Of a DNA stretch of 64,000 nucleotides, positions 1 to 64,000 are shown piece after piece (position 1 is the first letter of the stretch; each line of letters opens with the position of its first letter). Under the pieces are notes generated by a model. The model worked only from the letters and a program-made list of their open reading frames with translations. It was not told where the DNA came from and searched no databases. The stretch is taken from positions 19,330-83,329 of the forward strand of contig JAFSSQ010000080.1 of the NCBI GenBank assembly GCA_017450965.1. Direction: 5' to 3'. The DNA comes from Clostridia bacterium. GTDB taxonomy: Bacteria; Bacillota; Clostridia; Oscillospirales; CAG-272. The position numbers and the translations under genes are program-made.

Positions 1-344
1 TTTTTCTCGCGTTCCAGCCTGGAGAGCGGGCGGAAAACGGCGTTGTGCTCCACGTCGGAGATGAGGACGCACCCTCCGCCCCGGACGATCCCCTTGATCG
101 CGGTATTAAGTGCGTGAGTGGCGTTCAGCGTAAAAACGACCCGCTCCGGCTCGTCGGCGCCGAAGTATTCGGCGAGGATCTCCCTCGCTTTGTATACCGC
201 GGCGGCGGAAGCGACGGCGGCTTTGTGGGCGCTCCGGCCCGGATTGCCCGCGCAGAGCCTGAGGGAGGAGCTCACGGCGGCATAGACCGACTCGGGCTTC
301 GGGTAGGAGGTCGCGGCGTTATCGAGATAGACGAGCGGTTTCAA
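1..344 (-). CDS. Class V aminotransferase / cysteine desulfurase family protein, N-terminal part only (gene runs off the left edge)
   Basis: My own minus-strand translation from a TTG at 344 gives LKPLVYLDNAATSYPKPESVYAAV...ERVVFTLNATHALNTAIKGIV...ISDVEHNAVFRP. This is a typical N-terminus of NifS/IscS/CsdA-like PLP enzymes. It has a TTGA start/stop overlap with the upstream DUF3343-like gene. It is absent from the ORF track because it is open at the window edge. Confidence 0.7.
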   Translation of the reverse strand, partial: MKPLVYLDNAATSYPKPESVYAAVSSSLRLCAGNPGRSAHKAAVASAAAVYKAREILAEYFGADEPERVVFTLNATHALNTAIKGIVRGGGCVLISDVEHNAVFRPLSRLEREK

Positions 345-568
345 AAGCGGTCTCCCGGGCTTGTTTCATAGGGAATATTGCGCTCGTCGAGAAAGAGAAC
401 GGCGGAAGGGAGGTCCCGCGTGTCGACGCGGAGCGAATAGACGCAGCCGCGGCCCGCGCGGGAGGAATCGTGTTTGACGAGGTCGCTGCGGATCCTGTGT
501 TCGCGCAGCAGCTTTTGCGCCTTGAGCGCGTTTGTCTGTGAGCCTAACGTGATAATAGAACGTTGCAT
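341..568 (-). CDS. DUF3343-like small protein (putative Se/S carrier-like domain)
   Basis: ORF track 341..586. I prefer the ATG at 568 (MQRSIITLGSQTNALKAQKLL...GCVYSLRV...) because GGAGGG lies about 7 nt upstream. The sequence pattern and the pairing with a cysteine-desulfurase-type gene are typical of DUF3343. Confidence 0.55.
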   Translation of the reverse strand: MQRSIITLGSQTNALKAQKLLREHRIRSDLVKHDSSRAGRGCVYSLRVDTRDLPSAVLFLDERNIPYETSPGDRF

Positions 569-718
569 GATTTCCCTCCGCGGCAAAAGAATTGCCGCAT
601 TGACAGACTATGCAGGCGCCGCGGGGGAGGGAACAAAACGGGATTGCCTTTTCTTCTGAAAAGGAATACGGCAACGGGAGAAAACAGCGGATTTTCTCCC
701 GATATTTCCCCCGCGGCG

Positions 719-747
719 TTGACTTTTATTGTTTTAGTATGTATAAT
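719..747 (+). promoter_or_regulatory. Sigma-A-type promoter candidate for the nusB operon
   Basis: TTGACT (719-724), 17 nt spacer, TATAAT (742-747), in an AT-rich intergenic stretch 37 nt upstream of the nusB ATG. Confidence 0.6.
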
Positions 748-783
748 TATAAAAAAGTAATAGTAAACGGATAAGGACGTATT

Positions 784-1200
784 ATGCAAAGCAGAAGAGC
801 CGCAAGAGAAGCGATCATCGGGCTGGTTTACGAACGGGGCTTTCATGACCCCGCCGAAACGCCGGAGGAGATTTTCCGTCTGGCCGCAGAAGAACGGGAG
901 ATCGGAGACGATCCGTATATCACCGCCTGCTTTTTCGGGATTTGCGGCCATCTCGACGAGATCGACAAAAAGATCAACGAATACGCCGAGGGGTGGAGCA
1001 CGGAGCGCATCTCCGCCGTGACCCTCGCGATCCTCCGTCTCGCGGTCTACGAGCTGCTCTACGCGAAGGAAAGACTTCCGTACAGCATCGCGATCAACGA
1101 GGCGGTGGAGCTGGCGAAAGCGTACGCCGAGGACGGCGCCGCGCCGTTTCTCAACGGGATCCTCAACACGCTTGCCAAGGCAAACGGCTGCGAGGCGTGA
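784..1200 (+). CDS. nusB: Transcription antitermination factor NusB
   Basis: 138 aa with ...ISAVTLAILRLAVYELLY...INEAVELAKAY...FLNGILN. Located before xseA/xseB as in Bacillus and Clostridia. Confidence 0.9.
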   Translation: MQSRRAAREAIIGLVYERGFHDPAETPEEIFRLAAEEREIGDDPYITACFFGICGHLDEIDKKINEYAEGWSTERISAVTLAILRLAVYELLYAKERLPYSIAINEAVELAKAYAEDGAAPFLNGILNTLAKANGCEA

Positions 1201-2160
1201 ATGGAAACCGCGTTCCTCGGTCTTGATACCAGCAACTATACGACCTCGCTTTCATTGACAGCGGCGGACGGCGCGATCCTTCTGAACGCGAAGCGCCTGC
1301 TTCCGGTCAAAGAAGGGGAGGTCGGTCTCCGGCAGCAGAACGCCCTCTTTGAGCATACGAAAAATCTGCCCGCGCTCTTTGAGGAAAACGCCGCGCTCCT
1401 CTCCCGCTTCCGGGTCGCCGCGATCGGCGTTTCCGCCCGTCCGCGCGACGCGGAGGGCTCCTATATGCCTTGTTTTCTCGCCGGGGTCTCCGCGGCTTCC
1501 GCCGCCGCCTCGTCCGCCGGGATCCCGCTTTTCCGCTTTTCGCATCAGGCGGGGCATATCCGCGCCGCGCTCTCCGGCGCCGGGCTGGAGCCGGAGGGGC
1601 GCTTTACCGCGCTGCACGTGTCCGGCGGGACGACCGAGATGCTCCTCGCAAAGAAAACGCCGGACGGCTACGATACCCGCATCACCGGCGGCACGCTTGA
1701 TCTGTGCGCCGGGCAGGCGATCGACCGTACCGGCGTGATGCTTGGCTTTCCGTTCCCCTGCGGACGGTATCTCGAGGAAGCGGCGCTGACCTGCACGGGT
1801 ACGCTGCCGCGGCCTCGGATCTCCGTTCACGACCGGACTTTCAATCTTTCCGGTCTGCAAAATCTGGCGGAAAAGGATTATCTCCGGTACGGGGACAAAG
1901 CCCGCACCTCGTTATTCGTTCTGGAGTTTATCGCCGCGTCGCTGAAGTGGATCATCGAGGCGCAGCTTGCCTCGTTCGGCGCGATGCCGGTCCTCTGCGC
2001 CGGCGGCGTGATGAGCAACTCCATCATCAAACGGCGCCTCGCCGGGATCAAGGGGATCGCGTTTGCCCCGCCGGAGCTTTCCGCGGACAACGCGGTCGGG
2101 ATCGCGCTGCTCGCGCGGGATCGCTGGCTTGCCGAACAGGGAGACGGGTATGGAGCTTGA
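1201..2160 (+). CDS. Kae1/TsaD-like (peptidase M22, glycoprotease) family protein
   Basis: 319 aa. The N-terminal FLGLDTSNYTTS, the HQAGH motif and ...CAGGVMSN... resemble the ASKHA-fold M22 family. The start abuts the nusB stop. The exact function is not assigned. Confidence 0.65.
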   Translation: METAFLGLDTSNYTTSLSLTAADGAILLNAKRLLPVKEGEVGLRQQNALFEHTKNLPALFEENAALLSRFRVAAIGVSARPRDAEGSYMPCFLAGVSAASAAASSAGIPLFRFSHQAGHIRAALSGAGLEPEGRFTALHVSGGTTEMLLAKKTPDGYDTRITGGTLDLCAGQAIDRTGVMLGFPFPCGRYLEEAALTCTGTLPRPRISVHDRTFNLSGLQNLAEKDYLRYGDKARTSLFVLEFIAASLKWIIEAQLASFGAMPVLCAGGVMSNSIIKRRLAGIKGIAFAPPELSADNAVGIALLARDRWLAEQGDGYGA

Positions 2161-3397
2161 AGCCGCACTTACCGTATCACAGGTCAACCGCTATCTCAAA
2201 GACCTGATAGAAGGGGATCCCGTCCTCTCCACGGTCGCCGTGGAGGGGGAGATCTCCAACTTCAAGCGGCAGTATCCTTCCGGGCATCTTTATTTTTCAC
2301 TCAAAGACGCCGAAGGGCAGCTCCGCTGCGTGATGTTCCGCTCCGCCGCCGAAACGCTGACCTTCGAGCCGAAAAACGGCGACGCCGTCCGCGCGTACGG
2401 CAGGATCTCCGTCTATCCGCGCGACGGCTCTTATCAGCTGTACTGCTTCCGGCTCCTTCGCTCCGGCGCGGGCGCTTTGTGGGAGCAGTATGAAAAGCTC
2501 AAGAAAAAACTGACGGACGAAGGTCTGTTCGATCCCGCGCGCAAGCGGCCGCTCCCCGCTTTTCCGAAAGCGGTGGGGGTGATCACCTCCCGGACCGGCG
2601 CCGCCGTGCGCGATATGATTTCCATTCTCAAACGCCGCTGTCCCTCGGTGCAGATCGTGTTCTCCGCCGCCTCAGTCCAGGGCGCGGAGGCGCCCGGAGA
2701 ACTGCGCGCCGCCCTCCGCCGGATGCAGGAGGACGGGCAGGCCGAGGTGATCCTGATCGGACGGGGCGGAGGCTCGGCGGAGGATCTCTGGGCGTTCAAC
2801 GACGAGGCCCTTTGCCGGGACATCGCCGCCTGCCGGATCCCCGTGATCAGCTGCGTCGGGCACGAAACGGACTTTACCCTCGCGGATTTCGCCGCCGACT
2901 GCCGAGCGCCGACGCCCTCCGCCGCTGCGGAGCTTGCCGTTCCGGACGCGCAGACGCTTATGCGGCAGATCGCGTCCGAACGGAGCCGGCTCCTCCGTTC
3001 GCTGGAAAGTAAACTGGCGGACCGCCGGCAATGGCTTGACTCTCTTGCCGGCCGCCCGGTTTTAACAAGTCCGACCGCCCCGATCGAGGCGCGCCGGGCG
3101 GATCTCGCCCACCGCGAGCAAACGCTCCGGGAGGCGATCCGCCGGATCCGGAACGAGAAGGCGACCCGCTTTTCCGAGCTTTCCGCCTCTCTCGCGGCGC
3201 TCGACCCGCTCTCCGTCCTCTCCCGCGGCTATTCCTTTGCCGCGGACGAAAAGGGAAAAACGGTGATGCGGGCAAAGGATGTTGTCCCGGGCGAAACGCT
3301 TTTCCTGCGTTTTTGCGACGGGACCGTCAAGGCGAGAGCCGAAGAAATCAAAATCCTGGAGGAAAACCGAAATGCCGGAAAAGAAACTGTCGTTTGA
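2150..3397 (+). CDS. xseA: Exodeoxyribonuclease VII large subunit
   Basis: ORF 2063..3397. Start moved to the ATG at 2150 (MELEAALTVSQVNRYLKDLIE...GEISNFK...), the usual XseA OB-fold N-terminus. It overlaps the previous gene by 11 nt. xseB follows. Confidence 0.9.
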   Translation: MELEAALTVSQVNRYLKDLIEGDPVLSTVAVEGEISNFKRQYPSGHLYFSLKDAEGQLRCVMFRSAAETLTFEPKNGDAVRAYGRISVYPRDGSYQLYCFRLLRSGAGALWEQYEKLKKKLTDEGLFDPARKRPLPAFPKAVGVITSRTGAAVRDMISILKRRCPSVQIVFSAASVQGAEAPGELRAALRRMQEDGQAEVILIGRGGGSAEDLWAFNDEALCRDIAACRIPVISCVGHETDFTLADFAADCRAPTPSAAAELAVPDAQTLMRQIASERSRLLRSLESKLADRRQWLDSLAGRPVLTSPTAPIEARRADLAHREQTLREAIRRIRNEKATRFSELSASLAALDPLSVLSRGYSFAADEKGKTVMRAKDVVPGETLFLRFCDGTVKARAEEIKILEENRNAGKETVV

Positions 3398-3572
3398 AGA
3401 CGCGATGAAACGGCTGGAAGAAGTCGTCAGACAGCTGGAGACCGGGAACGCGCCGCTCTCCGATTCGCTTGCGCTTTTTGAGGAGGGGATCTCCCTTGTG
3501 CGCCGCTGCAGCGACGAGCTGACCGCCGCCGAAAAAAAGATCAAGGATCTTTCCGCCGATGAAACCGATTGA
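3372..3572 (+). CDS. xseB: Exodeoxyribonuclease VII small subunit
   Basis: In-frame ATG at 3372 of ORF 3279..3572 gives MPEKKLSFEDAMKRLEEVVRQLETGNAPLSDSLALFEEGISLVR, the canonical XseB helix-hairpin, about 66 aa. Confidence 0.9.
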   Translation: MPEKKLSFEDAMKRLEEVVRQLETGNAPLSDSLALFEEGISLVRRCSDELTAAEKKIKDLSADETD

Positions 3573-4419
3573 AGAAAACGATCTGACCCTCCGGATCCGG
3601 GAGGACGCCGACGCGGTCGAACAGGCGCTTTCCGTGCGCTGGCTTGCCGACGTCGGAACGCACGCCCCTCTTCTCGGCGAGGCGATGCGCTGGGCCGTCC
3701 TCGGCGGAGGGAAACGGGTACGCGCCTTTCTCTGTCTGGAGATCGCGCGGATCCTCGCGCCCGGAACGGACGCGCTCGACTACGCCTGCGCGCTCGAGCT
3801 GCTTCACGCCTCCTCTCTCGTGCACGACGATATGCCGGAGATGGATAACGACGATATCCGCAGGGGAAAACCTTCCTGCCACAAACAGTTCGGTCCCGCG
3901 ATCGCCCTGATGGCGGGAGACGCGCTGATCGCGCTCGCTTTCCGGGCGGCGGCAGGCGACGCGGATCGCGCCGCCGAGGCCGTATCCGTTCTCTCGGAGG
4001 CGGGAGGATGGCAGGGGATCGCCTCGGGGCAGACGCTGGATCTTCTTTCCGAGGGCCGGCGGATTTCCCTTGAGGAGCTGAAAACGCTTCAGCGGCTCAA
4101 AACGGGGCGGCTGATCGTTGCGGCCGCCGAACTCGGCGCGCTTGCCGCGCGCGCGTCCGCTGAAAAAACGCGGGATTTTGCCGCGTACGCGGAAGCGATC
4201 GGGCAGGCGTTCCAGGTGACGGACGATCTTTTGGACGCGGGCGAGTCGGGCAGCGACCGCGCGCGGGATCTGGCGACCTTTCTCCGTTTTATGACGCCCG
4301 AAGAGGCGCTCGCCTACGCCGCGAAGCTGACAGAAAAAGGGAAGGACGCGATCCGCAAGTATCCCGGTACGGAGCTGCTTCTTTCTTTTGCGGACCGGCT
4401 CCTCGCAAGGACCTGCTGA
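3559..4419 (+). CDS. ispA: Polyprenyl synthetase family protein (farnesyl/geranylgeranyl diphosphate synthase, IspA-like)
   Basis: 286 aa with both Asp-rich motifs: LVHDDMPEMDNDDIRRGKPSCH and FQVTDDLLD. Conserved position after xseB. Confidence 0.88.
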   Translation: MKPIEENDLTLRIREDADAVEQALSVRWLADVGTHAPLLGEAMRWAVLGGGKRVRAFLCLEIARILAPGTDALDYACALELLHASSLVHDDMPEMDNDDIRRGKPSCHKQFGPAIALMAGDALIALAFRAAAGDADRAAEAVSVLSEAGGWQGIASGQTLDLLSEGRRISLEELKTLQRLKTGRLIVAAAELGALAARASAEKTRDFAAYAEAIGQAFQVTDDLLDAGESGSDRARDLATFLRFMTPEEALAYAAKLTEKGKDAIRKYPGTELLLSFADRLLARTC

Positions 4420-4420
4420 G

Positions 4421-5203
4421 ATGCGCGCCGACGCGCTGCTTTACGGCTCCGGCCTTGCGGAAAGCCGCTCAAAAGCGCAGCAGATGATCCGGGAGGGCTG
4501 CGTTTACGCCGGCGGCAAGCCGGTCAAAAAACCTTCGGCCGATCTGCCGGAGGATACCGTTTTTTCGATCGTCCGGCTCACGGAGAGCTTTGTCGGGCGC
4601 GGCGGGGTAAAGCTCCTTGCCGCTCTTTCCGATTTCGGCATTGACCCCGCCGGGATGCACTGCCTCGACGTCGGCGCGTCGACCGGCGGCTTTACCGACT
4701 GCCTGCTCAAAAAGGGCGCGGCGTCGGTTACCGCCGTGGACTGCGGACGCGATCAGCTCGCGCCCTCGCTCCGCGCGGATCCCCGCGTCCGGTCGGTGGA
4801 AGGTCTCAACGCCCGCTACATGACCCGGGAGGACGTGGGCGACGGCTACGATCTCGCCGTGATGGATCTTTCCTTTATCTCGCTGACCTACGTACTGCCG
4901 GCGATCCCCCCTCTGCTCGGGGAAAGCGGCAGGATCGTTGCGCTGATCAAGCCGCAGTTTGAGCTCGACGCGAAGTCCGTTTCCAAAGGCGTGGTCCGCG
5001 GCGCCGAAAAACGCCTGAAAGCGCTGGAGCGGGTCTACGACTTTCTCCCCGGCGTCGGACTGACGCCGCGCGCGTTTTCCGTTTCCCCGATCAAAGGCGG
5101 CGACGGAAACACGGAATATCTTTGTTTTCTTGAAAAAACACGGGAAGGCGGGAAACCGGCCTTCCGGCGGGACGGGCTGAAAGAGCTTGCCCGCGACCGA
5201 TGA
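4421..5203 (+). CDS. tlyA: TlyA family rRNA (cytidine-2'-O)-methyltransferase
   Basis: In-frame ATG at 4421 (MRADALLYGSGLAESRSKAQQMIREG..., S4-like domain), followed by the SAM motif LDVGASTGGFTDCLLKKGA. Confidence 0.88.
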   Translation: MRADALLYGSGLAESRSKAQQMIREGCVYAGGKPVKKPSADLPEDTVFSIVRLTESFVGRGGVKLLAALSDFGIDPAGMHCLDVGASTGGFTDCLLKKGAASVTAVDCGRDQLAPSLRADPRVRSVEGLNARYMTREDVGDGYDLAVMDLSFISLTYVLPAIPPLLGESGRIVALIKPQFELDAKSVSKGVVRGAEKRLKALERVYDFLPGVGLTPRAFSVSPIKGGDGNTEYLCFLEKTREGGKPAFRRDGLKELARDR

Positions 5204-5212
5204 AAGGGCGAT

Positions 5213-6076
5213 ATGAAAGAAAAACCGATCCGAACCGTAGCATTGAATACCAATCCCGTCAAGGACGCCGGTCTGGCGACCTTCCGCCTGGTGGGGGCGT
5301 ATCTTCTCGAGCGGGGCTTTTCGGTCCGCGTTCCGCTGGAGTACGCGGAGGAGAACGCCGCCTTTGAAGGCTGCGGCGAGCCGGACGCGCTCTATCGCGG
5401 CGCCGACTGCGCCGTGCTGCTCGGCGGGGACGGAACGATCCTGCGCGCCGCCCGGTATACCGTTCCGGCGGGGTGCCCCATGCTGGGGATCAACCTCGGC
5501 CGGCTCGGCTTTATGACGGAGCTGGAGCCGGAGGAATACCGGACGCTCGACCGGCTCTCCTCCGGCGACTATGAGATCGAGAAGCGGATGACGCTGGCCG
5601 TCTCCGTAGCGGAAAACGGACGGCGGGTTTCCGCCTGCGAGGCCGCCCTCAACGACGCCGTGATCTCCTGCGGCGCCGGACGCCGCCTGCTGGATCTTTC
5701 CCTTGCCTGCGGCGACCGGGAGGTTTCCCTTTATCGCTGCGACGGTTTGATCCTTTCCACCCCGACCGGTTCCACCGCCTACGCCATGTCGGCGGGCGGC
5801 CCGGTGCTCGATCCGCTTTTGCGCTGTCTTTCGGTCGTTCCGATCTGCCCCGTTTCTCCCGCGGCAACGCCGCTTGTTTTTGCGGGCGACGCGGTGATGA
5901 CGGTGAAAAACCGCTGCGAACGGGAGGAGAGCGTTCTTCTGACGGTGGACGGGCGGATCTCCGTCCCGGTGCCGCGGGGCGCCTCGGTCGAGTGCCGCGT
6001 TTCCCCGTACACCGCGAAGATGATCAAACTGAAGGACAACCGCTTTTTCTCCGTTCTGAAACGGAAGATCAACTGA
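5213..6076 (+). CDS. nadK: NAD(+) kinase
   Basis: 287 aa with the GGDGTILRAAR motif, NDAVI and STPTGSTAYAMSAGGP. Confidence 0.92.
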   Translation: MKEKPIRTVALNTNPVKDAGLATFRLVGAYLLERGFSVRVPLEYAEENAAFEGCGEPDALYRGADCAVLLGGDGTILRAARYTVPAGCPMLGINLGRLGFMTELEPEEYRTLDRLSSGDYEIEKRMTLAVSVAENGRRVSACEAALNDAVISCGAGRRLLDLSLACGDREVSLYRCDGLILSTPTGSTAYAMSAGGPVLDPLLRCLSVVPICPVSPAATPLVFAGDAVMTVKNRCEREESVLLTVDGRISVPVPRGASVECRVSPYTAKMIKLKDNRFFSVLKRKIN

Positions 6077-6086
6077 AGGAGCCAAG

Positions 6087-6542
6087 ATGAAAAACAAACG
6101 CCAGGATAAGATCCTTGAAATGGTGGAGCGTTACGATATCGAGACGCAGGAGGAGCTGATCACCCGCCTCCGCGAGCTCGGCTTTGACGTGACGCAGGCC
6201 ACCATCAGCCGCGATATCCGGGAGCTGAAGATCACGAAGGTATCGACGGGAAAAGGCGGTTATAAATACGTCGTTCCGCAGATTTACGAGGGCGGAAATC
6301 TGAAGTTCCAGAACGCGCTCTCGGAATCCATCGTCAAGGTGGACTGGGCGATGAATCAGATCATCATCAAGACCTTTCCCGGGATGGCGCAGGCGATCGC
6401 CGCGGCGATCGACGGGATCGACGACCCGCAGATCCTCGGCTGTGTGGCGGGGGACGACGCGATCATCGTAGTCATGCGGACGGTGAGCGCCGCGGAAACG
6501 CTCGGCCCGCAGCTGCGCCAGCGCATCCGCAGCCTCGGCTGA
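6087..6542 (+). CDS. argR: Arginine repressor
   Basis: 151 aa. Winged-helix N-terminus (QEELITRLRELGFDVTQATISRDIRELK) and C-terminal GCVAGDDAIIVV oligomerisation/arginine-binding domain. Classic argR-recN pairing. Confidence 0.92.
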   Translation: MKNKRQDKILEMVERYDIETQEELITRLRELGFDVTQATISRDIRELKITKVSTGKGGYKYVVPQIYEGGNLKFQNALSESIVKVDWAMNQIIIKTFPGMAQAIAAAIDGIDDPQILGCVAGDDAIIVVMRTVSAAETLGPQLRQRIRSLG

Positions 6543-6565
6543 CGAAAAGGAAAGAAGGGCGCGTT

Positions 6566-8260
6566 ATGCTCGCTTCTCTGCACATTGAAAACCTTGCGGT
6601 CATCAAAAAAACAGAATTGGATTTTCACGAAGGCTTTACCGTCCTCACAGGAGAGACGGGCGCGGGAAAATCCATCCTGATCGACGGCATCGGTCTGCTC
6701 TGCGGATCGCGGGCGGACAAAAATATGATCCGGACGGGGGCGGACTCCGCTCTCGTTTCCGGGTATTTCGTCGGTCTCTCCTCCGCCTGCCGGACCGTGC
6801 TTGCCGAAAACGGGCTCGGGCCGGAGGAGGACGAGGCGATGTTCTCCCGTTCGCTCTCCTCGGACGGGCGTTCCGTCTGCCGGATCAACGGCAGGCAGGT
6901 CCCGCTTTCCGTGTATAAGGAAGCGGTCGGTTCTCTCATCAACATTCACGGACAGCAGGATAACTGGAGCCTGACGCAGGAAGCCGCGCAGGCGGATATG
7001 CTCGACCGGTACGCAAAAGACGAAAAGGAAAAAGAGGCGTATCGTCTCTCCTTTGCCCGATACAAAGAAGCGGAGCAGGCGCTCGCCGATCTGAAGCGCG
7101 ACACAGCGCGGGCGGACGAGGAGCGGGAGATGCTCTCGTTCCGCGCAAACGATCTTGCCGGCGCAAAGCTGAAGGAGGGAGAGGAAGAAAAGCTCCTTGC
7201 CGAACGGATCCTCCTCCAGAACGCCGAGCGCATCGAAAAGCAGACCTCGTTCGTTCATCGCGCGCTCACGGGCGGGGAAAAGGTAAACGCGGTTTACGTG
7301 GTGGATCGCTCCGCTTCCGCTCTCCGCGGTCTCTCCGACGTTTCCCCCGAATACGCCGTGCTCGCCGAGCGCCTGGAAACGATCAAATACGAGCTTGAAG
7401 ATATTTCCGAGACGGCGGTGCGCATCTCCGGCGCGCCCTCCGGCAATCCCACCGAACTGCTCACCGCGCTGGAAAGCCGCCTTGACCGGATCGAACGACT
7501 GAAAAAGAAATACCGCGCCGACGTCCCGCAGCTTTTGCGGCTGCTCGAGGAGACCAAAGACCGTCTTTCGCTTCTTGAAAACGCGGAGGGCGAGACGGAG
7601 GAGCGGGAAAAGGCGCTCTCGGCCGCGTACCGGGAGCTGGAAACGGCGGCGGCGGCGCTGACGGAGGCAAGACTGGAAGCGGCGCTCGCCCTTTCCGCCG
7701 GGATCGGCTCGCAGCTGGATTTCCTTGATATGCCGAACGTGCGCTTTCTCGTTTCCGTTTCCCCCAAACGGACGGAGGACGGGAAAACGCTCTATACGCA
7801 GAACGGAGCGGACGAGATCTCCTTTCTGCTTGCCGGAGGGGAGGAGGAAGTGCCGAAACCCCTCTCAAAGATCGCGTCCGGCGGCGAGCTTTCCCGCATC
7901 ATGCTGGCGGCAAAGTCCGTCTTCTGTGAAGCGGACGCGGTCGCCACGATCATTTACGACGAGGTGGACGCCGGCGTTTCCGGCCGGACGGCGCGCAAGA
8001 TCGGGATCAAACTGAAGGAGACCGCGCAAAACGCGCAGGTTTTCTGCGTGACGCACTCCGCGCAGATCGCCTCGCTTGCACAAACCCACGTCAAAGTGCT
8101 TAAACTTTTGAAAGACGGACAATACGAATCGCACGTCCGGGAGCTTGACCGTCTCGAGAGGATCGACGAACTGGCGCGCATCCTCGGCGGCATCAGCATC
8201 ACCGACGCGCAGCGCAGAGCCGCAAAGGATCTCATAAGCGAAGAGACCGGACTGGAATAA
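6566..8260 (+). CDS. recN: DNA repair protein RecN
   Basis: 564 aa with MLASLHIENLAVIKK, Walker A GETGAGKS, a long coiled coil, the SGGELSR signature and YDEVDAG Walker B. Confidence 0.95.
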   Translation: MLASLHIENLAVIKKTELDFHEGFTVLTGETGAGKSILIDGIGLLCGSRADKNMIRTGADSALVSGYFVGLSSACRTVLAENGLGPEEDEAMFSRSLSSDGRSVCRINGRQVPLSVYKEAVGSLINIHGQQDNWSLTQEAAQADMLDRYAKDEKEKEAYRLSFARYKEAEQALADLKRDTARADEEREMLSFRANDLAGAKLKEGEEEKLLAERILLQNAERIEKQTSFVHRALTGGEKVNAVYVVDRSASALRGLSDVSPEYAVLAERLETIKYELEDISETAVRISGAPSGNPTELLTALESRLDRIERLKKKYRADVPQLLRLLEETKDRLSLLENAEGETEEREKALSAAYRELETAAAALTEARLEAALALSAGIGSQLDFLDMPNVRFLVSVSPKRTEDGKTLYTQNGADEISFLLAGGEEEVPKPLSKIASGGELSRIMLAAKSVFCEADAVATIIYDEVDAGVSGRTARKIGIKLKETAQNAQVFCVTHSAQIASLAQTHVKVLKLLKDGQYESHVRELDRLERIDELARILGGISITDAQRRAAKDLISEETGLE

Positions 8261-8273
8261 GGATCGGAATAAG

Positions 8274-9191
8274 ATGACAGATTTGATCAGAGAGTTTGCC
8301 GCCGCTTGCCGGCGGGAGATCGCTTCGGCGGAGGTGATCGAGGACTACCCCCTCGGGGAAAAGACCACCATGAAGGCGGGAGGGAACGCCGCTCTCTGCG
8401 TCCTGCCGAAAAACCGGGACGCGCTTGTCTCCGTTTTGCGTCTGCTGCGGCGGTTTCCGGTGCGCCGCGCCGTTCTCGGCCACGGCTCCAATCTTGTCGT
8501 CTCCGACAGCGGTTTTTCCGGCGTTGTCGTGCGGACGGAGGAGGTGCGGGAGATCCGCATCTCGGGGACGGAGGTGAAGGCGGACGCGGGCGTGATGCTC
8601 TCCGCTCTTGCCGGCGCCGTCTGCGAAGCGGGGCTCTCCGGGCTTGAGTTTGCCTCCGGAATCCCCGGCACCGTCGGGGGCGCCTGCTATATGAACGCGG
8701 GGGCATACGGCGGCGAGACGGCGGCCGTTCTCGAGAGCGTTGCCTGTCTCGATATGCGGGACGGGACGGTCCGCGAGCTGCCCGCTTCCGAATGCCGGTA
8801 CGCTTACCGCCACAGCCTCTTTATGGAGGAGAAGGATCTGGTTATCCTTTCCTGCACGCTCCGCCTCGTTTGCGGCGATCGGGAGGAGATCTCCGCCGCG
8901 ATGAAGAAAAACCGGGAGGCGCGCAAGGAGAAGCAGCCGCTTGAATACCCGAGCGCCGGCAGCTTTTTCAAACGGTGTGAGGGGCATTTTACCGCGCAGA
9001 TGATCGACGAGGCGGGGCTGAAGGGCTTTTCGGTCGGCGACGCGCAGATCAGCGAAAAGCACGCCGGGTTTCTCATCAACCGGGGACGCGCAAGCGCGCA
9101 CGACATCTATGAACTCTCCGAGATCGTCCGTCTGACGCTGAAAAAGCGGTACGGCGTGGAGATACACAGAGAGGTGGAGTTTCTTGGATAA
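8274..9191 (+). CDS. murB: UDP-N-acetylenolpyruvoylglucosamine reductase
   Basis: 305 aa. FAD-binding domain (GGNA..., LGHGSNLVV) and C-terminal SAGSFFKR...GDAQISEKHAGFLIN. Confidence 0.92.
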   Translation: MTDLIREFAAACRREIASAEVIEDYPLGEKTTMKAGGNAALCVLPKNRDALVSVLRLLRRFPVRRAVLGHGSNLVVSDSGFSGVVVRTEEVREIRISGTEVKADAGVMLSALAGAVCEAGLSGLEFASGIPGTVGGACYMNAGAYGGETAAVLESVACLDMRDGTVRELPASECRYAYRHSLFMEEKDLVILSCTLRLVCGDREEISAAMKKNREARKEKQPLEYPSAGSFFKRCEGHFTAQMIDEAGLKGFSVGDAQISEKHAGFLINRGRASAHDIYELSEIVRLTLKKRYGVEIHREVEFLG

Positions 9192-10077
9192 ACAGGAACG
9201 CGCGCCGTTTTCCCTCCGGTTGAAAGAGGAGCTTTGCGATCTCGAGGTAAAAAAGCAATGCTGCCGCAGGGCCGAAGTGTTCGGGCTTTTGCTCTCCGGC
9301 GCCTCGCTTGACGGGGAGACGGTTTCCCTTTCCCTGCGCGAGGAGCTCGCCCCGCTGGTGGGAAAACTCATCCGCGAGCAGTTTACCCGCGAGCCGGAGG
9401 AGAAAAGGCGGGCGGGAGGATCCGTATCGCTCTCGTTTTCCTCCCGGGCCGCGGCTCGTTTTCTCGCACAGCCGGAGACCCTCCTTTCCGCCCTCCGCTG
9501 CCCCGACTGCGCCGCTCTCGCCGTGCGGGGGATGTTTCTCGGCGGAGGCGGGATCAACGCGCCGACCGAAAGCAACTATTTCCAGATCGCGGCGCCTGGG
9601 TTCGAGCGGTGCCTTGCCGCCAAAACGGCGGCGGCGTCCGCCGGGATCGCGCTTTCCGCCGGGAAGCGCCGCGGACGGCACTATCTCTATCTGAAAAAAA
9701 GGCAGGCGATCGAGGACGCGATCGCGATCCTCGGCGCGAAGCTCTGCTATTTTGAATATCTGAACGCGGGGATCGAAAAAGACGCCCGAAACGACGCCAA
9801 TCGCGCGTCCAATTTTATCACGAGCAACATCCAGAAGACGGTCGACGCCGCGCAAAATCAGACCAAAACGATCCGCCGTCTCTCCGAGGAGGGCAAGCTC
9901 TCCCATCTGCCGCCCGAGCTGCAGGAAACGGCGAAGGCGCGGATGGAGAACCCCTCGCTCTCTCTTGAACGGCTGGGGATGCTCTTTAACCCGCCGGTTT
10001 CCAAATCCGGGATGTACCACCGGCTGGAGAAGATCATGGCGTTTGCCCGCGAAACGCGGCAATCGGAAAAGAAGTAA
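9184..10077 (+). CDS. whiA: DNA-binding protein WhiA
   Basis: 297 aa with a TTG start overlapping the murB stop. Contains FSLRLKEELC, degenerate LAGLIDADG-like domains and the C-terminal HTH ...PVSKSGMYHRLEKI. Confidence 0.85.
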   Translation: MDKQERAPFSLRLKEELCDLEVKKQCCRRAEVFGLLLSGASLDGETVSLSLREELAPLVGKLIREQFTREPEEKRRAGGSVSLSFSSRAAARFLAQPETLLSALRCPDCAALAVRGMFLGGGGINAPTESNYFQIAAPGFERCLAAKTAAASAGIALSAGKRRGRHYLYLKKRQAIEDAIAILGAKLCYFEYLNAGIEKDARNDANRASNFITSNIQKTVDAAQNQTKTIRRLSEEGKLSHLPPELQETAKARMENPSLSLERLGMLFNPPVSKSGMYHRLEKIMAFARETRQSEKK

Positions 10078-10097
10078 AACACGGAAAGGAGGCGCCT

Positions 10098-13000
10098 ATG
10101 CGGGATTTTGTCCATCTGCATCTGCACAGCGAATACAGTCTGCTTGACGGCGCCTGCCGGATCAAAAACATTCCGAAGGCGGCAAAAGAAGCCGGCCAGG
10201 ACGCGGTCGCGATCACCGATCACGGCTCGCTTTTCGGCGCGGTGGACTTTTTCCGCGCCTGCGAAGCGGAGGGAGTGAAGCCGATCATCGGCTCCGAGGT
10301 CTACGTGGCGCCCGATTCCCGCCTGAAAAAAGAAGGGAAGAAGGATTCCTCCGGCCATCACCTGATCCTCCTTGCCAAAAACGAGGAGGGGTACCGCAAC
10401 CTCTGCAAAATTGTCTCTGACGCGTACGTAAACGGCTTTTACGTCAAGCCGCGTACCGACAACGCGATGCTCGAGCGGCACGCGGAAGGGCTGATCGCGC
10501 TTTCCGCCTGCCTCGCCGGGTATATCCCGCGGCAGATCGCGGCGGGGAACTTTGAGGAGGCGGAGCGCTACGCGCTCTACCTGCGGCGCGTCTTCGGGGA
10601 AGAGAACTTCTATCTCGAGGTGCAGGATCACCGCATCCCCGAGCAGGCCGCGGTCAATCAGGGGATCTTTGCGATCGCCGAAAAAACGGGGATCCCCGTC
10701 GTGTGCACCAACGACGTGCACTATCTGAGAAAAGAAGACGCGTATACGCAGAAGGTCCTCACCTGCATCCAGACGAACAGCCTCGTTGCCGAGGGGAGCC
10801 CTCTCGGCTTTGAGACGGACGAGTTCTGGTTCAAGACGGGGGACGATATGGCGCTGATGTTCCCCTCGCATCCCGAGGTGCTGGAGAATACCCGCCGGAT
10901 CGCGGACGCCTGCTCCTACCGTTTTGAGTTCGGGAAGCTGAAGCTGCCCACCTTCGATACCGGAGCGGAAACGCCCGCCGGGATGCTCCGCCGTTTTGCA
11001 GAAGAAGGGTTGGAGCGCCGCGCGGCGGAGGGGTCGATCGATTTTTCTCTCCATCCGCGCGAGGCCTACGCCGAGCGGATCGAACACGAGCTTTCCATCA
11101 TCGAAAAGATGGGGTTCTGCGAGTATTTTCTCATCGTGCGGGACTTTGTGGTCTGGGCAAAAAAACAGGGGATCCCCGTGGGGCCTGGCAGAGGCTCGGG
11201 CGCCGGCAGTCTCGTTTCCTATCTGATCGGGATCACCGAGGTCGATTCTCTGGTATACGGGTTGCTTTTTGAGCGGTTTCTCAACCCGGAGCGCGTTTCG
11301 ATGCCGGATTTTGATATCGACATCTGCCAGATCCGGCGCGAGGAAGTGCTCCGTTACGTCAACGAAAAATACGGGGAGGATCACGTCTCCCAGATCATCG
11401 CGTTCGATACGCTCGCCCCTCGCGCGGCGATCCGCGACGTCGGACGCGCGCTCGGCGTTTCCTACGCCGAGGTGGACGAGGTCGCCAAGGCGATCCCGCA
11501 GATGATGAAAGTCTCTCTCGACGACGTGATGCAGGCCAAGGAGTTTTCCGATCTCTACCGGTCTTCCGCGACCGTCAAACAGATGGTGGATATCGCCGCC
11601 TCGCTTGAGGGGATGCCGCGCCACGCCTCCACCCACGCCGCCGGTGTCGTGATCACCGACCGGCCGGTGACCGACTATCTCCCCGTCGCCAAAAACGGGG
11701 ATACGATCGTCACCCAGTACGAAAAGGACAACGTGGAGGCGCTCGGGCTCGTCAAGATCGACTTCCTCGGGCTCCGGTATCTGACGATCATCCGGACGGC
11801 GGAGGATATGATCCGCGCGGACGAGCCGGATTTTGACGTTTCTCTCGTTCCGGAAAATGACAAAAAGGCGCTGCGCCTGATCGCGGAGGGGCGCACCTCC
11901 GGCATCTTCCAGCTCGAGTCCGCGGGGATGAAGCAGGTCCTCGTTCGCCTTGCCCCGGAAACGCTCGACGACGTGATCGCGGCGATCGCCCTCTACCGCC
12001 CCGGACCGATGGAGTCGATCCCGCGGTATATCGAATGCCGCCACCACCCGGAAAAGGTCTCCTACCGCCACCCGGCGCTCAAAGAGATCCTCGGATCCAC
12101 GCACGGCTGCATCGTCTATCAGGAGCAGGTGATGCAGATCTTCCGCCGGCTGGCGGGATACAGCTACGGGCAGGCGGATATCGTCCGGCGCGCCATGTCG
12201 AAGAAAAAGACCGACGTGATGGAGCGGGAAGGACAGAACTTCGTCGAGCGGGCGGTCGAGAACGGCGTCGACCGGGCCGCCGCGGAGGATATTTACGCGG
12301 ATATGGCGAACTTTGCGAAATACGCCTTTAATAAGAGCCACGCCGTCTGCTACGGCATCACCGCGTACCGCACCGCCTATCTGAAGGCGCATTATACCAA
12401 ATACTATATGGCGGCGCTGCTCTCCTCGGTCCTCGGGGATTTCCCCTCCACCGCCGCGTATATCTCCGAATGCGGGAAATACGGGATCCCGGTCCTTGCC
12501 CCCGACATCAACGAAAGCGGCGTCGGGTTTACGGTAAGCGGCAAGGGGATCCGATTCGGACTTCTCGCCGTCAAGGGGATCGGCGCCTCGCTTGTGCAGT
12601 CGATCGTGGAGGAGCGGAATAAAAAGCGCTTTGCCGGGTTTGAAGACTTCCTTGACCGCATGATCGCCGCCGGCGTCAGCCTCAACAAAAAGCAGCTTGA
12701 GATGCTGATCAAGTGCGGGGCTTTTGACTCGCTCGGCGTGTACCGCTCCCGCCTGATCGCCTCGTACGAAACGCTTCTCGATCAAAAAAACGACGCGGGC
12801 CGCCGCGGCACGGCGGGACAGCTCGATCTGTTCAGCTCCTACGAGGAGCTGGCGCCCGCGGTGTTCCGCTATCCGGAGATCCCGGAGTATTCGGCAAGAG
12901 AAAAGCTCGCGATGGAAAAAGAAAGCTCGGGGATGTATTTTTCCGGGCATCTCCTCGACGAATACTCCGAGGCGGAGGGGAGCGTTGAGCACGTCGAGAT

Positions 13001-13718
13001 CTCCGAGATCTTAAACGGAGACGGAGAGCGGGGAAACGACCGTCGGACCGTTTCCGTTCTCGGGATCGTCGCAAAGGTAACCGAAAAGATCACCAAAAAA
13101 GGCGACGCTATGGCGTTTTTGCAGTTTGAGGACCGCTACGCCGAAATCGAGGCGATGATATTCCCCAAACTCTACGAGCGGTGTCGATCCCTCATCCGTC
13201 CGGAGAGCGCGCTGCTTCTCACCGGCGAGATCTGCGAGAAGGAAAACGAACAGCCGAAGCTGCTTGTGAACGCCGTTACCCCTCTCTCGCGCAACGCAAA
13301 AGAAAAAACGAACGCCCCCTTCTCCGCCGGGGGAGCGGGCATGATCCCGCCCTCTTTCGGCGGGGCATCGGCGATGATGTACCGCGCCGTGATGGCGCGC
13401 GCGCAAAAGCCGGTCACGCTCGCGCAGGCGGAGGCTCCCGCCCCCGTCCGTCGTCCGGACGCACCGGCTCCGCAAAAGGAGAAGATTCCGGAAAAGCTCT
13501 GTTTGCGCGTTCCCGGGATCGATTCTCCCGCCGCCAAAAAAGCGAAAAACCTCGTCGAGATCTTCTGCGGCGGGACGCGGGTGCTGTTTTACGATTCGCT
13601 CGAAAAACGCTATCACGCCGTAAAAAACTACGGCGCCGATCTCGATCCCGTTCTCCTGCGCGAGCTGACCGCCCTTCTCGGGCGGGACAACGTCGTCGTT
13701 CTCTATCAGTCGGAGTAG
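10098..13718 (+). CDS. dnaE: DNA polymerase III subunit alpha (DnaE type)
   Basis: 1206 aa. PHP domain (FVHLHLHSEYSLLDG), palm motifs (MPDFDIDI, HAAGVVI), an HhH region and an OB fold. Confidence 0.96.
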   Translation: MRDFVHLHLHSEYSLLDGACRIKNIPKAAKEAGQDAVAITDHGSLFGAVDFFRACEAEGVKPIIGSEVYVAPDSRLKKEGKKDSSGHHLILLAKNEEGYRNLCKIVSDAYVNGFYVKPRTDNAMLERHAEGLIALSACLAGYIPRQIAAGNFEEAERYALYLRRVFGEENFYLEVQDHRIPEQAAVNQGIFAIAEKTGIPVVCTNDVHYLRKEDAYTQKVLTCIQTNSLVAEGSPLGFETDEFWFKTGDDMALMFPSHPEVLENTRRIADACSYRFEFGKLKLPTFDTGAETPAGMLRRFAEEGLERRAAEGSIDFSLHPREAYAERIEHELSIIEKMGFCEYFLIVRDFVVWAKKQGIPVGPGRGSGAGSLVSYLIGITEVDSLVYGLLFERFLNPERVSMPDFDIDICQIRREEVLRYVNEKYGEDHVSQIIAFDTLAPRAAIRDVGRALGVSYAEVDEVAKAIPQMMKVSLDDVMQAKEFSDLYRSSATVKQMVDIAASLEGMPRHASTHAAGVVITDRPVTDYLPVAKNGDTIVTQYEKDNVEALGLVKIDFLGLRYLTIIRTAEDMIRADEPDFDVSLVPENDKKALRLIAEGRTSGIFQLESAGMKQVLVRLAPETLDDVIAAIALYRPGPMESIPRYIECRHHPEKVSYRHPALKEILGSTHGCIVYQEQVMQIFRRLAGYSYGQADIVRRAMSKKKTDVMEREGQNFVERAVENGVDRAAAEDIYADMANFAKYAFNKSHAVCYGITAYRTAYLKAHYTKYYMAALLSSVLGDFPSTAAYISECGKYGIPVLAPDINESGVGFTVSGKGIRFGLLAVKGIGASLVQSIVEERNKKRFAGFEDFLDRMIAAGVSLNKKQLEMLIKCGAFDSLGVYRSRLIASYETLLDQKNDAGRRGTAGQLDLFSSYEELAPAVFRYPEIPEYSAREKLAMEKESSGMYFSGHLLDEYSEAEGSVEHVEISEILNGDGERGNDRRTVSVLGIVAKVTEKITKKGDAMAFLQFEDRYAEIEAMIFPKLYERCRSLIRPESALLLTGEICEKENEQPKLLVNAVTPLSRNAKEKTNAPFSAGGAGMIPPSFGGASAMMYRAVMARAQKPVTLAQAEAPAPVRRPDAPAPQKEKIPEKLCLRVPGIDSPAAKKAKNLVEIFCGGTRVLFYDSLEKRYHAVKNYGADLDPVLLRELTALLGRDNVVVLYQSE

Positions 13719-14089
13719 TCCTCGATCAGGGAGCAGAGCGCCCGGCCAGAATACAGGTAGATCCCCTGTTTCAGATAGCGGCGGTCGCTCTCGGGAAGGG
13801 AATAGACGTAAACGTCGAGCCTTTCTTCCTCCGTTTCCTCCGGACAGCGGAATACGCATACCTTGCCTTCGTATTCCTTGACGAGATAAAGCGCGTCGGC
13901 CTTGCTTGCGGCAGAGGCGGGCGCCTCCGCGCTTTCTTTCGCGGCGGTTTCCCCGGCGGCTTCCGCCGCGTCGGGGAAGCGGGAATAGGAAGAAACGGAC
14001 AGCGACGCGGAGGCCGCGCAGCAGATCACGCAGAAGGCGGCGGCAAGCCGGACGGGGCGGCAGATCAGTTTTTTTAAGAACGCTTTCAT
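13706..14089 (-). CDS. Hypothetical membrane-anchored small protein
   Basis: 127 aa. N-terminal hydrophobic segment (RLAAAFCVICCAASASL), an Ala/Glu-rich linker and a C-terminal domain ...YLVKEYEGKVCVF...SLPESDRRYLKQGIYLYSGRALCSLIEDYS. Convergent with dnaE, overlapping its end by 13 nt. No confident family assignment. Confidence 0.55.
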   Translation of the reverse strand: MKAFLKKLICRPVRLAAAFCVICCAASASLSVSSYSRFPDAAEAAGETAAKESAEAPASAASKADALYLVKEYEGKVCVFRCPEETEEERLDVYVYSLPESDRRYLKQGIYLYSGRALCSLIEDYSD

Positions 14090-14196
14090 TTTTTGTGTCC
14101 TTCCGATTCTTTTTTCATTATTCTTTACGGAAGTTCATAATTTATTCAAAATAATGGGTTACAATAACAGTAATCTTTGGGAAAGGACCGTCGACC

Positions 14197-16920
14197 GTGG
14201 ATCTGAAATCGTTACGTTACAAAAAACCGGCCAAAACGAAGACCGACTGGGGCGAAGAGCTGATCAAAGCGGCTGATATCGTCCGGCGCGTCTTTCTGCG
14301 CGTTTTTACGGTTTTGATCAATATCGTTCTCACCGTGCTTCTGATCGGGATCCTCACGGGGATCATCGCGGGGACGGCGTTTGCCATCTATATCCGCAAC
14401 TACGTGGATTCGACCGTGGACGAATCGCTCTTCGTGACCGGCGGGACCTCCCACACCACCCAGCTTTATTATTACGAGTTTTCCGACCGGGCCAACCGGA
14501 TCGGGGAAGCGGTGGAAATCGAAAACCAGCGTCTGATCGGGGAAAAGAACAGCCTTTGGGCGCCCCTCTCCTCGATCCCGAAGCACCTGCAGCAGGCGTT
14601 TATTTCGATCGAAGACAAGCGCTTCAACGATCACAAGGGGGTGGACTGGATCCGCTCTTCCAAGGCCGTGCTCAACTTTTTCCTCGGGTTTGACAGCTCC
14701 GCCGGCGGCGGCTCCACGATCACGCAGCAGCTGATCAAAAACACGACGCATTACGACGACGTGACGATCCAGCGCAAGGTCCAGGAGATGTTGATGGCGC
14801 TGAATCTGGAAAAGGTCAAGACAAAAGACGAGATCCTCGAGATGTATCTCAATATCGTTCCGCTCTCCCAGCGGTGCGAGGGCGTTCAGGCGGCGGCGAA
14901 CACCTATTTTAACAAGGACGTCAGCGAGCTCAGTCTGATCGAGTGCGTCTGCATCGCGTCGATCACCAACGCTCCCACCCGCTATGACCCGGTGCAGAAC
15001 CCGGAAAACAACGCCTACCGCCGGAATCTGATTCTCGATTTTATGCTGGAATTCGGCTGCATCTCCGAGGAAGAATATGAGGAAGCGTACACCGACATTA
15101 TCGTGACGGTGGGGGAAAACGAGAAGGTCAAAGACATCCAGATCGTCAAGGAAAAGCTGGTCCTGAATTTCCAGAACCCCGCGTCCGATACTATCTCCAC
15201 CAATTCCTGGTATACGGATACCGTCATCTCCGACGTGATCAACGATCTGGTCGAGCAGAAGAACATGACCCGCAGCGCCGCCAGCTCCCTCGTCTGGAAC
15301 GGCGGTCTGCAGATCTATACGCTGATGGATCCCCGGATCCAGAGCATCATGGAAGAGGCGTTCACCCACGACGAGTATTTTCCCGCCAACACCAGCGGCG
15401 TTGCCGCCGAGTGCGCGATGTGCGTCTGCGACCCGCAGACGGGGGATCTGCTCGGCGTCGTCGGCGCACGCGGCGTCAAAACGGAAAACCGGATCCTCAA
15501 CTACGCCACGCAGACCATGCGTCCGCCGGGATCCTCGATCAAGCCCCTCGCCGTTTACGGTCCCGCCATGCAGGAGGGCGTGATCACCTGGGCCACCGTG
15601 GAGGACGACACGCCGATCAACTTCGGACGCGGGAACAACGACCCCTGGCCGGATAACCTCCCGTACGTCTACGAAGGGCTGATCAATATCAAGTACAGCC
15701 TTGCGACCTCCAAAAACACCGGCTCCCTTAAGACCCTGACCGCGCTCGGGCTTGACACCTCCTTTGCGTATCTGAGAGACAAGTTCAAAATCTCGTCTCT
15801 TGTGGAAACCGGACATTACAGCGACGGTTCCACCTATACCGACAAAGGTCTTGCCGCGCTCGGACTCGGGCAGCTCTCCCACGGCGCGACCGTCCGGGAG
15901 ATGACGGCGTCCTATTGCGTCTTTCCCAACAAGGGCGTGGTCAGCAAATGCCGCTCCTATCTCCTTGTAACGGACGCGAACGGCAACAGCCTCCTCAATA
16001 ATCAGTATGAAGCGCGGGAGGTATTCAGCGAGCAGACCGCCTATATCATCACCCGGATCCTCGAGAACGTGGTGGATTGGGGTACCGCAACGAAGATCTC
16101 GCTCGACTCGTCGATCGACGTGGCGGGCAAAACCGGTACCTCGCAGTCCGATTACGACCGCTGGTTTATGGGGTATACCCCCTATTACGTCGGCGGCGTC
16201 TGGTACGGTTACGCCACGCCGAAGACGATGACGAACGAGCTGTGGTTCAGCCCCGCCAACCGGATGTGGGATATCGTGATGACCGCGGTCCACCAGCCGA
16301 TTCTGGATGACGCCGCGGCCGGCCGGACGACGATCCGCACCTGGGAGGAGCCCGCCAATATCGTGGAGGCGGTCTACTGCAAGGACTCCGGCAAGCTGAT
16401 GACCGAGGCCTGCCGCCTTGACCCGAGAGGGGACCGCTCGGAATCCGGCTACTTCGTTCTCGGGACCGAGCCGACCGAGTATTGCGACTGCCACGTGATC
16501 GTGGAATACGATTCTGTTACCGGCGCGATCGCGCACGCCGGCTGCCCGCGCGAGAATATCACCCGGGTCGGGCTGATCACCCTCAAGGAACAGCGCGTCT
16601 TCCCGATGCAGATCGCGGTGACCGACGCGGAGTACGTCTACCGCGAGCTGCCCGCAAACGTCCGCCCGGCCGCCTACGCCTACGAGCCCTACTTCCAGGG
16701 ACTGATCCCCTCCGGGGTCTACTGCGGTGTTTCCGGTTACTGGGGCGCCACGCAGTATAACCGATTCTGCACCGAGCATTTCAGTTACAGCAAGTACGAG
16801 TCGCACAACCTTTCTTCCTACCGCGGCGTTCACGCGGAAACCGTTCCGTCGGTCACGACGGAAACGGCGATGCTGCCGCCGGACGACCATCGGCGGCGGG
16901 AACGGGAAGCGATCCTCTGA
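14197..16920 (+). CDS. PBP1A-family bifunctional penicillin-binding protein (glycosyltransferase + transpeptidase)
   Basis: 907 aa with a GTG start and an N-terminal TM helix. GT51 motifs EDKRFNDHKGVD and GGSTITQQLIKN. Transpeptidase motifs SSIKP and KTGTS. Confidence 0.93.
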   Translation: MDLKSLRYKKPAKTKTDWGEELIKAADIVRRVFLRVFTVLINIVLTVLLIGILTGIIAGTAFAIYIRNYVDSTVDESLFVTGGTSHTTQLYYYEFSDRANRIGEAVEIENQRLIGEKNSLWAPLSSIPKHLQQAFISIEDKRFNDHKGVDWIRSSKAVLNFFLGFDSSAGGGSTITQQLIKNTTHYDDVTIQRKVQEMLMALNLEKVKTKDEILEMYLNIVPLSQRCEGVQAAANTYFNKDVSELSLIECVCIASITNAPTRYDPVQNPENNAYRRNLILDFMLEFGCISEEEYEEAYTDIIVTVGENEKVKDIQIVKEKLVLNFQNPASDTISTNSWYTDTVISDVINDLVEQKNMTRSAASSLVWNGGLQIYTLMDPRIQSIMEEAFTHDEYFPANTSGVAAECAMCVCDPQTGDLLGVVGARGVKTENRILNYATQTMRPPGSSIKPLAVYGPAMQEGVITWATVEDDTPINFGRGNNDPWPDNLPYVYEGLINIKYSLATSKNTGSLKTLTALGLDTSFAYLRDKFKISSLVETGHYSDGSTYTDKGLAALGLGQLSHGATVREMTASYCVFPNKGVVSKCRSYLLVTDANGNSLLNNQYEAREVFSEQTAYIITRILENVVDWGTATKISLDSSIDVAGKTGTSQSDYDRWFMGYTPYYVGGVWYGYATPKTMTNELWFSPANRMWDIVMTAVHQPILDDAAAGRTTIRTWEEPANIVEAVYCKDSGKLMTEACRLDPRGDRSESGYFVLGTEPTEYCDCHVIVEYDSVTGAIAHAGCPRENITRVGLITLKEQRVFPMQIAVTDAEYVYRELPANVRPAAYAYEPYFQGLIPSGVYCGVSGYWGATQYNRFCTEHFSYSKYESHNLSSYRGVHAETVPSVTTETAMLPPDDHRRREREAIL

Positions 16921-16926
16921 TTGCTC

Positions 16927-16955
16927 TTGACTTTTTTCCCGGGTCGCGGTATAAT
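16927..16955 (+). promoter_or_regulatory. Sigma-A-type promoter candidate
   Basis: TTGACT (16927-16932), 17 nt spacer, TATAAT (16950-16955), upstream of the lipoprotein gene at 17017. Confidence 0.6.
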
Positions 16956-17016
16956 GAGTTTGTATCATATTTCCCAAAAAAAGGAAAACGAAGATCTCAA
17001 AGGAGGAGATTTCAAA

Positions 17017-17451
17017 ATGAAAACGTTAAAGAAAACAATCGCCCTTTTGCTTTGCGCCATCCTCTCGCTTTGCCTCTTTGCCTGCGGAGGTTCCGACGAT
17101 CCCGCCGACACGACCGAAGCGGTGCCGGAGACCATCACGGTCAAGGTGACGGTCAAGACCGCGAGTGAGACGATCCTTGACAACCTGACGATCACGCTCC
17201 GCGACCGCGCCACCTGGCCGACCGTTCTCGACGCGCTTGCCCAGGCCTGCGATGCGTATGAGGTGAAGTATACGATCAGCAGCGATGGGCTGATGGCGGA
17301 GTCGATCAACGACCTCGGACAGACCGACGACGGGATGTTCTGGGCGTGGACCCTCAACGGCAAGGAAGTGTCCGGCCGCGCGGGCAACACCAGAGTTAAC
17401 GAGAACGATACGATCGTCTTTTCCTACGAGAACGTCGGCACATCCAAATGA
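17017..17451 (+). CDS. DUF4430-domain lipoprotein
   Basis: In-frame ATG at 17017 with AGGAGG 11 nt upstream. Signal/lipobox MKTLKKTIALLLCAILSLCLFAC. Body ...GLMAESINDLGQTDDGMFWAWTLNGKEVSGRAGNTRVNENDTIVFSYE resembles the transcobalamin-like DUF4430 fold. Confidence 0.7.
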   Translation: MKTLKKTIALLLCAILSLCLFACGGSDDPADTTEAVPETITVKVTVKTASETILDNLTITLRDRATWPTVLDALAQACDAYEVKYTISSDGLMAESINDLGQTDDGMFWAWTLNGKEVSGRAGNTRVNENDTIVFSYENVGTSK

Positions 17452-17459
17452 GGTGAATC

Positions 17460-17690
17460 GTGAAAACCGTTGAGATCAAACTGAGCACGATCGAAAACGT
17501 GCGTGATTTTGTCGATATCGTGACACGGCACGACGTGGATATCGATCTTTCCTCCGGACGGTACGTAGTGGACGGGAAGTCGATCATGGGACTTTTCAGC
17601 CTCGATCTCTTAAAGCCCGTCAAACTGACCGCGCACAGCGACGATTGCGACCAGCTCTTTGAGGAATTGAAACCGTTTATCGTCAAATAA
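17460..17690 (+). CDS. HPr-family phosphocarrier-like small protein
   Basis: 76 aa with a GTG start and a GAGGTG RBS. ...VRDFVDIVTRHDVDIDLSSGRYVVDGKSIMGLFSLDL... matches the HPr-like fold signature (DAKSIMG-type). Confidence 0.7.
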   Translation: MKTVEIKLSTIENVRDFVDIVTRHDVDIDLSSGRYVVDGKSIMGLFSLDLLKPVKLTAHSDDCDQLFEELKPFIVK

Positions 17691-17697
17691 CGGCGAA

Positions 17698-17725
17698 GGG
17701 GGAAAAGGAGTCTTTTCCCCCTTTT
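17698..17725 (+). terminator. Intrinsic terminator
   Basis: gggggaaaag-gagt-cttttccccc followed by TTTT, directly after the HPr-like gene. Confidence 0.8.
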
Positions 17726-17745
17726 CGTTTGATACAGGTGATGCT

Positions 17746-19095
17746 TTGAGTTACAAAAAACACATCAGTCCCGCCAAATTGATCACGCTCGGGTTTCTCC
17801 TTGTCATGCTGATTGGCGGCACGATCCTCTGCCTGCCGGTCTCCTCGCGCGCCGGGATCTTTACTTCGCCGCAGACCGCCTATTTCACCGCGGTCAGCGC
17901 CACCTGCGTGACCGGGCTTGTCATCGAGGATACCGCAACCTACTGGAGCACCTTCGGGCAGGTTACGATCCTTGTCATGATCCAGATCGGCGGGCTCGGC
18001 TTTATGAGTCTCGCCGTGATGCTTGCGGGGTTTCTCAAACGCGGGATCTCCCCCTACGAAAGCGTGATCGCGGCGCAGTCCTACGGTTTTTCCCGCTCCG
18101 GCGAGTCCGGGGAAATGCTGAAGTGGATCGCGGGCGGCACCTTTTCCCTTGAGTTTCTCGGCGCGCTGCTCCTCTCCATCCGTTTTATCCCGGAATACGG
18201 AGTGAAAAACGGCATCTACCGCAGCGTCTTCCTTTCGATTTCCGCGTTCTGCAACGCGGGCTTTGACATCCTCGGGGACCGGCACGGCGCCTTTTCCAGC
18301 CTGTTTGCGTACCGGGCGGATCCGCTCGTTTCGCTTGTGATCGTGTTTCTTATCCTGGCGGGCGGGATCGGGTTCCTCGTCTGGCGGGATCTCTTTGCCC
18401 GGCTGAAAGGGAAGCGGATCGGGAGCTATACCAAAATGATCCTGATCGTGTCCGCCGTCATGGTGGCGGGCGGGGCGATCTTCTTTGCCGCCTGCGAATG
18501 GAACAACCCGGAGAGCCTCGGCTCCCTCGGTTTTCCCGGCAAGCTGCTCGCTTCGCTCTTTCTATCCGTAACGCCGCGTACCGCCGGATTTGCCGGCATC
18601 CCGTTTGAGGCGCTCCGCCATCCGTCGCTCGTTCTTTCGATCCTCTGGATGTTCGTCGGAGGGGCTGCCGGCTCCACGGCGGGCGGCGCCAAGATGGGAA
18701 CGGTCGCCGTCGTTCTTCTCTCGATTTTTTCCACCCTCCGCGGAAAGAAGCGCACCTCGCTTTTCCGCCATACCATCCGCAACGAAAACGTCCTGCGCGC
18801 CTTTACCCTCGTTTTTCTGCACGCCGCGACGATCCTTGCCGGATCGCTCCTTCTCTCCGCGGACCCCGCCGCGGGATCCTTTTCCCGCGCGCTCTTTGAG
18901 GGGACGAGCGCCGCTTCCACCGTGGGACTTTCCCTCGGGATCACTCCCTCTCTCTCGCTCTTTTCCCATTTGGTACTGATGATTATGATGATCTTCGGCA
19001 GGATCGGGATTTTGACGATCTCCTGCTCGCTTTCGACCAAGCTTTCCCAAAAGGATAACGGGATCGTCTACGCCGAAACGGAGATCTTGATGTAA
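17746..19095 (+). CDS. trkH: TrkH/KtrB family potassium transporter membrane subunit
   Basis: 449 aa with a TTG start and multiple TM segments. Repeated pore-like motifs (TATCVTGL, ISAFCNAGF, TAGFAG, TVGLSLG). Followed by trkA. Confidence 0.9.
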   Translation: MSYKKHISPAKLITLGFLLVMLIGGTILCLPVSSRAGIFTSPQTAYFTAVSATCVTGLVIEDTATYWSTFGQVTILVMIQIGGLGFMSLAVMLAGFLKRGISPYESVIAAQSYGFSRSGESGEMLKWIAGGTFSLEFLGALLLSIRFIPEYGVKNGIYRSVFLSISAFCNAGFDILGDRHGAFSSLFAYRADPLVSLVIVFLILAGGIGFLVWRDLFARLKGKRIGSYTKMILIVSAVMVAGGAIFFAACEWNNPESLGSLGFPGKLLASLFLSVTPRTAGFAGIPFEALRHPSLVLSILWMFVGGAAGSTAGGAKMGTVAVVLLSIFSTLRGKKRTSLFRHTIRNENVLRAFTLVFLHAATILAGSLLLSADPAAGSFSRALFEGTSAASTVGLSLGITPSLSLFSHLVLMIMMIFGRIGILTISCSLSTKLSQKDNGIVYAETEILM

Positions 19096-19105
19096 CGGAG
19101 GAACT

Positions 19106-19768
19106 ATGAACAACAGTTTTTTGATCATCGGACTCGGTAAATTCGGCCTGACCCTGACGCGCCGTCTGGTGGCGGAGGGAAAGGACGTCGTCGTCATCGA
19201 CCGTGTCAAAAGCGCGATCGACGAGGTGGCGGACATCGTGACCTGCGGGATCTGCGGGGACCCGACGGACGAGGAGGTCCTGCGGGCGGCGGGCGTCCAG
19301 CTCTGCGACGTTGCGATCATCTCGATCGCCTCCGCGATCGACGACAGCGCGCTCATCACCGTTTTGCTTAAGGACAAATTCAAGATCAAAACGGTCATTG
19401 CCCGCGCCGGGAGCGAAAACCACACGCTGGTCCTGAAAAAACTCGGCGCGGACGCCGTGATCTTCCCGGAAAAGGATCTGGCGGAAAACCTTGCCTACCG
19501 TCTCTCTCATTCCCAGATCAGCCGCTATATCGAGCTCTCGCGCACCGGGCGGATCGTCGAGCTCGCCCTCCCGGAAAAATGGGAAGGGAAGAGCATCGTC
19601 GAGCTCCGCCTGCGCCAAAAATACGGCGTGACGGTGGTCGCCGTGACCGGACCGAAGGGCGAGGAGGATTATTCGCCCGATCCGACCGTTCCCCTTTACG
19701 CGGGGGAAAAGCTGATTCTGATCGGCAATGAAGAAAACATCGGCAAGATCGTCGATGCGCAGTCATAA
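19106..19768 (+). CDS. trkA: TrkA/KtrA potassium uptake regulatory subunit (RCK N+C domains)
   Basis: 220 aa with the Rossmann motif IIGLGKFGLTLTRRL and a C-terminal TrkA-C domain (GKSIVELRLRQKYGVTVVAV). Confidence 0.9.
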   Translation: MNNSFLIIGLGKFGLTLTRRLVAEGKDVVVIDRVKSAIDEVADIVTCGICGDPTDEEVLRAAGVQLCDVAIISIASAIDDSALITVLLKDKFKIKTVIARAGSENHTLVLKKLGADAVIFPEKDLAENLAYRLSHSQISRYIELSRTGRIVELALPEKWEGKSIVELRLRQKYGVTVVAVTGPKGEEDYSPDPTVPLYAGEKLILIGNEENIGKIVDAQS

Positions 19769-20486
19769 AGAAGAAAAGACCGTGAAAAAGCAAGGGACCG
19801 ACAAACGAAAAAAGATCCTCTACGGGATCTTGTTCGGGATTTTTGTTCTTCTTTCGATTTTTATCTTTTTTTATATCGGAAAACCGATGATCCGCTTTGC
19901 GTCCGAGCCGGAAAAGTTCCGCGAATGGGTGGACGGGCACGGCGTCGGCGGGCGGTTTGCCTACGTCGGTATGATCCTCCTTCAGGTGGTCGTGGCGATC
20001 ATCCCGGGCGAGCCCTTCGAGATCGCCGGCGGATACGCGTTCGGGGTCTGGGAGGGGACGTTCCTCTGCCTCGCGGCGGCGTCGGCGGGCAGCTTTCTCG
20101 TTTTCTCTCTCGTGCGGAAGTTCGGGGTCCGCTTCGTTTCCCTCTTTTTTGAAGAGGAGAAACTGGAAAAACTGAAGTTTTTGAAAAGCTCTCCCCGGCG
20201 GGATGTGATCTTCTTTTTTATCTTTATGCTTCCCGGCACGCCGAAGGATCTGCTCTCCTATTTTGCCGGATTGACGGACATGAAGTTTTCCACTTGGGCG
20301 CTGATCTCGGTCCTCGGCAGGATCCCGTCGGTCGTGACCTCCGTTGTCGGCGGCGCGGCGATCGGGGAGAAAAACTACAAGACGGCCGTTCTCGTCTTTC
20401 TCATCACTTTTGCCGTCAGCGTGGCGGGGATGCTCCTCTACGAGTATATCGTCAAAAAACGCTCCTCCAACCATACCGAAAAATAA
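19755..20486 (+). CDS. TVP38/TMEM64 (DedA-related) family membrane protein
   Basis: ORF 19728..20486 contains ...LLQVVVAIIPGEPFEIAGGYAFGVWEGTFLCLAAASAGSFLVFSLVRKFG... The start is uncertain (ATG at 19728, ATG at 19755 or GTG at 19782). Confidence 0.8.
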   Translation: MRSHKEEKTVKKQGTDKRKKILYGILFGIFVLLSIFIFFYIGKPMIRFASEPEKFREWVDGHGVGGRFAYVGMILLQVVVAIIPGEPFEIAGGYAFGVWEGTFLCLAAASAGSFLVFSLVRKFGVRFVSLFFEEEKLEKLKFLKSSPRRDVIFFFIFMLPGTPKDLLSYFAGLTDMKFSTWALISVLGRIPSVVTSVVGGAAIGEKNYKTAVLVFLITFAVSVAGMLLYEYIVKKRSSNHTEK

Positions 20487-20520
20487 AAGCAGGGGAAACC
20501 GGTCCGGTTTCCCCTGTTTT
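20486..20520. terminator. Bidirectional intrinsic terminator
   Basis: caggggaaaccgg / ccggtttcccctg hairpin flanked by an A-run and a T-run, between two convergent genes. Confidence 0.8.
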
Positions 20521-20708
20521 CAGTTCTCGTCAGACGGCATGGGGCGCCTTTGGCGCACCTTCCGTTTCCGGGGGTCATAGATAAACTTCCGGCATTTTCC
20601 GCCGGCGGCGACAAGACCGTGCTTGCGGCAGATCAAATCCCCGTCGCACAGGGTCTCGATGGAGTTTTCACAATAAGCGCAGACGCACTCTTCGGACTCT
20701 TTCGACAT
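20520..20708 (-). CDS. Hypothetical small Cys-rich protein (zinc-ribbon-like)
   Basis: 62 aa: MSKESEECVCAYCENSIETLCDGDLICRKHGLVAAGGKCRKFIYDPRKRKVRQRR... It has two Cys pairs and a basic tail. There is no family call. Confidence 0.5.
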   Translation of the reverse strand: MSKESEECVCAYCENSIETLCDGDLICRKHGLVAAGGKCRKFIYDPRKRKVRQRRPMPSDEN

Positions 20709-20782
20709 AACGGCTCCTTATCGGATCAAGTACCCTTATTTTAGCATTTCTTTTTCCGAATAGCAAGAGATTCTTGAAAAAG

Positions 20783-21649
20783 TTACAAAATAAGAGAAAA
20801 AAAGAGCCAGAAAGCGAGCGTGAGAAGGGCGGTAAGGAGCTTTTCAAACAGATAGGGAAAAAGCCGCGCGCCTCCCGCCGCGGAAAGGGCCTGAAAGGCG
20901 GCGGAGAGCCCGCCGAAGCCGATAAAAAAGGCCGAGATCGCCGTGGAAAGCGGAGAGGAAAGGGCAAGCGCCGCGCCGCAGCCGGAGCTTGCTTCCAGAA
21001 GACCCGTCAGCAGGAGCGGGAGCCACGCGGGCGCGGCGAGCGCGTCGAACAGGCGGGAGAGCGCGGCGGAGAGACAGGAAAAAAAGACGATGCAGACGGT
21101 CACGCTCCCGGCGGACGATACGGCGGAGCCGACGGAGGAGGTGAGAAGCGCCGGAAGGGAGAGCGGCTCGCTTTTCTCCGGTCCCGGCTGCGCCGGGCGG
21201 TTTCCTTTCTTACAGTGCAGGAGCGCGTGCGAAGCGATCGCGCCGAGAAGGGAGGAGAGAAAGATGAGCGCGCCGACAAGCGGGTTTTTATATCCGCCGC
21301 CGAGAAAGGAAAGGCAGAAGGAGGGGCTGATGAGGGAGGCAAGCGGAAGAAAACGCTCCTTTTCCTCGGGCGTCCGGTCGGAGAGGAGCGTCGCGCCGAT
21401 CGGGACGCCGCAGACGACGCCGAGAAGAAGCGCCGAGCGCGCGCCGCCCCGGTTTCCGCTTGCGCGCTCCAGCCGCAAAAGGAGCGAGGAGAGGACCATA
21501 AACGGCAAAAGCGACGGCAGCACCCGGGAAGCGGCGAGCGCGAGCGCGTTCCCGGCGGCGCGGGCCGTTCCCTCCGAAAAGAGCAGAAAAAGGAACAGAA
21601 GGGCGAGGACGGGTGCTTTTAACGCCGTTTTTCTTTTTTTCGGATTCAT
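20783..21649 (-). CDS. YlbJ-like sporulation integral membrane protein (nucleoside-recognition-type), short form
   Basis: Only the last 288 codons of track ORF 20783..22444 are used (ATG at 21649, MNPKKRKTALKAPVLALLFLF...). The protein is polytopic, with ...LPSLLPFMVLSSLL..., LGVVCGVPIGA and SLISPSFCLSFLGGG resembling YlbJ. Confidence 0.6.
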   Translation of the reverse strand: MNPKKRKTALKAPVLALLFLFLLFSEGTARAAGNALALAASRVLPSLLPFMVLSSLLLRLERASGNRGGARSALLLGVVCGVPIGATLLSDRTPEEKERFLPLASLISPSFCLSFLGGGYKNPLVGALIFLSSLLGAIASHALLHCKKGNRPAQPGPEKSEPLSLPALLTSSVGSAVSSAGSVTVCIVFFSCLSAALSRLFDALAAPAWLPLLLTGLLEASSGCGAALALSSPLSTAISAFFIGFGGLSAAFQALSAAGGARLFPYLFEKLLTALLTLAFWLFFSLIL

Positions 21650-21715
21650 AATCTGATCCCGCGTTTTCGTATATTGAGAAGAACACGATATGGTATGCGG
21701 AGGGAGCGCGACGAT

Positions 21716-21988
21716 ATGCCGATCAAAGGCTTTTTGAGAAAAGAGAAAAAAGGGGAACTTTCGCCGTTTATTCTGGAGATGCGGAGCCGACGTTCGCTCC
21801 TTCTCTCCGGCGTGCGGCGGGTACTCCTTTCCACCGGGGAGACCGTCCGCCTGCTGACCGACGCCGGGGAGCGCTTTGAAGTCGGGGGGAGGGGCCTTCG
21901 CTGCGCGGTCTTTTCCGACCGGACGGTGGAGGTCGTCGGCGAGGTGCGCACGATCGGGATCGGAGGAGAGGATGAAAAAAAAGGCTGA
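21716..21988 (+). CDS. yqfC: Sporulation protein YqfC (YabP family)
   Basis: In-frame ATG at 21716 with a GGAGGGAG RBS. ...LEMRSRRSLLLSGVRRVLLSTGETVRLLTDAGERFEVGGRGLRCAVFSDRTVEVVGEVRTI is YabP/YqfC-like. It precedes yqfD. Confidence 0.8.
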   Translation: MPIKGFLRKEKKGELSPFILEMRSRRSLLLSGVRRVLLSTGETVRLLTDAGERFEVGGRGLRCAVFSDRTVEVVGEVRTIGIGGEDEKKG

Positions 21989-23180
21989 CGCTTTTCGCCT
22001 TTCGCTTGCGCAAATCCTGCAAAGCGAGAAAACGGAACTTGTCTTCGAGGAGCGGGAGGAAAGCCGGGTCCTCAACGCAGCGATGGGGTGCGGCGTCGTT
22101 TGCCGCACGCGGCGCACACCGGACGGGACGGTCGTTTTTACGGTCGCGCAGGCGTCGGCGGGGAAACTCCTTTCCCGTCTCTCGGCGATCGGCTGCAAGC
22201 CCCTCTCCCTCTCCGGCCCCGGGCGGGCGCGCCGCCTTTGGAGGCGGATCGGTCGGCGGAGCGGGCTTTTGGCCGGGGCGCTCCTTTTTCTCGCGCTGAC
22301 GGCGTTTTTTTCTTCCGTTCTCTGGAAGATCGAGATCACCGGCTGCCAAAAGTTAAAGGAGGAGGAAGTACTCGCACAGCTCTCGGAATGCGGCGTGAGG
22401 GAGGGCGCGTTTTTGCGGGGGATCGACGCGGACAGGGTGCGCAACGAGATGATGCAGAAAAACGGAGGGATCGCCTGGATGAGCGTGAACGTGATCGGGA
22501 CCTACGCGTACGTCGAGATCCGGGAAACAGAGAGAAAAGCCGGGGAGGCGGAGGGGGGATACTCCCATATCGTCGCCTCCTGCGACGGACAGATCCTCTC
22601 CTTTGAAACCAGGCACGGAAACGTCCTGCTCTGGCCGGGCGATACGGTGCGGGAAGGGGAGCTGATCGTTGCCGGGATGATCGAGCAGATGAACGGAGAT
22701 TATAAGCTCGTCCACGCCGAGGGAAAGGTGATCGCGCGTACGGAACATACCGTCGCCGCGTCCTGCCCCTATCTTTTGCGGGAGGAGACGGAGGGGAAAA
22801 GGACCCTGACCGCCGTTGGGATCCGCCTGTTCGGAAAAATGATAAATATTTCCCTAAACCGTAGACTTGACGCGGATCAGTGTGATATAATACATAAAAA
22901 AGAAACTCCCGCGCTCCCATTCGGCCTTTCGCTGCCCGGCGTTTTCGAGAGGACGTATCTTTCCAAAAAAAATCAAACGGAAACGCTGCTCACCCGAGAG
23001 GAGGCCGCCGCGCGCGCGAAAGAGACGGCGTACCGGACGTTTGCCGCGACTTATCCGGAGGCGGAGATGATCGCCCGCCGGATCCGCGTGGAGTACGGCG
23101 AGGACGCCTGCACCGTCACGCTTTTTGCCGTGTGCCGGGAGAATATCGCAAAAATTGTTACGTTTACCGCGGGAGAGTGA
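21972..23180 (+). CDS. yqfD: Sporulation protein YqfD
   Basis: In-frame ATG at 21972 of ORF 21876..23180. It has a central TM segment followed by LWKIEITGCQKLKEEEVLAQLSECGVREGAF...IAWMSVNVIGTYAYVEIRE, typical of YqfD. Confidence 0.85.
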   Translation: MKKKADAFRLSLAQILQSEKTELVFEEREESRVLNAAMGCGVVCRTRRTPDGTVVFTVAQASAGKLLSRLSAIGCKPLSLSGPGRARRLWRRIGRRSGLLAGALLFLALTAFFSSVLWKIEITGCQKLKEEEVLAQLSECGVREGAFLRGIDADRVRNEMMQKNGGIAWMSVNVIGTYAYVEIRETERKAGEAEGGYSHIVASCDGQILSFETRHGNVLLWPGDTVREGELIVAGMIEQMNGDYKLVHAEGKVIARTEHTVAASCPYLLREETEGKRTLTAVGIRLFGKMINISLNRRLDADQCDIIHKKETPALPFGLSLPGVFERTYLSKKNQTETLLTREEAAARAKETAYRTFAATYPEAEMIARRIRVEYGEDACTVTLFAVCRENIAKIVTFTAGE

Positions 23181-23197
23181 CCCGCGGGGAGGTTAAA

Positions 23198-24253
23198 ATG
23201 GCCGAAAAAACGGTTTATACCAACTCGGGAACGATCACGGCGGCGATCTTCGGGAACTTTGATTTCAACGCGAGGCTGATCGAGGAGGCGTTTTCCGTCC
23301 GTCTTCTCAACCGCTCGGCGGAAGGGGAAGGGCCGGACGCGCTCGTCGTCAGCGGGGAAAGCGAAGAGGACGTTGCCGCCGCTGCGGAGACGATCGAGCT
23401 GCTCGCCCGCAACATCACGGACGGAGACACCCTGAGCGAGCAGACCGTTTCCTACTTTATCAACATGATAAAGGATGGAGAAAAAAGCGCGCTCAACGGC
23501 TTCGGCGGCGACGCGATCTGCATCACAACCAAGGGCAGACCGATCCGGCCGAAGACCGTGGGGCAGAAGGAATACGTCGACAAGATCGCAAAAAACACCG
23601 TCGTGTTCGGCATCGGGCCCGCCGGTACCGGCAAGACCTTCCTTGCCGTTGCCATGGCGGTCAAGGCGATGCGCGACAAACGCATCAGCCGCATCGTACT
23701 GACGCGTCCCGCCGTGGAGGCGGGGGAAAAACTCGGTTTTCTGCCGGGCGATCTGCAGAACAAGATCGACCCGTATCTCCGCCCGCTCTACGACGCGCTC
23801 TACGAGATGCTCGGTCCGGAGAACTATCAGCGCCAGCGGGAGAAAAACACGATCGAGATCGCGCCTCTCGCCTATATGCGCGGCCGGACGCTTGACGACT
23901 CTTTTATCATTCTCGACGAGGCGCAGAACACGACCCCGGAACAGATGAAGATGTTTCTTACCCGTCTCGGCGCAAACTCCAAGGCGGTCGTAACGGGCGA
24001 TCTCACGCAGACCGACCTCAACATCGGCGGGCGCAGCGGCCTTGCCGAGGCGGTGCGGATCCTCGACGGGATCGACGATATTTCCGTCCACCGTTTCACC
24101 GACCGGGACGTCGTGCGCCACCGCCTGGTCCAGAAGATCATCCTCGCGTACGAAAAATACGAAAAGAAACGCGCCGCAGACCGGAGCGCGAAAAAAGAAA
24201 CCAACGTCAAAAACGGAGAGCGGGTGCGGTTTGCCCGCAAATTCGGAAAATGA
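23198..24253 (+). CDS. phoH: PhoH family ATPase
   Basis: In-frame ATG at 23198. Walker A GPAGTGKTFLAVAMAV, plus LTRPAVEAGEKLGFLPGD and ILDEAQN. Confidence 0.92.
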   Translation: MAEKTVYTNSGTITAAIFGNFDFNARLIEEAFSVRLLNRSAEGEGPDALVVSGESEEDVAAAAETIELLARNITDGDTLSEQTVSYFINMIKDGEKSALNGFGGDAICITTKGRPIRPKTVGQKEYVDKIAKNTVVFGIGPAGTGKTFLAVAMAVKAMRDKRISRIVLTRPAVEAGEKLGFLPGDLQNKIDPYLRPLYDALYEMLGPENYQRQREKNTIEIAPLAYMRGRTLDDSFIILDEAQNTTPEQMKMFLTRLGANSKAVVTGDLTQTDLNIGGRSGLAEAVRILDGIDDISVHRFTDRDVVRHRLVQKIILAYEKYEKKRAADRSAKKETNVKNGERVRFARKFGK

Positions 24254-24753
24254 AACAGAGTGTGAAGATCTATTTTGCAAACGAACAGACCAAAAAGGAC
24301 GTGACGCGAGAGCTGCGCGCGCTCGTGCGCAAGGCGATCCGGACAACCCTTCGCTATGAGGATTTTCAGAGCCCCTGCGAGGTCTCCGTTACCTTTACGG
24401 ACGACGAGGGGATCCGCCGCCTGAACGCGGACTACCGGGGGATCGACCGCGCGACCGACGTTCTCTCCTTTCCGATGGCGGAGGATACGCCGGCGATCCC
24501 GGGCTGCCCCGTCGCGCTCGGGGATATCGTGCTCGATCTCGAGCGCGCCGACCGGCAAGGGGAGGAATACGGGCACGGCTTCGAGCGGGAAACCGCTTTC
24601 CTGACCGTCCATTCCATGCTCCATCTCCTCGGATACGACCACGAAACGGGCGAGGAGGACGAGCGGGAGATGCGCGCGCGCCAGAGCGCGATCGTCGCCC
24701 TCTGCGGCTACCCGGTAAAAGACAGCGAGATCAAAGGAGTCGGAGATGAATAA
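24250..24753 (+). CDS. ybeY: rRNA maturation RNase YbeY
   Basis: 167 aa with the zinc motif HSMLHLLGYDHE. ATGA overlap with phoH. Confidence 0.93.
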   Translation: MKQSVKIYFANEQTKKDVTRELRALVRKAIRTTLRYEDFQSPCEVSVTFTDDEGIRRLNADYRGIDRATDVLSFPMAEDTPAIPGCPVALGDIVLDLERADRQGEEYGHGFERETAFLTVHSMLHLLGYDHETGEEDEREMRARQSAIVALCGYPVKDSEIKGVGDE

Positions 24754-25630
24754 ATCGGTTTACGTTTCGATCGTCGGCCGGCCGAACGTCGGCAAGTCGA
24801 GCTTGCTCAACGCGATCCTCGGCGAAAAGATCGCCATCGTCTCAAAAAAACCACAGACCACCCGGACGAGGATTACGGGGGTGCGTACGGACGGGGACAC
24901 GCAATACGTGTTTCTCGACACGCCGGGCGTCCACCGTCCCCGGACAAGCCTCGGGAAGTTTATGGTGGATACCGCCCGCGGCGCGATCGGAGACGCCGAC
25001 CTTGATCTGCTCGTCGTGGAACCGAGGGGAGCGGTCGGCGATATCGAGGAAGGGATCCTCAAGCGGATCGCCTCCCGCAAGGTGCCCGCGCTGCTTGTCG
25101 TCAACAAAACGGACGCCGCGACGGCCAAACAGATCGGCGATACGATCCTTGCCTATTCCTCTCGCTTTGATTTTGCCGCGGTCGTTCCCACGTCCGCTAA
25201 AACGGGGGAAGGAATCGGGATCCTGATGGAAGAGATCTCCCGTTTTTCCCGCGAGCAGCCGTGGCTTTTCCCCGAGGATATGATCACCGATCAGCCGGAA
25301 CAGCAGATCGCCGCGGAGATCGTCCGGGAAAAGATGCTCCGTATGTTAAACGAGGAGATCCCGCACGGGACCGCCGTGGTGATCGAGGAGTTCTCGGAAG
25401 AAGGCGAGATGCTGCGCATCCGCGCGGAGATCTACTGCGAACGCGAGAGCCACAAGGGGATCATCATCGGCAAAGGCGGAAAGATGCTCAAGGAGATCGG
25501 GAGCGCCGCGCGCGCCGATCTGGAGCGTTTTTTCGGCTGTAAGGTATTCCTTGATCTCTGGGTCAAGGTAAAGGAAAACTGGCGCGACAGCCCGAGACTG
25601 ATCCAGAACTTCGGGTACAGGAAAGACTGA
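24746..25630 (+). CDS. era: GTPase Era
   Basis: 294 aa with G1 GRPNVGKSS, G3 DTPG, G4 NKTD and a C-terminal KH domain (IIIGKGGKMLKEIG). Confidence 0.95.
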   Translation: MNKSVYVSIVGRPNVGKSSLLNAILGEKIAIVSKKPQTTRTRITGVRTDGDTQYVFLDTPGVHRPRTSLGKFMVDTARGAIGDADLDLLVVEPRGAVGDIEEGILKRIASRKVPALLVVNKTDAATAKQIGDTILAYSSRFDFAAVVPTSAKTGEGIGILMEEISRFSREQPWLFPEDMITDQPEQQIAAEIVREKMLRMLNEEIPHGTAVVIEEFSEEGEMLRIRAEIYCERESHKGIIIGKGGKMLKEIGSAARADLERFFGCKVFLDLWVKVKENWRDSPRLIQNFGYRKD

Positions 25631-26421
25631 TGCCAAACGGAGAAGGAAGCTGCCGCGGACTCGTTCTTCGTTCCACCGATCTCGGCGACCACGATAAACT
25701 CCTGACCGTTCTGACCGCCGAGCGGGGAAAGCTTACGATCTGCGCCAAGGGAGCCCATTCGCTCAAAAGCAAATATATGCCCGTCTCCCAGCAGTTCATC
25801 TACGGCGATTACACCTTCCGCGAAAAAGGGGAGGGCCGGTGGCTCAAGGACGGCTCGATCGTGGAGAGTTTTTTTGCCGTTCGCGCGGAGCTCACCCGTC
25901 TCGCCGCCGCCTCGTATCTGATGGCGGTCGCCGAGGTCCTCGCTCTCGAGGAGGAGCCGGACCCCGAGCTTTTACGCCTCTCGCTCAATTCGCTGCATCT
26001 TCTGACGGCGGACAAGTACCCCGTCGCCCAGATCAAGGCGGTGTTTGAGCTTGCCGCCGTTTCCGGCGCCGGCTTTGCGCCCGACCTCGTTTTTTGCTCC
26101 GACTGCGGGAAAAAGACGCCGTATCCCGCGGCGTTCGATCTCGCCGGGGGCGTCGTCTATTGCGCCGACTGCCTCAAAAAGAGGGAACAGGCGGCGCAGT
26201 TCGGAGAAGGGCGGGAGGAATATACCGCCCTCACCTCGCTCACGCCCGGCGTGACGGACGCGCTCCGCCACATCCTCTCCGGCGCCGGCAACCCGTTTGC
26301 CTTCCGCCTGCCGGAGGAGGAGCTGCGGCAGCTTAGCGGGATCTGCGAGCGGTATCTTCTCTTTCAGCTTGATATCAGCTTCAAAACTTTGGATTTTTAC
26401 CATGAGGTAACCTCGTCATGA
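25630..26421 (+). CDS. recO: DNA repair protein RecO
   Basis: 263 aa. OB-fold N-terminus (GLVLRSTDLGDHDKLLTVLT) and zinc finger CSDCGK...YCADC. Conserved era-recO order. Confidence 0.9.
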   Translation: MPNGEGSCRGLVLRSTDLGDHDKLLTVLTAERGKLTICAKGAHSLKSKYMPVSQQFIYGDYTFREKGEGRWLKDGSIVESFFAVRAELTRLAAASYLMAVAEVLALEEEPDPELLRLSLNSLHLLTADKYPVAQIKAVFELAAVSGAGFAPDLVFCSDCGKKTPYPAAFDLAGGVVYCADCLKKREQAAQFGEGREEYTALTSLTPGVTDALRHILSGAGNPFAFRLPEEELRQLSGICERYLLFQLDISFKTLDFYHEVTSS

Positions 26422-28787
26422 AGATCAGCGCCCGCACCCTTGAGGTGCTTGAATACGCGAAGATCAAAGCCATGCTCGCCGAGCACGCCCCCACGGCGGG
26501 CGGCGCGGAGGCGGCGCTCGCGCTTTTGCCGAGCGACGACTACGAGATAGCGGTCCGCCGCCAGCAGCGCACGACCGACGCTAAAAAACTCTGCGACGTG
26601 AAGGGGACGCCCCCTTTCTGCGGAGTGAAGGATATCTACGACTCCGTCGGCCGGGCGCAGAAATCCGCCGTGCTTTCTCCCGCCGAGCTGATCGAGATCG
26701 GGCGCGTTCTCTCCGCCGCCCGCCAGCTGACGGATTATATCTCCGACAAGACGTTCGAGACCTCTCTTGACGACGTGTTCGCCCGTCTCGCGCCGAACCG
26801 GTTTCTCGAAAACAAGATCAAAACGGCGATCCTCTCGGAGGATCTGATCGCGGACGAGGCGAGCCGGGAGCTTGCCGATATCCGCCGGAAGATCCGCGCC
26901 GCCAACAACCGGATCAAGGAGGCGCTCTCGCGCTTCGTTTCGGGCGCGGGCTCCAAATACCTCCAGGAGAATATCGTCACGGAGCGCAACGGCCGCTACG
27001 TCGTGCCGGTCAAGGCCGAGTACCGCGGAGAAGTAAAGGGCCTTGTACACGATACTTCCGCCTCAGGCGCCACGGTCTTCGTCGAGCCGGCGGCGGTTTT
27101 GGAGGCGAACAACGAACTGCGCCTGCTGCAAAGCAAGGAACAAAAGGAGATCGAGCGCATCCTCTCCGAGCTCTCCGCCGACACGGCGGCCTTCGGCTCC
27201 ACGCTCTTACAGGATTATCAGACGATCACGGAGCTTTCCCTCGTCTTTGCCTGCGCGTCGCTTTCCTACGAGATGCACGCCGCCCCGCCCCATCTGACGC
27301 GGGAGCGCTGCGTCCGGCTCTTTCGCGCCCGCCATCCCCTCATTGAGCGCGACAAGGTCGTGCCGATCGACGCCGACCTCTCCGGTTTTGACACGCTGGT
27401 CATCACCGGACCGAATACCGGCGGCAAGACCGTTACCCTGAAAACGATCGGGCTGCTTTCCCTGATGGCGCAGTCCGGCCTGCATATCCCGGCGGAAGCA
27501 AGCTCGGTCTGCGGCGTGTTCGATACCGTGGAAGCGGATATCGGGGACGAGCAGAGCATCGAGCAGTCGCTTTCCACCTTTTCCGCGCATATGGTCAATA
27601 TCGTTTCGATTTTGCGGGAGGCGGGTGAACGCTCGCTCGTTCTCTTCGACGAGCTGGGCGCCGGTACCGACCCGGTCGAGGGCGCGGCGCTGGCTACGGC
27701 GATTTTGGAGAAAACCCGTGAGGCGGGCGCTCTGACCGCCGCGACGACCCACTACGCCGAACTGAAGGCCTACGCGATCGAAACGCCGGGCGTTGTGAAC
27801 GCCTCCTGCGAGTTCGATCTGGAAACGCTGCGTCCCACCTACCGGCTGATCATGGGGACGCCCGGTAAGTCGAACGCCTTTGCGATCGCAAAAAAGCTTG
27901 GGCTCGCCGAGTCGGTGATCGACCGCGCTGCCGCTCTCGTTTCCGGAGACAGCAAGCGTTTTGAAAACGTGATAGAAAAGCTGGAGGAAAACCGGATCGC
28001 CGCCGAAAAGGCGAAAACCGAGCTGGAGGAAGAACGAAACGCCTTCCGTCTTTACCGGCAGGAAAACGAGAAAAAGCTTTCCGCTTTCCTCGCCGCCGCG
28101 CAAAAGGATGCGGAGGACGCAAAGAAAAAGACGCGTCAAACCCTCGACAGCGCCCGGGCTTCCGCCGAGTTCGTCTTTGACGAGATCGAAAAACTCCGCA
28201 AAAAGAGCGCGGAAAAGATCACGGCGGAGGAACTGGCAAGGAAAAAGCGCGAGATCCGCGAGGCGATCGCGCGCGGAGAGGCGGACGCGTCCGCTCTCTC
28301 GGGCGAGACGGACGACGGGTACGTCCTGCCCCGCCCGCTCAAAAAAGGCGACGACGTCAAGATGCGCAACATCGGCAAGCGCGGCGTCCTTTTGGAGGAT
28401 CCCGACAAGCGCGGCGACGTCCGCGTCCAATGCGGCGCCGTTGTGACGAAGACCAACGTCTCCAACCTCCGGCTTCTCGAAAAAGAGGCGGAGAAAGCGA
28501 AAAAAGCCCCCGCCAATACCCACCGTGTCAGCGCGGGCGGCGGCTTTTCCCCGGAGCTCGATCTGCGCGGACAGATGACGGACGACGCCTGGCGCATGAC
28601 CGATAAGTATATCGACGACGCGATCATCGCGGGGATCCGTTCCGTGCGGATCATCCACGGCAAGGGAACGGGCGCGCTGCGCAGTTATCTCTGGAGCTGG
28701 TTCAAGACGGACAAACGGATCGCCTCCTACCGTCTCGGCGCGTTCGGCGAAGGGGACAGCGGCGTTACCGTTCTGGAACTGAAGTAA
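26418..28787 (+). CDS. mutS2: Endonuclease MutS2
   Basis: 789 aa with the MutS ATPase motif ITGPNTGGKTV and DELGAGTDP, a coiled coil and a C-terminal Smr domain (LDLRGQ...IIHGKGTGALR). Confidence 0.95.
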   Translation: MKISARTLEVLEYAKIKAMLAEHAPTAGGAEAALALLPSDDYEIAVRRQQRTTDAKKLCDVKGTPPFCGVKDIYDSVGRAQKSAVLSPAELIEIGRVLSAARQLTDYISDKTFETSLDDVFARLAPNRFLENKIKTAILSEDLIADEASRELADIRRKIRAANNRIKEALSRFVSGAGSKYLQENIVTERNGRYVVPVKAEYRGEVKGLVHDTSASGATVFVEPAAVLEANNELRLLQSKEQKEIERILSELSADTAAFGSTLLQDYQTITELSLVFACASLSYEMHAAPPHLTRERCVRLFRARHPLIERDKVVPIDADLSGFDTLVITGPNTGGKTVTLKTIGLLSLMAQSGLHIPAEASSVCGVFDTVEADIGDEQSIEQSLSTFSAHMVNIVSILREAGERSLVLFDELGAGTDPVEGAALATAILEKTREAGALTAATTHYAELKAYAIETPGVVNASCEFDLETLRPTYRLIMGTPGKSNAFAIAKKLGLAESVIDRAAALVSGDSKRFENVIEKLEENRIAAEKAKTELEEERNAFRLYRQENEKKLSAFLAAAQKDAEDAKKKTRQTLDSARASAEFVFDEIEKLRKKSAEKITAEELARKKREIREAIARGEADASALSGETDDGYVLPRPLKKGDDVKMRNIGKRGVLLEDPDKRGDVRVQCGAVVTKTNVSNLRLLEKEAEKAKKAPANTHRVSAGGGFSPELDLRGQMTDDAWRMTDKYIDDAIIAGIRSVRIIHGKGTGALRSYLWSWFKTDKRIASYRLGAFGEGDSGVTVLELK

Positions 28788-28808
28788 AACCAAAAGGAAG
28801 GAAAAACC

Positions 28809-30170
28809 ATGGATCCAACCACGCAAGGTTTTGGCGCCTCCGACGGCGGAAAGCGACCGCCGATCCGGAGGAGAGCTCCCGCGCCGAAAAAACCGTCTTT
28901 GAGGCGTTTTATCGCTCCGATCGTCGCGGTCGTCGTGGTGTTTTCCTTGCTTCTTTTTGCGGTTTGGGCGATCCTCGCCGATAAGGAGCCCTCCGTTTCC
29001 CCGGCCGTAACGACGGCGCAGGAGCCGCCGCAGACCTTGCCGCCGGAGACGGATCCGTCCGAGACGGCAGAGGAAACGAGCCCGCCCGAGACGGAGCCGC
29101 TTCTCGAGCAGTCGACCGTTTCCTTCGTTGCGGCGGGAGACAACCTCGTCTACCGCCCGAACATCTGGGAGGCGGAGGAGCGCGCCCGGGCGGCGGGAAA
29201 AGAAGAGATGGATTTCTTCTTTACCTACGAGAAGATCCGCGATACCGTCGCCGGCGCGGATCTCGCCTTTATCAATCAGGAGACGCTCCTCTGCGGGCGT
29301 AACTACGAATGGTCCGGCTATCCGCTTTTCAACGGACCGTTCGAGATGGGAAAAACTTTGGCCGCCATCGGATTTGACGTGGTGAACATCGCGACCAACC
29401 ACATGCTCGATCAGGGGTACGCGACGGGCGAGGGGATCCGGATCACGCGGGAGTTCTGGGATACGCAGCCGGTCACGCTGATCGGCGGGTATCTGAACGA
29501 GGCGGATTTCAACGACGTGCGGATCGTGGAGAAAAACGGGATCCGTATCGCGTTCCTCGCGTATACCGAGCATACGAACGGTCTGCGCCTGTCCTCCGGC
29601 GAGGTGGTCGTTCCGTACTTTGACAAAGACGTGATCCGGCGGCAGGTCGCCGCCGCCAAAGAACGGGCGGATCTTGTGTTCGTTTCCGCGCACTGGGGAA
29701 ATGAAAACACTTCCGTCCTGACCGATTTTCAGGAGGAATACGCGCAGTATCTGGCGGATCTCGGGGTGGACGTGATCCTCGGGACGCACTCGCACTGCTG
29801 GCAGCCGATCCGCTGGATCGCGGGAGAGAACGGACACAAGACCCTGTGCGCTTTTTCACTCGGCAATTTCATCGCGGAAATGCACCTTCCGATCAACGCG
29901 CTCGGAGGGTTTCTCAGCTTTGACATTGTGCCGGACCGAAAAGGGAATTACGCGATCGAAAACGTCACGGTGATCCCGACGGTCTCGCATTTCAATGCGG
30001 GATTCCGGGACAACACCGTCTATTATCTGAAGGACTATACCGACGAGCTCGCCGCGGCGAGCGGCAGCGGCATTTCCTTTGGCAATCCCGTTCGCCTGAG
30101 CGATCTCTACGCTTATCTCAACAGCACGATCGACGCCTCTTTCCTGCCGGACTTTGTAAAAAATCGCTGA
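28809..30170 (+). CDS. CapA family protein (PGA_cap metallophosphatase-like), membrane anchored
   Basis: 453 aa. N-terminal TM segment, a Pro/Glu/Thr-rich linker, then FVAAGDNLVY..., NIATNHMLD and SAHWGNENTS, typical of CapA/YwtB-like proteins. Confidence 0.85.
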   Translation: MDPTTQGFGASDGGKRPPIRRRAPAPKKPSLRRFIAPIVAVVVVFSLLLFAVWAILADKEPSVSPAVTTAQEPPQTLPPETDPSETAEETSPPETEPLLEQSTVSFVAAGDNLVYRPNIWEAEERARAAGKEEMDFFFTYEKIRDTVAGADLAFINQETLLCGRNYEWSGYPLFNGPFEMGKTLAAIGFDVVNIATNHMLDQGYATGEGIRITREFWDTQPVTLIGGYLNEADFNDVRIVEKNGIRIAFLAYTEHTNGLRLSSGEVVVPYFDKDVIRRQVAAAKERADLVFVSAHWGNENTSVLTDFQEEYAQYLADLGVDVILGTHSHCWQPIRWIAGENGHKTLCAFSLGNFIAEMHLPINALGGFLSFDIVPDRKGNYAIENVTVIPTVSHFNAGFRDNTVYYLKDYTDELAAASGSGISFGNPVRLSDLYAYLNSTIDASFLPDFVKNR

Positions 30171-30187
30171 AAATCTGTTTTGCGCTC

Positions 30188-30216
30188 TTGCAATAGGCGC
30201 ATAGATCTGTTATAAT
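30188..30216 (+). promoter_or_regulatory. Sigma-A-type promoter of the SRP RNA-dnaX transcription unit
   Basis: TTGCAA (30188-30193), 17 nt spacer, TATAAT (30211-30216). The predicted start at about 30223 coincides with the 5' end of the SRP RNA closing helix. Confidence 0.7.
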
Positions 30217-30222
30217 ATTTAA

Positions 30223-35408: not shown

Positions 35409-36619
35409 TGCGGAGAGAGAATAAACGGGGATTTTTTCAGGGGATCGGAGGCGGCGCCGATCCGCGGGGCGCAGAGGGTAAAGAAATCCTGCGCCTTCCG
35501 GTATAGCTCGTAACCGCGCGTGCCGGAGAGGTCCGCCGCTCCGTCGGCGGGTTTCGTTACGATCGGGATCCCGCCTTTTTCCCGGTGATGCAGGAGGGAG
35601 AGGCCGGTCTCGTTTGCGGCGAGGAGAACGGTGAAGGCGGGAGGGGCGTTTTGGTCTTCCTCCCGAACGCCAAAGAGGCAGGAGAGAACGGCGCGGCGGA
35701 TCCGGGCGGCGGGATAGCGCTTGGTCGGCAGGGCGGCGTAAAGACCGGAGAGAGAGGACGCGCTTTTTGCCTCCTTGCGGATCGCCTCCCCGAGGCCGCC
35801 GCCCGCTTCGGCAAATCGGGAAAACGGTTCACCGGAGCTTCGGAGAGCATAAAGGACGGCGCGCTCGGCGATGTGAAGCGAGGCGGGAGCTATCCCGTCC
35901 CCGGCCGCTTTGCAAAAGGCGGCGAGAGATTCGGGCGGGAGAAAGGGCGTCCACCGCTCGATCCCCTCGGAAAAGAGCGCCTCCCGCAGAGCCCCGGCGG
36001 AGGCGACGGTCCCCTCCGGCAGCTTCGTATCTCCGTGCCCGCCGCCGATCCGGGGAAGCGGAAGAGGAGAAAGCGGGGAGGAGAGCTCCTCGATGGCCCG
36101 GAGGTATTCCAGCGCGAGGATATTGTTCGGCTTGCGCAGCATGGTGAGCGCTTCGTCCGGGACAAGACCGGCAAGCGCCGTTTCCCGCAGTACGGGCGAG
36201 CCGACGACGGCGTACTTTCGGTCTTCCCGGAGGGCGGCGAGCGCGGCGGAAAACGCCTCGGAACGCAGAGCCCGCGCGATCTCGTTCAGCGGGCCGAGCG
36301 CCGCGTCCTCACAGCCGAAAGAGAGACAGTCGCAAAAGCCGAGAGCGTCGGCAAGGAAGACCCCGGCGCGGGCAAAATATCGGGCCGGCGCGGCGGAATA
36401 CGGGAAGGGAAGCTCGATCACGAGATCGGCGGCGCCGGAGGCGACGGCGGCTTTTGCGCGGACGTAGGGGTCCGCGAGCGCGGCCTCGCCCCGCTGGGTA
36501 AAAGAGCCGCCGAGAACGGCGACCACGGCGTCGATCCCCAGCCGCCGGAGAGCCCGGATCTGGCTGAGATGGCCGTTGTGGAAAGGGTTATACTCGCAGA
36601 TCACAGCCGCGACTTTCAT
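35405..36619 (-). CDS. tmcAL: tRNA(Met) cytidine acetate ligase (UPF0348/YlbM nucleotidyltransferase)
   Basis: 404 aa: [28 protein letters not shown]...[37 protein letters not shown]. This is the HxGH-type nucleotidyltransferase N-terminus characteristic of TmcAL. Confidence 0.85.
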   Translation of the reverse strand: [404 protein letters not shown]

Positions 36620-36645
36620 AGCGTTTCCTCCCGTTTGTTTTTCCC

Positions 36646-36674
36646 ATTATACTTCTTTTGGCAAAACATTGCAA
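36646..36674 (-). promoter_or_regulatory. Sigma-A-type promoter candidate for tmcAL
   Basis: Minus strand: TTGCAA (36674-36669), 17 nt spacer, TATAAT (36651-36646). Confidence 0.6.
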
Positions 36675-36702
36675 GAAAAAAGAACAAAACGGAAATTCGC
36701 TC

Positions 36703-36731
36703 TTGAAATCCGGCGAGACGGGCGGTATAAT
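36703..36731 (+). promoter_or_regulatory. Sigma-A-type promoter candidate for ackA
   Basis: TTGAAA (36703-36708), 17 nt spacer, TATAAT (36726-36731). Confidence 0.65.
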
Positions 36732-36768
36732 ATTAAGCGTTAATCCGAACTGTGAAAGGAATGTAGAT

Positions 36769-37983
36769 ATGAACGTACTTGTTGTCAATGCGGGTTCCAG
36801 CTCTCTCAAGTATCAGTTTTTTGATACGACGGAAGGGATCGTAAAAGCGAAAGGGATCTGCGAGCGGATCGGGATCGGCGGGAAGATTTCCCACAAGCAG
36901 CTTCTCACGGGCAAGGAATACGAGGCCGAGATCGAGATCGCCAATCATACCCAGGCGACGCGCCTGGTCGTGGAATGCCTGATGAATCCGGAATACGGCT
37001 GCGTCTCCAGCATGAAGGAGATCGAGGCGGTCGGCCACCGGATCGTCCACGGCGGCCCCTACTTCTTTGAGTCCGTCCTTCTTACCGACGACGTTCTCGC
37101 CAAGCTCGAGCTTTGCCGCGATCTCGCGCCTCTCCATACCGGCGCGCACATCATGGGCATCAAGGGCTGCCTCGAGGCGATGCCCGGCACGCCCCAGGTC
37201 CTTGTCTTCGATACCGCGTTCCATTCCACCATGCCGAAAAAGGCGCACGTCTACGGCGTTCCGTACGAGATGTACGAGAACTATAAGATCCGCCGCTACG
37301 GCGCGCACGGCACCTCCCACCGCTTCGTCGCGGGCGAGGCGATCAAGCTGCTCGGAAAACCGGCGAAGGATACCAAGATCATCACCTGCCATCTCGGCAA
37401 CGGTTCCTCCATCTCCGCCGTCGACGGCGGCAAGTGCGTGGATACCTCGATGGGTTTTACTCCCCTTGCCGGTGTGATCATGGGCACCCGCTGCGGGGAT
37501 ATGGATCCCGCCGTTGTTCCCTTCATCATGGAAAAAGAGGGCTTCACTCCTTCCGAGATGAACGAGTTTATGAATAAAAAGTGCGGCTTCCTCGGCATTT
37601 CCGGCGTTTCCTCCGACTGCCGCGACATCGAAGCGGCGATCGCCGAGGGCAACGAGCGCGCCAAGCTGGCGATGGATATTCTCATCTATCAGATCAAAAA
37701 GTTCATCGGCGCCTATACCGCCGCGATGAACGGGCTGGACGCTATCGTCTTCACCGCCGGAATCGGCGAGAATACGAAGGCCCTGCGCGAAGCGGTCTGC
37801 GAGAATATGGACTTCTTCGGCATCTCCTTCGACAAGGAAAAAAACAACGGCATGAAGCGCCCGTATTCGGCGACCTGCCTCTCTACGCCCGAGTCCAAAG
37901 TCAAGGTTTACATGATCCCGACAAACGAAGAGCTGATGATCGCCGCGGATACCGAAGAGATCGTCAGCGCGCTGAAAAAATAA
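36769..37983 (+). CDS. ackA: Acetate kinase
   Basis: In-frame ATG at 36769 gives MNVLVVNAGSSSLKYQFFD... Also contains HRIVHGG, VFDTAFH and YGAHGTSH. Confidence 0.95.
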   Translation: MNVLVVNAGSSSLKYQFFDTTEGIVKAKGICERIGIGGKISHKQLLTGKEYEAEIEIANHTQATRLVVECLMNPEYGCVSSMKEIEAVGHRIVHGGPYFFESVLLTDDVLAKLELCRDLAPLHTGAHIMGIKGCLEAMPGTPQVLVFDTAFHSTMPKKAHVYGVPYEMYENYKIRRYGAHGTSHRFVAGEAIKLLGKPAKDTKIITCHLGNGSSISAVDGGKCVDTSMGFTPLAGVIMGTRCGDMDPAVVPFIMEKEGFTPSEMNEFMNKKCGFLGISGVSSDCRDIEAAIAEGNERAKLAMDILIYQIKKFIGAYTAAMNGLDAIVFTAGIGENTKALREAVCENMDFFGISFDKEKNNGMKRPYSATCLSTPESKVKVYMIPTNEELMIAADTEEIVSALKK

Positions 37984-37994
37984 CAACAATGGAG

Positions 37995-38022
37995 AAAAGA
38001 GGACTGCAAAGTCCTCTTTTTT
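37995..38022 (+). terminator. Intrinsic terminator after ackA
   Basis: aaaagaggac-tgcaaa-gtcctctttttt. Confidence 0.8.
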
Positions 38023-38032
38023 CGGAGGCGGT

Positions 38033-38803
38033 ATGGATTATCAGGAGATCAACGCGCAAACGATCGACCGATGGGTCGAGGAGGGCTGGGAGTGGGGGAA
38101 ACCGATCTCCCGCGAAGAATACGCGAAAGCGAAAACGGGAGAATGGAGCGTTTTCCTAACTCCGACCAAGCCCGTGCCCCGCGCCTGGTTCGGCGAGCTT
38201 GCCGGAAAGCGCTTGCTCGGTCTGGCGGCGGGCGGCGGACAGCAGATGCCCGTGTTTGCCGCGGCGGGCGCGGACGTTACGGTGCTGGATTACTCGAAAA
38301 AGCAGCTTGAGACGGAGCGGACGGTGGCGGAGCGCGAGGGGTATCAGATCCGCATTATCCGCGCGGATATGACAAAGCCGCTCCCTTTTGAGGACGGGAG
38401 TTTCGATCTCATCTTTCATCCCGTATCGAACTGCTACGTCCGCGAGGTACGCCCGATCTTTCGCGAGTGCTTCCGTATCCTCAAGCCGGGAGGCGTTCTC
38501 CTCGGCGGATACGACAACGGGATCAATTATCTCTTTGACGAGGCGGAGGAACGGCTGATCAACCACCTCCCGTTCGATCCGCTTTCCGACCCGGGGCAGA
38601 GAAAACAGCTGGAGGACGCCGATTGCGGGCTCCAGTTTTCCCACACGCTGGAGGAGCAGCTGGGCGGGCAGCTGGAAGCCGGTTTTTTGATTACCGACCT
38701 CTATGAGGATTATAACGGGGAAGGAAGACTGCACGAGCTGCGCGTTCCCTCCTTCTTTGCCGCCCGCGCTGTCAAGCCGATCGGAAGACCGCGGCGCGCT
38801 TGA
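38033..38803 (+). CDS. Class I SAM-dependent methyltransferase
   Basis: 256 aa with motif I LLGLAAGGGQQ, VTVLDYSKKQL and motif II/III DGSFDLIFHPVSN...LKPGGVLL. Confidence 0.85.
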   Translation: MDYQEINAQTIDRWVEEGWEWGKPISREEYAKAKTGEWSVFLTPTKPVPRAWFGELAGKRLLGLAAGGGQQMPVFAAAGADVTVLDYSKKQLETERTVAEREGYQIRIIRADMTKPLPFEDGSFDLIFHPVSNCYVREVRPIFRECFRILKPGGVLLGGYDNGINYLFDEAEERLINHLPFDPLSDPGQRKQLEDADCGLQFSHTLEEQLGGQLEAGFLITDLYEDYNGEGRLHELRVPSFFAARAVKPIGRPRRA

Positions 38804-38820
38804 CGATCTTCTTGACTTTC

Positions 38821-38857
38821 GTTTTCCGCGGACCGTTTCGGTCCGTGGAAAACTTTT
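38821..38857. terminator. Bidirectional intrinsic terminator
   Basis: gttttccgcggacc-gtttc-ggtccgtggaaaac followed by TTTT, between convergent genes. Confidence 0.75.
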
Positions 38858-38889
38858 CTTGAAAAGGCGTGAGATGCATCGGCTCGCGT

Positions 38890-39987
38890 TCAGCCGAGCG
38901 CCGCGAAGACGCGGGCGAGGAACGCTTCGCTTTTTTTCTCCAAGCGGTTAAAGTTCATCGCTTTGCCGTAGATCCGCTCCAGCGCAAAGTGGTATTCGCG
39001 CGCGTTGGCAAGATGGGAAAGACCGTAGGCTTTAAACTTTTCGGAGAGCAGAAGGGAGAGGCGGTTTGCCGTATCCGTTTCCGCAAAACGGCTCTCAAAG
39101 AAGCGGCCGATCCGCATTTTCCCCTCGTCTTTTGCAGCGCCGGTGCGGACCGCAAGCCCGAAATCCGCTTCCGGCAGGTAGATCGCGCGATAGCAGGAGG
39201 GAAGAAGGGGCTCCGGCGCCGCGCAGACGGTGTGCCCGAGTTCCCGAAGGATCCCGGCCGCCTCGGTGAGAAAGACCCGTCCCTCCCCGTGCCGATCGTT
39301 GACGGTATAGCAGGAACCGCCGAAAAACGGAAACTCGATCCGCCCGAACATCGAGAGAGCCGCCGTGGGCCGCTCGACGATCGCCGCCTGCTCCGGGTGC
39401 GCCGGAGGGGTGAGACGGGTCTTGAAAAAGGTTTTCAGCTTTTCCCGCCGGACCGGCGCGATGCGCTTGCAGGCCTTTTCCAGGAGATCGCCCGCGGGCG
39501 CGAAAAAGGAATAGGCGCAGCGAAAGCATTCGGCTTTTTTCGCGCTCAATGTTTCGATCTCATCGCGGGACGCGGCGAGAACGTCGGTGTTCCAGAACTC
39601 GCCGAAGTCGAGGATATGCCCGCTCGCACCGGAGAGGACCGGCATACGGGCGTGCGGCGCCGTTGCATCCACGACCGAGACGCAGCGCATCCCGTCCCCG
39701 GAGAGAAGGCGGATCCCGTCAAGGGATTCCGGGTCGGAGGAACAGTAGTAAAGCTCGTACGCCACCCCCTCCGCTTCGGCTTTTGCCCGGACTTTTTTCA
39801 GAAACGAGGACTTTCCCGTGCCCGGTCCCCCATATATATAGAAGACGGTACCGGTCGGGGACTCGCAAAGGACCGCGTCGCCGAAGGAGCGAAAACCGTC
39901 GGCTCCGTTCGCTCCGAGAAAAAAGGAGCGGGAGGGGAGAAAACAGAAGGCGGGCGAGAAAGAGGCGGCTGCTTTTTCTTGTTTCAT
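38890..39987 (-). CDS. P-loop NTPase of unknown function (PRK06851-like, tentative)
   Basis: 365 aa with N-terminal FFLGANGADGFRSF and Walker A YIYGGPGTGKSSFLKKV. No further family motif was recognised. Confidence 0.6.
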   Translation of the reverse strand: MKQEKAAASFSPAFCFLPSRSFFLGANGADGFRSFGDAVLCESPTGTVFYIYGGPGTGKSSFLKKVRAKAEAEGVAYELYYCSSDPESLDGIRLLSGDGMRCVSVVDATAPHARMPVLSGASGHILDFGEFWNTDVLAASRDEIETLSAKKAECFRCAYSFFAPAGDLLEKACKRIAPVRREKLKTFFKTRLTPPAHPEQAAIVERPTAALSMFGRIEFPFFGGSCYTVNDRHGEGRVFLTEAAGILRELGHTVCAAPEPLLPSCYRAIYLPEADFGLAVRTGAAKDEGKMRIGRFFESRFAETDTANRLSLLLSEKFKAYGLSHLANAREYHFALERIYGKAMNFNRLEKKSEAFLARVFAALG

Positions 39988-40059
39988 AATAAAACCTTTC
40001 CTGTTTGATTTTCATCTCCAGTATATGAAGGGAGCGCGGGAAAAAAGACGCAAAAAGGG

Positions 40060-40088
40060 TTGAAATCGGAAAGATAATCTGCTATACT
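40060..40088 (+). promoter_or_regulatory. Sigma-A-type promoter candidate for coaE operon
   Basis: TTGAAA (40060-40065), 17 nt spacer, TATACT (40083-40088). Confidence 0.6.
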
Positions 40089-40116
40089 ATAATATGTATA
40101 ATTATGGGGGAAAGCC

Positions 40117-40743
40117 GTGAAAGTATTGGGATTAACGGGCGGAAGCGGAAGCGGAAAAAGCGTTGCCGCGTCCTTTCTCGCTTCGCGCGGGGGGAACGTG
40201 ATCGACGCGGACGCCGTCTATCACCGTCTGATTGCGGAAAAAGGCCGCTGCACGCGGGCCGTATCTCGCGCGTTCGGCCCGGATATTCTCCTTCCGGACG
40301 GAACGCTCGACCGCCGGAAGCTCGCCTCGCTCGTCTTCGCCCCCGACGGTCGGGAGGCGCTTTGCCGTCTCAACGAAGCGGTGCATCCCATTGTGATGCG
40401 GGAGATCGGCAAACTTCTTTCCAAGGCGGAGAGATCGGGCGTCCCTTACGTTGTTCTCGACGCGCCCCAGCTCTTTGAAGCGGGCGCGGATCGGCTCTGC
40501 GACGCGACCGCCGCCGTCCTGGCCGACCGCGATCTGCGCATCCGCCGCCTTTCCGAGCGGGACGCGCTCCCCGCCGGGGAGGCCGCCCGCCGGATCGACG
40601 CGCAGCTTCCGGACGATTATTTCCGGGAGCATTGCGATTTCATTCTGGAAAACAACGGCACGGCCGATCAGCTGCGGGAGGCCTGCGAGACGCTGCTTTC
40701 GCGTCTCGGCGTTCCCGCTCCCGCCGGGAGGAGAGAACGATGA
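40117..40743 (+). CDS. coaE: Dephospho-CoA kinase
   Basis: 208 aa with a GTG start: MKVLGLTGGSGSGKSVAASFLASRGGNVIDADAV... Confidence 0.92.
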   Translation: MKVLGLTGGSGSGKSVAASFLASRGGNVIDADAVYHRLIAEKGRCTRAVSRAFGPDILLPDGTLDRRKLASLVFAPDGREALCRLNEAVHPIVMREIGKLLSKAERSGVPYVVLDAPQLFEAGADRLCDATAAVLADRDLRIRRLSERDALPAGEAARRIDAQLPDDYFREHCDFILENNGTADQLREACETLLSRLGVPAPAGRRER

Positions 40744-41321
40744 AAAAAGCCCTCTTTCACAGCCTTGTCGTTTTGCTGATCATCGCGCTCTCTCTTGCCT
40801 GCGGATGGGCGTATACCGCGGTCTGCGACAGGATCGACCGGAAAAAGTATCCCTGCCTGTACGAGGAATACGTTCAGTCTTACAGCGTCAGGTTCGGCGT
40901 GCCGGAGCATATCATCTACGCCGTGATCAAGGTGGAGAGCGATTTTTCAAGCAACGCGGTCTCTTCCGTCGGCGCGATCGGGCTGATGCAGCTGATGCCG
41001 GACACCTTCGATTGGGTGAAAATGAAGCTGGGGGAAGAAGGCACCTCCGCCCTTCTTTACGATCCGGAAACCAATATCCGATACGGGACCTTTTATCTCT
41101 CTTATCTCAAAACGCGCTACGGGGTCTGGACGACGGCCTTTGCCGCCTATAACGCCGGGTTCGGCCGTGTGGACGAGTGGCTCGATAATCCCGACTACGT
41201 CGACCAAAACGGCATTCTCCTTGACACGCCCTTCGCCGAAACGACGGCGTATATGAAAAAAATCAATAAGACCATCGAGATCTACGATCGGCTCTATCCG
41301 GCTTCTCCGGATTCTCAATGA
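40740..41321 (+). CDS. Lytic transglycosylase (SLT domain), membrane anchored
   Basis: In-frame ATG at 40740 (ATGA overlap with coaE). TM segment MKKALFHSLVVLLIIALSLA. SLT core IKVESDFSSNAVSSVGAIGLMQLMPDTF...AAYNAG. Confidence 0.88.
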   Translation: MKKALFHSLVVLLIIALSLACGWAYTAVCDRIDRKKYPCLYEEYVQSYSVRFGVPEHIIYAVIKVESDFSSNAVSSVGAIGLMQLMPDTFDWVKMKLGEEGTSALLYDPETNIRYGTFYLSYLKTRYGVWTTAFAAYNAGFGRVDEWLDNPDYVDQNGILLDTPFAETTAYMKKINKTIEIYDRLYPASPDSQ

Positions 41322-41336
41322 AAGGAAAAAAGAAGA

Positions 41337-42728
41337 ATGGCAACCACGGAAGAACTGAAAAAGCAACTGACGTACGAAAAAAAGAGCTTTTTTGAAACGG
41401 CGGACGACGCGGCGCGGGAGGCGGCTCTCCGGTACGCGGAGGGGTATCGCGCCTTTATCGATTACGCAAAGACCGAGCGCGAGTCCGTTGATTACGCCGT
41501 AAAGGCCGCAGAGCGGGAAGGATATCGCCCTTACCGCTGGGGGGACAAGCTGACGGCGGGCGGCAAATACTATCTCAACAACCGGGGCAAGAGCCTTTAC
41601 CTTTTTCGCATCGGCGCCGAATCGCCGGAGAACGGGATCCGCATCGTCGCCTCCCATATCGACTCGCCGCGCCTCGATCTGAAGCCGGTCCCGGTCTACG
41701 AGGAGGGCGGGATGGCCTTCCTGAAAACCCATTACTACGGCGGGATCCGGAAATATCAGTGGACGGCGATCCCGCTCGCCCTGCACGGAACGGTCGCGCT
41801 GCGCGGCGGGGAAACGGTCTCCGTCCGGATCGGCGAAGAGGAAAACGACCCCGTTTTCTATATCAACGACCTTCTTCCGCATCTTTCCGCCGAGCAGGAT
41901 CAGAAGCCGCTCGGCAAAGCGATCAGCGGGGAAGCGCTCAATCTTCTTTCCGGCAGCGCGCCGGCGGACAAAGGGACGGAAAGCGAGGAGATCAAGCTCA
42001 ATCTCCTCCGGCTCCTCAACGAACGCTGCGGGATCAAAGAGGAGGATCTGATCAGCGCGGAGCTGTGCGCCGTTCCCGCCTTCAAGGCGCGGGACGTCGG
42101 ACTTGACCGCTGGCTCCTCGCCGCCTACGGGCACGACGATCACGTCTGCGCCTATCCTTCTCTCACCGCGCTCTTTGAGTCCGCGGGCGAAAAACGCACG
42201 GTCTGCTGCATCCTCGCGGACAAAGAGGAAACGGGCAGCAACGGCAGTACGTGGATGCAGAGCCGGATCCTTGCCGATCTGATCGACGAGATCGCGGCAG
42301 CTTTTTCCTGCGACGCAAACCGCATCCGCGCAAACAGCGAATGCCTCTCCGCCGACGTCGCCGCCGCTTACGATCCGAATTTTCCCGAGGTCTTTGAAAA
42401 ACGCAACGCGGCGCTTCTTTCCTGCGGCGTGGCGGTCTGCAAATACACCGGCGCCCGCGGCAAAAGCGGAACCAACGACGCCTCCGCCGAGTTCACGGCG
42501 AAGATCCGTTCCCTGCTTGACGCCCATCAGGTCAACTGGCAGATCGCGGAGCTCGGAAAGGTGGACGCGGGCGGCGGCGGAACGGTGGCCAAGTTCATTT
42601 CCGTCCACAACATCGACACCATCGACGTCGGCGTTCCCGTTCTTTCGATGCACGCGCCCTACGAGGTGATCTCCAAGGCGGATCTTTATTCCGCGCACCT
42701 TGCCATTTCCGCCTTTTTAACCGACTGA
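41337..42728 (+). CDS. M18-family aminopeptidase
   Basis: 463 aa with ...ASHIDSPRLDLKP..., DKEETGSNG and SMHAPYEV, typical of aminopeptidase 1/aspartyl aminopeptidase (M18). Confidence 0.85.
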   Translation: MATTEELKKQLTYEKKSFFETADDAAREAALRYAEGYRAFIDYAKTERESVDYAVKAAEREGYRPYRWGDKLTAGGKYYLNNRGKSLYLFRIGAESPENGIRIVASHIDSPRLDLKPVPVYEEGGMAFLKTHYYGGIRKYQWTAIPLALHGTVALRGGETVSVRIGEEENDPVFYINDLLPHLSAEQDQKPLGKAISGEALNLLSGSAPADKGTESEEIKLNLLRLLNERCGIKEEDLISAELCAVPAFKARDVGLDRWLLAAYGHDDHVCAYPSLTALFESAGEKRTVCCILADKEETGSNGSTWMQSRILADLIDEIAAAFSCDANRIRANSECLSADVAAAYDPNFPEVFEKRNAALLSCGVAVCKYTGARGKSGTNDASAEFTAKIRSLLDAHQVNWQIAELGKVDAGGGGTVAKFISVHNIDTIDVGVPVLSMHAPYEVISKADLYSAHLAISAFLTD

Positions 42729-42729
42729 G

Positions 42730-43803
42730 ATGTTGGAAAAGCTCAAGGATATCGAAGCGCGCTGCGGCGAGATCGACGCGCTCCTCTCCGACCCCGCCCT
42801 CACGAGGGACCGGGTGAAGTACGCCGCGCTGATGCGGGAGTATAAGCGCCTCTCGCCCGTCGTTGCGGCGTACCGTTCCTACCGCTCGCTTTTCGGGCAG
42901 TTAGCCGGCGCGGAGGAGCTGGAGCGCGGGGAAAGCGACCCCGAGCTGCGGGAGCTTGCCCGCGCGGAAGCCGCCCTCTTAAAAGAAAAACTCGAAAAGG
43001 CGGAAACGGAGCTGAAGCTTCTCCTCCTTCCGCGCGACCCGAACGACGACAAGAACGTCGTGATCGAGATCCGCGCCGGGGCGGGTGGGGAAGAAGCGGC
43101 GCTGTTTGTCGCCGTCCTATACCGGATGTATTCGATGTATGCGGACCGCGCCGGTTTTTCCGTGGATCTGGATTCCGCAAACGAGACGGAGCTCGGCGGG
43201 TTTCGCGAGATCGTCTTCACCGTTTCGGGCGAGGGGGCGTATTCCCGTCTGAAATACGAAAGCGGCGTTCACCGCGTCCAGCGCGTCCCGGAAACGGAGA
43301 CGGCGGGGCGGATCCACACCTCCACCGCCACGGTCGCCGTTCTGCCGGAGGCCGAAGAGGTGGAAGTGGAGATCAAGGACGCCGATCTGAAGATCGAGAC
43401 GATCAAGTCCAGCGGCGCCGGCGGTCAGCATATCAACAAGACCGAGAGCGCCATCCGCCTCCTTCACAAGCCGAGCGGCATCGTGATCGAGTGCCAGGAC
43501 GAGAGAAGCCAGTACAAAAACAAAGAAAAAGCGATGCGCCTCCTGCGCGCGAAGCTCTACGACCTCAAAGAGGCCGAGCAGACCGAAAAGATCGCGTCCG
43601 AGCGGCGCAGTCAGGTCGGGACCGGCGACCGGAGCGAGCGCATCCGCACCTATAATTATCCGCAGGGCAGGGTAACCGATCACCGGATCGGACTCACGCT
43701 CTATTCGCTCGAGGAGTTCCTTGACGGCGGGATCGCGCCCATGCTGGAAGCCCTTGCCGCGGAGGACGCCGCGAAAAAACTGAAAGGCTCAGACGAAATT
43801 TGA
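42730..43803 (+). CDS. prfA: Peptide chain release factor 1
   Basis: 357 aa with SGAGGQHINKTESAIRLLHKPSGIV (GGQ motif) and RIHTSTATVAVLPE. Confidence 0.95.
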   Translation: MLEKLKDIEARCGEIDALLSDPALTRDRVKYAALMREYKRLSPVVAAYRSYRSLFGQLAGAEELERGESDPELRELARAEAALLKEKLEKAETELKLLLLPRDPNDDKNVVIEIRAGAGGEEAALFVAVLYRMYSMYADRAGFSVDLDSANETELGGFREIVFTVSGEGAYSRLKYESGVHRVQRVPETETAGRIHTSTATVAVLPEAEEVEVEIKDADLKIETIKSSGAGGQHINKTESAIRLLHKPSGIVIECQDERSQYKNKEKAMRLLRAKLYDLKEAEQTEKIASERRSQVGTGDRSERIRTYNYPQGRVTDHRIGLTLYSLEEFLDGGIAPMLEALAAEDAAKKLKGSDEI

Positions 43804-44831
43804 AAACCGCATTTCTCAAAGTGGATCCGGAGCGTTTTGACGAAAGCGCGCTGGAGCTGCCCGCCCGTCTGATCGCCGGGGGAGAGCTCGTCGCCTTTCC
43901 GACCGAGACGGTCTACGGGCTCGGCGCCTCCGCGCTGGACGGAGACGCGGTGAAAGAGATCTACCGCGCCAAAGGCCGCCCCTCCTTCAATCCTCTTATC
44001 ATCCATATCGCCTCGCCGGACGAGGCGGACCGCTACGCCGTGACGGACGGCCGCTACCGGGCGCTCTCTGAGGCGTTTATGCCCGGGCCCCTCACGGTCG
44101 TGATGCCCGATCGGGGCAGTGTAGCCACCGAGGTTACGGCGGGGCTCGGCACGATCGCCGTCCGCTGCCCCGTCCACCCCGTTGCGCGCGCGTTGATCCG
44201 GCTTTCGGGCGTGCCGATCGCCGCTCCTTCCGCCAACCGTTCCGGTAAGCCCTCCACCACAACGGCGGAGCACGTCCTCCACGATCTCGGCGGCAGGATC
44301 CCCTGTATCATCGACGGCGGACCCTCTTCGGTCGGGCTGGAATCAACGATCGTCAAGCTTTGCCCGGACGGGACAAACGTCCTGCTCCGTCCCGGCGGCA
44401 TCACGCTGGAAATGCTCAGAGAAACGCTCGGGACCGTTGCGGTATCGGACGCCGTCCTGCACCCGCCGGCGCCGGGCTCGCGGCCCGAGTCCCCCGGGAT
44501 GCTCCTGCGGCATTACGCGCCGGACGCGCCGCTCTACCTGATCCACTCCGACCGGCCGGACGCCGTCAGCCGTTTTCTGCGGGAGGCGGCGGCGGATCCC
44601 GAAAACGCCGTTCTCTGCTACACGGGAACGGTGCCCCCCGGCCCGAACGTTTACGAGCTCGGAGAGGCAAGCGGTCCCGAGGAAGCGAAAAACCTGTTTT
44701 CTCTCCTGCGCCTTGCCGACCGCGGGGAGATCAAGCGGATCTACGCGCCGCTGCCTGAGGCGGACGGGATCGGTCTGGCTTTACAGAACCGGATGCTGCG
44801 CGCCGCCGCCTTCCGGATCAAAGAGATTTGA
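43800..44831 (+). CDS. tsaC: L-threonylcarbamoyladenylate synthase (Sua5/YwlC type, with C-terminal Sua5 domain)
   Basis: 343 aa with a TTG start overlapping the prfA stop. Contains VAFPTETVYGLGA, KGRPSFNPLIIH and SANRSGKPS. Confidence 0.9.
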   Translation: MKTAFLKVDPERFDESALELPARLIAGGELVAFPTETVYGLGASALDGDAVKEIYRAKGRPSFNPLIIHIASPDEADRYAVTDGRYRALSEAFMPGPLTVVMPDRGSVATEVTAGLGTIAVRCPVHPVARALIRLSGVPIAAPSANRSGKPSTTTAEHVLHDLGGRIPCIIDGGPSSVGLESTIVKLCPDGTNVLLRPGGITLEMLRETLGTVAVSDAVLHPPAPGSRPESPGMLLRHYAPDAPLYLIHSDRPDAVSRFLREAAADPENAVLCYTGTVPPGPNVYELGEASGPEEAKNLFSLLRLADRGEIKRIYAPLPEADGIGLALQNRMLRAAAFRIKEI

Positions 44832-44843
44832 CAGAGGTAAATC

Positions 44844-47093
44844 ATGCCGAAAAAGACGACGAACAAAACCAAAAAGGCCGAGGTGGCAGCACCCCCGAAG
44901 CCCGCGATCCCTCAGCTGATCACCGACACCATCCGGGACAACTATATGCCCTACGTGATGACGGTCATCGTTTCCCGCGCGATCCCGGAGATCGACGGCT
45001 TCAAGCCCTCGCAGCGCAAGCTCCTCTATACGATGTATAAAATGGGACTGCTGACCGGCCAGAAGACGAAAAGCTCCAATATCGTCGGCCAGACGATGAA
45101 GCTCAACCCTCACGGGGACGCTACCATTTACGAAACGATGGTCCGTCTGACAAGAGGCTACGAGGCGCTGCTGCACCCCTTCGTTGACTCCAAGGGGAGC
45201 TTTGGCAAGCAGTACAGCCGCGATATGGCGTTTGCCGCGCCCCGCTATACCGAAGCCAAGCTGGACGGGTTTTGCGCCGAGCTCTTTTCCGGCATCGACA
45301 AGGACGCGGTCGACATGGTCCCCAACTACGACAATACGACGACCGAGCCGGTCCTCTTTCCCACGACCTTTCCGAACATTCTCGTTTCCCCCAATTCCGG
45401 CATCGCGGTCGGAATGGCGAGCTCCGTTTGCTCCTTCAATCTCGCCGAGATCTGCGACGCGACGATCGCGCTGCTGAAAAAGCCGAACATTTCGACCGAC
45501 AAGCTCCTTGACCTGATCAAGGCGCCGGATTTCGCCACGGGCGGCACGGTGGTCTACGAGAGGGAAGCGATGCGCGCGGTCTACGAGACGGGCCGCGGTT
45601 CAGTCAAGCTCCGCGCGGTCTGGAAGTACGATAAAAAAGCGAACTGCATCGACGTCCTCGAGATCCCCTACTCCACCTCGATCGAAGCGATCATGAAAAA
45701 ATTGACCGATCTTTACAAGGCGGGGAAACTCAAGGAGGTCTCGGATTTCCGGGACGAGATCGGCCTCAGCGGCTTCCGCCTGACGATCGATCTCAAACGC
45801 GGGACAGATCCCGAGGCGCTGATGAACCGCCTCTTTTCGCAGACGCCCCTCCAGGACGCCTTTGACTGCAACTTCAACATTCTCATCGACGGCGCGCCGA
45901 AGACGATGGGCGTTGCGGAGATCCTCAACGAGTGGATCCGCTTCCGTCTCGCCTGCTTCTGCCGCGAATGCCGCTTCGATCTGACCAAAAAAGAGGAAAA
46001 GCTGCATCTTCTGATCGGGCTTGGCAAGATCCTGCTTGATATCGACCGCGCGATCGCCATCGTGCGCGGCACGGAAAAGGAATCGGACGTGGTGCCGAAC
46101 CTCTGCGAGGCCTTCCGGATCGACGAGGTGCAGGCGGAATATATCGCCGAGATCAAGCTCCGCCATCTCAACCGCGAGTATATCCTCGACCGGATCAAGG
46201 AGATCGAGGATCTCCAAAAGGAGATCGCCCGTTTGAAGGATCTGCTCGGCGACGTTCTCAAACAGAAGGCGGAGATCATCAAGCAGCTGGAAGCGGTAAA
46301 AAAGACCTACGGAAAACCGAGAAAAACCGGTATCATCGGCGCGGAGGAGGTGTCCGAGGCGCCGGCGCAGGCGGAGGAGGAAAACTATCCCGTCCGCGTC
46401 GTTCTCACCAAAGAGGGATACTTCAAAAAGATCACGATGCGCTCGCTCCAGGGCAGCGACGTCCACTCTCTGAAGGAAGGGGACGAGATCACGGTCGACG
46501 AAGACGCGGAAAATCAGGACGAGCTGATTTTCATCACCAACGCCTGCCAGTTCTACAACGCGCGCGTCTCGGATTTTGATCAGGTCAAGGCCTCCTCCCT
46601 CGGCGAGTTCGTGGCGGCAAAGCTGAAAATGGATCCGGGCGAGAGACCGATCACGCTCCTCTTCAAAAAGAAGGTGAAGCCGACCGACCGCATCGTCTAT
46701 CTCTTCCAGAACGGGAAAGGGGTCCGCGTCCCTCTCTCCGCGTATGAAACGAAAGGCGCGCGCCGCAAGCTGACCGGCGCCTACTCTTCCGCGTCTCCCG
46801 TCGTGGCGGCGATCTGGGAGGATAAGCCGAAGGAACTGCTCCTCGAGTCGGACGCGCACCGCGCGATCATCGTCTCGACCCGCCTCATCCCCGAAAAAAC
46901 GACCCGTACCGCCTCCGGCGTCACGGTCCTCCAGCTCAAACGCGGGCAGACGCTCGTTTCCGTCCTCCCGGTAGGCGACAAGGACGCGGCGTCCGGCGGA
47001 GGCTGGAAAAAGATCAAGATCCCGGCGGCGGGCGCTCCCCTGAGCGCCGCGGATCGCAAAAAGCTGTCGGCGCAGCCCGATCAGGCGAAGTGA
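44844..47093 (+). CDS. DNA gyrase / topoisomerase IV subunit A family protein
   Basis: 749 aa with IRDNYMPYVMTVIVSRAIPEIDGFKPSQRKLLY, HPHGD-like NPHGDATIYETMVRL and the catalytic Tyr context AAPRYTEAKL. No B subunit is adjacent. Confidence 0.88.
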   Translation: MPKKTTNKTKKAEVAAPPKPAIPQLITDTIRDNYMPYVMTVIVSRAIPEIDGFKPSQRKLLYTMYKMGLLTGQKTKSSNIVGQTMKLNPHGDATIYETMVRLTRGYEALLHPFVDSKGSFGKQYSRDMAFAAPRYTEAKLDGFCAELFSGIDKDAVDMVPNYDNTTTEPVLFPTTFPNILVSPNSGIAVGMASSVCSFNLAEICDATIALLKKPNISTDKLLDLIKAPDFATGGTVVYEREAMRAVYETGRGSVKLRAVWKYDKKANCIDVLEIPYSTSIEAIMKKLTDLYKAGKLKEVSDFRDEIGLSGFRLTIDLKRGTDPEALMNRLFSQTPLQDAFDCNFNILIDGAPKTMGVAEILNEWIRFRLACFCRECRFDLTKKEEKLHLLIGLGKILLDIDRAIAIVRGTEKESDVVPNLCEAFRIDEVQAEYIAEIKLRHLNREYILDRIKEIEDLQKEIARLKDLLGDVLKQKAEIIKQLEAVKKTYGKPRKTGIIGAEEVSEAPAQAEEENYPVRVVLTKEGYFKKITMRSLQGSDVHSLKEGDEITVDEDAENQDELIFITNACQFYNARVSDFDQVKASSLGEFVAAKLKMDPGERPITLLFKKKVKPTDRIVYLFQNGKGVRVPLSAYETKGARRKLTGAYSSASPVVAAIWEDKPKELLLESDAHRAIIVSTRLIPEKTTRTASGVTVLQLKRGQTLVSVLPVGDKDAASGGGWKKIKIPAAGAPLSAADRKKLSAQPDQAK

Positions 47094-47112
47094 CGGGAAA
47101 GGAGAAACCGTT

Positions 47113-49815
47113 TTGGTAAACAAAAAAACACAGAAGGACAGAACGAGCCGGCAAAAAGAGCCTCGTTCCAAGATCTTTGTCCGGATCTTCTCCATTTTCC
47201 TGGCCGCTCTGCTGTTGCTCGGGTCGCTTTTTTATACGATTTATTTTCTCATTCCGCGCTCCGCCGCGCTGGATTACACGGCGGCGGGCGAGAACCCGCT
47301 GATGGCGATCGGGATCTGTTACGGATCGGACGCCGAGGTTTCCTGGGATCTTTCGTCCGATCACGGCTTTTGGGTCGGACGGACGGTCATAGAAGACGAT
47401 ACCCGCGGCTTTTATCCCCTTTGGCAGATCGGGGAAACGTCCTGTACCGCTCTGATCGCCGATAACGTTTATTATTCCGACGGATATTCGAAGACCGGCA
47501 GCGGCGGTTACGCGTTCGGGCGTTTCCACGTGCAGATCGGAGAGGCCTGCGCTTCCCGCGAGGAAGCCGCCGAACGGATCAGCGCCGCGATCCCGCTTGC
47601 CGGCGTGTTCAAGGTCTATCCCGCTTATATCGACAATTCATACCGCGTGTTCCTCAGCGATTTTTCCACCGCGGAACGCGCGCAGAACGTATTGGCCTCC
47701 TTGCCTGACTTAACTTCCGCCTACTCATGCTCCGTGTATGAGTGCGGAAGTTATTCCGTTTCACTCGTCGATCACGCCCAAAATCAGGAAATCTTCGTTT
47801 ACGACTGCGGCGTGGAATCCTCTCTCGGTGTGAAGCCGATCTCCGCCGACGGCTCCGTTGCCTATACGAGAGCAAACGGGGGGCGGCTTTACCCCGATTG
47901 TCTTGCCTTCCGGCGCTATCAGGAGGGTTCGGTCGACGGTGTGGAGATGATCAACCTCCTCCCGCTGGAGACCTATATCGCCGGGGTCATCCCGTGGGAG
48001 ATTTCCAACGCCTGGCCCTATCAGATGCTGCGCACCATGGCGATCGCGGCGCGCACCTTTGCGGCAAGCCATCTTCGCCGGCATTTTTCAAGCTGGAAGA
48101 TCGACGTCTGCGCCACCGACAACTGCCAGTATTACGGAGGGTTTTCCAAAACCAACGAGGCGGTCTGGAAAGCCGTTAATTCGACGAGGGGGATGATCCT
48201 CACCTATCAGGGCTCGCCCGTTCTGATGTCTTTCTGCTCGTCGCACGGCGGGCAGTCTCTCGGCTCGGAATACGCCTACGTTACCGCGCTCGACTATCTG
48301 CCGACGGCTCTGACCCCCTGGGAAAAATACGCGCAGGACGACCACTGGAACGGGGTGTGGTACTATGACGTTTCCCCCGCGCTTTACTGGGACCGGATGT
48401 ATTACCGGCGCGGCTACACGCAGCTTTCCAGCGGCGAGATCGCGGATGTGACCGTCAACTCCTACGTGCCGGGGACGGAAGCCGTCTATTCCGCGACGGT
48501 AACGGACACAGACGGCAATTCGGTTACCTTCACCGGAACTTCCAATACGATGGTCGGCGTTTACTGGCCCGATTCTCCCATCTGGGTCGTGGGACGGGGA
48601 AGCGTGACGCTCACCTATGAAACGCCGCTGCGTTTCGCCTATACCACCGACGGAAGCGAGCCGGTTTTTTCCGAGGAACCGACGGAGACGGAAGAAACGA
48701 ATCTCTACGACCTCACCTACTCCTCCGTCCGGATCAAGGTGGAGACCAAAACGGAAACGATGACGATCACGGGCTCCTCCCCGGATAACTTCGTGTTCGC
48801 CGGAAAGGGGTTCGGCCACTCTGTCGGCCTTTCGCAGTACGGGGGCTACGACCTCGCCGAATACGGCCTGACGGCGGAAGAGATCCTTGACGTGTATTTC
48901 CCCGGGACCGAAATCTACTCTCCGATCGAGCGGTATCGGACGTTCGATCTGCCGGTCGCGTTCCCCGCGGAGGGAGAGGCTCCCTCCGTTGCCCTGATCC
49001 GCGATCTTCCGGACAACTTCGTGCTCGACGAGATCGCCTGGACCGACCAAAACGGAAATCCCTTCTCCGTCTTTGAGTCCGGCTCCGTTTATCGTCTGTG
49101 CGCAAAGCTCCATCTGAGCGACCTCTCGGAAGGGGTGCTGGCGGACGCCTTCGCTCCGACGGTTGCGGGCGCTCCCGCCTCATATACCGAGGAATATACC
49201 GCCGATTATTTTCCGACCGGCGTTTTCACCATGACGGCGGATATTGAAGTAAAACCGAAACTTGTCCTCGCGTTCTCGGTCCGAGCCTTCTCCTGGGAGC
49301 AGGAGGGGACGCTGACGGCCGCGCTCTATCCGGCCGATCGCCCGCGGGAGGAGATCCTTGCCGATCTGGCGGGGGGCGGCGCGCTGAAGATCCCGTGCGA
49401 GTCGTCGGTCGAGGATCCCGCCGCGGCGGCAGACCGATACGCGCAGACCGTCTCCTTTTACAATCTCGCGGACGGGACCTACCGGCTCGCGCTGACCAAA
49501 ACGGGCAAATACCTGCCGATCCTGCGCGACGTTGTGATCTCCTCGGCAGACGCGCCGCTCGCTTTTGAGGAAACGATGGTCCTCTACGGCGACGTTACGA
49601 TGGACGGACACGTGAACAGCCAGGACGCGCTGCAGCTCGTTCGCTTTTTCAACGGCAAGGCCTCCGTCTTCGGCAGCCTGCAGGACGAGCGCCTGGAAGC
49701 GTTCCGCCTTCAAGCCGCCGACGTAACCGGAGACGGCTGCGCCGACTCCCGGGACGCGCTGCAGATCGTCCGCTATTCCTCCGGACGCTCCTCTTTGTTC
49801 GACCTCTTTGCCTGA
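47113..49815 (+). CDS. SpoIID/LytB-domain protein with C-terminal dockerin module
   Basis: 900 aa with a TTG start, an AAGGAG RBS and an N-terminal TM segment. SpoIID core LETYIAGVIPWEISNAWPYQMLRTMAIAARTFA...GFGHSVGLSQYGG. C-terminal duplicated Ca-binding repeats GDVTMDGHVNSQDALQLVRF and ADVTGDGCADSRDALQIVRY. Confidence 0.85.
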   Translation: MVNKKTQKDRTSRQKEPRSKIFVRIFSIFLAALLLLGSLFYTIYFLIPRSAALDYTAAGENPLMAIGICYGSDAEVSWDLSSDHGFWVGRTVIEDDTRGFYPLWQIGETSCTALIADNVYYSDGYSKTGSGGYAFGRFHVQIGEACASREEAAERISAAIPLAGVFKVYPAYIDNSYRVFLSDFSTAERAQNVLASLPDLTSAYSCSVYECGSYSVSLVDHAQNQEIFVYDCGVESSLGVKPISADGSVAYTRANGGRLYPDCLAFRRYQEGSVDGVEMINLLPLETYIAGVIPWEISNAWPYQMLRTMAIAARTFAASHLRRHFSSWKIDVCATDNCQYYGGFSKTNEAVWKAVNSTRGMILTYQGSPVLMSFCSSHGGQSLGSEYAYVTALDYLPTALTPWEKYAQDDHWNGVWYYDVSPALYWDRMYYRRGYTQLSSGEIADVTVNSYVPGTEAVYSATVTDTDGNSVTFTGTSNTMVGVYWPDSPIWVVGRGSVTLTYETPLRFAYTTDGSEPVFSEEPTETEETNLYDLTYSSVRIKVETKTETMTITGSSPDNFVFAGKGFGHSVGLSQYGGYDLAEYGLTAEEILDVYFPGTEIYSPIERYRTFDLPVAFPAEGEAPSVALIRDLPDNFVLDEIAWTDQNGNPFSVFESGSVYRLCAKLHLSDLSEGVLADAFAPTVAGAPASYTEEYTADYFPTGVFTMTADIEVKPKLVLAFSVRAFSWEQEGTLTAALYPADRPREEILADLAGGGALKIPCESSVEDPAAAADRYAQTVSFYNLADGTYRLALTKTGKYLPILRDVVISSADAPLAFEETMVLYGDVTMDGHVNSQDALQLVRFFNGKASVFGSLQDERLEAFRLQAADVTGDGCADSRDALQIVRYSSGRSSLFDLFA

Positions 49816-49906
49816 CGCGCGGACTTTGCAAAAAGTTTACAATTCTCACGTAATTCCGTTGTTTTTTTGCGCTATACTTAACTCATATTTGTGAAAGGCG
49901 ACTCAC

Positions 49907-52657
49907 ATGAAACTGATTGACAAAATATTCGGAACTTACAGCCAGCGGGAAATCAAAAAACTGAAAAAAACGGTTGACCTGATCGAAAGTAAGGAAGAGG
50001 CGTTCAAGGCAAAGACCGACGACGAGCTTGCCGCGATCACGCCAGAACTGAAAGAAAGATACCAAAACGGGGAAACGCTCGACGATCTTCTTCCGGACGC
50101 CTTTGCCGCCGTCCGCGAGGCCGCGGACCGCGCTCTCGGGAAACGCCCGTTCCGCGTTCAGCTGATCGGCGGCATCATCCTCCATCAAGGGCGGATCGCC
50201 GAGATGAAGACCGGTGAAGGGAAGACGCTTGTCGCCACCCTTCCCGCGTATCTCAACGCCCTGACGGGAAAAGGGGTCCACATCGTTACCGTCAACGATT
50301 ACCTCGCCCGCTGCGGCGCCGAGGAGATGGGGCGCGTTTTCGCCTTTCTCGGGATGACGACGGGGCTTGTCGTTCACGGACAGTACAAGGACGAAAAGCA
50401 GAAGGCCTATCAGGCCGACATCACCTACGGGACCAACAATGAGTTCGGCTTCGACTATCTGCGCGACAATATGGTCGTCTATAAAAACCAGATGGTCCAG
50501 CGGGGACATTCCTTTGCGATCGTCGACGAGGTCGACTCCGTCCTGATCGACGAAGCGAGGACGCCGCTGATCATTTCCGGCGAGGGAGACAAGTCCACCG
50601 ACCTCTATGAAAAAGCCGATCGGTTCGCCTCCGGTCTCCGGGTATTCGTGATCAAGGAACTGGACGATAAGGAGAGCCACGACGATATCGACGCGGACTA
50701 TATCGTCGATGAAAAAGCCAAAACGGCGACTTTGACCGCGTCCGGCGTGGAAAAAGCGGAGCGCTTTTTCGGGCTGGAAAACCTCTCCGATCCCGAAAAC
50801 GCCACGATCGCCCATCAGATCAACCAGGCGATCCGCGCGCATGGGATCATGAAAAAGGAAGTCGACTATATCGTCAAGGACGATCAGGTCATCATCGTGG
50901 ACACCTTTACCGGCCGTCTGATGCCGGGGCGCCGTTATAACGAGGGGCTCCATCAGGCGATCGAGGCAAAGGAGAAAGTCAAAGTCCAGAAGGAAAACAA
51001 AACCCTTGCCACCGTTACCTTCCAGAATTACTTCCGTATGTACGAAAAGCTGTCCGGCATGACCGGTACCGCTCTCACGGAGGAGATGGAGTTCCGCGAG
51101 ATCTACGGGCTCGACGTGGTGGAGGTGCCGACCAACAAGCCGATGATCCGGACCGATCATCCCGACCGCGTCTACAAAAACCTCGCCGGCAAATACCGGG
51201 CGATCGTGGCGCAGATCGAGGAATGCCACGAAAAAGGGCAGCCGGTCCTTGTCGGTACGATCTCCATCGACAAGTCGGAGCTGATCTCCCGGATGCTCAA
51301 GACGCGCGGGATCCCGCACACCGTCCTCAACGCCAAGTATCACGAAAGGGAAGCGGAGATCGTGGCGCAGGCCGGCAAGCTCGGCGCCGTAACGATCTCG
51401 ACCAATATGGCGGGGCGCGGCACCGACATCATGCTCGGCGGGAACGCGGAGTTCCTTGCCAAAGCGGAAATGCGCAAGCGCGGATACGACGAGGAGACGG
51501 TCTCCGCCGCCACCTCCTTCTCCCACACCGACGACGAGGAGATCCTCGCCGCGCGGAAAACCTTCCGGGAGCTCAAAAACAAATTTGCCGAAGAGATCCG
51601 GCCGGAAGCGGAAAAGGTCTGCTCCCTCGGCGGTCTCTTCATCCTCGGGACGGAGCGGCACGAGAGCCGCCGGATCGACAACCAGCTGCGCGGGCGCAGC
51701 GGCCGCCAGGGCGACCCCGGCGAATCCCGCTTCTTCCTCTCGCTGGAGGACGATCTTCTCCGTCTGTTCGGAAGCGACCGGATCATGACGATGGTCGAGC
51801 GCTTCGGGATGGATGAGGATACCCCCATCGACGCCCGCATCCTCTCCGGCAGCATCGAAAACGCCCAGAAACGGATCGAAGGCGAGAACTTCCAGCGCCG
51901 CAAGAACGTCCTCGAATACGACGACGTGATGAATCAGCAGCGCCAGATCATCTACAAACAGCGCGGCGAGGTGCTGGACGGCATGGATCTCAGCCCGAAG
52001 ATCCGCGATATGATCGAAGGGTCGGTTTCCGGCGCCGTCGCGGCGGCGACCGCGTCCGAGAACAAAGCCGACTGGAACTTCGATCTTCTCCTCGAAAAGT
52101 TCGGCGGATGGCTCTGCCGTTCCGACGATTTTCCCTCCTCCGAGGAGGAGCGCGCCTCCCTTGACCCCGAAAGCATCCGTACCATGCTGCTCGATCGCGC
52201 GGAAACGCTTTACCGGCAGAAGGCGGAGCTCTTCGGCGGCGAGGAAGTCGTGCGCGAGCTGGAGCGCATCGTCCTGTTGCGCGCCGTCGATGAAAAATGG
52301 ATGGATCACCTGGAGGCGATGGACGATTTACGGTCCGGCATCTCTCTCAACGCGTACGCCCAGCGCAATCCCCTGACCGAGTACCGGATCACCGGCGCCG
52401 ATATGTTCGACGAAATGGTCGCCGACATCCGGGAGACCACGGTGCGCACGTTCCTCACCGCCGTTCCGCGCAAGAACGTCAAGATCGAGCGCAAACAGGT
52501 CGCCAATCCTCTGATCGAGGGGTTTGCGGGCGGAAAACCCGCCCGGCGCCCCGCCTCTGCGCAGAAAAAGGTGGGACGCAACGATCCCTGCCCCTGCGGA
52601 AGCGGGAAAAAGTATAAAAAATGCTGCGGCGCGAACGCAAGCGAAGCGGAGAACTGA
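49907..52657 (+). CDS. secA: Preprotein translocase subunit SecA
   Basis: 916 aa with MKTGEGKTLVATLPAYLNAL, DEVDSVLIDEARTPLIISG and C-terminal zinc finger CPCGSGKKYKKCCG. Confidence 0.97.
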   Translation: MKLIDKIFGTYSQREIKKLKKTVDLIESKEEAFKAKTDDELAAITPELKERYQNGETLDDLLPDAFAAVREAADRALGKRPFRVQLIGGIILHQGRIAEMKTGEGKTLVATLPAYLNALTGKGVHIVTVNDYLARCGAEEMGRVFAFLGMTTGLVVHGQYKDEKQKAYQADITYGTNNEFGFDYLRDNMVVYKNQMVQRGHSFAIVDEVDSVLIDEARTPLIISGEGDKSTDLYEKADRFASGLRVFVIKELDDKESHDDIDADYIVDEKAKTATLTASGVEKAERFFGLENLSDPENATIAHQINQAIRAHGIMKKEVDYIVKDDQVIIVDTFTGRLMPGRRYNEGLHQAIEAKEKVKVQKENKTLATVTFQNYFRMYEKLSGMTGTALTEEMEFREIYGLDVVEVPTNKPMIRTDHPDRVYKNLAGKYRAIVAQIEECHEKGQPVLVGTISIDKSELISRMLKTRGIPHTVLNAKYHEREAEIVAQAGKLGAVTISTNMAGRGTDIMLGGNAEFLAKAEMRKRGYDEETVSAATSFSHTDDEEILAARKTFRELKNKFAEEIRPEAEKVCSLGGLFILGTERHESRRIDNQLRGRSGRQGDPGESRFFLSLEDDLLRLFGSDRIMTMVERFGMDEDTPIDARILSGSIENAQKRIEGENFQRRKNVLEYDDVMNQQRQIIYKQRGEVLDGMDLSPKIRDMIEGSVSGAVAAATASENKADWNFDLLLEKFGGWLCRSDDFPSSEEERASLDPESIRTMLLDRAETLYRQKAELFGGEEVVRELERIVLLRAVDEKWMDHLEAMDDLRSGISLNAYAQRNPLTEYRITGADMFDEMVADIRETTVRTFLTAVPRKNVKIERKQVANPLIEGFAGGKPARRPASAQKKVGRNDPCPCGSGKKYKKCCGANASEAEN

Positions 52658-52661
52658 AAAC

Positions 52662-53348
52662 ATGGGATTCGGATATCTCTTTTTCGGCGCCGTTCTTTGG
52701 ATCAACCCGCTTCTCAGCGCTTACACGGAATGGGCCGCGTATCTTTTCATGCTGGCGGGGAACAATAAGCTGGCGTTCTATAACCGCGGCTTCCGCTGTT
52801 CCCGTATCGCCGCCGTTTCCGGGCTTCTGCTCTCCTTTCTCCGTCTCATTCCGACCGCGGCGGAGGAGTTCGGACTATACGCCTTTTCGGAGGGGATCCT
52901 CTACCCGATCATCTCCACGGCGGTCCTTCTCAACGCCGCCGTGTACGTCGTTTTCCTGATGATCGGGATCTTTCAGATCGCGGGGGAGACGGGACTGGAA
53001 AAGCTGAAGACCAAAGCCGTATATCGCGCGGGCCTGCATACTCTTGTTATTTTATTTGAAACGGTCGTTTCCCTCGGCATTCTGGAAAACGCCGCCGGCG
53101 ACGGGAGTATGACGGTCATCCTCTTTGCCAAGATCTTTGTCAAGATCCTCGTCGCCCTGCTCGTGTTTTCCTGCTATCGGATGATCTGCCTGGAAGGGGA
53201 AGAGGAGATGTCCCGCAAGGAATCCCGTTTCGCGTTCGTCAACCGCTTAAACGAGCATTTTGACCGTAAAGAAGAGGAAAATCTGGAGCTCGCCCGCCGA
53301 GAGCGGGAAGAGCGCAGAAAGAAAAAACAGCAAACTCGGAGGAAATAG
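52662..53348 (+). CDS. Hypothetical polytopic membrane protein
   Basis: In-frame ATG at 52662 (MGFGYLFFGAVLWINPLLS...). Several TM segments and a charged C-terminal tail (EEENLELARREREERRKKKQQ). Confidence 0.6.
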   Translation: MGFGYLFFGAVLWINPLLSAYTEWAAYLFMLAGNNKLAFYNRGFRCSRIAAVSGLLLSFLRLIPTAAEEFGLYAFSEGILYPIISTAVLLNAAVYVVFLMIGIFQIAGETGLEKLKTKAVYRAGLHTLVILFETVVSLGILENAAGDGSMTVILFAKIFVKILVALLVFSCYRMICLEGEEEMSRKESRFAFVNRLNEHFDRKEEENLELARREREERRKKKQQTRRK

Positions 53349-53350
53349 TC

Positions 53351-54799
53351 GTGCTGCCTATCGGAGAAAAGGAGATCGACCCGGCAAAAACGCTGAAGCT
53401 CGGGTATCTGATCACCGCCGCGTTCTTTTTCTGCAACCCCCTTTTTAATCTGATCGACGTCCTTCCGGATTTTATCGGAGCGCTTCTCATCCTCGCGTCT
53501 CTCTCCCGTCTGCGGGATCTCTCTGCGCATCTCGCGTCGGCGCGCAAATGGTTTCTTGCGCTTTTCTGGGTCTCGCTCTCGAAGATCCCCTCATTTGTCT
53601 GGATGTTCCGCATTTTCAGCAGTCATCCGACCGAGCGCACGATCATGCTGCTCTTTACCTTCGTTTACGCCGTGGGGGAAAGCGTCCTGCTCGTTCTGGC
53701 GTTCCGCGATCTCTTTGACGGGATCGTCTATCTCGGCGAGCGGCACGACGGCGCGTCCGCCTTTTCTCTCACCCTAAAGAACAAACAGATCCCCGTCGCC
53801 GCGATTTGCCGTACCTCGATCCTCTCTCTCGTTCTCATCCACGCGTTTTCCGTCGTGCCGGAACTGATCTATCTGATGGGCGACGCCGAGCGTTACGAGA
53901 TGACGGGGTACGTGGCGCCCGAGCACTTCAAGGGCTTTTTTACGCTGTTTGCCACGCTGGCGTCCCTTGCGCCCGCCGTTCTGTTCGTCCGGAGGTTTTC
54001 CCGGTATATCGGCGGGATCCGCCGGGACAGCGTTTTCTGCGCAGCGCTCCTCGCCGACGCCGAGCGTGCGGAACGCGAACAGCCGAAGCAGCGGCTCTAC
54101 CGCCGGTTCGCCTTTTTCTCGGGGCTCGCATCCGTTTGCGCGCTTCTTTCTTTCCGATTCTTTCTCGACGATTTCAATATCTGCCCGGAGATCCTCTTTT
54201 CAGGGCTTCTTCTTGCCGCCGTCCTTTACTGGCATAAAAAGATCGCCGCTTTAGGGAAGGGAACGCTTCTGTTTTCCGCTTCCGCTCTCGTTCTTTCCTG
54301 CGCGGCGCTCTTCTTCGCGATCCGCTTTAATCTTTCCTTTGATTTCTCCGCCGTCGGGCGGGAGTCCTCGGCGAACGGGGCGTTCATTCTATGGGTCGTT
54401 TCCGAGTTTTTCGCCGCGCTTTTATCCTTGATCGCGGTTTTCCTTCTTTCCCGTACCGTTTTCTCCTTCTGCCGAAAGGAGCTGACAACCGAGGGGGAGA
54501 AGGTCGGCAGTTTTTCCTCCGAGGATATCCGTTCTCTCCGCGCGCGAAAGATCCGGCTTTCCGTTTACAGCGTTCTCTACTTCGTTTCCGGCAACGTACT
54601 TCGTCTCTCCCTCGGCGATACCGCTTCCGTCCCGGTCGGCCGCAACGAGTTCGATACCGCCCTCCAGATCTATCTTCCCAAGCTGCAGGGCTACTGGATC
54701 TTTGACGTGGCGCTCTTTATCCTCCTTTCCTCCGCCGCTTTCCTATACTTTGAGGAGATGCGCAGCGATCTGCGGCATAAATATCTGCTTCTTGATTGA
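53351..54799 (+). CDS. Hypothetical polytopic membrane protein (N-terminus resembles the preceding gene)
   Basis: 482 aa with a GTG start 3 nt after the previous stop. ...LGYLITAAFFFCNPLFNLIDVLPDFIGALLILASL... and about 10 hydrophobic segments. Confidence 0.6.
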   Translation: MLPIGEKEIDPAKTLKLGYLITAAFFFCNPLFNLIDVLPDFIGALLILASLSRLRDLSAHLASARKWFLALFWVSLSKIPSFVWMFRIFSSHPTERTIMLLFTFVYAVGESVLLVLAFRDLFDGIVYLGERHDGASAFSLTLKNKQIPVAAICRTSILSLVLIHAFSVVPELIYLMGDAERYEMTGYVAPEHFKGFFTLFATLASLAPAVLFVRRFSRYIGGIRRDSVFCAALLADAERAEREQPKQRLYRRFAFFSGLASVCALLSFRFFLDDFNICPEILFSGLLLAAVLYWHKKIAALGKGTLLFSASALVLSCAALFFAIRFNLSFDFSAVGRESSANGAFILWVVSEFFAALLSLIAVFLLSRTVFSFCRKELTTEGEKVGSFSSEDIRSLRARKIRLSVYSVLYFVSGNVLRLSLGDTASVPVGRNEFDTALQIYLPKLQGYWIFDVALFILLSSAAFLYFEEMRSDLRHKYLLLD

Positions 54800-54824
54800 A
54801 GATTTGCAGCAAAGGGAAGCACAA

Positions 54825-54920
54825 GGTCGGTCTTACGACCGAATGATGTTGACCGGGCTCCGCCCGATCAAACGATGCTTTCGCTGACGCGAAAAACGAT
54901 GCTGCGTCCTTTGCGGACAC
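54825..54920. repeat. Second heptad + mini-hairpin array (AATGATG / AACGATG, single orientation)
   Basis: The elements in order:
- Hairpin ggtcg-gtctta-cgacc.
- AATGATG (54842).
- Hairpin ttgaccggg-ctccg-cccgatcaa.
- AACGATG (54871).
- Hairpin tttcgc-tgac-gcgaaa.
- AACGATG (54895).
- Hairpin gtcc-tttgc-ggac. Confidence 0.75.
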
Positions 54921-54926
54921 AAACAC

Positions 54927-54970
54927 AAAAAAGAAACGCCTTTTGAAAAACAAAAGGCGTTTCTTTTTTT
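54927..54970. terminator. Bidirectional intrinsic terminator
   Basis: aaaaaagaaacgcctttt-gaaaaac-aaaaggcgtttcttttttt. It serves both the plus-strand membrane-protein operon and the minus-strand tRNA pair. Confidence 0.85.
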
Positions 54971-54971
54971 G

Positions 54972-55046
54972 TGGTGACCCGGACGAGAATCGAACTCGTG
55001 TTACCGCCGTGAAAGGGCGGTGTCTTCGCCGCTTGACCACCGGGCC
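54972..55046 (-). tRNA. tRNA-Glu (anticodon UUC)
   Basis: The reverse complement folds as GGCCCGG TG GTC AAGCGGCGAA GAC A CCGCC CTTTCAC GGCGG TAAC ACGAG TTCGATT CTCGT CCGGGTC A CCA. Confidence 0.92.
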
Positions 55047-55070
55047 ATACCGCGGCGGCCGCGGCATACA

Positions 55071-55147
55071 TGGTAGCGGAAGTCGGACTTGAACCTACGA
55101 CCTATCGGGTATGAACCGATTGCTCTAGCCAGCTGAGCTATTCCGCC
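55071..55147 (-). tRNA. tRNA with anticodon CAU (elongator Met, or Ile2 if lysidinylated)
   Basis: The reverse complement folds as GGCGGAA TA GCTC AGCTGGCTA GAGC A ATCGG TTCATAC CCGAT AGGTC GTAGG TTCAAGT CCGAC TTCCGCT A CCA. It has a G1-U72 wobble and one A/G mismatch in the T stem. It is not initiator-like (no C1/A72 mismatch and no 3 G-C pairs next to the loop). Confidence 0.85.
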
Positions 55148-55176
55148 AAAAAACGATGGAAATCGAACGCTCGATT

Positions 55177-55205
55177 ATTATATCATAGCGGTTCCGGTTT
55201 GTCAA
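55177..55205 (-). promoter_or_regulatory. Consensus sigma-A promoter of the tRNA-Met/tRNA-Glu unit
   Basis: Minus strand: TTGACA (55205-55200), 17 nt spacer, TATAAT (55182-55177), about 30 nt upstream of the tRNA 5' end. Confidence 0.8.
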
Positions 55206-55315
55206 CACCGAATTTTTCTTTTTTTCGGGAAAAGAAAAAAACCTTTCAAAGGGCGGCGGATGCATAAATCGGAAGGGAAAATGCATACCGTCTGCAACCT
55301 TTTTCCCGTAACCTC

Positions 55316-55343
55316 TTGATTTTCTTTTTATTTGTAGTATAAT
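55316..55343 (+). promoter_or_regulatory. Sigma-A-type promoter candidate for asnS
   Basis: TTGATT (55316-55321), 16 nt spacer, TATAAT (55338-55343). Confidence 0.6.
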
Positions 55344-55418
55344 ATCTCATATTGAGAGTTTCGATCCGTCGGAAGTGCAGGATTTCCGGGCGAAAATTTC
55401 AAAACAAGGAGAAATCAA

Positions 55419-56807
55419 ATGAAAAAAACAGACGTCAAAGAGATTTACGCATCCCTTGAAGCAAGAAAGGGTGTTACCGTATGCGGCTGGATCCGGAATA
55501 TCCGCGCTTCCAACGCGTTCGGTTTTATCGACGTAAACGACGGGAGCTGCTTTCTCCCGCTTCAGATCGTATTTGAATCGGCGCAGCTGGATAACTACGC
55601 GGAGATCGCCGCGCTCAACGTGGGCGCCGCGATCGTTTGTGAAGGCGATATCGTTCTGACGCCCGGCGCAAAGCAGCCGCTTGAGCTGCGCGCCGCCCGC
55701 ATCACGGTCGAGGGTCCCTCCACGCCCGATTATCCTCTGCAAAAGAAAAAACACGGGATGGACTTTCTCCGCACGATCGCCCATCTCCGCCCCCGCACCA
55801 ACACCTTCAACGCCGTTTTCCGCGTGCGTTCGGTCGCCGCTTACGCCATCCACCGGTTTTTCCAGGAGCGCGGGTTTGTTTACGTGCATACCCCGCTTAT
55901 CACCGGATCGGACGCGGAGGGCGCCGGCGAGATGTTCCGCGTGACGACGCTGGATCCCTCCGATCCGCCCCGTACCGAGGACGGAGAGATCGACTGGTCG
56001 AAGGACTTTTTCGGCAAAAAGACCAACCTGACCGTCTCCGGACAGCTCAACGGCGAGTGCTTTGCCATGGCCTTCGGCAAGATCTACACCTTCGGCCCCA
56101 CCTTCCGCGCCAAAAAGTCCAATACGCCGCGCCACGCCGCCGAGTTCTGGATGATGGAGCCGGAGATCGCCTTTGCCGATCTTGAGGACGATATGCGCCT
56201 TGCGGAGGATATGATCAAGTATATCGTTTCCTACGTGATGCAGGAATGTCCCTCCGAGCTTGCGTTTTTCAATCAGTTTTTCGATGCAACGCTTCTCGAT
56301 CGGCTGCATAATCTGGTAGAAAACGATTTTGCCCGCGTTACCTATACCGAGGCGGTCCGTCTTCTGACCGAAAGCAAAAAGGACTTTGAGTATCCCGTTT
56401 CCTGGGGGATCGATCTGCAAACAGAGCACGAACGGTATCTGACCGAGGAGGTCTTCGGCAAGCCGGTGTTCGTTACCGACTATCCGAAGGAGATCAAACC
56501 GTTTTATATGCGCCTCAACGAGGACGGCAAGACCGTCGCGGCGATGGATATGCTCGTTCCGGGCGTCGGTGAGCTGATCGGCGGCTCGCAGCGCGAGGAG
56601 CGGATGGATCTACTCCTTGCGGCGATGCAGAACAAAGGGCTGAAGGTAGAAAACTACCGCTTCTATCTGGATCTGCGTAAATACGGCGGCGCGAAGCACG
56701 CGGGCTTTGGCCTCGGCTTTGAACGGCTGATCATGTATATCACGGGGATCGGCAATATCCGCGACGTGGAGGCGTTCCCCCGCACGGCAGGCAACGCGGA
56801 GTTTTAA
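55419..56807 (+). CDS. asnS: Asparagine--tRNA ligase
   Basis: 462 aa. N-terminal OB fold ([23 protein letters not shown]) and class II motifs [21 protein letters not shown] and GFGLGFERL. Confidence 0.95.
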
Positions 56808-56818
56808 CGAGGAGGACC

Positions 56819-58102
56819 ATGAGATTTTCAGATATGCAGACGGGAGAGCTCTCCGCTCTTCTGGCTGAGCTTTCAGACCAATACGCCGCCTACCGCAAGA
56901 TGGGGCTCAAGCTCGATCTCTCCCGCGGTAAACCTTCGACCGAGCAGCTCGATATATCGAGCTCCCTCCTCGTTTCCGACGGCGGGAAAGATACCTATCT
57001 TGCGGAAAACGGATTTGACTGCCGCAACTACGGCGTCGGGGACGGGCTGCCCGAGATGCGCCGTTTCTTTGCCGAGGTCTACGGGATCCCCGAGGAGACG
57101 GTGATCGTCGGCGGAAACTCCAGCCTTAATCTGATCTACGACGCCTTCGAGCGGCTGATGCTCCTCGGCACCGGCGACAGCAAACCGTGGTGCAAATACG
57201 ACAAGATCAAGTTTATCTGCCCGGTCCCCGGTTACGACCGCCATTTCGGTATTCTGGAGATGCTCGGGATCGAGATGCTCCCCGTGGAAATGGGACCGGA
57301 AGGCCCCGATATGGACGAGGTGGAGCGCCTGGCGGCGGATCCGCTTGTCAAGGGGATCATCTGCGTGCCGAAGTACTCCAATCCGACCGGGTATACCGTC
57401 TCCGAGGCGACCGTGCGCCGTCTCTTTTCGATGAAGGCGGCGCCAGACTTCCGCATTTTTTTCGACAACGCCTACGGGATCCACGATTTTACCGACGAGC
57501 CGGACGTTTTGCCCGATCTCTTCGGGATCGCGAAAGAGTGCGGCGCGGAGGATCGCATCCTCTATTTCACTTCGACTTCGAAGATCACCTTCCCCGGCGG
57601 CGGTGTGTCGCTTGTCGCCTCTCTTGACCCCAACCTTTCCGAGATCAAGCGCGCGATGAGCATGGAGACGATCGGTTTTGACAAGCTCAATCAGCTCCGC
57701 CAGCTCCGCTATTTGAAAAACGCCGAACATACGGCGGCTGTGATGAAGCGCCACGCCGCTTTTCTCAAACCGAAGTTTGATCTCTGTTCCGAAAAGCTCC
57801 ATAGCGGGCTTGACGGCCTCGGGATCGCGGACTGGTACGACCCGAACGGCGGATACTTTATCAGTCTGAACGTAACGGACGGATGCGCGGGGCGCGTCTG
57901 GGCTCTCATGAAGGAGGCGGGCGTTACGATGACGCCCGCGGGCGCCACCTACCCCTATCATCACGACCCGCGCGACCGCAACCTCCGCCTGGCGCCGACC
58001 TATTCCACCCTGGACGATCTCTCCAAAACGCTGGACGTTCTCGTCTGCTGCGTCAAGCTGGCGGCGTGCGAGCATTATCTGGCGTCCGGGAACGCGTCAT
58101 GA
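56819..58102 (+). CDS. PLP-dependent aminotransferase (class I/II fold)
   Basis: 427 aa with LDLSRGKPSTEQLD..., VGGNSSLNLIYD, YSNPTG and FTSTSKITFPGGG (Lys in an SxSK-type context). Confidence 0.8.
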   Translation: MRFSDMQTGELSALLAELSDQYAAYRKMGLKLDLSRGKPSTEQLDISSSLLVSDGGKDTYLAENGFDCRNYGVGDGLPEMRRFFAEVYGIPEETVIVGGNSSLNLIYDAFERLMLLGTGDSKPWCKYDKIKFICPVPGYDRHFGILEMLGIEMLPVEMGPEGPDMDEVERLAADPLVKGIICVPKYSNPTGYTVSEATVRRLFSMKAAPDFRIFFDNAYGIHDFTDEPDVLPDLFGIAKECGAEDRILYFTSTSKITFPGGGVSLVASLDPNLSEIKRAMSMETIGFDKLNQLRQLRYLKNAEHTAAVMKRHAAFLKPKFDLCSEKLHSGLDGLGIADWYDPNGGYFISLNVTDGCAGRVWALMKEAGVTMTPAGATYPYHHDPRDRNLRLAPTYSTLDDLSKTLDVLVCCVKLAACEHYLASGNAS

Positions 58103-58482
58103 CGACCGAGGAACGCAAGGCGCTCGTCTTTCCCTATCTCGGGCAGACGGTCGACGTCCGGATCGACCGGCCGGTCGGCTATCGCCACAAGAAGCACGGG
58201 ATCGAGCTTACCTATGAGGTCAATTACGGATTTCTCCCCGGCGTTCTCGGCGGGGACGGGGAAGAGCTGGACGTTTACGTCCTCGGCCCGACCGAGCCGA
58301 TCGAACGCTTTACGGGCCGGGTGATCGGGATCGTCTTCCGGCGCGACGACGAGGAAGACAAACTGATCGCGGCGCCCGACGGCGTCTCCTACACCCCGGA
58401 ACGGATGGCGGAGATGATCCGCTTCGCCGAACGGTACTACGACTCCTATATCGTAACGGAACCGGCAAAACGCCCTTTTTAA
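58099..58482 (+). CDS. Inorganic pyrophosphatase-like family protein (tentative)
   Basis: In-frame ATG at 58099 (ATGA overlap). ...VDVRIDRPVGYRHKKHGIELTYEVNYGFLPGVLGGDGEELDVYVLG...RRDDEEDKLIAAP resembles the soluble PPase fold. Confidence 0.55.
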   Translation: MTTEERKALVFPYLGQTVDVRIDRPVGYRHKKHGIELTYEVNYGFLPGVLGGDGEELDVYVLGPTEPIERFTGRVIGIVFRRDDEEDKLIAAPDGVSYTPERMAEMIRFAERYYDSYIVTEPAKRPF

Positions 58483-58496
58483 GGGCGTTTTTCGTT
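58467..58496 (+). terminator. Intrinsic terminator overlapping the stop codon
   Basis: aaaacgccc-tttttaa-gggcgtttt followed by a T-rich tail. Confidence 0.7.
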
Positions 58497-58534
58497 TTAC
58501 TTCCGCTGAAATCAAAAAACCGGGGGCGCGGGAA

Positions 58535-58563
58535 TTGACAGACGCGGGAAAAGATGATAGAAT
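58535..58563 (+). promoter_or_regulatory. Sigma-A-type promoter candidate for the HAD-GNAT-rqcH unit
   Basis: TTGACA (58535-58540), 17 nt spacer, TAGAAT (58558-58563). Confidence 0.65.
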
Positions 58564-58569
58564 ACAGGC

Positions 58570-59244
58570 ATGAAAGAAAAACAGACTATCAGCCGGGTCG
58601 TCTGGGATTTCAACGGAACGATCCTCGACGACGTACAGACCGGCATCAACGCGGTCAATCTTCTTCTGACGCGGCGCGGCAAGCCCCCGATCACCGATCT
58701 TGCGTATTATAAGGAAGTGTTCGGCTTTCCGATCCGGGATTATTACGCGCGCGTGGGATTTGATTTCGAGCGGGAATCCTTTGACGACGTGGCGCCGGAA
58801 TGGGTGCGCGAGTATCTGCGCCTCGAGCGGGACGCGCCGCTCTGTCCCACCGTTTACGACGCGCTCGACCTTATTCGCTCCGCCGGGATCCCGCAGTATC
58901 TGATTTCGGCGACCGAACAGAATATGCTTCTCGACCAGCTTGCCCGCCGGGGTCTCACAAAGTATTTTGAAGAGATACACGGCCTTGACAACATCCACGC
59001 AAACAGCAAGGAGGCGCTCTTTGGCGCGTTTCTCGCCGGTCGGGAGGGAAGGACCGTCTGCTTCGGGGATACCGAGCACGACTGTTTCTGCGCTCGCCGG
59101 AACGGAGCCGAGGTCATCCTGATCGCGGCCGGCCATCAATCAAAGGAAAAACTGATGAAAACAGACGCCCCCGTCGTGGATCGCGCGATCCAGGCGGCGG
59201 AGCTTGTGTTAGGAGAACGGAACAATGGAAACTTCGTTTTTTGA
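58570..59244 (+). CDS. HAD-superfamily hydrolase (phosphoglycolate phosphatase-like)
   Basis: 224 aa with motif I VVWDFNGTILDD, motif II ISATEQ and a C-terminal GDTEHD. Confidence 0.85.
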   Translation: MKEKQTISRVVWDFNGTILDDVQTGINAVNLLLTRRGKPPITDLAYYKEVFGFPIRDYYARVGFDFERESFDDVAPEWVREYLRLERDAPLCPTVYDALDLIRSAGIPQYLISATEQNMLLDQLARRGLTKYFEEIHGLDNIHANSKEALFGAFLAGREGRTVCFGDTEHDCFCARRNGAEVILIAAGHQSKEKLMKTDAPVVDRAIQAAELVLGERNNGNFVF

Positions 59245-59914
59245 AGCCAATCTGAAAAGCAACCCCCACCTTCCCGTCATTGTCTTTTCCGTGACAAGAA
59301 GCGGGGAAAAGATCACGGTGGAGGCGGACAAGCGTCTGCGGCATCTCGTTCGTCCGTTTACGGACAAATACCGCGACGACGCGCTTTTTTCCGCCGAGGC
59401 GATCGCCGACCTCGCGGAAACCGTCAAAAAAGCGATGAGCAAATACGGCCGTTTCTCCGTCGATCCCTCCTCCTTTGACGTGATCGTGACGAAGACCGCC
59501 GCTTCGTTTCAGGGAAAGGCGGTCGGAATGCTCCCGCCCGCGGAGATCTACCGCGGATCCGGCGATGATTTCCCGGAAGAGCTTGCCGACCTTGCGGAAA
59601 CGGCGAAAACGAACGCCTTGATCTGTACGGCCGAGCAGGACGGGCGGATCGTTTCCGCGGCGTACACGTTTGAGGAACCGACCGAGAACCGCTACTGCGA
59701 GATCGGCGTGGAGACCTGCGAGGAATACCGCCGGCGGCATTTTGCCCTCGCCGCGCTCCGCGTTCTCCTTACCGAACTGGAAAAGCGGAAGGTCACGGCG
59801 ATCTATTGCTACGAGAAAAAGAACGAGGCCTCGGACGCGCTTTCCGCCGCGTGCGGATTTGAAATCTGCGAGGAAGGCTACGACGTTGCGGTCTTCCGGG
59901 AAGGGAAGAACTGA
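59225..59914 (+). CDS. GNAT-family acetyltransferase-like protein (tentative)
   Basis: 229 aa. The C-terminal ...CEIGVETCEEYRRRHFALAALRVLLTELEKRKVTAIYCYEKKNEASDALSAACGFE resembles the GNAT acetyl-CoA-binding core. Confidence 0.55.
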   Translation: METSFFEANLKSNPHLPVIVFSVTRSGEKITVEADKRLRHLVRPFTDKYRDDALFSAEAIADLAETVKKAMSKYGRFSVDPSSFDVIVTKTAASFQGKAVGMLPPAEIYRGSGDDFPEELADLAETAKTNALICTAEQDGRIVSAAYTFEEPTENRYCEIGVETCEEYRRRHFALAALRVLLTELEKRKVTAIYCYEKKNEASDALSAACGFEICEEGYDVAVFREGKN

Positions 59915-61662
59915 TGCCGTTTGACGCCGCGATGCTGAAGGCCTCTCTCGCCGAATGCCGGGAGATCCTGCTCGGGGGGCGGGTCGAGAAGATCAGCGTG
60001 CCGGAAAAGGAGCTTGTCCTTCTCTCTTTTCATAACCAGCTGGAAGGAAAGGCCGTCAACGCAAAGCTGAAGATCTCCACCTATCCCGATCTTTCCTGCG
60101 TCCATCTGACCGGGATCACGGTGGAAAATCCCGCCGTTCCCTCCGGTTTTTGTCTGCAGCTCCGCAAGCATCTGCTCGGAGCGCGCCTCAGCGCGATCGA
60201 GCAGCTCGGGTTTGAGCGGGCGGTCTCCTTTTCCTTTTCCGCCCGGGACGAGATGGGCTATCAGACCGAGCGTTTCCTCGTCGCGGAGACGATGGGCAAA
60301 TACAGCAACCTGATTCTTCTGAACGCCGAGCGGCGCGTGATCGCCGCCTCCCGGCTGATCGAGCTTTCTCTGAACGCAAAACGCCCCGTTCTGATCGGCA
60401 TGACCTATGAAAACCCGCCCGCGCAGGCAAAGCGGGATCCGCTTGCCGAAACGCGCGAGGGGTTTTTTGGCGTTTATTCCCCCGATATGCCGCCGGACAA
60501 GCTGCTGATGGCAAACTACTTCGGGCTCTCTCCTCTGATCGCGCGGGAGATCGCCGCGCAGGCGGGCGAGGGCGGCCCGGAAACGCTTTGGGCCGCCTTT
60601 TCCGACGTGACGGACCGGATCCGTACCGAGCGTTTTTCTCCCGTTCTCCTTCTCGCACCGGACGGATCTCCGGCGGATTTCAGTTTTCTGCCGATCACGC
60701 AGTACGGCGCGGAACGGACCGCTTTGCCGTTTTCCTCAGTCGGAGAACTGCTTGACCGCTATTCCGAGGAAAAAACGCGCCTCGCTTCCATCCGGCGCCG
60801 CGCCTCCGATCTTCTCCGCGTGGTTTCCAACGCGCAAAAGCGCCTTGAAAAAAAGACCGCGCTCCTCCAAAACGAGATCGACGACAGCCGCGACGCGGCC
60901 CTCTGGCGCGAGGAAGGCGAACTGATCACCGCCAACCTTTACCTCCTTAAAAAAGGCATGAAAAGCGCCCGGCTCACCGATTATTCGGTCACGCCGCCCG
61001 CACAGCGGGAAGTCTCTCTCGATCCGCTCCTCACCCCGCAGCAGAACGCCGCCGCACGTTTCCGGAAGTATAGTAAAAAGAAAAGCGCCCTCGCGCATGC
61101 CGAAACGCAGCTATCCCTCGCGCGCGAGGAAAGCGAGTATATCGAACGGGTACGCGACTCTCTCGACCGCGCGGAAGGCGAGAGCGAGATCAGAGAGATC
61201 CGGGAGGAGCTGGAGGCGGGCGGATACCTCCGCACCGCCGCCAAAAAACGTCTCCAAAAGCCGAAAAAACCCGCGCCGGACGAATACCGCACCACGGGCG
61301 GGTACAAGATCTACTGCGGGAAAAACAACCTCCAGAACGAATATATCACCTTCAAGCTCGCCGAAAAGCATGATATCTGGTTCCACGCCAAAGGCCGCCC
61401 CGGCTCCCACGTTCTGCTGGTAACGGAAGGGAAAGAGCCGTCCGCCGAAGACTACACCGAAGCGGCGACGATCGCGGCGGTCTGTTCCTCCGCCGCGGGA
61501 GACGCCTCCGTGACCGTTGACTACACGAAGGCGGGAGAGGTGAAAAAGCCCTCCGGCTCCCGGCCGGGGTACGTGATCTATCACAAAAACTTTTCTACCG
61601 TCGTCCGCCGGGACGAGGCGCTCGTCCGTTCTCTCCGCGCCAAGCGTACCCCCGCCGGATGA
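59914..61662 (+). CDS. rqcH: Ribosome quality control factor RqcH (NFACT / FbpA family)
   Basis: 582 aa with an NFACT-N N-terminus (MPFDAAMLKASLAECREILLGGRVEKISVPEKELVLL), a coiled coil and an NFACT-R domain (DIWFHAKGRPGSHVLL). Confidence 0.88.
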   Translation: MPFDAAMLKASLAECREILLGGRVEKISVPEKELVLLSFHNQLEGKAVNAKLKISTYPDLSCVHLTGITVENPAVPSGFCLQLRKHLLGARLSAIEQLGFERAVSFSFSARDEMGYQTERFLVAETMGKYSNLILLNAERRVIAASRLIELSLNAKRPVLIGMTYENPPAQAKRDPLAETREGFFGVYSPDMPPDKLLMANYFGLSPLIAREIAAQAGEGGPETLWAAFSDVTDRIRTERFSPVLLLAPDGSPADFSFLPITQYGAERTALPFSSVGELLDRYSEEKTRLASIRRRASDLLRVVSNAQKRLEKKTALLQNEIDDSRDAALWREEGELITANLYLLKKGMKSARLTDYSVTPPAQREVSLDPLLTPQQNAAARFRKYSKKKSALAHAETQLSLAREESEYIERVRDSLDRAEGESEIREIREELEAGGYLRTAAKKRLQKPKKPAPDEYRTTGGYKIYCGKNNLQNEYITFKLAEKHDIWFHAKGRPGSHVLLVTEGKEPSAEDYTEAATIAAVCSSAAGDASVTVDYTKAGEVKKPSGSRPGYVIYHKNFSTVVRRDEALVRSLRAKRTPAG

Positions 61663-61682
61663 TCCGAAAAGAGGAAACGAAG

Positions 61683-62846
61683 ATGAAAAAAGTTTTCTCG
61701 CGGCCGCTTGTTTTTCTCCTTCTCTGCGCGATCCTCCTCTGCGCCTCGTCTTGCTCTTTTCTCGAGGATCTGCTCCAAAAACTGCCGGAGATCACCCTCT
61801 CTCCGGTCTCCGGCGACGGCACGGAGCCCCCGCCGATCACAACAGAGCCGGAAAACGCGATCCCGTTTTCGCGCACGCCCGAGGTTGGCATATACGAACT
61901 TCCGCCGGAGGAGTTTTCCGACCCGATCGAAAAAGAGGCCTCTGAGATCATCGACGCCGCGATCGCAAAAGCCGTCGCCTATGTTGCGACGATGAAGGAC
62001 GGCCGGCACTCGACCGTCTCCTTTCCGTTTGAAGAAGACGCGGGCGGCTATATCGCCGCGTTAAGCGACGTGGAACGGGAGTATTACCGGATCATCGTTG
62101 AGCACGCCAAAAAAGGGGAACCGTTCCGGATCACCGATACCGAATGTCCCGGCGGGTCGGACGGACTGAGGAAACTCTTTTTCAACCTGCCCGTTCCGCT
62201 TTCCTACTGCGAGCCGGGGATCTCCTCCTATTTCTATTTTGACGTAACTTGCTACGGACTGGCGGACTATTCCACCTATTATACCTCCATGTTCGATCTC
62301 TATTTTGACCCGTACCGGGATTGGAACGCAAACGTTTCGCGCGGGTCTGTCACGATGGATGAGGTAAAGCACGGAGCCGATCTGCTCGACGCTGTCGTCA
62401 GGCGGGTCGTGAAGTTTATGCCGGGAGATCTGACGGCGTATGACAAGTATTACTATCTCGCGGCCGTTCTCAGCGAACAGACCTCTTACGACAAGCGTCC
62501 CGCCAACTGCTTTTCCGCATTCGGGGCGCTGATCGGCGGCAGAGCCGTCTGCGAGGGCTACGCTTACGCGTACTATCTCCTCTGCCGCGAGGCGGATCTG
62601 TGGTGCGCCTACCGCGACGGGTTGCCGGACGGGCAGGGGCATATCTGGAACATGGTCAAGCTCGAGAGCGGGATCTATAACGTGGACGTTACCTGGTGCG
62701 ACGGATCCGGAAAACCGTATGAGCGCGACTGGTACGACTGTTTTATCAAGTCCGATCCGTTTTTTGAAGCGGACGGACACTGCGCCGAGGCGGGCGTGGA
62801 GGGGACCGGAACGTTTGAGCCGTCCCCCTATGAAGCGCTGTCATAA
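61683..62846 (+). CDS. Lipoprotein with transglutaminase-like cysteine-protease core
   Basis: In-frame ATG at 61683. Lipobox MKKVFSRPLVFLLLCAILLCASSC. Core GGRAVCEGYAYAYYLLCREADLWC...GHIWNMVKL...YNVDVTW (Cys-His-Asp arrangement). Confidence 0.7.
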   Translation: MKKVFSRPLVFLLLCAILLCASSCSFLEDLLQKLPEITLSPVSGDGTEPPPITTEPENAIPFSRTPEVGIYELPPEEFSDPIEKEASEIIDAAIAKAVAYVATMKDGRHSTVSFPFEEDAGGYIAALSDVEREYYRIIVEHAKKGEPFRITDTECPGGSDGLRKLFFNLPVPLSYCEPGISSYFYFDVTCYGLADYSTYYTSMFDLYFDPYRDWNANVSRGSVTMDEVKHGADLLDAVVRRVVKFMPGDLTAYDKYYYLAAVLSEQTSYDKRPANCFSAFGALIGGRAVCEGYAYAYYLLCREADLWCAYRDGLPDGQGHIWNMVKLESGIYNVDVTWCDGSGKPYERDWYDCFIKSDPFFEADGHCAEAGVEGTGTFEPSPYEALS

Positions 62847-62852
62847 AGTAAG

Positions 62853-62887
62853 AAAAGCGGCGGAGCAAACGCTCCGCCGCCCGTTTT
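62853..62887. terminator. Bidirectional intrinsic terminator
   Basis: aaaagcggcggagc-aaac-gctccgccgc followed by ccgtttt, between convergent genes. Confidence 0.8.
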
Positions 62888-62893
62888 ATGATT

Positions 62894-63592
62894 TCAGGGC
62901 CGTTCGATCCCGGCAAGGAGATCGAAATACGAGACCTGCCGTTCATAGATCTGCTGCCGTTTGGCTTTGTTCAGGAGAAAAGACTGGAGAAAGCTCCGGT
63001 CCCGCAACACGAGGAGGGTATCCTCCGGCAGGGAGGAAAAACCCGCCTGCCCGTAGAGAGGGAGCGCGGAGAGCCGGAGCGCGTAGTCGTCATAGCGTTT
63101 GTCCGCTTCCACCGAGTCGGGGAGCGCGACGAAAACGCCGGTCTCCGCGACGCTGCCGTACAGTTCGGGATCCAGCAGGAGAATGCAGTAATCCCCGGCC
63201 GCCAGCGTGTATCGGAAGGTTTCTTCCGCCTCCGCGTTGCGAGCGCCGTTGTAGTAGGTTCCGCCCTCCTGATACGCTTCGGCAAGCCCGCGCGGGACGT
63301 AGGTGATCCGGTCGAACGCCGCAGCGAAGGAGGAGGGGTCTTCCGCCTTCCCGGCGCAGAGAGAGGATACGGAGAGGAGGATCTTCCGGTAGGTCTCTCC
63401 GTCGATATACTGCGGCCCGGCGTAAAGAAGATAGGCGTCGTACTCCGGCTTTGAGGCGCATTGGAAAAGGCAGACGGCGATCGCGGCCGCCGCCAGGACG
63501 AGGAGTATGATCTTGCCTTTATTGTTTTTCCAGAAATCCGGCAGGGAAAAGGGTGTTTTTCCCTCCTCCGGGCTCGCGGTTCGGTCGTTCAT
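62894..63592 (-). CDS. Hypothetical single-pass membrane protein
   Basis: 232 aa with a TM segment (IILLVLAAAAIAVCLF) after a short cytoplasmic N-terminus. No family was recognised. Confidence 0.55.
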   Translation of the reverse strand: MNDRTASPEEGKTPFSLPDFWKNNKGKIILLVLAAAAIAVCLFQCASKPEYDAYLLYAGPQYIDGETYRKILLSVSSLCAGKAEDPSSFAAAFDRITYVPRGLAEAYQEGGTYYNGARNAEAEETFRYTLAAGDYCILLLDPELYGSVAETGVFVALPDSVEADKRYDDYALRLSALPLYGQAGFSSLPEDTLLVLRDRSFLQSFLLNKAKRQQIYERQVSYFDLLAGIERP

Positions 63593-63666
63593 TTTTCTTT
63601 CCTTCTTCTCAGGGAAAAAACCGCTTTACAAACTGTTTAAGCCGTGATAAGATGATAGCAGGACAG

Positions 63667-63694
63667 AAAAAGACGGCGCAGCGTCCGTCTTTTT
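63667..63694 (-). terminator. Intrinsic terminator after the phosphoribosyltransferase gene
   Basis: aaaaagacgg-cgcagcgt-ccgtcttttt. It is flanked by A/T runs, so it could work in both directions. Confidence 0.7.
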
Positions 63695-63700
63695 CCGGGG

Positions 63701-64000
63701 TCAGTCGATCGGGTTGCCGTCCTTGTCAAAGAGCGGCAGTTTTTCGAGATATACGATGTCCTCTCTGTTTGCCGCGTCGCCTTCCGCCAGGATGGTTGCG
63801 ATCCCCGCGATCTCGCCGCCCGCCTTTTTAACAAGCGTGATCAGCGCCTCGCAGCTCTCGCCGGTGGAAACAACGTCGTCCACGATCAGGATCCGCTTGC
63901 CGCGCATCAGCTCGGCGTCCGCGGCGTCCAGATACAGGGTCTGGCGTTTTTCGGTGGTGATAGACTTGACTTCACACTCGAAAACGCCGGTCATATAGAG
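63701..64000 (-). CDS. Phosphoribosyltransferase family protein, C-terminal part (gene runs off the right edge)
   Basis: ...RILIVDDVVSTGESCEALITLVKKAGGEIAGIATILAEGDAA... is the PRPP-binding loop of type I PRTases (adenine/xanthine PRT-like). The N-terminus lies outside the window. Confidence 0.75.
   Translation of the reverse strand, partial: LYMTGVFECEVKSITTEKRQTLYLDAADAELMRGKRILIVDDVVSTGESCEALITLVKKAGGEIAGIATILAEGDAANREDIVYLEKLPLFDKDGNPID

Follow-up and report, generated by a model that had tools for sequence, protein, structure and literature searches.

Results

Four hairpins and three heptads lie between tRNA-Glu and a convergent gene

The stretch of DNA analysed here (the window, 64,000 nucleotides) corresponds to positions 19330-83329 of contig C60 of a 2.07-Mb draft genome (89 contigs, GC 0.60), and the metagenome runs that hold the sequence of this genome come from the ruminant gut. 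Directly behind the CCA end of a minus-strand tRNA-Glu gene lies a bidirectional terminator, followed by an array of short hairpins and 7-nt words (heptads) that ends close to the stop codon of a convergent gene (Table 1). An earlier note on this DNA had described four hairpins alternating with AATGATG (54842) and AACGATG (54871 and 54895), then a bidirectional terminator and two minus-strand tRNAs; its letters and coordinates are correct for 54825-54921, and we located the terminator and both tRNA genes. The recurrence of a GTCC..GGAC stem of the array at 33256-33267, pointed out in the same note, was also found.

Table 1. Features between the convergent gene and the tRNA-Met promoter (positions in the window; hairpins are written as they read on the minus strand)
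Feature	Position	Strand	Description
Convergent ORF	53351-54799	+	482 aa, no Pfam match; described as a membrane-protein gene
Distal flank of the block	54800-54826	-	Immediately next to the stop codon of ORF 53351-54799
Hairpin 4	54827-54842	-	TCGGTC-GTAA-GACCGA; C-G closed, GNRA-type loop
Heptad 3	54842-54848	-	CATCATT (AATGATG on +)
Hairpin 3	54849-54871	-	TTGATCGGGC-GGA-GCCCGGTCAA; 10 pairs, cGGAg triloop; one U.G pair (C.A mismatch on +)
Heptad 2	54871-54877	-	CATCGTT (AACGATG on +)
Hairpin 2	54878-54895	-	(T)TTTCGC-GTCA-GCGAAA(G); cGNNAg loop; six Watson-Crick pairs and a terminal U.G (C.A on +)
Heptad 1	54895-54901	-	CATCGTT (AACGATG on +)
Hairpin 1 (head)	54903-54921	-	TGTGTCC-GCAAA-GGACGCA; 7 pairs, one of them U.G (C.A on +)
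Bidirectional intrinsic terminator	54927-54969	both	19 pairs
tRNA-Glu(UUC)	54972-55046	-	Block lies directly behind its CCA end
tRNA-Met(CAU)	55071-55147	-	Next to tRNA-Glu
"Fifth unit"	55152-55176	-	AACGATG (55152) and aatcga-acgc-tcgatt (55161-55176); tRNA-Met leader, promoter-proximal
tRNA-Met promoter	55205-55177	-	Perfect TTGACA-17-TATAAT, 12/12 match; -10 box 55177-55182

The array and its terminator are missing from the same junction in close relatives

Comparison with related genomes revealed that this spacer exists in a filled and in an empty form. G002, which is close enough to have an AsnS protein 99% identical and a gene end 96% identical to those of the window, and G006 both have the same ORF-to-tRNA-Glu junction with two plain terminators and without the array. 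An empty form was also found in a contig from one metagenome run (X3), which follows the window up to 54797 and again from 54965, thereby skipping 54798-54964, while two other runs (X1 and X2) hold the filled form with zero differences from the window. In G005 and G007, tRNA-Glu, tRNA-Met and asnS are kept and the array is absent. These junctions without the array show that the whole spacer, terminator included, has been replaced recently, supplanting the two ordinary terminators of the closest relatives.

The terminator at 54927-54969 is 82-84% identical to one that lies behind tRNA-Gly(ccc) in G002 and G006, where it is likewise accompanied by the head hairpin and ACATCGT. Such an association at two different tRNA genes shows that array and terminator travel together, and the segment 54800-54969, with its bidirectional terminator, four hairpins and three heptads, is a single block. 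No direct repeat, target duplication or tRNA 3'-end duplication marks an insertion at this locus, and insertion at the CCA end or recombination between tRNA flanks are equally possible.

The block corresponds to one arm of a larger tRNA-associated cassette

BLAST searches and manual comparison identified homologues of the minus strand of the locus, with the order terminator, GTGTTTGTGTCC-loop-GGACACA, ACATCGT and hairpin, not only behind the tRNA-Gly(ccc) genes of G002 and G006 but behind tRNA-Thr, tRNA-Cys and other tRNA genes in further genera. The homology can be followed unit by unit, through the head hairpin, a TTTGC..GCAAA-type hairpin and a TTGACC..GGTCAA hairpin: hairpin 1 of the locus is the conserved head hairpin of these cassettes, which we call B-type (TTGTGTCC..GGACACA), and hairpin 3 has its homologues in their TTGACC..GGTCAA hairpin and at positions 2077-2115 of contig C62. 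The distal flank of the block also has GTGCTTCCyTTT in common with the end of a CATCGT array on contig C62.

Full B-type cassettes start with the tRNA, its terminator, a GTGTTTGTGTCC..GGAC head hairpin and three units made of ACATCRT plus a hairpin; next come a centre hairpin with GGACACAAA at its end, a mirror array of ATGATGT/ACGATGT words, a promoter and, often, a PF05635 gene. Among 108 B-type copies, exactly three linkers, the modal number, were found in 76, the centre GGACACAAA in 67, the mirror array in 87 and a PF05635 gene within 650 nt in 21, while 17 copies (16%) are solo arms such as the one at the tRNA-Glu locus. The exact head motif occurs at at least 120 loci in GTDB species representatives, all of them from guts and belonging to Oscillospiraceae, Acutalibacteraceae, Ruminococcaceae or unclassified Clostridia. 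Also among GTDB representatives, a tRNA gene of the same sense immediately precedes 57 of 115 B-type copies, with 20 different anticodons/tRNA types represented; in these arrays of head hairpin and ACATCRT units, the terminator sequence differs from the terminator of our locus.

We then built a covariance model of the B-type arm (R1) from five arms (A2), in which units 2 and 3 were swapped in two rows to align homologous hairpins. In 37 of 121 family genomes it detected independent copies outside its training set, with scores of 47-70 bits, and it matched our locus at 84.9 bits (E = 4e-20). The placement is that of the family too: behind the CCA end of tRNA-Glu (54972), in tRNA sense, come its own terminator (54969-54927) and then the array, which opens with the head hairpin TGTGTCC-GCAAA-GGACGCA. 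Neither the centre GGACACAAA nor a mirror array nor a PF05635 gene was found at the locus, where the stop codon of ORF 53351-54799 is reached after the third heptad; hairpin 4 stands where full copies have the centre hairpin running into GGACACAAA. By homology, 54825-54921 is the first arm, on the tRNA side, of a B-type member of the Gut-1 superfamily (see below); since a head, three units and a fourth hairpin are followed by the stop codon of the convergent gene, this copy is one-armed, gene-less and truncated. A search of the literature on tRNA-downstream hairpin repeats, PF05635 and Gut-1 found no published description of this cassette. The suggestion of the earlier note that the unit might be a self-standing processing signal is disfavoured by its lack at the same junction in the closest relatives and by its homology to part of a larger cassette, the remainder of which is missing here.

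The units are built for the minus strand

On the minus strand, the hairpins of the locus contain three U.G pairs and no A.C, so that three of the four carry C.A mismatches when read on the plus strand. The four loops on the minus strand (GCAAA, GTCA, GGA and GTAA) are all of the G..A kind and all closed by C-G. The predicted fold is also better on this strand: -25.3 kcal/mol as DNA (z -4.3) and -44.1 kcal/mol as RNA (z -4.9), compared to -20.6 (z -2.7) and -33.2 kcal/mol (z -2.2), respectively, on the plus strand.

The same bias was observed across the family when each array was oriented so that its linker was of ACATCAT/ATTTCAC type. Internal G.U pairs outnumber A.C pairs by 13:2 in a model-free count and by 29:11 in the model alignment; G..A loops outnumber T..C loops by 188:11 (364 distinct hairpins), cGNAg triloops outnumber cTNCg by 112:6 and GNRA loops outnumber their complement by 31:1. 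Triloops, mostly cGNAg, make up 58% of the family loops. For Gut-1 proper, the G..A loop count is 43:1 and favours the strand opposite to the Rfam model. Because of these wobble pairs and loops, we conclude that the units are built for the strand reading CATCRTT, which is the minus, tRNA-sense strand at this locus, and not for the plus strand on which the earlier note had read them.

This polarity bears on the possibility that the hairpin-AAYGAUG units act on the plus strand, as a 3'UTR element of the membrane-protein gene 53351-54799 that would stabilise its mRNA or serve as a protein or processing signal. The array does lie between the stop codon of this gene and the shared terminator, and its four hairpins can still form on the plus strand; against this stand the C.A mismatches in three of them, the T..C loops, the weaker fold (z -2.2 to -2.7, against -4.3 to -4.9 on the minus strand), the lack of an array behind this gene in G002 and G006, and the homologous blocks that follow tRNAs rather than this gene. 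We consider this reading very improbable.

The arms of two-armed copies behave in the same way: the arm model also fits mirror arms once these are read on the other strand, and their loops are G..A where the linker reads CATCRT/ATTTCAC. Each arm is thus a polar unit in its own right. This finding and the 17 solo arms among 108 B-type copies agree with the proposal, made when reverse-complement heptads were found to be missing here, that the unit can work without them in cis. Two pairing schemes were also considered and dropped. A rod of nested forward:reverse heptad pairs was rejected because the word types agree within an element and the position-specific pattern does not (L058, L069, L070, C60:52831), and also because mirror arms fit one model on opposite strands. 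Self-pairing of the linkers (AUGAUGU is a quasi-palindrome on the F strand) was abandoned since loops and wobble pairs favour the other strand.

The hairpins are kept by compensatory change: their stems visibly vary between copies, and the heptads are constant. Among 128 distinct arms, 98.3% of cells are paired, compared to 70.7% in shuffled and 31-58% in slid alignments, all of these figures being flattered by the fitting of the alignment to the model; in the same model-fitted alignment, 571 cells show two-sided changes and 17 of 19 pairs covary.

The heptad-hairpin arrays are dispersed, intergenic and tRNA-associated

Throughout the genome, AATGATG is 5.8-fold denser outside genes (from rough gene calls), and 52 of its 76 intergenic copies stand beside a hairpin, compared to 6 of 70 coding copies; for permuted-heptamer controls, the proportion beside a hairpin is about 19%. 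AACGATG alone is not enriched: a hairpin adjoins 13 of its 61 intergenic copies, a proportion at the level of the controls. Since one word is enriched and the other is at control level, the degenerate word AAYGATG mixes the real family word with a rare variant.

A generic scan for arrays (at least three linkers with hairpins between them) found 37 of them in the genome, at least 30 being intergenic. Twelve lie within 350 nt of an annotated tRNA gene, where 4.2% would be expected (p = 2e-8), and several further arrays abut tRNA 3' ends at contig edges. The claim that the motif is dispersed and tRNA-associated is therefore well founded.

The same cannot be said of the proposed fifth unit, in front of tRNA-Met. 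Its letters were read correctly. Its hairpin is A-T closed and has a GCGT/ACGC loop, unlike those of the family, and its 5' arm on the minus strand begins at the base after the -10 box, so that most of this arm is likely to lie upstream of the transcription start. The heptad at this site is absent in G005, G006 and G007; G006 also lacks most of the stem, and G005 and G007 have unrelated leader sequences there. We judge this unit to be a coincidence, outside the element.

Such a coincidence raises the question of whether the whole array could be accidental, a common heptamer having happened to fall among ordinary GC-rich hairpins in a spacer rich in terminators, all the more as AACGATG alone is not enriched beside hairpins genome-wide. 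For 54825-54921 this explanation is refuted by the score of the locus with a model that also detects independent copies, by a homology that holds unit by unit and by the match of four out of four loops and closing pairs to the family signature, which leaves it a negligible probability.

The locus is related to the Gut-1 motif

The Gut-1 RNA motif (Rfam RF01706) is a candidate RNA of unassigned function from human gut metagenomes, rated as a likely RNA in its original description (Weinberg et al. 2010, PMC2864571). The RF01706 model has 30 matches in the genome, 8 of them above the gathering score of 50 bits; in the window, it matches 33502-33576 with 70.2 bits and the ATGATG array at 33188-33260 with 34.6 bits. 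It gave no match at 54700-55300 even at E <= 10, nor any there in the whole-genome search at E <= 1. Membership of the locus in this superfamily is therefore proposed from our purpose-built model and from homology to B-type copies, and not from the Rfam Gut-1 model. With four hairpins and three heptads, the locus has the Gut-1 composition of at least three short covarying hairpins with a constant 7-nt linker.

Like Gut-1, the locus has short hairpins that vary in sequence, covary and are chained by a constant 7-nt word, and both kinds of element occur in gut Clostridia in many copies; ATTTCAY-linker and ACATCRY-linker arrays also have one loop and closing-pair signature. What differs is the word (CATCRTT instead of GUGAAAU/AUUUCAC), the conserved head hairpin with which our locus starts, and the strand on which it is read, which is not the one modelled by Rfam; in its published form, Gut-1 comes without a function, an association with tRNAs or a partner protein. 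In the usual design, which we call A-type, a tRNA-CCA end and terminator are followed by CAACTAAAT, hairpin-GTGAAAT units, a centre and ATTTCAC-hairpin units, and other lineages use ATGATGT/ACATCAT, GTGAAGT/ACTTCAC or GTGATAT/ATATCAC as linker words. Across 151 genomes of the order, Gut-1 has a patchy distribution, being present in 68 of them and in 43 of 96 genera, and is multi-copy; a double array of about 200 nt is near-identical in genomes from eight different families, which points to probable horizontal spread. The element described here is thus a truncated variant of a motif family that is itself known but unexplained.

Two further readings of the linkers were rejected. A Box C/D or k-turn interpretation of UGAUG gave marginal snoRNA matches (E about 0.6-8), on the wrong strand and with no CUGA partner, and tiny ORFs or start-stop overlaps (ATGA/GTGA) were discarded because the heptads at 33189-33393 occupy all three frames.

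The arrays are linked to PF05635 genes and not to known mobility enzymes

All three PF05635 genes of the genome, at C19:3942-4253, C28:249-554 and C85:14822-15127, lie directly behind a tRNA gene, its terminator and an array, and a heptad array was found upstream in 19 of the 30 top PF05635 loci of the order. Across 151 genomes, arrays and PF05635 genes occur together in 58, arrays only in 10, the gene only in 13 and neither in 70, an odds ratio of 31 that ignores shared ancestry and that linkage alone would give. Heptad words cluster on the PF05635 tree (11 changes, compared to 16.2 when shuffled, again ignoring shared ancestry) and the B-type proteins form their own clade. Contig C19 encodes a PF05635 copy with a matching xxGATGx-type array.

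We found no mobility enzyme for the cassettes; Y1 transposase and reverse transcriptase are both absent from this genome. Y1/RAYT transposase (PF01797) has no match in G000 and G002 and is absent from several other array-rich genomes; it is present in 23 of 68 genomes with arrays and in 23 of 83 without, that is, with no co-occurrence. A RAYT/REP-like system was rejected on these grounds, as was a cDNA, retron or DGR-like product, reverse transcriptase (PF00078) having no match in G000 and G002.

Discussion

Altogether, we consider it likely, with a probability of about 0.7, that the block 54800-54969 is a swapped-in B-type arm built for the minus strand, that would display its heptads in a manner leaning towards single-stranded DNA (ssDNA), and that is likely to be a neutral remnant at this site. 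The last point, suggested by truncation and by absence in relatives, is the most likely status of this locus since it lacks centre, mirror and gene; the only sure effect of the array here is that it supplies the terminator common to tRNA-Glu and the convergent membrane-protein gene. Solo arms, which represent 16% of copies, could nevertheless be functional on their own.

Concerning the mechanism, each arm may be a polar single-stranded display, in which very stable C-G-closed mini-hairpins with G..A loops would hold the 7-nt words unpaired, so that a sequence-specific partner could read them. This partner would most likely be the Avd-like PF05635 protein of the cassette itself, and the protein encoded on C19 could act in trans. 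As to the active form, ssDNA, at about even odds, may be slightly ahead of RNA, at some two chances in five, because a repertoire of cGNAg, cGNNAg and gCNNGc loops is closer to that of stable mini-hairpins in DNA than to that of stable loops in RNA. Loops of the GNRA kind are suited to RNA as well. Nakano et al. reportedly described, in Biochemistry in 2002, cGNNAg, cGNABg and gCNNGc as further classes of stable mini-hairpin. As DNA, mini-hairpins with GCGNAGC and GCGNNAGC have an extraordinary stability, which is far lower in their RNA counterparts; they bind SSB poorly and are found at ssDNA priming sites and in the single-strand promoters of phage N4 (PMC13037366).

Alternatively, the array could work as an RNA element within the tRNA operon: transcription continuing beyond the tRNA-Glu terminator would yield a minus-strand RNA with four hairpins and CAUCGUU linkers, which could block 3'-exonucleases, form a processing platform or act as a CsrB/RsmZ-like protein sponge. 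The minus strand does fold cleanly as RNA (-44.1 kcal/mol, z -4.9), its U.G pairs and GNRA-type loops suit RNA, Gut-1 was rated a likely RNA (Weinberg et al. 2010, PMC2864571) and its conserved double array is present, at low depth, in metatranscriptome contigs. Such low depth could be DNA carry-over, and the metatranscriptome contigs of the conserved relative break at repeat borders, hence are uninformative on transcript ends; the locus itself was not found in any RNA run searched. Moreover, the array lies beyond a terminator of 19 pairs, with no promoter seen between the two; 58% of the family loops are triloops, mostly of the cGNAg class that is far stabler in DNA than in RNA; and the absence of the array in the closest relatives means that it is not needed for tRNA-Glu maturation. 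We regard such an RNA element as unlikely, though worth keeping in mind. The wider proposal that Gut-1-type arrays, this locus included, would be SSB- and nuclease-resistant polar ssDNA signals, chained from mini-hairpins of the cGNAg, cGNNAg and gCNNGc classes, rather than RNA genes, forming cassette arms at tRNA CCA ends with heptads read by an Avd-like protein, is tentative and, for now, rather doubtful. If it were true, a lineage-specific heptad would be exposed on the strand opposite to the Rfam model, and one-armed copies could remain active sites in trans.

The ssDNA reading of the B-type arm has a close parallel in mini-hairpin DNA (GCGNAGC/GCGNNAGC; phage G4, ssiA, phage N4 promoters; PMC13037366), with which the arrays share C-G-closed GNA/GNNA loops, short stems and a strand-specific, single-stranded recognition sequence adjoining the hairpin. 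Those signals belong to phage or plasmid origins and have between one and three hairpins, whereas the arrays flank chromosomal tRNA genes and are made of 3-5 units sharing a constant heptad. REP/BIME elements with their RAYTs resemble the arrays in being small, strand-asymmetric palindromes that lie outside genes in multiple copies, next to a short conserved word; they too form direct and inverted clusters and are often located where genes end. REP stems, however, are conserved within a genome while array stems vary from unit to unit, and the genome studied here has no Y1/RAYT gene (PF01797). Integron attC sites resemble the arrays as structure-defined, recombination-site-like elements with inverted 7-nt core words and strand-specific folding, and cassette arrays as small, often gene-less cassettes that accumulate at one kind of site. 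In contrast to integrons, no IntI-type integrase or attI platform was identified for the arrays, their units are much shorter and multimerised, and their target is the 3' end of tRNA genes. Lastly, full cassettes carry a gene for a PF05635 four-helix-bundle protein and lodge at stable-RNA genes, as do the ORF-bearing intervening sequences of 23S rRNA (23S-IVS), whose proteins are related to the Avd of diversity-generating retroelements (DGRs); the cassettes are found behind tRNAs and not inside rRNA helices, the tRNA-Glu copy is devoid of the PF05635 gene, and as reverse transcriptase is absent the element is not a DGR.

The locus itself is a minor and probably inert copy. Its value lies in the filled and empty sites between near-identical genomes, which show that array and terminator move or are exchanged together behind tRNAs, and in a single arm without a mirror, which argues against models requiring forward:reverse heptad pairing. 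By its very strong G..A loop signature (188:11), the Gut-1 motif belongs to the other strand than the one given in its database model; from the types of loop, ssDNA becomes a possible active form. Together, the strand signature and the PF05635 link make two long-standing orphans, Gut-1 and the 23S-IVS/Avd-like proteins, jointly testable.

Stacked terminator-like signals and alternative folds of the head hairpin

The one-armed B-type copy behind tRNA-Glu includes a bidirectional terminator, and since its head hairpin, together with the CATCGTTTTT that follows, was itself scored as terminator-like (8 pairs and then a T-run), this block offers two stacked terminator-like signals. In cassettes of both types, the first hairpin's 5' arm (CATTTGTGTCC in the B-type, AAATCCACCC in the A-type, which is the usual Gut-1 design) has two possible pairing partners, the local one and a second, central copy (GGACACAAATGA and GGGTGGATTT, respectively), which gives two mutually exclusive folds. 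This alternative pairing was noted in B-type copies including L128, L131 and L146 and in A-type copies among loci L041-L052; the locus studied is without the centre copy.

Strand of Gut-1

When the RF01706 matches (for example in the window and at loci L041-L070) were read with AUUUCAY linkers, G..A loops prevailed 43:1, and reading them on the Rfam strand gave cUUCg/cUGCg loops. Loop and wobble statistics favour, for Gut-1, the complement of the strand modelled in Rfam.

A possible docking end of tandem cassettes and an extra tRNA

The conserved word GGCTDTTTYGTCTGTTAAWCACA occupies the position expected for a tRNA 3' end, immediately ahead of the terminator or array of the next cassette, and may be where tandem cassettes dock. 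A tRNA with anticodon AUG is directly followed by a terminator and then by an ATGATG/CATCAT double array; it is an extra tRNA, and a normal tRNA-His(GUG) is present on contig C11 of the same genome.

Features and their coordinates (C, contigs of the same genome)
Feature	Position	Strand	Details
Locus studied	window 54800-54969	minus	
Head hairpin + CATCGTTTTT	window 54902-54922	minus	
tRNA, anticodon AUG	window 33077-33152		well-formed, U1-A72, encoded CCA; ARAGORN label 'His'
GGCTDTTTYGTCTGTTAAWCACA	window 33440-33475; C62:2055-2078; C47:9035-9053		
RF01706 match	window 33502-33576		
GTGAAGT-array repeat	C13:51741; C44:14279; C66:9; C67:18051; C71:232; C76:4935; C55:916; C23:52429		

Probable spread of the arrays

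This genome also has a second near-identical repeat, in which GTTACAAAAA..GGAGAACTCCTTCC..CCTCCCTCnAGAGGGAGG comes after GTGAAGT-hairpin arrays; no tRNA adjoins this repeat, and it often lies at contig ends.

In a family relative (G207), at least 30 matches to our covariance model of the B-type arm, many at contig ends, suggest a local burst of the B-type repeat. Genomes from eight different families carry nearly identical copies of a Gut-1 double array, ~200 nt long (L041-L052, in genomes G146, G082, G114, G167, G085, G043, G165, G090, G130, G089, G010 and G048). The preceding tRNA genes differ between copies, and two or three terminator variants are shared; together with the near-identity, this points to recent horizontal spread.
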